The notes beneath the pieces are model-generated. The model did not search any database. It was not told the DNA's origin and saw only the letters and a program-made list of their open reading frames with translations. A program made the position numbers and the translations under genes. Source: Minisyncoccota bacterium (GTDB taxonomy: Bacteria; Patescibacteriota; Minisyncoccia; UBA6257; JAKLIH01). Taken from it: a DNA stretch of 27,634 nucleotides. Location of the stretch: NCBI GenBank assembly GCA_028691405.1, contig JAQUZI010000001.1, positions 6,015 through 33,648 of the forward strand. The letters are read 5' to 3'. Positions within the stretch are counted from its first letter, which is position 1. Every line of letters begins with the position of its first letter. This document shows positions 1 to 27,634 of this stretch, one piece after another.

Positions 1-66
1 ACTGGTGAAGAATGTATTTCTGGCGATCAAGATATAATTTTCTATTTCGAGAATTATTCCGAATAA
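1..66 (+). CDS. 3' end of an upstream gene, product unknown (partial)
   Basis: Frame 1 reads TGEECISGDQDIIFYFENYSE then TAA at 64-66, followed by a terminator. Too short to identify. Confidence 0.5.
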   Translation, partial: TGEECISGDQDIIFYFENYSE

Positions 67-77
67 AATTGAATAGG

Positions 78-109
78 AAACTCTCTGTGGTAACACAGGG
101 AGTTTTTTT
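78..109 (+). terminator. Intrinsic terminator
   Basis: Stem aaactctctgtg/cacagggagttt (one G-U), GTAA loop, followed by a T-tract. Confidence 0.85.
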
Positions 110-115
110 ATTGTA

Positions 116-144
116 TTGACAATTCAAGAATGATTTGATAGTAT
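116..144 (+). promoter_or_regulatory. Sigma70-type promoter with extended -10
   Basis: TTGACA (116-121), 17-nt spacer, TG at 136-137, TAGTAT (139-144). Confidence 0.7.
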
Positions 145-149
145 TTGGT

Positions 150-304
150 TGTGCAGATCTCTGCACATTTGTACATTTTAATTTTAACTAGACAATGTAG
201 GGCTATTGTCTAGTTAACAAACTTAAAACTTATTAGCCAATTCGTGTATCGTGTTATACCAAAACCGCCAAGACCTTAGGGTTATATGTCTTGGCGGTAT
301 TTTA
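150..304 (+). ncRNA. Candidate small RNA or structured leader
   Basis: Lies between the promoter at 116-144 and an 11-bp terminator-like hairpin (264-298). Contains hairpins at 150-167 and 184-217 (13 bp). No credible ORF. Confidence 0.45.
264..304 (+). terminator. Intrinsic terminator-like hairpin
   Basis: accgccaagac (264-274) pairs with gtcttggcggt (288-298), followed by attttatt. Confidence 0.7.
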
Positions 305-333
305 TTGACTTTTACTATCAGATATGATAATAT
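305..333 (+). promoter_or_regulatory. Probable str operon (rpsL) promoter, extended -10
   Basis: TTGACT (305-310), 17-nt spacer, TG at 325-326, TAATAT (328-333). Confidence 0.7.
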
Positions 334-461
334 TTAATTACCTATACAATAGGGTTATGTTAACGTGCTAAGACATAATTTATTTTACAAAATGGCTTTG
401 TAAAATATGTATTTTTATATATTTTATTAAAATATTTAATTAATTTTTAAGTTTTTGACAT

Positions 462-875
462 ATGCCAACTATTAACCAATTGGTCAAAAAAGGAAGAAAA
501 GTTATTACTAAAAAAGCTAATGCTCGTGCATTAAAGAATAGTTTTAATATCAAAAAGAACAAGCCTTCTTTTTATGACGCACCATTTAAAAAAGGTGTTT
601 GTACAAAAGTATTTACTACTACACCTAAAAAACCAAACTCAGCTTTACGTAAAGTTGCTCGTGTTAAATTATCTAATGGCGAAGAAGTAACCGCCTATAT
701 CCCTGGTATTGGCCACAATCTTCAAGAACACTCTGTTGTTTTAGTAAGAGGTGGTCGCGTAAAAGACTTGCCAGGTGTTCGTTATCACATTGTTCGTGCT
801 AAATATGACACCACTGGTGTTGAAGGTCGCAAGCAACAAAGAAGCAAATACGGTGCTAAAAAGGAAAAGAAATAA
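462..875 (+). CDS. rpsL: 30S ribosomal protein S12
   Basis: [33 protein letters not shown] motifs. Confidence 0.99.
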
Positions 876-904
876 CCTTTTAATTAATTTTAAAATTTAT
901 TAAT

Positions 905-1369
905 ATGGATCTTATCGTTGATGAAAAAAAATATAAAGCTGATGGTAAATACAAAAGCCCTATTGTAACTAAATTAATCAATATGATTATGGAGTGTGGT
1001 AAAAAAACCATTGCTCGTAGAAATATTTATAAAATGATTGATATTCTTGAACAAAAAACCAAAAATGATGGGTTATTTGTTTTAGAAACAGCTTTAAAAA
1101 ATGTTGGGCCAACGCTTGAAGTTAAAAGTAAAAGAATTGGTGGTGCTAACTATCAAGTTCCTGTTATTGTTTCAGGTCAAAGACGCTTAACTTTAGCTAT
1201 GAGATGAATTATTGATTTTTCTCGTTCTCAAAAAGGAAAACCAATAAGTGAAAAATTAGCTAATGAAATAATTGCAGCTTTTAGAGGTGAAGGTAATGCC
1301 ATTAAGAAAAAACAAAATGTTCATAAAATGGCTGAAGCTAATAAAGCCTTTGCTCATTTTGGCAGATAA
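905..1369 (+). CDS. rpsG: 30S ribosomal protein S7 (154 aa; TGA 1205-1207 = Trp)
   Basis: RIGGANYQVP, LAMR-W-II, HKMAEANKAFAHF; stop TAA at 1367-1369. Confidence 0.97.
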
Positions 1370-1400
1370 TATATTTTAACAAATATTTAAAAATTTAATC

Positions 1401-3518
1401 ATGTCTCAAGAATATCCTCTTGAAAAAATACGTAATATTGGTATTATTGCTCATATTGATGCTGGTAAAACAACTACATCAGAACGTATTTTGTTTTATA
1501 CTGGTCTTTCTCATAAAATTGGAGAAGTTCATGAAGGCGCAGCTGTTATGGACTGGATGGAACAAGAAAGAGAAAGAGGTATTACTATTACCTCAGCTGC
1601 TACTACTTGTTTTTGAACAACAAGTTATAGAAATAATGATGAAAATTATAAATATAAAATCAATGTTATTGATACTCCCGGACATATTGACTTTACCGCT
1701 GAAGTTCAACGCTCTTTGCGTGTTTTAGACGGTGCTGTTGTTGTTTTTGACGGTGTTGCTGGCGTTGAGCCTCAATCAGAAACTGTTTGAAGACAAGCAG
1801 ATAAATATTTAGTCCCTCGCTTATGTTTTGTCAATAAACTTGATCGTATGGGTGCTGATTTTGACAATGATTTAAATATGATCAAAGAACGTTTAACTCC
1901 TAATGCTGTTGCTTTAACTATTCCAGTTGGCAAAGAGGCTAATTTTGAAGGTGTTATCGATTTGATTAGAATGAAAAAAGTTAATTTTGAAGGTCAACTT
2001 GGTGAGAAATTAGTATTATCTGACATTCCAGAAGATATGAAAGAAATATCTCAAAAGAGAAGAGATGAATTGATTGAAAAAATTGCAACAGAAGACGACT
2101 CCTTAATGGAAAGATATTTAAATGGAGATACCAATTTTACCGAAGAAGAATTAAGAGCATCTTTAAGAAAATCAGTTATTGATTATAAAATTGTTCCTGT
2201 TTTATGTGGTTCTGCATTTAAAAACAAAGGTGTTCAATTAATGCTAGACGCTGTTGTTGACTTTTTACCAAGTCCATTAGATGTTAAACCCGTTGAAGGA
2301 GATAATCTTAAAGGTGAAACCATTGTTCGTAAGGCAGATGAAAAAGAGCCATTTTCTGCTTTAGTATTTAAAATTGCTACCGATCCATATGTTGGTACAT
2401 TATCATTTTTCCGTGTTTATTCTGGTAGATTAACCAAAGGTTCTTATTTATTAAATTCAAATAAAAACAGTCAAGAGAGAATTGGTCGTATTCTCCGTAT
2501 GTTTTCTAGCAAAAGAGAAGACATAGATGATATTGAAGCTGGTGATATTGCTGCTACTGTTGGTTTAAAAAATACCAAAACAGGTGATACATTGTGTGAT
2601 CCAGATCATCCAATTGTTTTAGAAAACATTTCTTTTCCTGATCCAGTTATTTGATTGAAAGTTGAACCTAAGACTAAAAGCGACCAAGATAAAATGGGGG
2701 AAGCTTTGAAAAAATTATCTGATGAAGACCCTACCTTCCAAATTAAAACTGACGAGGAAACCAATGATACTATTATTGGTGGTATGGGTGAATTACATCT
2801 TGATATTTTAATTGATCGTATGAAACGCGAATTTAATGTTGAACTTAACTCTGGTAAGCCACAAGTTGCTTATCGAGAAACAATCAATGGTACAGCTGAA
2901 GCTGAAGGTAAATATATTCGTCAATCTGGTGGTAAAGGCCAATATGGTCATGTTTGATTAAGAGTTGAACCACTTGAAAGAGGCAAAGGCTTTGAGTTTG
3001 TTAGCCAAATTAAAGGTGGTGTTATTCCACAAGAATTTATTTCTTCAGTTGAAAAAGGATCTAAAGAAGCTACTGATAAAGGTATTTTAGCTAATTACCC
3101 AATGTCTGATTTAAGAGTTACTCTTTATGATGGATCTTTCCATGACGTTGACTCATCTGATTTTGCTTTTAAAATTGCCGCTTCTATGGCTTTTCAAGAT
3201 GCAGCTAAAAAAGCTCAACCAGCTATTCTTGAGCCAATTATGAAATTAGAAGTAACTACTCCAGAAAACTTTTTAGGTGATGTTATTGGTGATATTAATT
3301 CCAAACGTGGACGTATTGAAAAAATGGATGAACGCATGGGGTTACGTATTGTTGATTCATTAGTTCCACTTTCAGAGATGTTTGGTTATGCAACCAATTT
3401 AAGATCATTTACTGAAGGTAGAGGTACATTTAGTATGGAATTCCATAGTTACCAAGAGGTTCCAAAAAATATTGCTGAGGATATTATTTCTAAAAGAAAA
3501 CCAACTGCAAAAGAATAA
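1401..3518 (+). CDS. fusA: Elongation factor G (705 aa; 4 TGA = Trp)
   Basis: [48 protein letters not shown]. One continuous frame when TGA at 1614, 1788, 2652 and 2955 is read through. Confidence 0.98.
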
Positions 3519-3525
3519 ACGATAG

Positions 3526-3554
3526 CTCCGCAAGAATTTTTAATTCTTGCGGAG
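3526..3554 (+). terminator. Perfect 12-bp hairpin after fusA; possible terminator or processing stem
   Basis: ctccgcaagaat/attcttgcggag. No clean U-tract immediately after. Confidence 0.55.
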
Positions 3555-3615
3555 TCTCATTGTTTATTTTCAAAAAATTTGGTTTAATTTAAATATATAT
3601 TTAAATATATTTATT

Positions 3616-4386
3616 ATGGCAAACAAAAAAGAAAAAATTCTTGAAAAAGATTCAAAAATTTATAGGATTATTCAAATAGAAGATATGATATATCGATTTT
3701 TAAGTAATCGTGGAAAATTTAATTTAAACTTAAAGTTTAAAGATAAAGAACAAGAAAAAATTTTTTCGGATATATGTAAAAATATATGCTTAAGATTAAA
3801 TGCTTTTGAACCAAGAGAAGAAAAAGATGTTGTTCCTCCTGTTATTGCAAATGCAGCTATAGAAATAGAAAAATTAATCCCTGAAGAAGAGAAAATATCT
3901 GAAAAAAGATTTATTATTACTTTTATTCAATGAGCTAAAAAAGATTTATTTAAAAAAAGATATCTTAAACCTGTTCCTTGAGAGATTATAGATAAAGTTA
4001 ATAAGGCAAGAGAATTTGAAACAGGAACAAAAAATTTAAAAACAACATACGATATACTTGATGAATATCAATCAGATTTAAAAGAAATTATAGAAAGTGG
4101 TAGAAGTATTTCAAGTATTGCTAGGGAATTAGGTATGGACTTACAACAATTTTATTTATATGCCAAAAAAAGAGGACCTGAATGAAATATCTGTCCAGCT
4201 TACAGTAAAATTAAAATTGATAATATCGAAGAAGCTAAAGAATACATCATGAATAATAGTATGAAGGCAATGGCAGAGAGGTTAGGATGTTCTGCATCTT
4301 GCTTGTCTACCTATATGAAAAAAAATTACCCAGAAATAGCAGAGGAAATTAAAAAGCACAGAAGCAAAAGAAAAAAGAAAAACTAA
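3616..4386 (+). CDS. Hypothetical protein with two C-terminal HTH-like motifs, paralog A (256 aa; 3 TGA = Trp)
   Basis: Open frame with TGA read-through. HTH-like GRSISSIARELGMDLQQFYLY and SMKAMAERLGCSASCLSTYMKK. Aligns end to end with the next ORF. Confidence 0.85.
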
Positions 4387-4402
4387 TTTAAATATATGTA
4401 TT

Positions 4403-5182
4403 ATGAAAAATAAAGAACAATGCATTTTAAATCCAGAATCCAAAGTTAACAGAATCCTTAAAATAGAAGACATATTATATAGATTTGTTAATAAGCGAGG
4501 AAGTTTTGATTGAAAAATTGCTTTTAAAAATGAAAATCAAAAAAAATTGTTTTCAAAGATTTGCAACCAAATATATATGCGATTAAATGCTTTTGAACCA
4601 AGCGAAGAAAAGGATACTGTTCCGCCAACAATTGTAGATGCAGCTGTAGAAATAGAAAAGCTAATTTCTAAAAGAGAAAAAATATCTAGTGAATCTTTTA
4701 CCTCAGCTTTTATTAAATGAGCTAAAGTGTTTTTATCAAAAAAAGATGTCACTAAATCAATACCCAAGGATCTTATAGAAAAAATTCGTTATATAAATTC
4801 AATACCTGGTAAACAACGTGAGATAAAAGCAAAAACATATGCAGTTCTTGATGAATATTGAAATTATTTAGAAGAAAGTATAAAAAGCGGAAAGAGTATA
4901 AAAGGTATTGCTAAAGAGCTAGGTATTACCAGAAAAAGGATGGAGCTATATATTAAAAATACTCATCCAGATATTGCAGATTGTTTTAAGTATAATCCTA
5001 TTAAAATAGATGATATTAATAAAGTTGCTAAAAAAATTGCTGATGATGGTATGAATGCAGCTGCAAGGGAAATTGGCTGCTCTCGCTCTGGCTTATATGA
5101 TTTAATGCACAAACAATATCCAGAAATAATGGCAAAAATTAATGATGCAAGAAATAATAAAAGCCAGCAAAACCTTAGCTAA
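4403..5182 (+). CDS. Hypothetical protein with two C-terminal HTH-like motifs, paralog B (259 aa; 3 TGA = Trp)
   Basis: HTH-like GKSIKGIAKELGITRKRMELY and GMNAAAREIGCSRSGLYDLMHK. Shares RLNAFEPxEEKDxVPP and EIEKLI with paralog A. Confidence 0.85.
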
Positions 5183-5183
5183 T

Positions 5184-5212
5184 TTGACAAGTTAAAAATA
5201 AAATGCTATAAT
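5184..5212 (+). promoter_or_regulatory. Perfect-consensus sigma70 promoter with extended -10
   Basis: TTGACA (5184-5189), 17-nt spacer, TG at 5204-5205, TATAAT (5207-5212). Confidence 0.85.
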
Positions 5213-5218
5213 GAACAT

Positions 5219-5462
5219 ATCTAACAACAGCAATGAGTGTGAATAGCAAAGTATTTGTTTATTCAAGCGAGAACATAAATTTGTATTATAAATATGAATT
5301 TTGTTGTCGCAAGAATTACTTGACGACAGTTGTACTTTTTACCTCGTCTACGTAGTGTGAACAAAATAGTTTGTTTTTGAAAGACGAGCAAATACCAAGC
5401 TATTTCCTTGATAAGAGGGGGATTCATTTACCCCTATCAAGGTCACACTCTTAGCTGTTGAC
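5219..5462 (+). ncRNA. Unassigned structured RNA candidate (~240 nt)
   Basis: 5' and 3' ends pair (5225-5231/5454-5460 and 5235-5242/5443-5450), enclosing further helices: 5243-5247/5399-5403, 5251-5257/5389-5395, 5305-5313/5319-5328, 5343-5349/5382-5388, 5406-5413/5435-5442, 5417-5420/5431-5434. Starts just after a consensus promoter. Confidence 0.7.
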
Positions 5463-5469
5463 AAAGGTA

Positions 5470-5498
5470 TTGACTATTTTTATTCTATATGATAATAT
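5470..5498 (+). promoter_or_regulatory. Probable tuf-rpsJ promoter, extended -10
   Basis: TTGACT (5470-5475), 17-nt spacer, TG at 5490-5491, TAATAT (5493-5498). Same ATATGATAATAT core as the rpsL promoter. Confidence 0.7.
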
Positions 5499-5589
5499 AT
5501 GAATGCTTTAAGAAACTTAATAAATTTATTAAGTTTGGTTGAATTGGCTTCAACTAATAATTTTTATAAAAAAATATTAAAAAAAAATT

Positions 5590-6789
5590 ATGGCAGAAAA
5601 AGAAAAATTTGTGCGCTCCAAGCCACATATGAATGTTGGTACAATTGGTCACGTTGATCATGGAAAAACAACATTAACAGCCGCTATCTTAAATACTCTT
5701 TTCTTAAAGGGTACGATTAAAAAATCATCTAATGTTGATGAAATTGATAAAGCTCCAGAAGAAAAAGCTCGTGGTATTACTATTAACGTTCATCACTCAG
5801 AATATGAAACAGACAATCGTCACTATGCTCATATTGACTGTCCAGGTCACGTTGACTACATTAAGAACATGATTACTGGTTCAGCTCAAATGGATGGTGC
5901 TATCTTAGTTGTTTCAGCTGCTGATGGTCCTATGCCTCAAACCAGAGAGCACATTCTTCTTGCTCGTCAAGTTGGTGTTCCTGCATTAGTTGTTTTCTTA
6001 AACAAAACTGATATGGTTTCTGATCCTGAATTAATTGATTTAGTTGAAGCAGAAATCCGTGATTTATTAACAAAATATGAATTCCCAGGCGATGAAATCC
6101 CTATAATTCGTGGATCCGCCTTAAAAGCTACCGAAGCAACATCTTTTGAAGATGAACATGTTCAAGCTGTTATGAAATTATTGGATGCCGTTGATACATA
6201 CTTCCCAACTCCAGAACGTGATACTGACAAACCATTTGTTATGCCAATTGAAGATATCTTTACAATTGAAGGCCGTGGTACCGTTGTTACTGGTAGAATT
6301 GAAAGAGGTATGGTAAAAGTCAATGATGAAGCTGACATTGTTGGTTATGAACCAACAACTAAGACTGTTGTTACTGGCGTTGAAATGTTCAACAAGAGCA
6401 TGGAAGATGCTCAAGCTGGTGATAACGTTGGCTTATTATTACGTGGTATTAAAAAAGAAAATATTCGTCGTGGCCAAGTTATTGCTAAACCAGGATCACT
6501 TACACCACATACTGAATTCGAAGCTGAAGTTTTTGTTTTGTCACAAGATGAAGGTGGTAGACATACTCCATTCTTCTCTGGTTACAAACCACAATTCTTT
6601 ATTCGTACTGCTGATGTTACCGGTGATGTTACTTTAGCTGAAGGCGTTCAAATGGTTATGCCTGGTGATACAGCAACCTTTAAGATCAAATTAATCGCTC
6701 CAGTTGCTTTAGAAGAAAAACAAAGATTTGCTATCCGTGAAGGAGGTAAAACTATTGGCGCTGGTGTTGTAACAAAAATTATTGCCTAA
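5590..6789 (+). CDS. tuf: Elongation factor Tu
   Basis: [37 protein letters not shown]. Confidence 0.99.
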
Positions 6790-6799
6790 ACTCAAATAA

Positions 6800-7123
6800 A
6801 TGACTAACAGTACCTTAAATAAAACTAAAATTAGAATTAGATTAAAATCATACGATCACCACTTGGTTGATAATTCTTGTAAACAAATTATTGATATCGC
6901 TTTGCGTAGTGGCGCTAGTGTGGTTGGTCCAATATTGCTTCCAACAGAAAAAAAGAAATATTCAGTTAATCGCGCTACTTTTGTTAAAAAGAAATCCCAA
7001 GAACAATTTGAAATCAGAGTTCACAAAAGATTAATTGATGTTGTTAATTCTAATAGTAAAACTATTGAATCTTTGACAAACCTTAATTTACCTGCTGGAG
7101 TTGAAGCTGAAATCAAAACTTAA
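6800..7123 (+). CDS. rpsJ: 30S ribosomal protein S10
   Basis: IRIRLKSYDH, GPILLPT, EQFEIRVHKRLID, LPAGV. Confidence 0.98.
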   Translation: MTNSTLNKTKIRIRLKSYDHHLVDNSCKQIIDIALRSGASVVGPILLPTEKKKYSVNRATFVKKKSQEQFEIRVHKRLIDVVNSNSKTIESLTNLNLPAGVEAEIKT

Positions 7124-7132
7124 CATTCAAAG

Positions 7133-7154
7133 AACTGAGTTTTCTCAGTTTTTT
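7133..7154 (+). terminator. Intrinsic terminator-like hairpin between rpsJ and rplC
   Basis: aactgag-tttt-ctcagtt followed by tttt. Confidence 0.6.
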
Positions 7155-7203
7155 GATGACAAGCCTTTTAAAAATTTTTTAAATACATTAAACTTTTAAG
7201 ATC

Positions 7204-7824
7204 ATGTCTTTCATATTAGCCGAAAAAATAAAAATGACACAATTGCCAGATGAAACAGTCGGAGCTATTCCTGTAACTGTTGTTGAAGCTGGCCCTATGA
7301 TTGTTATTCAAATTAAAACCGAAGAAAAAGAAGGGTATAATGCAATTGTTTGTGGTTTTCAATCTAGAAGAAGATTATCAAAAGCAGTTATGTCTGCTCT
7401 TAAAAAATTATTAGGAGAAAAAGCCCAAACTTTTAAATATATCCGTGAATTTAGAGTTGAAGATCCTTCTAAGTTTAATGTTGGTGATGAAATAACAGCT
7501 GATATTTTTAAAGAAGGGGATGCTGTTCAAGTGCAAGGTATTACCAAAGCTAAAGGGTTTCAAGGCGTTGTTAAAAGATATAATTTTCGTGGTGCGTCTA
7601 AAACACATGGAACCAAGCACGCATTAAGACAACCAGGCTCAATTGGCGACACAGGAATTCAAAGAGTTGCCAAAGGTAAAAAAATGGCTGGTAGAATGGG
7701 TGGAAAAACTCATTCTATGATAAATGTTAAAGTTGTAAAAATTGATAAAGAAAACAATTTAATATTTGTTAGAGGCTCAATTCCTGGCAGAAACAAAACT
7801 CTTCTTAAAATTATTTCTAAATAA
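7204..7824 (+). CDS. rplC: 50S ribosomal protein L3
   Basis: PVTVVEAG, KAKGFQGVVKRYNF, RQPGSIG, KGKKMAGRMG. Confidence 0.98.
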   Translation: MSFILAEKIKMTQLPDETVGAIPVTVVEAGPMIVIQIKTEEKEGYNAIVCGFQSRRRLSKAVMSALKKLLGEKAQTFKYIREFRVEDPSKFNVGDEITADIFKEGDAVQVQGITKAKGFQGVVKRYNFRGASKTHGTKHALRQPGSIGDTGIQRVAKGKKMAGRMGGKTHSMINVKVVKIDKENNLIFVRGSIPGRNKTLLKIISK

Positions 7825-7829
7825 ATACT

Positions 7830-8477
7830 ATGAAATTAGATGTTAAAAATCAAAAAAATGAAGTAATTGAGCAAATTGAACTTAATGATAGTATTTTTAA
7901 TGTAAAGTTCAATCCAGACACAGTTCACCAAGTTTATACTTCAATGTTAAGCAATCGCCGTCAACCTTTAGCTTGCACCAAAGACAGATCAGAAGTTTCT
8001 GGTGGTGGTAAAAAACCATGAAGACAAAAAGGAACAGGTAGAGCTAGAGTTGGATCTAATAGATCTCCTCTTTGAAGACACGGTGGTGTTACTTTTGGCC
8101 CTAGACAAAATGAAGCTAATTTCAAAAGGGCAATCAACAAAAAGATGAAACAAAAAGCTTTAGCTATGGTTTTAAGCGCAAAGATAAAAGACAATGAATT
8201 GATTATTATCGATAAAATAGATTTGAAAGAAGATAAAACCAAAGAAATGAATAATGTTATGAGTAATTTTGTTGATATCAAGAAAAAGAATAATAGCTTA
8301 GCCTACATTATTGTTGATAATGGTAGTAAAAGCATTGTTCGTGCTTCTCGCAATATTCCTTTTATTTTTACAACTGTTGATAACTCAATTGATTTAGTAA
8401 CTTTATTGAACTACAAATATGTTATCATTCTAAAAGACTCGATTGAAAATATATCAAAAACAATTAAAAAAGATTAA
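7830..8477 (+). CDS. rplD: 50S ribosomal protein L4 (TGA 8019 and 8073 = Trp)
   Basis: [37 protein letters not shown]. Confidence 0.98.
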
Positions 8478-8486
8478 AACGATTTT

Positions 8487-8876
8487 ATGTCACCTCTATT
8501 TGGTAAAAAAACAACAAAAAAAGAAGAAAAATCAAAACAAGAAGTAGTAGAAAGTAAAAAAGATGTTGATATTAAAGATGTTGATCTTTCAAATTTAAAA
8601 TTTGATACATATTTGCAGCCATATATTACTGAAAAAACAAATGATTTATCTACTCAAAATAAATACGTTTTCTTAGTTTTGAAAAGGATGAATAAAGTTA
8701 TGATAAAACGTCTAGTTGAAAAAAATTATAAAGTCAAAGTTGATAAAGTTAATGTTATATTCTTAACTGTTAGTCCGAAGAGACTTGGTTATATTAAACC
8801 AAAATCTCGTAAAGGTGGTTATAAAAAAGCCATTGTTACTCTTAAACCAGGTTATAAAATTGATTTAGCTATATAA
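8487..8876 (+). CDS. rplW: 50S ribosomal protein L23 with N-terminal extension
   Basis: PYITEKT, NKYVFLV, YKVKVDKVN, YKKAIVTLKPG; operon position. Confidence 0.93.
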   Translation: MSPLFGKKTTKKEEKSKQEVVESKKDVDIKDVDLSNLKFDTYLQPYITEKTNDLSTQNKYVFLVLKRMNKVMIKRLVEKNYKVKVDKVNVIFLTVSPKRLGYIKPKSRKGGYKKAIVTLKPGYKIDLAI

Positions 8877-8877
8877 T

Positions 8878-9717
8878 ATGAAAAAATTTAATCCAACAAC
8901 ACCAACTAAAAGACATCATATCGATATTGATCGTTCGATTCTTTCCAAGAAAGAACCATACAAGCCTTTAGTTAAAGGTTATAAACCAGCTCAAGGAAGA
9001 GATAGTAAAGGTAAAATATCGATGCGTCACAGAGGTGGGGCTGTAAAAAAGAATTATCGTTTGGTTGAATTTGGTCAAGTTCACAAAGGTGTTCCGGCTA
9101 AAATTGAATCAATTGAATATGATCCTTACCGCACTGCTTTTATTGCTTTAATTTTATTCAGTAATGGTGCTAGAGCTTATACTATTGCTACTGGAGGTTT
9201 AAAAGCTGGAGACTCTATTGTCTGTGATGATACTGCTCCATTCAAGATTGGCAATCGTGTTAAATTATATAGCATTCCTAGTGGTACTCAAGTTCACAAT
9301 GTTGAATTAAGACCAGATCAAGGCGGTAAACTTGCTCGTAGTGCTGGTTCATATTTGACTATGATTGGTTTAGAAGGCAACTATGCATATCTTAAAATGC
9401 CTTCAACTGAAGTTAGAAAAGTTTCAAAAAATTGTTTTGCTACTATTGGTACTACTTCTAACAATGAACACAATTTGATTAATGTTGGTAAAGCTGGTCG
9501 TAATCGACACAAAGGTATTCGTCCTACTGTTCGTGGTAGTGCTATGAATGCTTGCGATCACCCTTATGGTGGTGGTAAAGGTAAACATCCTCGTGGAACT
9601 AAAAGACCCAAAGATAAATGAGGAAATGTTACTGGCGGTCGTAAAACAAGAAAAGCAAATAAATATTCAAACAAATTTATTGTTTCTCGTCGTAAAACTA
9701 AAAAATCTAAGAAATAA
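8878..9717 (+). CDS. rplB: 50S ribosomal protein L2 (279 aa; TGA 9619 = Trp)
   Basis: IEYDPYRTAFIAL, GGKLARSAG, RPTVRGSAMN, DHPYGGG, K-W-G; stop TAA at 9715-9717. Confidence 0.98.
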
Positions 9718-9742
9718 TTAATAAATTATTTAACAATACATT

Positions 9743-10030
9743 ATGTCTCGTTCACTCAAAAAAGGTCCATACGTTGATGAAAAATTAATGCAAAAAGTTG
9801 CTAAAAAAACAGCCGGTGACAAAGAGCCAATAAAAACATGAGCTCGCGCTTCAACTATATCTCCAGAAATGATTGGCTTTGTCTTTAATGTTCACAACGG
9901 AAAAAACTTTATTGAAGTTAAAGTTGTTGAAGAAATGGTAGGTCATCGTTTAGGTGAATTTGCGCCAACTCGCAAATTTGTTAAACACGGTGGTAAACTT
10001 CAAAAAGCAGCTGAAAAAGGAAAAAAATAA
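9743..10030 (+). CDS. rpsS: 30S ribosomal protein S19 (95 aa; TGA 9839 = Trp; absent from the ORF track)
   Basis: [39 protein letters not shown]. Confidence 0.98.
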
Positions 10031-10057
10031 TTATATTAATATTAATAATTTTTTGCT

Positions 10058-10558
10058 ATGGAAATAACATCTTCATTAAAATACCTAAGAATAGCTCCTC
10101 GAAAAGTAAGATTAGTTACTCGTTTAATTAAAGGTTTAAGTATAGAACAAGCTGAGCAACAGTTAAAATATTCTCCTAAGAGATCTGGAGTTGATGTTTT
10201 GAAGTTATTAAAATCAGCTAAAGCTAATGCTATTCATAACCATCATATTGATCCTAAAGATTTGTATATTTCAAAAATCAATGTTACCGATGGACCAACA
10301 TTAAAAAGAACTAGGCCTAGAGCTAGAGGATCTGCTTATTTAATTCGTCATCGTTCTTGCCATATTGTTTTAACTTTGAAACCAATTGATGAGAAGAAAT
10401 TAAAGAAAATTGATGTTAAAGATATTGAAAGTAAGAACAAAACTAAAAAGAGAACAATAAACAAAGACAAAAATCAAATTCAAAGAAAAGAAAAAACTCA
10501 CGTTAAAGCGCAAAAAGGTCAAAATAAAAATATTATTCAAAGAAAAGTAATTAATTAA
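10058..10558 (+). CDS. rplV: 50S ribosomal protein L22 with Lys-rich C-terminal extension
   Basis: RIAPRKVRLV, KSAKANA, GPTLKR, PRARG, HIVL. Confidence 0.97.
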   Translation: MEITSSLKYLRIAPRKVRLVTRLIKGLSIEQAEQQLKYSPKRSGVDVLKLLKSAKANAIHNHHIDPKDLYISKINVTDGPTLKRTRPRARGSAYLIRHRSCHIVLTLKPIDEKKLKKIDVKDIESKNKTKKRTINKDKNQIQRKEKTHVKAQKGQNKNIIQRKVIN

Positions 10559-10575
10559 TACATTTAATTAGAATT

Positions 10576-11250
10576 ATGGCTCAACATATCAATCCAACAA
10601 TTAAAAGATTAGGCATAAACAAAAATTGAACATCACGTTGATTCGATTTAGGTAATTTTCCTTGAAAATTAGCTGAAGATCAGTTGATTAGACGCGATCT
10701 TGAAAAAATTCTTGAAAAAGCTCATTATCAAACAGTTGAAATTGAGCGCAAAGGAGATCGAATTAATGTTGTAATTTTTACTTCTAAACCTGGTATGATT
10801 ATTAAACATAAAGGAGAAGGTTTAGATGACATTAAAAAAGCTCTTGAAAAAAGTTTAAACAAGTTTAGAAGAAAAAATAAGATTTCTGATAAATACAGTA
10901 TTAGTATTAATATCGAAGAAGTTAAAAAACCATTTTTGTCTGCTCAAATTGTTGCCTTTGATATTCGTGATGACATTGAAAGAAGACTTCCTTACAGAAG
11001 AACAATTAAGAAGTATCTTGAAAGAATTATGTCTAACCGCGAAGTAAAAGGGGCAAAGATATATGTTACCGGTCGTTTGGATGGTGCTGATATCGCTCGT
11101 TCCGACTGGGTTAAAGAAGGTAAATTACCTTTAAACACCTTAAGAGCTATAATTGATTACGGAACTGTCTATACTCGTTGTACTTACGGAAAGATTGGTA
11201 TTAAAGTCTGAATATACAAAGGTGAGGCTTTTAAGAATAACAAAAAATAA
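10576..11250 (+). CDS. rpsC: 30S ribosomal protein S3 (224 aa; 4 TGA = Trp)
   Basis: INP..RLGINKN-W-TSR-W-F, KPGMII, GRLDGADIAR, PLNTLRA, YGKIGIKV-W-IYKGE. Confidence 0.98.
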
Positions 11251-11303
11251 GGTCAAATTAAATTTAAATCAGTAAAATTAATTATTTTAGTAAATAACAC
11301 AAT

Positions 11304-11714
11304 ATGCTAACTCCAAAAAGAACAAAACATCGAAAAGTGCAAAAAGGCAGAAGGCTTAAACGTGATTTTGAAAGTCGCGGAGTTTCACTTGAATATGGTC
11401 AATTTGGTGTTTGTAGTTTAGAAAACAAAAGAATAAATAGTCGCCAAATAGAATCAGCTCGTCGTGTTTTACTTCGTTTTATTCGTAAAGGTGGCAAAAT
11501 ATGAATTCGCGTTTTTCCTGATAAACCAATAACAAAAAGACCTCCTGAAAAACGTATGGGTGGAGGTAAAGGAGATGTTGATCATTATGCTTTTCAAGTT
11601 AAGCCTGGACGTATCATTTTTGAGTTAGATGGTATTTCTGAATCAGATGCTATGACTGCTTTAAAACAAGTTGGTTACAAACTTCCTTTTAAAACAAAAA
11701 TTATTAAACGATAG
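11304..11714 (+). CDS. rplP: 50S ribosomal protein L16 (136 aa; TGA 11502 = Trp)
   Basis: [39 protein letters not shown]; stop TAG. Confidence 0.98.
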
Positions 11715-11719
11715 ATTTT

Positions 11720-11902
11720 ATGAAAATCAAAGATTTAAAAAATAAAGATACTAAATCATTAGTTAATATCTTAAACGAAAGCAAGCAAAAGCTAAATGTT
11801 TTAACTTTAAACAATCGTTTTGGAAAAGTCAAGAACTACAACGAACTTAGTGATTTAAAGAAAACTATCGCTCGTATTTTAACCATTATTAATAAAAAAT
11901 AA
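11720..11902 (+). CDS. rpmC: 50S ribosomal protein L29
   Basis: Size, position, LKKTIARILTI. Confidence 0.93.
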   Translation: MKIKDLKNKDTKSLVNILNESKQKLNVLTLNNRFGKVKNYNELSDLKKTIARILTIINKK

Positions 11903-11922
11903 TTTATATATAAAACTGTTTT

Positions 11923-12174
11923 ATGAATATTTCGAAAGTTCAAAAAAGACAACTAAGCGGGGTGATTACATCAGCTAAAATGGCGCTGACTGCTGTAGTT
12001 GAAGTAACCAGACTAAAACAACATCCTTTATATCATAAATACTACAAGACTTCTAAACGATATAAAGCTCATAATCCTGATAATAAATTTCAACCAGGCG
12101 ACAAGGTTATTATTGAAGAAACTAGACCTATTTCTAAAGATAAATCCTGAATTATTGTTGAAAAACTTAAATAA
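11923..12174 (+). CDS. rpsQ: 30S ribosomal protein S17 (83 aa; TGA 12148 = Trp)
   Basis: GVITSAKM, HPLYHK, YKAH, GDKVIIEETRPISKDKS-W-II. Confidence 0.97.
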
Positions 12175-12182
12175 TCTAACCC

Positions 12183-12211
12183 TTGAAAATATATATTTTT
12201 TAGTGTATAAT
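12183..12211 (+). promoter_or_regulatory. Probable spc operon promoter upstream of rplN
   Basis: TTGAAA (12183-12188), 17-nt spacer, TATAAT (12206-12211). Same location as the E. coli spc promoter. Confidence 0.65.
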
Positions 12212-12236
12212 TAACTTAATTACTTAATTTGTTATT

Positions 12237-12605
12237 ATGATACAACTTCGTTCAATATTAAAAGTAGCTGATAACAGTGGAGCACAAACAATTCGCTGTA
12301 TTCAAGTCAAAGGCGGTCATTGACATCGTTATGGCCAATTAGGCGATATTATTGTTGCCTCTGTTCAAACAGCTAAACCAAGAAAAACTGTCAAGAAAAA
12401 AGATGTTGTTAAGGCTGTTATTGTACGTCAACGCCGTAACTATAAAAGAAAAAACGGTACATATATAAGTTTTGATGATAACGCTGTTGTTATTATCAAT
12501 GATAAGAAAGAACCGGTCGGTACTCGTATTTTTGGTCCTATTCCTCGTGAAATCAAAGATATGGGGTATAATAAAATTATTGAATTAGGACCGGAATTAG
12601 TTTAA
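12237..12605 (+). CDS. rplN: 50S ribosomal protein L14 (122 aa; TGA at 12321; absent from the ORF track)
   Basis: MIQ..S.LKVADNSGA, GDIIVASV, VVKAVIVR, FDDNAVVII, GTRIFGP. Confidence 0.98.
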
Positions 12606-12615
12606 AACAATAATT

Positions 12616-12942
12616 ATGGAAACTAAAACAAAATTAAAAATAAAGAAAAACGATAAAGTGGTAATTCTCAAAGGGAAAGATAGATCTAAAACTGGGAAAG
12701 TCATTAAAGTTCTACCTGATATCAACAAAGTTCTTATCGAAGGCTTAAATCTTTGTAAAAAACATAACAAGCCTAGAAAAGAAGGAGAGGTTGGTCAAAT
12801 TATCGAAATTCCTAAGCCAGTTAACGCTTCTAACGTTGCTATTATCTGTCATCATTGCAATAAACCAACTCGTATTGGTTACATTATAGAAAAAGGTAAA
12901 AAATACAGAGTTTGCAAAAAATGTAATAAGAAATTAGATTAA
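12616..12942 (+). CDS. rplX: 50S ribosomal protein L24 (CxxC..CxxC form)
   Basis: KIKKNDKVVILKGKDR, VLIEGLN, ASNV, CHHC..PTRIG..CKKC. Confidence 0.97.
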   Translation: METKTKLKIKKNDKVVILKGKDRSKTGKVIKVLPDINKVLIEGLNLCKKHNKPRKEGEVGQIIEIPKPVNASNVAIICHHCNKPTRIGYIIEKGKKYRVCKKCNKKLD

Positions 12943-12946
12943 TATT

Positions 12947-13522
12947 ATGAAAATATCATATACTGATAATTATACAAATAAAGCTAAACAAGCTTTCAAA
13001 AAAGAATTTAACCAAGACAATGAATTGTCCATTCCTAAAATAACTAAAGTTTGTATTAATTCAGGCATCGGCAAGATATTAGCTAGAACTGATGGGAACA
13101 ACGATAATATGATTCAAGATTTTAGTGATAAATTAGCTCGTATTACTGGCCAAAAACCAAAAATTTGTAAAGCTAAAAAGTCAATTGCTGGTTTTAAACT
13201 AAGAGAAGGAAGTATAGTTGGTTTAAATGTTACTTTACGTGGTAAAAAGATGGCTGATTTTATGGACAGACTTATTAACATTGTTTTTCCTCGTACCCGT
13301 GACTTTTGAGGTATTGATCGTAAAAATTTTGACAAAACCGGTAACTTAACTATTGGTATTACTGAAATGAATGCATTTCCTGAATTATCATATGATGTTA
13401 TTAAAGCAGGGTTTGGCGTAGAAATTAATTTTGTTACTAACACTGATTCTAAAGAAAAGTCGATTAAATTGTTTGAAGCTTTAGGTTTTCCACTAAAACC
13501 GATTACTCCTTCAAAAAAATAA
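12947..13522 (+). CDS. rplE: 50S ribosomal protein L5 (191 aa; TGA at 13307)
   Basis: PKITKV.IN.GIG, ITGQKP, AKKSIAGFKLREG, VTLRG, PRTRDF, GN.TIG, FPE. Confidence 0.98.
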
Positions 13523-13559
13523 TTAAATTTGAAAATTAAATTTACTTAAATTTATATTC

Positions 13560-13745
13560 ATGGCAAAAAAATCTACAATTGCAAGAGCTAAAAAAACACC
13601 AAAATTCAAGTCCAGAAAAGTAAATCGCTGTTTTAACTGTGGTCGAAAAAGAGGCTATATGAGAGACTTCGGTCTATGCCGTATTTGTTTTCGCGAATTA
13701 GCTTCTAAAGGTGAAATCCCAGGAGTTAAAAAATCAAGTTGATAA
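13560..13745 (+). CDS. rpsN: 30S ribosomal protein S14, short Zn-binding type (61 aa; terminal TGA = Trp, then TAA)
   Basis: [30 protein letters not shown]-stop. Confidence 0.98.
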
Positions 13746-13768
13746 TTAACTTAAAATAAATATATATT

Positions 13769-14161
13769 ATGACTATTTGTGATCCAATTAGCGACATGTT
13801 AATTCGCATTAAGAATGCTGTACGTGTTGAAAAAGAAAAAATTATTTTACCTTCATCAAAAATTAAAATAGAAATTTTGAAGGTTTTGAAGAAAGAAGGG
13901 TATATTAGTGATTTTTCTATTTCAGCCAAAGATAAAAAATCTTCTATTGAAGTCGTACTTAAGTATGGTAAAGACAACGTATCATACGTTCAAGATGTTA
14001 AACGCATTTCAAAGCCAAGTAAAAGAGTATATATCAAATATCCTGATATTCATACTAAAACCCAATCTACTGTTGTTTTATCTACCCCTAAAGGCATTAT
14101 GCCTGCTAAGGTAGCTAAGAAACAACGTCTTGGCGGAGAAGTATTATTTGAAATATTTTAA
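13769..14161 (+). CDS. rpsH: 30S ribosomal protein S8
   Basis: DPISDMLIRIKNA, LKKEGYI, RISKPSKRVY, STPKGIM, GGEVL. Confidence 0.98.
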   Translation: MTICDPISDMLIRIKNAVRVEKEKIILPSSKIKIEILKVLKKEGYISDFSISAKDKKSSIEVVLKYGKDNVSYVQDVKRISKPSKRVYIKYPDIHTKTQSTVVLSTPKGIMPAKVAKKQRLGGEVLFEIF

Positions 14162-14171
14162 ACTTTTTACT

Positions 14172-14717
14172 ATGTCCAAAATAGGCAAACAACCAATAAA
14201 AATACTAGATGATGTCAAAGTTGAATTTGACGAAAGTAAAAGACTTTTAACCATTACTGGTCAAAAAGGAACATTAACTCATACTGTTAGTAATGATGTT
14301 GTGATTGAAATAAAGCAAGAAGATAAAGAAATTGTTTTAACTCCACGAAAAGAAGGTCGTGAATTTTTTGCTATCTGAGGAACAGAAAGAGCTCTTATTA
14401 ACAATTGTATTATTGGTGTATCTGCTGGTTTTGAAAAGCGCTTAATTATTGAAGGGATTGGCTATAAAGCTGAAATCAAAGGCACAACCCTTGTTTTAAA
14501 TGTTGGTTATTCTCACCCTGTTGATTTAGAAATACCAAGCGATTTAACCGTTACAGTTGATAAAACTATTATTAGTATTTCCGGTATATCTAAAAAATCA
14601 GTTGGCGATTTTGCTGCTTTAATTCGTATTCAAAGAAAGACAAATCCATACTCAATGAAAGGTATTAGATATGAAGATGAAAGAGTCGTTAAAAAGAGTG
14701 GTAAAAAAGCAGCCTAA
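14172..14717 (+). CDS. rplF: 50S ribosomal protein L6 (181 aa; TGA 14376 = Trp)
   Basis: MSKIGKQPI, W-GTERALINN, GIGYKA, VGYSHPV, PYSMKGIRY. Confidence 0.98.
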
Positions 14718-14749
14718 AATATTAAATTAAATATTTTAATAAATCTATT

Positions 14750-15109
14750 ATGCAAAATATAGCAAAAATTACAAAAGAAAAAAGAGCAAGAGTTCATAAC
14801 CGTATTAGATCAAAGGTTTCTGGTACAAGCAATAGGCCTCGTCTATCTATATTCAAATCTAATAATCATATTTACGCTCAAGCTATTGATGATGAACAGC
14901 AAAAAACATTAGTTTCTGCATCTGATCTTGAATTAAAAGATGTTAAAGATAAAAAATTAGCTAAAAGTATTTTAGTTGCTCAAAAATTAGTTGAAAAGCT
15001 AAAAGATAAAAAAATTAATGAAATAGTTTTTGATCGCGGTGGATTTAAATATCATGGTCGTATAAAAGTTTTAGCCGACGAATTGCGTAAATTAGGAATT
15101 AAATTTTAA
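14750..15109 (+). CDS. rplR: 50S ribosomal protein L18
   Basis: RPRLSIFKSNNHIYAQ.IDD, FDRGGFKYHGRIK.LAD. Confidence 0.98.
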   Translation: MQNIAKITKEKRARVHNRIRSKVSGTSNRPRLSIFKSNNHIYAQAIDDEQQKTLVSASDLELKDVKDKKLAKSILVAQKLVEKLKDKKINEIVFDRGGFKYHGRIKVLADELRKLGIKF

Positions 15110-15111
15110 TT

Positions 15112-15756
15112 ATGAAGACAAACGACAATATTAAAACAAACGATAATACCAAAAAAGATATTAAAAAAGATAGTTTTGGTCCAAAAAAACCTTTTGAAAG
15201 AAATAGAAGAGAGGGGGGAAGAAGACCTTCTTCTAGCAGTAATTTTGTTAAAAAAACTACCGATTTTGATCAATTAATTGCTGACATTAGACGTGTTACT
15301 CGTGTTACTGCTGGTGGTAAACATATGAGTTTTAGTGTTACTATGCTACTTGGCAATAACAAAGGTAAAATCGCTATTGGTACAGCTAAAGGTGTTGATG
15401 TTCCAAAAGCTATTGATAAGGCTAAAAAGGAAGCTATGAAAAACATTGTTACTGTTCCTATTATTAATGATACCGTACCATTTAAAACTGAAGGTAAGTT
15501 TTGTGCTAGCCGCATTTTAATCAAACCAGCCAAAGAAGGTAAAGGTGTTATTGCTGGTGGCGTTGTTCGTAATATAATGATATTAGCTGGAATTAAAAAT
15601 GTTACTTGTAAAATATTAAGTGGTTCTCATAGTGCTATTAATAATGGTAAAGCAACAATCGAAGGTTTAAAACAAATAGCCCGTATTTACAATCTTGAAA
15701 ATGAAAAAAATAACATAAAAGTCGAAGCTAAAACTACAGAAGACGAAGAAAAATAA
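15112..15756 (+). CDS. rpsE: 30S ribosomal protein S5 with terminal extensions
   Basis: RRVTRVTAGGK, G.AKG.DVPKAI.KA, KPAKEGKGVIAGG.VR. Confidence 0.97.
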   Translation: MKTNDNIKTNDNTKKDIKKDSFGPKKPFERNRREGGRRPSSSSNFVKKTTDFDQLIADIRRVTRVTAGGKHMSFSVTMLLGNNKGKIAIGTAKGVDVPKAIDKAKKEAMKNIVTVPIINDTVPFKTEGKFCASRILIKPAKEGKGVIAGGVVRNIMILAGIKNVTCKILSGSHSAINNGKATIEGLKQIARIYNLENEKNNIKVEAKTTEDEEK

Positions 15757-15779
15757 TTTAGCATATTAAATTTATTAAA

Positions 15780-16214
15780 ATGCAAGTTCACAATTTAAAA
15801 CCAAAAACAAAAGTCAATAAAGCTCCTCGTGTTGGCCGTGGTGGCAAACGAGGTACTTATAGTGGTAAAGGTATGAAAGGCCAAAAAGCTCATGCCGGTA
15901 GAAAAATACCAGCTCAATTAAAGGAGCAAATATTACGTTTACCTAAATTAAGAGGAGCAACAAATAAAGTCAAAAAGGCTGATATTTTTGAAATTCAATT
16001 AAAGACTTTAATTCAAAAATGCCCAGATAATTTTAAAGTTAATTTGGAGTCACTTCGTAAACTTAAACTAATTCCTAAAAGAGTTACAAAGTTTAAAATT
16101 ATTGGTAAAGTAGATTCAATTAATAAAAAATTGTTTTTGAAAGATTGTAAAATTACAAAATTAGGTGCCAGTTTGATTGAAAAAGCTGGTGGCAAGGTAG
16201 AATTTAGTAAATAA
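15780..16214 (+). CDS. rplO: 50S ribosomal protein L15
   Basis: RVGRGGKRGTYSGKGMKGQKA, RLPKLRG, IEKAGG. Confidence 0.97.
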   Translation: MQVHNLKPKTKVNKAPRVGRGGKRGTYSGKGMKGQKAHAGRKIPAQLKEQILRLPKLRGATNKVKKADIFEIQLKTLIQKCPDNFKVNLESLRKLKLIPKRVTKFKIIGKVDSINKKLFLKDCKITKLGASLIEKAGGKVEFSK

Positions 16215-16260
16215 ATTCTATCTTTTGTATTTTAAAAATATTTTCAAATAAATATATATT

Positions 16261-17532
16261 ATGATTAAAAATTTAATTAAACTTTTCAAAAATAAAGAAT
16301 TGCGTAAAAGCATGCTAACTATATTTTTCTGATTACTTGTTTTTAGATTAATTGCTGCAATTCCTATACCTAATGTTGATTTAAATCAGATCAAAACCTT
16401 TTTAGAACAAAGTAAAGTTTTTGGTTTATTTGATATATTTACTGGAGGTGCTTTTGGTAATTTATCCATTGGTCTTCTTGGCGTTAGTCCTTACATTTCA
16501 GCTTCCATTATTATGCAATTAGTTGTTATTATTATTCCATCACTTAAAGAAGTTTTTCATGAAAATGGGGAAGAAGGGCGTCGTAAATTTGAAAAATGAA
16601 CTAAGTACTTAACGTTACCTTTAACTGTTTTGCAAGCTGTTGGTATTTTAAATATATTGCGTATGCAAAAGATCATTACCATTAATTCTCCACTTGAATT
16701 ATGACGTAACGTATTGCTTTTAACTGCCGCTGCTTTTGTAATCGTATTTATTGGTGAAATTATTACTCAGAAGAAATTGGGAAATGGTATTTCTTTAATC
16801 ATCTTCTCTGGTATTATTATTAGTTTACCTCAAAGCATATTTGCTACTGTTATGTCAGCTCAGACATTATTTGCTTGAATTGGTGTTGCTTTATTCTTCT
16901 TAATTATGTTAATTATGGTTGTTGCCATTGTTTATTTAACTGAAGGAGAAAGAAGGCTTACAGTCTCATATGCTAAACATGTTCGTGGAAATAAAATGTA
17001 TGGTGGCGTTACAACCTTTTTACCATTAAAAGTTAATCAAGCCGGTGTTATTCCTATTATTTTTGCTTTATCTATTTTAACTTTTCCCGCTTTGATTAGC
17101 CAAATGTTAGCCACTACTAATTTGACGTTTTTAGTTACTGCCTCTAATTTTCTTACGACTTTAATTGAAAACAAAGTATTTTATGCCTCAATCTATTTTA
17201 TCTTAGTATTTCTATTTACCTTCTTCTATACATCTATTACTTTTGAACCAAAAGAAATATCAGATAATTTACAAAAAAATGGTGGGTTTATTCCTGGTTA
17301 TCGCCCAGGTGAAAATACTGTTTCTCATCTAACTAAAGTATCTAAGAAGATAACATTGTTTGGTGCTATATTCCTAGGCCTAGTTGCTGTTTTACCAATG
17401 GTGCTTGAAAAAGTTACGAATGTTACTACTTTTGAAATTGGTGGAACATCGTTGTTACTTATCGTTGCTATTGCCATTGAAATCAAGAATGCAATTGAAG
17501 CTCAGCTAGCGATGAGGGAATATGACTACTAA
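16261..17532 (+). CDS. secY: Preprotein translocase subunit SecY (423 aa; 3 TGA = Trp)
   Basis: LGVSPYISASIIMQL, GEEGRRK, GNGISLIIF, LPLKVNQAGVIPIIFA, FIPGYRPG, GGTSLLLIV. Confidence 0.98.
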
Positions 17533-17545
17533 ATTAATTTAAAAT

Positions 17546-17580
17546 AATACACGTCAAAGCTTAATGTTTTGGCGTGTATT
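17546..17580 (+). terminator. Hairpin after secY, possible terminator
   Basis: aatacacgtcaaa/tttggcgtgtatt, 13 bp with one G-U. Weak U-tract. Confidence 0.55.
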
Positions 17581-17592
17581 AAATTATCTTTT

Positions 17593-18756
17593 ATGCAAAA
17601 AAATCAAATACAAAAATACTATTATGGGTTTCAATTCTTCCGAGATTTTTGTTTTTTTGGAGGAGTTTTAATTCCTTTCTTTACTCAATGAGCTGGAATT
17701 TCAATGTTTCAAGTTCAGTTTTTGCAATCTTGATTCATGTTTTGAAATTTTATACTTGAAGTTCCTACGGGTGTTGTCGCTGACTATTTTGGTCGTAAAA
17801 AATCAGTAATGCTTGGTTTAATATTTTTTGGGATTGGTATTTTAATTTATGGAATTATCCCTAGTTTCTATATGTTTCTTTTATGTGAATTCATTTTAGC
17901 TTTAGGTGTTTCTCTTATGTCTGGGGCAGATAAAGCATTATTTTTTGATTCACTTAAAGAAATTGGTGAAGAAAAAGAAAGTAAAAAATTATTTGGTAAA
18001 GCCCATTCTTGAAAATTAATAGCACTTTTAGTTTCCGCTCCAATTGGTAGCCTTATTGGATCAAAAGTCGGGCTAAATATACCAATGCTACTATCTTCTA
18101 TTCCCATATTTATTGCTTTTCTATTTATATCTAGATTTAAAGAGCCAAAGCAGTATGAAAGAGAAGATGAGGGTAAAAGATATTTTCAAATCTTTACCCA
18201 AGGCATTAAATTTGTTAAAAACAATGATTTTATTAGAAGGTTAAGCCTAAACGGCATTTTAATTAATAGTGCTGGCTATTTTATTATTTGACTATATCAG
18301 CCAATGTTAAGTAAATTAGATATTCCTATTATATATTTTGGCTATTTTCACGCGCTTTTAGTTTTAGTTCAAGTCATTGTTTCTAGTAACTTTGGGTTTT
18401 TTGAAAAAAAGTTTGGTTTTAATAATTATTTAAAATTTTCAAGTATTATGGTTTTAGGATTCTTTTTACTTGTTGTTTTAATGCCGAATATATTTACTGC
18501 TATTCTTTTGATTATATTCGCTGGTGGATTTGGCTTAACCCATCTTGAATTTGTTTATGCGCATTTAAATGAAAATATTCCTTCAAATATGCGAGCTACT
18601 ATTCTTTCAACGGTAGGGTTGTTTAGTTCTTTGTTTTTGTTTGTAGTTAATCCCATTGTTGGCTTTTTGGCTGATCGCTCAGTTATTCTTGCTTTTGGTA
18701 TAATCAGTCTTTTACCGATGGTGTCTCTTGCGTTTAAAACCAGGAAACAAAGCTAG
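17593..18756 (+). CDS. Major facilitator superfamily transporter (387 aa; 5 TGA = Trp)
   Basis: LEVPTGVVADYFGRK (motif A), SGADKAL, many hydrophobic segments, IPSNMRATILS. The four ORF-track fragments join into one frame. Confidence 0.93.
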
Positions 18757-18784
18757 TTGCTATTAATTCTATTTTTGTTATAAT
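18757..18784 (+). promoter_or_regulatory. Possible promoter for pgeF-HAD
   Basis: TTGCTA (18757-18762), 16-nt spacer, TG at 18776-18777, TATAAT (18779-18784). Confidence 0.5.
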
Positions 18785-18811
18785 ATATTTATATTATTTA
18801 AAAATTAAATC

Positions 18812-19528
18812 ATGTTTAAACTATTTAAAAAATACACGAATTTAATTGCTTTGTTTTCCGAAAAGAAAGATGGTCCAATGAAAATTACTGATGATCAGCG
18901 AAATTATGATAACAGAAATGCTTTTTTAAAAAACAACAATATTAATCCGGACAACATATATATCGGAAGATTAAAACACACTAATAATGTTGAGGTTATT
19001 TCTAATCGTGATAAAAAAATGTTTTATGATTGTGATGGTTTAATTACTAATTTAAAAGACGTGTACTTAAGTTTTACTGTTGCTGATTGTACTGCTATTT
19101 ATCTTTTTGATTTTGAGAATAATGCTATTGGGCTTCTTCATGCGGGGTGGAAAGGGTTGCGTGATGATATTATTAAAAATGCTATAACTTTAATGCAAAA
19201 TACATTTAATTCAAAAATAGACAATATCTTAGTTGGCATTTCTCCGCTTTTATGTGAAAAATGTTATGAAGTAAAAGAGGATTTTGTTGAAAATTTTAAA
19301 GACTATCCAAATTCTTTTATCCAAAAAGATGGAAAAATATTTTTTGATTCAAAATATGTTTTACTCAAAAAACTTTTAGAATTAAAAATTAAAGAATCAA
19401 ATATTGAATTTATTGATGAATGCACTTATTGTTTAAAAGATAAATACTTTTCTTATCGTCGTGATCAATATGGTTGTCAGGCAAATGACATTAAAGCCAT
19501 GATGGCTGTTTTTGGTATTAAAAATTAA
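18812..19528 (+). CDS. pgeF: YfiH/PgeF-family protein (laccase-domain purine nucleoside phosphorylase)
   Basis: DGLITN, TVADC, HAGWKG, CTYC, FSYRR. Confidence 0.9.
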   Translation: MFKLFKKYTNLIALFSEKKDGPMKITDDQRNYDNRNAFLKNNNINPDNIYIGRLKHTNNVEVISNRDKKMFYDCDGLITNLKDVYLSFTVADCTAIYLFDFENNAIGLLHAGWKGLRDDIIKNAITLMQNTFNSKIDNILVGISPLLCEKCYEVKEDFVENFKDYPNSFIQKDGKIFFDSKYVLLKKLLELKIKESNIEFIDECTYCLKDKYFSYRRDQYGCQANDIKAMMAVFGIKN

Positions 19529-19537
19529 AAAACTATT

Positions 19538-20182
19538 ATGATTGAAGCTGTTATTTTTGATATGGATGGGGTTATATCTGATACCCAAAAAATTCATTCT
19601 GAAGTCGAGTCAGAAATATTTTCTCGATACGATGTTAAAATAACTCCAGAAGAAATTAGTGATAAATATGCTGGGGTTAGGACGAGAGAAGTTTTTACTA
19701 AAATATTAAGTTCAAAGGGAGTTGATTTTGATGTAGAAGAGTTAATGCAGGAAAAAACTAGCAAAGCAATTGCAAAATTTAAAATATCAGTAGACCCAGT
19801 TGATGGCATCTATGATTTATTAGATTTATTAGATAAATTAAATATTAAAAAAGCTGTTGCATCTGCATCTTTTTCTGAACTTATCAATATTATTTTAAAT
19901 CAACTTAATGTTGTTGATAGATTTGATGCTCTTGTTGGAGCAGATATGGTTTCTAATGGCAAACCAGACCCAGAAATATTTTTATTAGCTGCTAAAAAAA
20001 TTAATGTAAATCCTGAAAAATGTTTAGTTATAGAAGATGGTTTAAGTGGAATGATTGGTGCTTCAAAAGCTAATATGAAATGTATCGGCTTAGTTAGAAA
20101 AGTTGATTTTGATAAATATCCAACCAAAAATCAAATTTTATCTTTAAGCGATATAGACGAAGAGTATTTATTAAGACTATAA
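19538..20182 (+). CDS. HAD-family phosphatase (beta-phosphoglucomutase-like)
   Basis: IFDMDGVI, AVASAS, GKPDPEIF, VIEDG. Confidence 0.9.
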   Translation: MIEAVIFDMDGVISDTQKIHSEVESEIFSRYDVKITPEEISDKYAGVRTREVFTKILSSKGVDFDVEELMQEKTSKAIAKFKISVDPVDGIYDLLDLLDKLNIKKAVASASFSELINIILNQLNVVDRFDALVGADMVSNGKPDPEIFLLAAKKINVNPEKCLVIEDGLSGMIGASKANMKCIGLVRKVDFDKYPTKNQILSLSDIDEEYLLRL

Positions 20183-20189
20183 TTTGTTT

Positions 20190-20218
20190 TTGCTTTTTTT
20201 CTTCTTTTTTGTTATATT
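20190..20218 (+). promoter_or_regulatory. Possible adk-map promoter
   Basis: TTGCTT (20190-20195), 17-nt spacer, TG at 20210-20211, TATATT (20213-20218). Confidence 0.45.
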
Positions 20219-20249
20219 TTACATATATATTAATATTTAAAATTTTGTC

Positions 20250-20921
20250 ATGAAAACAATTTATGCTAGCTTTATTGGTAAAGGTAATTGCGGGAAAGGA
20301 ACGCAAGCTAAAATATTAGCTGATAAATATAATTTAAAAATGATATCCACTGGTAGTTTATTAAGAGAATGGGCATTAAAAGGGGATGACAATTTTTGAG
20401 CTAAGAAAATCAATGAAGATATAGACAAAGGTGTTATTGTTCCAACTGCTCTAGTTTTCTATTTATGATTTTCTAAATTATTAAATTTTGATATACATCA
20501 AGGCGTTGTTTTTGAAGGCAGTCCTAGAATGCCAATTGAAGGTCAAGCTATGGATGAAATATTTAATTGAATGGAGAATAACCATTTTTTTGTTTTTCAT
20601 TTAAATATTCCAGATGAGGAATCATTACATCGATCTTCTGTTCGTCGTTACTGTCCTAAATGTCACCAAACTTATTCTTTAGATATTGATCCTGATATTA
20701 CCCATTGTAAAGATGATAATACCGAGTTAATTATTAGAGATGACGATCGCCCAGAAGTTATTAAAAAAAGAATTGAAGAATTTAATGAGCATGTCGTCCC
20801 AACAATAGAGTTTCTTCGATCCAAAGGGGTTCTATATGACATTAATGGGGTAGGTTCAATAGAAGAAATAGCCGAAAAAATTAATCAAATAGTGGAAGAC
20901 AAAATACATGATAACAATTAA
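20250..20921 (+). CDS. adk: Adenylate kinase (223 aa; 3 TGA = Trp)
   Basis: GKGTQA, ISTGSLLR, EGSPR, lid CPKC..CKDD, RDDD.PEVIKKR; directly precedes map. Confidence 0.92.
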
Positions 20922-21669
20922 AAGTAAAAAAGATATTGAAATATTAAAAGTTGGTGGTAAAATTTTAAGAAAAACATTACTTCAAGTCTCTAAATTAATT
21001 AAACCCGGTATAGATGGTTTAACTCTTGATAATTTTGCTTTTAATTTTATTAAAGATAACGACAGTATTCCTGCATTTTTGAATTACAAAGCTGGATTTA
21101 TGTCTACTCCTTTTCCTTCAACATTGTGTCTATCTAAAAACAATGTTGTTGTTCACGGTGTTGCCTCCAAAGATTTAATTTTAAATGACGGGGATATTGT
21201 TAGTATTGATTGTGGACTGTCCTATAAAAATCTTTTTGTTGATAGCGCTATTACTGTATGTGTTGGTAATGTTGATAAAAAAACAAAACAACTAATTAAT
21301 GCAACCAAAGAGTCTTTGAACAAAGCTATCTATATGTGTAAAAAAGGGAAAACAGTTGGAGATATAGGTCATGCGATAGAAACGCATCTAAATAAAAATG
21401 AGTTTCACGCTATTAAAGAATTAGTTGGGCATGGAACTGGTTTTCAATTACATGAAGATCCAGAAATATATAATTATGGTATACCTGGTTCAGGTATTAA
21501 ATTAAAACCAGGCTATGTTATTGCGATTGAACCAATGGCTACTTTTGATCAAACATCAGTTGTTCAAAATGAAAGAGACGAATTTGTCACTGAAAATGAC
21601 CAAGTTGCTGCTCATTTTGAACATAGCATTGCTATTACCGATAAAGAGCCAATTATATTAACAAAATAA
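20908..21669 (+). CDS. map: Methionine aminopeptidase type I
   Basis: VVVHG, GDIVSIDCG, DSAIT, GHGTG..LHEDP, IAIEPM, AHFEHSI. Overlaps adk by 14 nt. Confidence 0.97.
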   Translation: MITIKSKKDIEILKVGGKILRKTLLQVSKLIKPGIDGLTLDNFAFNFIKDNDSIPAFLNYKAGFMSTPFPSTLCLSKNNVVVHGVASKDLILNDGDIVSIDCGLSYKNLFVDSAITVCVGNVDKKTKQLINATKESLNKAIYMCKKGKTVGDIGHAIETHLNKNEFHAIKELVGHGTGFQLHEDPEIYNYGIPGSGIKLKPGYVIAIEPMATFDQTSVVQNERDEFVTENDQVAAHFEHSIAITDKEPIILTK

Positions 21670-21706
21670 TTTGATTAAACATCAAAGAATTCCTTAAAAC
21701 AAAATT

Positions 21707-22117
21707 ATGAGATTTTTAGGTATAGACTATGGCAATAAAAGAATAGGAATTTCGGTTAGTGATGAATCTAATTCTATAGCTAATCCATATACAACTATTA
21801 TAAACAAAGATTTTAAAACAGTTGTTAGTCAAATAGTTAAAATTATTAAAGATGAAGATATAACAGATATTGTTATTGGTATTCCTCTTAGTTTTGAATT
21901 TTCTAATACCGAGCAAACAGAATTAACTCAAAAATTTATTAATTATTTAAAAACAAAACTTCCTGAAATTAATATTCATGTTGAAAATGAGATATTATCA
22001 ACCAGGGAGGCAGAGAATAAGTTAGATAATATTAATAATAAAAAATCTATTATCGATCAAACAGCTAGTTGTTTGATTCTACAAGGGTATATAGATAAAA
22101 ATCAATATGGAAAATAA
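21707..22117 (+). CDS. ruvX: YqgF/RuvX-family nuclease
   Basis: LGIDYGNKRIGISVSD, IVIGIPL, E.LST, ID..A..LILQ.Y. Confidence 0.93.
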   Translation: MRFLGIDYGNKRIGISVSDESNSIANPYTTIINKDFKTVVSQIVKIIKDEDITDIVIGIPLSFEFSNTEQTELTQKFINYLKTKLPEINIHVENEILSTREAENKLDNINNKKSIIDQTASCLILQGYIDKNQYGK

Positions 22118-23075
22118 TATTATTTTAAAAAATATTAAATTAAATAAATTTACTACTTGCAGGACCGGAGGTGTTGCAAAATATTTTACTCAAATTGATA
22201 ATGTAGATGATTTGGTTAATGTTTTAAACTTAACCAAGAAAGAAGGCTTAAAAGTTTTTGTTTTAGGTGGCGGTAGCAATATTTTAATTAATGATACTGG
22301 GTTTGATGGTTTAGTCATTAAAGTTTTAAACAAAAGATTAAAAATTCAAAAATTAGATAATGGTTATTTCGAAATTAATGCTGGAGCAGGATGAAATCTA
22401 AATAATTTAATAACCAAATTGCAAGATGAGTCCATTTCATGTATTGAAGATTTGTTTGGCATACCTGGCACTATTGGTGGATCTGTTCGTGGCAATTGCG
22501 GTGTTGGGTATTTTGAAATCAAAGACGTTGTTAATAATGTTTACAACATCGATTGATTGAAATTTAATGAATATAATTTTGAAATAAAAAAATATAATCA
22601 AAACGAATGCGGGTTTGGCTATCGAGAAAGTATTTTTAAAAGAAAGGCCAATGTAATTTGAGAAGTAAATCTAATTGGTAGGCAAATGGATAGCAGTATT
22701 ATTAAAGAAAAAGTAAAAAACACAATGGATAAAAGACTTAAAAGCCAACCGTATGAATTTCCTAATTTCGGGTCTACTTTTAAGAATGTTAAATTAGAAG
22801 AATTTGATCCAAAGATCTGGAACGAAGAAAATTTATTAGTTGTTAATAGTCAAAATGTTAAGCAAGTACCAGCTGGATGGCTTATTGATCAATGCGGATT
22901 AAAAGGTTTTAGCATTAATGGCGCAAAGATATCAGAAAAGCATGCTAATTTTATAATTAATTTTGATAAAGCTAAAAGTTTAGATATTTTTAATTTAATT
23001 TCTTTTGTAAAAGAAAAAGTTTTAGAAAAATTTGGAGTTTATTTAGAACTTGAAGTTCAATTAATTGGATTTTAA
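22107..23075 (+). CDS. murB: UDP-N-acetylenolpyruvoylglucosamine reductase (322 aa; 3 TGA = Trp)
   Basis: LGGGSNILI.D.GFDG.VI, GIPGTIGG, FGYRESIF, QP..P..GS.FKN, EKHANFIIN, LELEV. Confidence 0.96.
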
Positions 23076-23125
23076 TGTTTACAAAAATTTTTTAAAAATA
23101 TTTTTAATTTTTTTCAATTTACCTC

Positions 23126-23154
23126 TTGATTTTTTTTAAAAAATAGTTTACAAT
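23126..23154 (+). promoter_or_regulatory. Promoter for the Lys-rich protein
   Basis: TTGATT (23126-23131), 17-nt spacer, TACAAT (23149-23154). Confidence 0.6.
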
Positions 23155-23231
23155 ATATTTGAAATATATAAAAATATTTTTAAAAATATTTTAAGGTCGA
23201 AAAATTTAAAATAAAATTTTAAAAAAACATC

Positions 23232-23465
23232 ATGGTTACAAAAAAGAAAACCACAAAGAAAGTTGCAACAAAGAAACCAGTAAAGAAACCAGTAAAGAAA
23301 GCAACAAAGAAGGTTGCTAAGAAACCAACAAAGAAACCAGTAAAGAAAGCAACAAAAAAAGTTGTAAAAAAAGCAGTAAAAAAACCAGCAAAAAAGGTTA
23401 AAAAGACTGTTAAAAAAACAACTGCAAAGAGAAAAACCAAGACAACCAAAAAAGCAAAGAAATAG
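23232..23465 (+). CDS. Histone-H1-like Lys-rich repeat protein (77 aa)
   Basis: 38 Lys + 1 Arg, no acidic residue, KKPV/KKAT repeats. Flanked by its own promoter and terminator. Confidence 0.8.
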   Translation: MVTKKKTTKKVATKKPVKKPVKKATKKVAKKPTKKPVKKATKKVVKKAVKKPAKKVKKTVKKTTAKRKTKTTKKAKK

Positions 23466-23540
23466 TTAGTTTAAAAAGAAAGTTAGTAGTACTAACGTTC
23501 AAATAAACTACTCAAAAATAGTTTATTAAAGAAAGCTTTG

Positions 23541-23570
23541 ACCACCCTCATTTATTTGAGGGTGGTTTTA
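23541..23570 (+). terminator. Intrinsic terminator
   Basis: accaccctca/tgagggtggt perfect 10-bp stem followed by T-rich sequence. Confidence 0.85.
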
Positions 23571-23572
23571 GT

Positions 23573-23601
23573 TTGATTTTTTAATTGTTTTTGTTTATAC
23601 T
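23573..23601 (+). promoter_or_regulatory. Possible mscS promoter
   Basis: TTGATT (23573-23578), 17-nt spacer, TATACT (23596-23601). Confidence 0.5.
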
Positions 23602-23629
23602 GTTTATATATAAGAATTAAACAATTATT

Positions 23630-24634
23630 ATGTATAATTTAAACCCAGATATTATAAAATTTATTTTAACATTTGTAGGGTCGTTTTTGATACTATATCT
23701 TGTTAAAACTTTCATAGTCGTAAGATTAAAAAACCTATCAAAAAAAACATCTAATAAATTTGATGATTTATTAATTGATTTAGTCAATAGACTTCATATA
23801 GTTTTTTATATCTCGCTATCTTTATTTATTGCTTTTAGCATTATTAATATCCCTCAACTTGAAAAGATAGTGTCATATATAATTTTAGTTAATGTTTTCT
23901 ATTATGGTATTATATTTTCTCAGGGGATTTTAAAATTCTTTATTGAAAAGAATATTAATGCTGATAATAAACATTCTTTATCTTTAATGCATAAAATACT
24001 TAATTTTGTTATTGTTGTTTTTGCTGTTTTATTACTTTTGCAAAACTTTGGCGTTAATTTAACTTCTGTTATCGCTGGACTTGGGGTTACTGGTATAGCA
24101 ATTGCTTTTGCTCTTCAAAATATATTAGGTGATATTTTTGCTTATTTCACGATTCATTTTGACAAGCCTTTTAAAGAAGGGGATTTCATTAATGTTGGTG
24201 AAGAATATGGGGTGGTTAAGAAAATCGGTATAAAATCAACCAGAATAGAAAATTTATTAGGAGATGAAATTGTTTTTTCTAACAAAGATTTAACCGAGGC
24301 TAGAGTCCATAATTACAAGAAGATGGAGAAAAGAAGAAATACCTTAACTGTTGGTGTAGAATACGACACTGACATATCTAAATTAGAAAAAATAAAAGAA
24401 ATTTTAAATGATATTGTTAAAGATATCCAAGACATTGAAATTGCTAATATTGTTTTTGATGAATTATCAAGCTCTTCCTTAAACTTTACAGTTATTTACT
24501 ATGTTTTAGATGGGGATTACAATAAACATTTAAATATTAAAGATCATATAAATTTTGAGATAATTAAAAAATTTAAGGAAAACAATATTAATTTTGCTTT
24601 TCCTTCACAAACTGTATATGTTCGAAAAGAATAA
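23630..24634 (+). CDS. mscS: Small-conductance mechanosensitive channel family protein
   Basis: AGLGVTGIAIAFALQNILGD, DKPFKEGDFI, V.KIGIKSTRI, FAFPSQTVY. Confidence 0.93.
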   Translation: MYNLNPDIIKFILTFVGSFLILYLVKTFIVVRLKNLSKKTSNKFDDLLIDLVNRLHIVFYISLSLFIAFSIINIPQLEKIVSYIILVNVFYYGIIFSQGILKFFIEKNINADNKHSLSLMHKILNFVIVVFAVLLLLQNFGVNLTSVIAGLGVTGIAIAFALQNILGDIFAYFTIHFDKPFKEGDFINVGEEYGVVKKIGIKSTRIENLLGDEIVFSNKDLTEARVHNYKKMEKRRNTLTVGVEYDTDISKLEKIKEILNDIVKDIQDIEIANIVFDELSSSSLNFTVIYYVLDGDYNKHLNIKDHINFEIIKKFKENNINFAFPSQTVYVRKE

Positions 24635-24653
24635 AAAATGCATTTAAAACATT

Positions 24654-24682
24654 AGCACCTGTTTAAAGCAGGTGCTTTTTTT
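24654..24682 (+). terminator. Intrinsic terminator after mscS
   Basis: agcacctg/caggtgct stem followed by a T-tract. Confidence 0.85.
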
Positions 24683-24688
24683 AAAGTC

Positions 24689-24697
24689 TGTGGAAAA
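24689..24697 (-). promoter_or_regulatory. DnaA-box consensus match 1 (TTTTCCACA)
   Basis: tgtggaaaa is the reverse complement of TTWTNCACA. Part of the 15-nt direct repeat aaagtctgtggaaaa. Confidence 0.5.
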
Positions 24698-24714
24698 GTA
24701 CCCCTAAAAGGGTA

Positions 24715-24743
24715 TTGACTTTTTTATTTTTGTGGAGTATAAT
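24715..24743 (+). promoter_or_regulatory. mraZ/dcw promoter
   Basis: TTGACT (24715-24720), 17-nt spacer, TATAAT (24738-24743). Confidence 0.75.
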
Positions 24744-24762
24744 ATAAGTGAAATGTAATTAA

Positions 24763-24777
24763 GTGGGAGAAAGTGGG
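24763..24777 (+). promoter_or_regulatory. MraZ operator (GTGGG repeats, 10-nt period)
   Basis: aaGTGGGagaaaGTGGGg upstream of mraZ matches the known TGGGN/GTGG-type MraZ boxes. Confidence 0.75.
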
Positions 24778-24793
24778 GAAAACTCTAAAAGTC

Positions 24794-24802
24794 TGTGGAA
24801 AA
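24794..24802 (-). promoter_or_regulatory. DnaA-box consensus match 2 (TTTTCCACA)
   Basis: Second copy of aaagtctgtggaaaa (24788-24802), 105 nt from the first. Confidence 0.5.
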
Positions 24803-24874
24803 CCATAAAATTACATTTTAAGCTTTCTTTAGTAAATTATTTATAATTTACATTAATAATATTATATTTTCATT

Positions 24875-25306
24875 ATGTTTATTGGTGAATACAAACATAC
24901 AATTGATTCAAAAAACAGAATGACAATTCCGTCAAAGTTTCAAGGGCAACTCTCAGAAGGGGCTATTATTACTCGTGGCCTTGATAACTGTTTATTTGTA
25001 TTCACTAATGAAGAATGAAAGAGAGTCGCTGAACAAATCAAGCAACAATCATTTACGACCGCTAACGCTCGTGCTTTTAGCCGTTTAATGTTGGCCGGTG
25101 CTATGGATGTAAAAATTGACAAACAAGGAAGAATACTTATTCCAACTTATCTATCTGAATATGGTAATTTAGGACAAAAAGTTGTTGTTGCTGGTTTGTA
25201 TGATCGTTTAGAAATATGAAATGAAGAATCTTGAGAAGAATACAAGAAGAAAACAGAATCTAATGCTAACGATATTTCTGAACAAATGTCTAATTTAGGT
25301 ATTTAA
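24875..25306 (+). CDS. mraZ: Transcriptional regulator MraZ (143 aa; 3 TGA = Trp; absent from the ORF track)
   Basis: [44 protein letters not shown]. Confidence 0.97.
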
Positions 25307-25323
25307 TAGTTTAAAAACTAATA

Positions 25324-26217
<894 letters not shown>

Positions 26218-26239
26218 AAAATCAATTAAACATAATCTT

Positions 26240-26650
26240 ATGACAGTAAATAGCTTTTATTATCAAAAACCAAATTCAACAACATTACTTCCTAATTTAA
26301 ATATTAAGAGGGTAAGACGAGTCGGTAAAAGTTATTTATCCAATAGTAGTAAAGGTGGTTTTGTTTCAAGCGTCTGGTTATTTTTAATTGGCATTTTAGT
26401 TATTGTAGGAACAATCTTTATTTGTTCTCAATCAATGAATGGTGATTTAGACTATCGCATTACTGAAGCTAAGGGCAGATTAAAAGCTTTAGAAATTGAA
26501 AATGCAGAATTAAAAACAAATTTAGTTAAAAATATTTCTCCTGAACATATTTCTTCATGAGCTAAAGAAAATAATTTTGTCAAAAACAATAATTTTTCAC
26601 ATTACAGTATAGACCAAGTTAAAACTTTATCTCTAAATACAAATAACTAA
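26240..26650 (+). CDS. FtsL-like bitopic membrane protein (136 aa; TGA 26558 = Trp)
   Basis: One TM segment followed by a coiled-coil heptad region; canonical position between rsmH and a PBP. No sequence signature recognised. Confidence 0.65.
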
Positions 26651-26667
26651 TATTTTTAACTATTTTT

Positions 26668-27634
26668 ATGAAAAAGTATAAAAATTGAACAAGTAACAGT
26701 TTAATTAATAAAAATCATACAAAAATATTGCAAATTGGTTTTGCAATAATCTTTGTATCGATTTTTTTGTTTTTATTTAAATTGCAAGTTTTACATGATG
26801 AAAGCATGTCCGAAGCGAGTAATAAAGATGATAATATTCAACACACAACTAGCGCGCAAAGAGGAAATATATACTTTACTGATAAGTCAGGATCATTAAT
26901 CCCAGTAGCTATTAATAAATCATACAAAACAATTGCAGTTGATCCTAAAACATTACAACGCGATAATGAAGTAGAAATTGCTGCCAAATTATTATCCCCA
27001 ATTGTTAATATTTCAGAAGAAGATTTATTAAAGGTTTTTAATAAGAAAAATTCTCAGTATGAAGTTTTAATTAAAAAAACAGATAATGAAGAGCTAATTA
27101 AACAAGTTGAAAGTATTAGAGCTAAAGATGGTGAAGGGTTTAAAACAATCAGGGGAATTACCATTCAAGAAGAATTTGAACGCTATTATCCTTTTAAAGA
27201 CTTAGCTTGTCATACTATTGGCTTTGTTGCTAATAATGAAGACAATGAAAGTAAAATAGGGGTTTATGGCCTTGAGAAATACTATAACGATATTCTTGAT
27301 GGCAGTGAAGGTGTTTTTAGTGGCTATAAAGATGCAGCTGGTCGTTTAATCAGATCACTTGCATCCCAAGAAAAACTACCAATCAATGGAGATTCATTAA
27401 TCACAACAATTGATAAAAATATTCAATATCAAGCCGAAGAGACAATAAAGAATTTAGTAGAATCACGTAAAGCCTCTTCCGGGTCTGTATTAGTTATGGA
27501 TGTTGTATCTGGTAAAATGCTAGCCATTGCTAATTATCCTAGCTTTGATCTTAACAAATTTTTTGACGTTGAAGACTATTCTATTTATCGTAATTTAGCT
27601 ATAGAGTCTCCGCTTGAAATGGGTTCGGTTATGA
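26668..27634 (+). CDS. Class B penicillin-binding protein, FtsI-like (partial, runs off the window)
   Basis: N-terminal TM, RGNIY, RYYP, IG.YGLEKYY, TTIDKNIQ, VMDV.SGKMLAIANYPSFD. Window ends at EMGSVM, the start of the expected SxxK motif. Confidence 0.92.

Follow-up and report, generated by a model that had tools for sequence, protein, structure and literature searches.

The region upstream of rpsL

The window analysed here is a 27,634-nt stretch of contig C34 (positions 6015–33648) in the source assembly GCA_028691405.1 (G000; 509 kb, 54 contigs, 56% complete, 28% GC). Positions are those of the window unless a contig is named. Between a glutaredoxin-like gene and rpsL lies a stretch, here called the unit, which carries a promoter of its own (P1), three hairpins and no ORF with a ribosome-binding site (Table 1). 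A preliminary description of the window had listed a terminator, an extended −10 promoter, three hairpins and a separate rpsL promoter at this locus, and every one of these elements was found where it had been placed; for the upstream terminator, given there as 78–109, the terminator scan sets the stem at 75–108. The same scan finds no other terminator-like site in positions 1–1000, where 0.3 would be expected. Comparisons were made with other species of the genus (G001, G002, G003 and the sister species G004) and with a metagenome contig from a near-identical strain (L038). Genomes are 0.4–1.3 Mb in all 60 relatives sampled from the same order. Membership of the Patescibacteria is probable, as indicated by the EF-Tu atlas cluster and by the named relatives closest in RpsL.

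Table 1. Features of the locus from the glutaredoxin-like gene to rpsL (window positions).
Feature	Position	Strand	Description
Glutaredoxin-like gene	64–66 (stop codon)		Small, membrane-anchored; upstream neighbour of the unit
Intrinsic terminator of the glutaredoxin-like gene	75–108	+	15-pair stem, then T-run; marks the 5' boundary of the unit
P1, promoter of the unit	116–144	+	TTGACA-17-TAGTAT with TG (extended −10); 10/12 consensus matches
Hairpin 1	150–167	+	tgtgcaga-tc-tctgcaca; palindrome spanning the predicted start (about 151); 5'-terminal stem-loop if transcribed
Hairpin 2	184–217	+	Perfect 13-bp stem (184–196/205–217, 100% complementary); 8-nt loop with TAGGGCTAT (198–206)
Unpaired 15-mer	246–260	+	tatcgtgttatacca; identical in G004
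Terminator of the unit	264–304	+	11-bp GC-rich stem (264–274/288–298); 13-nt loop with TAGGGTTAT (277–285); then ATTTTA
P2, rpsL promoter	305–333	+	TTGACT-17-TAATAT with TG; 9/12 matches; outside the unit
rpsL 5' leader	340–410 (334–410; runs to 461)	+	Three conserved hairpins; third copy of TAGGGTTAT at 350–358
rpsL	462–875	+	S12 gene downstream of the unit

The window begins directly after a scaffold gap (a run of N), and the same 127 nt stand on either side of that gap, at window positions 1–127 and at C34 5888–6014. L038 passes through the gap region as a single continuous copy. The 127-nt repeat is therefore an unmerged scaffold join rather than biology, and the glutaredoxin-like gene is the true upstream neighbour of the unit.

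TGA is a sense codon in this genome, as rpsG and fusA stay open only when it is read through. Eight TGA positions in fusA (1401–3518, encoding EF-G) and secY (16261–17532) were set against PDB homologues, where they face three Trp, one Tyr, two His, one Ala, one Val and no Gly. Because Trp is faced most often and Gly never, a Trp-like reading (code 4) is favored over the Gly reading used in Gracilibacteria and Absconditabacteria. Of tRNA-Trp, the 56%-complete assembly yielded just the CCA form, and no UCA-anticodon tRNA was seen. The passages returned by a full-text literature search held nothing on TGA as Trp in Patescibacteria. The 16S rRNA gene (C1, about 400–1990, minus strand) has a 3' tail past its last helix that reads gaaacatttctttt, with no CCUCC anti-Shine-Dalgarno word. 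Shine-Dalgarno sequences are absent before the rpsL, tuf and glutaredoxin-like gene starts and are present at a few other genes.

Promoters of the unit and of rpsL

In this AT-rich DNA, a loose promoter scan was not above chance (6 sites versus 5.7 in shuffles). The whole 509-kb assembly was therefore scanned with a stricter promoter word, TTGAC[AT]-N12-14-TGnTAnn[AT]T, in comparison with five block shuffles. The strict word occurs 40 times in the assembly as compared to 1, 7, 2, 2 and 2 times in the shuffles, and 35 of these occurrences, P1 and P2 among them, fall in the 11% of the DNA that is non-coding. Of the 35 intergenic promoters, 28 are oriented towards the next gene. This genome-wide enrichment makes P1 and P2 credible promoters for the organism, and the separate rpsL promoter proposed in the preliminary description is recovered by the promoter scan at 305–333. 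An antisense promoter beneath the 15-mer was also considered; on the opposite strand the sequence is TGGTATAAC, without the final T or any −35 element, and such a promoter looks unlikely by eye.

Hairpins and folding of the unit

The three hairpins were verified at 150–167, 184–217 (perfect over 13 bp) and 264–298 (11 bp). Folding of 145–304 gives −50.8 kcal/mol against −30.5 ± 3.6 kcal/mol for shuffled sequences (z −5.7), and none of 200 shuffles folds as well. The body of the unit without its terminator has a z of −4.0, and the G004 copy reaches −4.3 in full and −3.2 for the body only. Folding is just as strong for the reverse strand (z −6.8), and the strand was thus assigned from the promoter and the T-run instead. 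The terminator stem is predicted at −18.7 kcal/mol and is followed by ATTTTATT; it escaped the terminator scan because the loop limit of that scan is 8.

An Rfam scan, which had been proposed in the preliminary description, was run with 4227 families over the whole window and matched none at gathering score; at E ≤ 10, positions 1–520 returned only noise far below threshold. The models for 6S RNA (RF00013) and SRP RNA (RF00169) found nothing in G000 or in five further genus genomes. Mimicry of rRNA was assessed against the organism's own 16S, and 110 of 500 shuffles were as good as the leader and 160 of 500 as good as the unit.

Distribution among relatives

BLAST of 110–461 against 61 genomes of the genus, family and order gives a full-length match only in G004 (88%), and in G003 a match to the leader part only. 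A covariance model built from G000 and G004 and run over 151 genomes of the order matches these two species alone; all its remaining matches have E values of at least 0.3, and the unit was not found in the 149 other genomes. A metagenome scan with a hairpin-2 word returned 14 loci with one true homologue, L038, which comes from the same species, is 99.4% identical to G000 and has no differences from it in 115–900. None of 24 listed sequencing runs is recorded as RNA. Contigs from four DNA runs contain no new variants of 137–246, and one run has a G004-like contig over 247–667. A contig scan with RpsL returned only distant named relatives (the best matches 66–74% identical, Patescibacteria included) and no loci useful for the unit.

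The rpsL upstream regions of ten family members were compared, as the preliminary description had suggested; the leader proved conserved in the five genus species with an assembled locus, and the unit appeared only in G004. The region is assembled in G001 and G002, and the unit is absent from both. The G003 contig breaks off some 50 nt before the promoter, and a search of the rest of that assembly did not find the unit. In G006 and G010, family members from another genus, rpsI directly adjoins rpsL. The restriction of the unit to the G000/G004 lineage argues that it is a recent addition, lying outside the ancestral rpsL control region.

Conservation between the sister species

Fourfold sites of rpsL, rpsG, fusA (5' part), the glutaredoxin-like gene and rpsI served as the neutral benchmark for G000 versus G004, with 251 of 324 sites (77%) identical. 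P1 is identical at 28 of 29 positions (p = 0.006 versus neutral) and the hairpin stems of the unit at 58 of 64 (p = 0.005), whereas its loops, linkers and tails are identical at 69 of 100 (Fisher p = 0.001 for the stems being higher); these tests on the unit use a single species pair and small counts. The preliminary description had held that the stems should be conserved in related genomes, and in G004 they are indeed kept above the neutral level. The terminator region (264–304) is identical at 38 of 41 positions. Taken as a whole, the body of the unit (145–263) reaches 77% identity when gaps are ignored and 66% when they are counted, no higher than neutral. The 15-mer at 246–260 is identical in the two species, and the surrounding linker as a whole matches at 30 of 47 positions.

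The stem changes between the two species all retain pairing. In hairpin 2 of G004, each arm has lost one base at the matching position, which shortens the stem by one pair, and the loop carries one change. The 5' arm of the terminator has two substitutions, each of which gives a G·U pair. The comparison rests on one informative relative, the third copy being near-identical, and it contains no compensatory substitution pair in the stems of the unit. Template switching can yield symmetric changes in perfect palindromes without selection. The overall pattern is the signature that would be expected of a structured RNA, as read from a single species pair.

A candidate small RNA gene

The analysis establishes that the signals described above are present, that this kind of promoter is a genuine one in the genome, and that promoter and stems exceed the neutral level of identity. 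On balance, the unit is probably a young, lineage-restricted, stand-alone small RNA gene. According to this reading, the sigma-70-type extended −10 promoter P1 would start transcription near 151 and the terminator at 264–304 would end the transcript directly ahead of the rpsL promoter. The product would be a non-coding RNA of about 150 nt, composed of a 5'-terminal hairpin, a long perfect hairpin and a terminator hairpin with an unusually large loop. The linkers between the hairpins evolve freely, except for a single-stranded 15-mer that is conserved. From these observations we infer that the unit is transcribed and that selection acts on the RNA rather than on DNA hairpins. More speculatively, the RNA might act in trans via its loops or the 15-mer, and would do so without Hfq or CsrA.

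Local rearrangement and a possible by-product origin

Between the glutaredoxin-like gene and P1, G004 carries an insertion of roughly 400 nt, pieced together from the end of its contig C2 (L025 2240–2518) and the start of its contig C1 (L052 1–130), the join between the two contigs being inferred rather than assembled. The insertion contains a 14-codon frame behind a strong Shine-Dalgarno sequence, as well as several hairpins. It ends in a second copy of the unit's terminator stem plus TTGACTT, after which comes a duplicated relic of the 3' end of the glutaredoxin-like gene, fused directly to P1. This arrangement shows that terminator–promoter modules have been copied around at the locus, and it thereby leaves room for the unit to have arisen as a by-product.

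In such an account the unit would be left over from local duplications and deletions that shuffle promoter and terminator modules, perhaps transcribed yet functionless, with hairpins that persist because the element is young and palindromes self-correct. We judge this to be rather unlikely. Several observations do fit it: the confinement of the unit to two sister species, the divergence of its body at the neutral rate, the second terminator stem, −35 element (TTGACTT) and gene relic within the G004 insertion, and an identical 12-nt tail-plus-35 word ahead of both P1 and P2. The search for a target or partner was likewise negative. Tested against 478 start regions, the 15-mer pairs at best with −13.5 kcal/mol, 17 of 60 shuffled seeds do as well, and the top matches are −10 boxes; CsrA (PF02599) and Hfq were each found in none of five genus genomes (G000, 56% complete, and four others of 95–98%). 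Against a by-product stands the excess of promoter and stem identity over the 77% neutral level while loops and linkers drift. The body also has no significant similarity to the sequences from which it might have been copied: local alignment with the rpsL leader is no better than with shuffles (261 of 1000 as good in G000 and 832 of 1000 in G004), and for the G004 insertion 255 of 1000 and 455 of 1000 shuffles are as good.

The rpsL leader and the question of attenuation

The preliminary description offered two readings of the unit, a stand-alone small RNA or an attenuated leader that provides regulated read-through into rpsL. The first is supported by the unit's own signals, kept stems and lack of a conserved ORF; the second did not hold up, as the following comparisons indicate. 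The P2 motif (TTGACTTT...TG.TAA.AT) and a leader of roughly 75 nt with three hairpins are kept in all five genus species with an assembled locus. Across the five-species alignment the leader has 22 pairs, one of them compensatory (A-U in two species, G-C in three), and its loop words are conserved; between G000 and G004, positions 334–461 are identical at 126 of 128. No Rfam leader family matched the rpsL leader at gathering score. We regard it as a candidate ribosomal-protein autoregulatory leader; rpsL leader candidates have been presented before (Eckert & Weinberg 2020, PMC7247131).

G001 and G002 have rpsL with this promoter and leader but no unit, so the conserved candidate regulatory RNA of rpsL sits downstream of P2. 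A full consensus promoter, at 305–333, intervenes between the unit and rpsL. In the nascent RNA, up to the point at which the terminator's 3' arm would be made, nothing stable or conserved was found to compete for its 5' arm, only weak 4-bp local helices that differ between the two species. With promoter and leader present in relatives that lack the unit, and with no antiterminator, a role of the unit as rpsL leader or attenuator is not supported.

The attenuated-leader reading, in which P1 would be a tandem upstream promoter whose read-through past a leaky terminator adds to or conditions rpsL operon expression, thus appears improbable to us. The unit lies on the same strand as rpsL and immediately adjoins its promoter, the atypically large 13-nt loop and the interrupted U tract could permit leakage, and the same rare 9-mer recurs in the loops of the unit and in the leader. 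Yet rpsL is served by its own consensus promoter and by a leader that is conserved in relatives without the unit. In neither species is the 5' arm of the terminator sequestered by an alternative structure, and the stem that would have to leak is GC-rich, 11 bp long and worth −17 to −19 kcal/mol.

A word shared by the unit and the leader

The 9-mer just mentioned, TAGGG[CT]TAT, occurs seven times on both strands of the 509-kb assembly. Four occurrences lie within ORFs. The other three, all of them intergenic, share the rpsL strand and fall within 155 nt, at 198 in the loop of hairpin 2, at 277 in the terminator loop and at 350 in the rpsL leader, where the word sits at the junction of the first two leader hairpins. 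An equally improbable triple arises in 3 of 300 dinucleotide shuffles of 145–461. All three copies differ between the species in the G-run, which is GGG throughout in G000 and AGG, GG and GGA in G004. In G004, the loop on the second copy of the terminator stem is a plain 4 nt, which would fit an insertion of the word into the loop. In addition, the 3' arm of hairpin 2 (203–217) is complementary to the first bases of the leader (338–352) at 13 of 15 positions.

The shared word suggests a functional link between the unit and the leader. It is conceivable, though we think it a long shot, that the RNA is a lineage-specific partner of the str-operon leader, tuning ribosomal protein synthesis in trans either as a decoy for a leader-binding factor (for example autoregulatory S12 or S7) or by pairing with the leader's 5' end.

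Operator and coding alternatives

The palindrome of hairpin 1 (TGTGCA-N6-TGCACA) could instead be an operator at the predicted start that binds a dimeric repressor of P1, in which case the hairpins would matter as DNA. Its half-sites are kept in G004 at 12 of 12 positions, its 6-nt centre is changed at three of six, and it overlaps the predicted +1. The same pattern fits an RNA stem with a free loop equally well, however, and an operator would leave hairpin 2 and the terminator unexplained. A regulon was sought for either palindrome of the unit; each occurs once in the assembly, and for the operator palindrome this single occurrence (in an assembly 56% complete) gives no sign of a regulon. With no candidate regulator identified either, we consider an operator very unlikely.

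A small protein gene, read from a 20–22-codon frame at 146/152 and possibly from a leaderless mRNA, is scarcely credible: the frame is co-linear in both species and ends inside hairpin 2, and several highly expressed genes here also lack a Shine-Dalgarno sequence, but this sole co-linear frame (22 codons) begins with TTG or GTG and has no ribosome-binding site, its nucleotide divergence equals the neutral rate, and the roughly 10 of 22 residues common to G000 and G004 fall mostly under the conserved stem of hairpin 2. The earlier statement that the unit holds no usable ORF is thus upheld, as no conserved frame exists in G004. A type I toxin was dismissed for the want of a conserved short ORF in the unit.

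Similar units elsewhere in the genome

In what is half a genome, some ten of the 35 intergenic consensus promoters open onto an ORF-free stretch that is closed by a terminator. Behind several of these units come a second promoter and then a highly expressed gene, as seen for the glutaredoxin-like gene, rpsL, tuf, 23S rRNA and a gene on C51. Elsewhere in the set, promoters precede 16S rRNA, RNase P RNA and a tRNA. The consensus promoters of further ORF-free stretches of about 35–230 nt with terminators lie at C27:9402(−), C45:8107(+), C46:947 and 3756(+), C1:9925(−), C51:5391(+) and C1:10812(−), and one such unit is present in two identical copies on C46. Given that the 6S and SRP models came up empty in six genus genomes, some of the ORF-free units may be diverged housekeeping RNAs.

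Two further examples lie close by. Between rpsI and the glutaredoxin-like gene (L001 641–760, that is, C34 about 5254–5375), a second orphan unit of about 75 nt has a consensus promoter followed by a short hairpin and a terminator, ahead of the glutaredoxin-like gene's own promoter. In L038 its small hairpin is replaced by a different, still pairing sequence (gcccatgggggc versus gcctatatcataggc), and G004 keeps the G000 form. At 5184–5462 of the window, upstream of tuf, the tandem layout of rpsL recurs: a stretch of about 245 nt has its own promoter and no ORF, and a second promoter, for tuf, comes after it. BLAST gave no similarity between this stretch and the unit.

Bacteria of the candidate phyla radiation, which have tiny genomes and depend on hosts, are thought to have minimal regulation. 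If units of this kind are real RNAs, RNA regulation in these organisms would be richer and turn over faster than annotation suggests, and would work without Hfq or CsrA. The unit described here offers a compact test case: its signals are strong, one unpaired stretch is conserved, and a shared motif may link it to the rpsL leader. Nothing on comparable small RNAs from the candidate phyla radiation appeared in the passages returned by a full-text literature search.

Comparison with known systems

Ribosomal-protein leaders and attenuators, such as the L4-controlled S10 leader, resemble the unit in being structured RNAs, closed by a terminator, that immediately precede a ribosomal protein operon. 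The unit differs from them by the full promoter that separates it from rpsL, the conserved leader downstream of that promoter, and the lack of an antiterminator or an Rfam leader match.

Both 6S RNA and small SRP RNA are of a similar size class, and each was rejected as an identity for the unit. Neither model matches; the unit forms three separate hairpins and not the one long bulged duplex of 6S RNA, and hairpin 2 is a perfect stem with no internal loops, unlike small SRP RNA. A housekeeping RNA would not be missing from most members of the genus, and this patchy distribution, together with the three-hairpin shape, excludes a housekeeping role.

Sponges of the CsrB/RsmZ type share with the unit a short G-rich word repeated in the apical loops of hairpins (here 198–206 and 277–285). 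CsrA sites have a GGA core. The unit, in contrast, has just two loop copies with a GGG core, and the five genus genomes searched contain no CsrA gene.

The closest likeness is to stand-alone small RNA genes that carry a sigma-70 promoter and end in a Rho-independent terminator, a generic class with many lineage-specific examples. The unit stands apart from these in that it has no Rfam match and that neither Hfq nor CsrA turned up in the five genus genomes searched. In common with them, it has its own promoter of a type used across the genome, a Rho-independent terminator before the next promoter, a predicted length of ~150 nt, protective 5' and 3' hairpins, no conserved ORF, a narrow range and fast-evolving linkers. 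On present evidence, the unit is therefore best described as an ordinary, narrowly distributed candidate small RNA.

Follow-up and report, generated by a model that had tools for sequence, protein, structure and literature searches.

The fusA-tuf interval and its candidate RNA gene

The window, that is, the whole stretch of DNA analysed (27.6 kb), is contig C34 of a fragmentary MAG from an uncultivated tiny-genome bacterium (G000; 509 kb, 54 contigs, 56% complete). Its genes are arranged in the order rpsL, rpsG, fusA (1401-3518), a terminator, two genes for HTH proteins (paralogs 1 and 2), a structured RNA, tuf (5590-6789), and the S10 operon. In the alignment of EF-G (fusA, 1401-3518), in-frame TGA codons coincide with conserved Trp residues, and TGA (UGA) is therefore read as Trp in this host. 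A 2026 paper (PMC13462651) names only four bacterial phyla for UGA-to-Trp recoding, Patescibacteria not being among them. Matching DNA was present in metagenomes from landfill, sludge, groundwater, and digester, and runs X1-X4 contain the organism's DNA. The features of the interval are listed below.

3526-3554, + strand: intrinsic terminator hairpin, a perfect 13-bp stem followed by a T-rich tail, which ends the rpsL-rpsG-fusA unit
3616-4386, + strand: HTH paralog 1, 256 aa (TGA read as Trp), with two C-terminal homeodomain-like HTH units; orphan family
4403-5182, + strand: HTH paralog 2, 259 aa, for which a library of 5.8 billion proteins contained only 3 close homologs
5184-5212, + strand: RNA promoter TTGACA-17-TGcTATAAT, 12/12 (-35 at 5184-5189, TG at 5204-5205, -10 at 5207-5212)
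5219-5462, + strand: structured RNA of about 244 nt, its start predicted from the -10 element and its 3' end from helix P1
5466-5589, + strand: tuf promoter TTGACT-17-TGaTAATAT (5470-5498) and leader, ancestral and outside the RNA

The terminator is the left edge of a segment that varies within the genus. The RNA and its promoter were located between HTH paralog 2 and tuf on the + strand, and the element is present once in G000. The promoter had been described as perfect in the initial annotation, and it outscored all other sites in 3400-5700. Its -35 element begins 1 nt after the stop codon of HTH paralog 2, a spacing that is identical in all four full-length copies compared; in these copies both hexamers and the TG were unchanged, and one spacer base varied.

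The minimum free energy (MFE) of 5219-5462 on the + strand was -79.1 kcal/mol, compared with -46.4 ± 4.1 kcal/mol for shuffled sequences (z = -8.0; 0/200 shuffles were as good), in keeping with the earlier view that such a multi-helix fold is unlikely by chance. The following elements were assigned.

5225-5231/5454-5460, + strand: helix P1, caacagc/gctgttg, in the MFE/consensus fold
5235-5242/5443-5450, + strand: helix P2, gagtgtga/tcacactc; the 3' strand is UCACACUC, and the 5' strand holds the first AGUGUGA (5236-5242)
5243-5247/5399-5403, + strand: helix P3, atagc/gctat, leading to the multiloop; pair 5247-5399 is C-G in the window and U-A in G004 and L015
5251-5257/5389-5395, + strand: helix P4, gtatttg/caaatac, leading to the multiloop
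5261-5316, + strand: long hairpin P5, with an invariant base AUUC/GAAU and a stem that differs in L049 and is still paired there
5317-5334, + strand: short hairpin P6, overlapping an alternative hairpin (5305-5328); no counterpart in L049
5343-5349/5382-5388, + strand: helix P7, ctcgtct/agacgag, part of the conserved core (5343-5388)
5354-5360, + strand: internal loop of the core, between P7 and P8, with the second AGUGUGA copy
5359-5365/5370-5376, + strand: helix P8, in the conserved core (5343-5388)
5383-5392, + strand: invariant GACGAGCAAA, which begins in the 3' strand of P7 and extends 4 nt past the core into the 3' strand of P4
5406-5442, + strand: hairpin P9/P10, ccttgat..gggg/cccc..atcaagg, with a variable loop; kept in L049 (U-A to U.G)

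The fold thus comprises ten helices and is closed by P1 and P2, which correspond to the end pairing of about 16 bp reported earlier. A tight three-way junction is formed by P2, P3, and P9, and the hairpin previously placed at such a junction was recovered there as P9/P10; P3 and P4, which were recovered together with P7 from the same set of proposed helices, open into a multiloop with P5, P6, and P7/P8. Closure was at 5460, which leaves 10 nt to the tuf -35 (5470), i.e. just before the tuf promoter as had been stated. The proposed helix tgtcgcaag/cttgacgaca held up in part: all copies can form it (-7.0 to -8.7 kcal/mol in isolation), but a local fold in which it was enforced was 3.9-8.5 kcal/mol worse than the extended P5. 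No intrinsic terminator was found between 5212 and tuf, so that a discrete 3' end of the RNA is an assumption.

Conservation and pairing in two lineages

Full-length copies of the window type were found in the congener G004, in three JGI contigs of a third species (L015-L017), in L034 (a strain of the window's species), and in a further strain in run X12, and all of these loci were ordered fusA, HTH, HTH, RNA, tuf. The DNA identity between G000 and L015 was 90% for the RNA, 91% for fusA, 77% and 74% for the HTH genes, 97% for the tuf leader, and 95% for tuf. In the alignment of four full-length copies, variable columns amounted to 8/162 at paired and 26/91 at unpaired positions (Fisher p = 3e-7), and for the RNA body alone to 8/162 and 18/74, respectively (p = 3e-5). 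Among the eight paired changes, four made up two compensatory pairs (5247-5399, C-G to U-A; 5420-5431 in P9/P10, G-C to A-U), three were wobble-compatible, and one broke a terminal pair, so that 7/8 kept pairing. Columns 51/96 changed jointly from A.A to G-C, lengthening P5, and the X12 strain carried A-U in place of G.U at 5283. The core includes 44 nt that were invariant among the window-type copies and is also present in L035 and L049, which belong to a second lineage.

The second lineage came from a deep profile search with the HTH proteins, by which two distant full-length homologs, P0006 and P0007, were obtained. P0007, one long HTH protein (338 aa), is encoded directly after fusA, and this form is the one carried by the congener G003. 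Two alleles exist among the contigs of the P0007 species. In one of them (L035, L041, L042, L049, and L050), the HTH stop codon is followed by a perfect TTGACA-17-TGgTATAAT promoter and then by a structured RNA, which is complete in L049, where the sequence continues to tuf. The window-type model aligned L049 positions 935-1130 to model positions 28-227 (23.5 bits, E = 2e-7). Common to both lineages are the P5 hairpin, UUGUAC, UCGUCU...AGACGA with the loop AGUGUGR, UUGAA-GACGAGCAAA, the P9/P10 hairpin, the 3' strand YCACACUC, and the tuf promoter downstream; P1, P2, P6, and P8 have no L049 counterpart. About 110 nt of additional 5' domain are present in L049 (842-950); its end, a long A/U-rich hairpin followed by seven U, resembles an intrinsic terminator placed before the conserved core, from which conditional read-through could follow.

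The other allele (L043-L046 and G003) lacks both the RNA and its promoter, and their place is taken by a weakly structured stretch of 243 nt (z = -3.8) and by a TPR-like orphan ORF of 446 aa; in L043, the region concerned is 4518-6178. The HTH protein does not need the RNA, because this allele has the HTH gene without it. The tuf promoter of the RNA-less allele is still preceded by CCACACTCATTCCAT, which looks like a remnant of the 3' strand of the RNA. For G003, none of the contigs covers the RNA, and the contigs on the tuf side leave the gap unbridged.

A perfect 28-bp hairpin was observed inside the RNA of L035 (1783-1845), arising from an inverted duplication of about 46 nt; it was not in L049 (995-1045), and several assemblies were broken at this point (contig ends of L042, L032, and G003). 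The duplication may be genuine and specific to the strain, or it may be an artefact of assembly. Rfam matches on L035 were discarded, being generic miRNA-hairpin models on this stem, which L049 lacks.

For the covariation analysis, a five-row alignment including L049 was fitted to the structure of the model (MAFFT places the L049 AGTGTGG 2 nt off). Nine pairs were changed on both sides, compared with 3.2 ± 1.3 in shuffles (0/500 reached nine) and with 1-3 pairs in slid controls of the L049-added alignment, and the changes fell in P3, P4, P5 (four pairs), and P10. Covariation among homologs was observed; its statistics are weak, because the set consists of two lineages and effectively about five sequences from one genus, and the fitting of the alignment to the model is a further caveat. 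A search pattern, TCGTCTAN-gap-GTGTG, with the gap fitted to the window RNA (4 nt), matched all carrier loci and nothing in viral contigs.

By comparative analysis, the element behaves like a functional + strand RNA under purifying selection, and it is a real and so far undescribed candidate for a structured RNA gene. The earlier proposal of a new ncRNA class is supported, given that no Rfam family matched, paired positions were spared, compensatory changes occurred within and between the two lineages, and the promoter was conserved.

AGTGTGA occurs at three sites in the window, all within the RNA: 5236 (+), 5354 (+), and 5443 (-), the first of which is part of a 25-nt internal repeat (D9) of the core strand. 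Two folds can be drawn from these sites. In fold A, the 3' strand UCACACU (5443-5449) pairs with the 5' copy as P2. In fold B, it pairs with the loop copy (5354-5360) as helix Px, and a further helix takes part.

5364-5369/5400-5405, + strand: helix H, AAAUAG/CUAUUU, which forms a three-way junction with Px and P9/P10 in fold B

The L049 equivalents, AGUGUGG:CCACACU and GCAACUA/UAGUUGC, lie in the L049 MFE structure, and one Px pair changes in a compensatory manner from A-U to G-C in L049. Among the window-type copies, fold A was the better one by 9-11 kcal/mol; in L049, fold B had an advantage of 10.5 kcal/mol. In the energy model, the lineages thus prefer different folds by about 10 kcal/mol, and a functional fold common to both is putative. 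Since L049 is without P2, Px could coexist there with P3/P4/P7 as a pseudoknot. The covariation of AGUGUGR:YCACACU between the lineages suggests a second fold or a pseudoknot; it may reflect a switch, a tertiary contact, or lineage drift, the comparison being based on one diverged sequence.

The HTH genes and the variable slot

Every copy of the RNA directly follows an HTH gene of one orphan family. The two HTH paralogs of the window are 46% identical, and each consists of a helical N-terminal domain of about 120 aa without a match and two homeodomain-like HTH units. Very few members of the family were present in protein libraries of 5.8 and 1.8 billion sequences, and the HTH profile matched 3/401 genomes including the window's own, all of one genus. 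No PADLOC or NCBIfam match was obtained for the HTH proteins; Pfam, PHROGs, and Atlas gave only sub-threshold HTH matches, namely to HTH_38/HTH_28 and other transposase-, resolvase-, and terminase-type HTH models. Foldseek against the PDB found no fold match for the AlphaFold model, which is poor in the N-terminal half (pLDDT 62). Weak hits had pointed to a sigma factor, and this lead was dropped after profile searches gave CAP-repeat, IS21-transposase HTH, and homeodomain models instead.

Each HTH paralog is preceded by nearly the same 17 nt (3599-3615, ATTTAAATATATTTATT; 4386-4402, ATTTAAATATATGTATT), which differ by one base and are part of an AT-rich palindrome (repeats D1, I2, and I3). 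This near-identity indicates that the duplication took an upstream signal along, which may be a shared operator or a translation signal.

The RNA model matched 2/151 genomes of the order including the window's own and none of G001, G002, and G003; in G005 the RNA was not found by DNA similarity, and the fusA-tuf interval of G001 gave no match with filters off. The RNA was accordingly found in one genus only, in which variable cargo occupies the slot between fusA and tuf. The interval of G001 spans 6.9 kb (L054, G001:C42:18900-26100) and contains a Fic/Doc-family gene, an HTH_3-Panacea (SocA-like) antitoxin gene, a 131-aa orphan, an ArfB-like RF-1-domain gene, and a gene for a 976-aa GLUG/InlB-repeat surface protein; in G005, different genes again lie upstream of tuf. 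As a side observation, the G001 cargo with the Fic/Doc-family gene adjoins tuf, the gene for EF-Tu, and Doc toxins target EF-Tu. The HTH-RNA block was also considered as a simple insertion, and this was rejected: the ORF before tuf in G001 is not fusA, which lies 6.9 kb off with cargo between. Neither terminal repeats nor target duplications were found flanking the segment.

The tuf promoter and leader (ggtattgact...) also precede tuf in G001, G003, and L043, which are without the RNA, and the similarity between the window and such relatives ends exactly at the 3' end of the RNA. The position next to tuf, which had been regarded as informative, is therefore not so: the RNA belongs to the variable cargo between fusA and tuf and stands apart from the conserved tuf leader. 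Two conserved hairpins were observed in this leader (5511-5562), also in G001 and G003 (97% between species), and its only Rfam match was a chance-level one to psRNA14 (E = 0.45).

Explanations for the RNA and its possible role

No Rfam family reached its gathering score anywhere in the window, and a permissive scan of 4900-5700 gave chance-level matches only; ARAGORN found neither tRNA nor tmRNA in the window. The initial annotation had likewise seen no signature of RNase P RNA, tmRNA, or SRP RNA, in agreement with these searches. RNase P RNA was rejected as a candidate, there being no match in the window and a type-A-like RNA elsewhere in the genome (G000:C10:39-476; 65.6 bits with the type A model, E = 2e-20, gathering cut-off 100; 34 bits with type B). 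Because its score is well below the Rfam gathering cut-off, standard annotation would miss the RNase P RNA of this genus. Similarly, no tmRNA was found in the window, and one above the Rfam cut-off was found at G000:C45:13585-13938. For SRP RNA, no match at E<=10 was obtained on the RNA stretch, and RF00169 and RF01854 were negative in G000, G004, and G001. The SRP54 M domain (PF02978) was not found in G000, G004, and G001 (98% complete) either, and it was matched in 14/14 control genomes. The SRP-negative state is equal in the carriers (G000 and G004) and the non-carrier G001, and the SRP of the genus may be lost or extremely diverged.

Among known RNAs, the raiA motif, HEARO, OLE, ROOL, and GOLLD are likewise ornate, conserved multi-helix non-coding folds whose biochemical role is unassigned and which were recognised through conservation of structure rather than through a phenotype. 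In this comparison, which draws partly on general knowledge, the window RNA differs in having no Rfam match, in being smaller than most of them and far narrower in distribution, and in being tied to an HTH gene.

The RNA is probably a separately transcribed, structured ncRNA of an undescribed family, carried as accessory cargo between fusA and tuf; it may act in trans with the HTH protein(s) and switch its fold. A constitutive sigma-70-type promoter right after the orphan HTH stop codon would drive its transcription, and the stable RNA would act in trans with the neighbouring HTH protein(s), which would control the RNA promoter or bind the RNA. The functional site would be the sequence-invariant core, consisting of AGUGUGR and UUGAA-GACGAGCAAA. 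Pairing of the 3' strand YCACACU with either AGUGUGA copy would give the closed fold or the three-way-junction/pseudoknot fold, and alternation between the two would expose or hide the core.

An unlikely alternative is a cis-acting 5' leader, in which 5184 would be a second promoter of tuf and the S10 operon and the structure would stabilise or regulate the read-through mRNA. Like the leaders of ribosomal-protein and translation-factor genes and like riboswitches, the RNA shares its strand with tuf and the S10 operon and immediately precedes them; tuf is the next gene in every locus seen that far downstream, and the lack of an intrinsic terminator from 5212 onwards is in line with read-through. 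Unlike in such systems, however, tuf has a conserved promoter of its own downstream of the RNA, relatives in which this promoter and the tuf leader are kept do not have the RNA, and no expression platform was recognised, there being no terminator-like site after the RNA and an independent promoter at 5470 before tuf. The end of similarity at the 3' end of the RNA and the lack of the RNA in most congeners also speak against a leader, and no helix sequesters the ribosome-binding site of tuf, which is more than 120 nt away behind another promoter.

About equally improbable is that the RNA is the antitoxin, toxin, or effector component of a new toxin-antitoxin-like or defence-like module with the HTH proteins. 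It is favoured by the variable slot, which holds the Fic/Doc, HTH_3-Panacea antitoxin, and ArfB-like genes in G001, by strains of one species having either the RNA or the TPR-like ORF, by the predicted strong constitutive promoter, and by the HTH gene abutting that promoter, as is often seen with autoregulating antitoxins. ToxIN, retron msr-msd, and the OMEGA and bridge RNAs of TnpB, IscB, and IS110 also have an RNA beside a protein partner, variable or mobile cargo, an own promoter, and paired ends. In contrast to these systems, the RNA has no endoribonuclease, reverse transcriptase, RuvC/DEDD nuclease, or recombinase in its vicinity: the neighbours of the RNA are only fusA, two HTH-only proteins, and tuf, so that a reverse transcriptase and a TnpB/IscB/IS110-type nuclease or recombinase are lacking and the candidate partners are HTH-only. 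Element ends and ToxI-like tandem repeats are lacking as well, the RNA having one internal repeat only (72% identical, 118 nt apart). The absence of a PADLOC or NCBIfam match, of any other effector domain, of a conserved small toxin ORF, and of a match in viral contigs further counts against such a module.

That the RNA is a diverged 6S-like RNA binding the RNA polymerase holoenzyme, as the initial annotation had also offered, is very unlikely. It resembles 6S RNA (RF00013) in being a stand-alone bacterial RNA that is of similar size (about 200 nt), is closed by pairing of its 5' and 3' ends, and has a strong promoter, and the role is formally vacant, since no 6S RNA was detectable at E<=1 in five genomes of the genus (the 6S model matched 5/14 control genomes). 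However, 6S RNA is a rod with a central bubble, whereas the window RNA has a branched body of ten helices without a long rod or central bubble; RF00013 gave nothing at E<=10 in 4900-5700, and the RNA is accessory cargo of part of one genus, absent, unlike a housekeeping RNA, from most congeners, and the congeners without it have no detectable 6S RNA either.

It is just as improbable that the element works as DNA, its inverted repeats forming an array at which the HTH proteins would bind or take part in recombination or replication. A strong fold was obtained for the - strand as well (-73.9 kcal/mol, z = -7.5), and AGTGTGA occurs twice directly and once inverted beside genes of DNA-binding type. 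Against this, four G.U pairs and the changes C-G to U.G, A-U to G.U, and U-A to U.G keep pairing in the + strand RNA only, the perfect promoter is aimed at the + strand, nested helices over more than 200 nt are unlike operators, and flanking terminal repeats or target duplications are missing. A small protein or uORF is hardly conceivable. A frame of 40 codons in the window and of 54 in G004 starts from the ATG at 5233 (TGA read as Trp), but this ATG is not preceded by a Shine-Dalgarno sequence, a 1-nt deletion in G004 shifts the frame and leaves the two C-terminal halves without similarity, neither strand of L015 has an ORF of >=25 aa, and no ORF is common to all four copies.

As for the RNA in general, its conservation over 245 nt at the level of fusA argues for a real role, because tiny genomes leave little room for non-functional DNA. 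To our knowledge, conserved branched ncRNAs of such size are rare, and almost nothing is known of the ncRNAs of candidate-phyla-radiation bacteria. Large structured ncRNAs found earlier have in many cases proved to be ribozymes, riboswitches, or RNP scaffolds. Through the strict linkage of the RNA with the orphan HTH genes, in a slot occupied by toxin-antitoxin genes elsewhere, a concrete protein-RNA pair is at hand. As a tentative and rather doubtful extension, the RNA and the orphan multi-HTH protein(s) may constitute a new RNA-protein accessory module, toxin-antitoxin-like, defence-like, or selfish, with a two-fold switch through AGUGUGR:YCACACU. If this is true, the module would occupy a cargo hotspot beside tuf in ultra-small, recoded (UGA = Trp) Patescibacteria.
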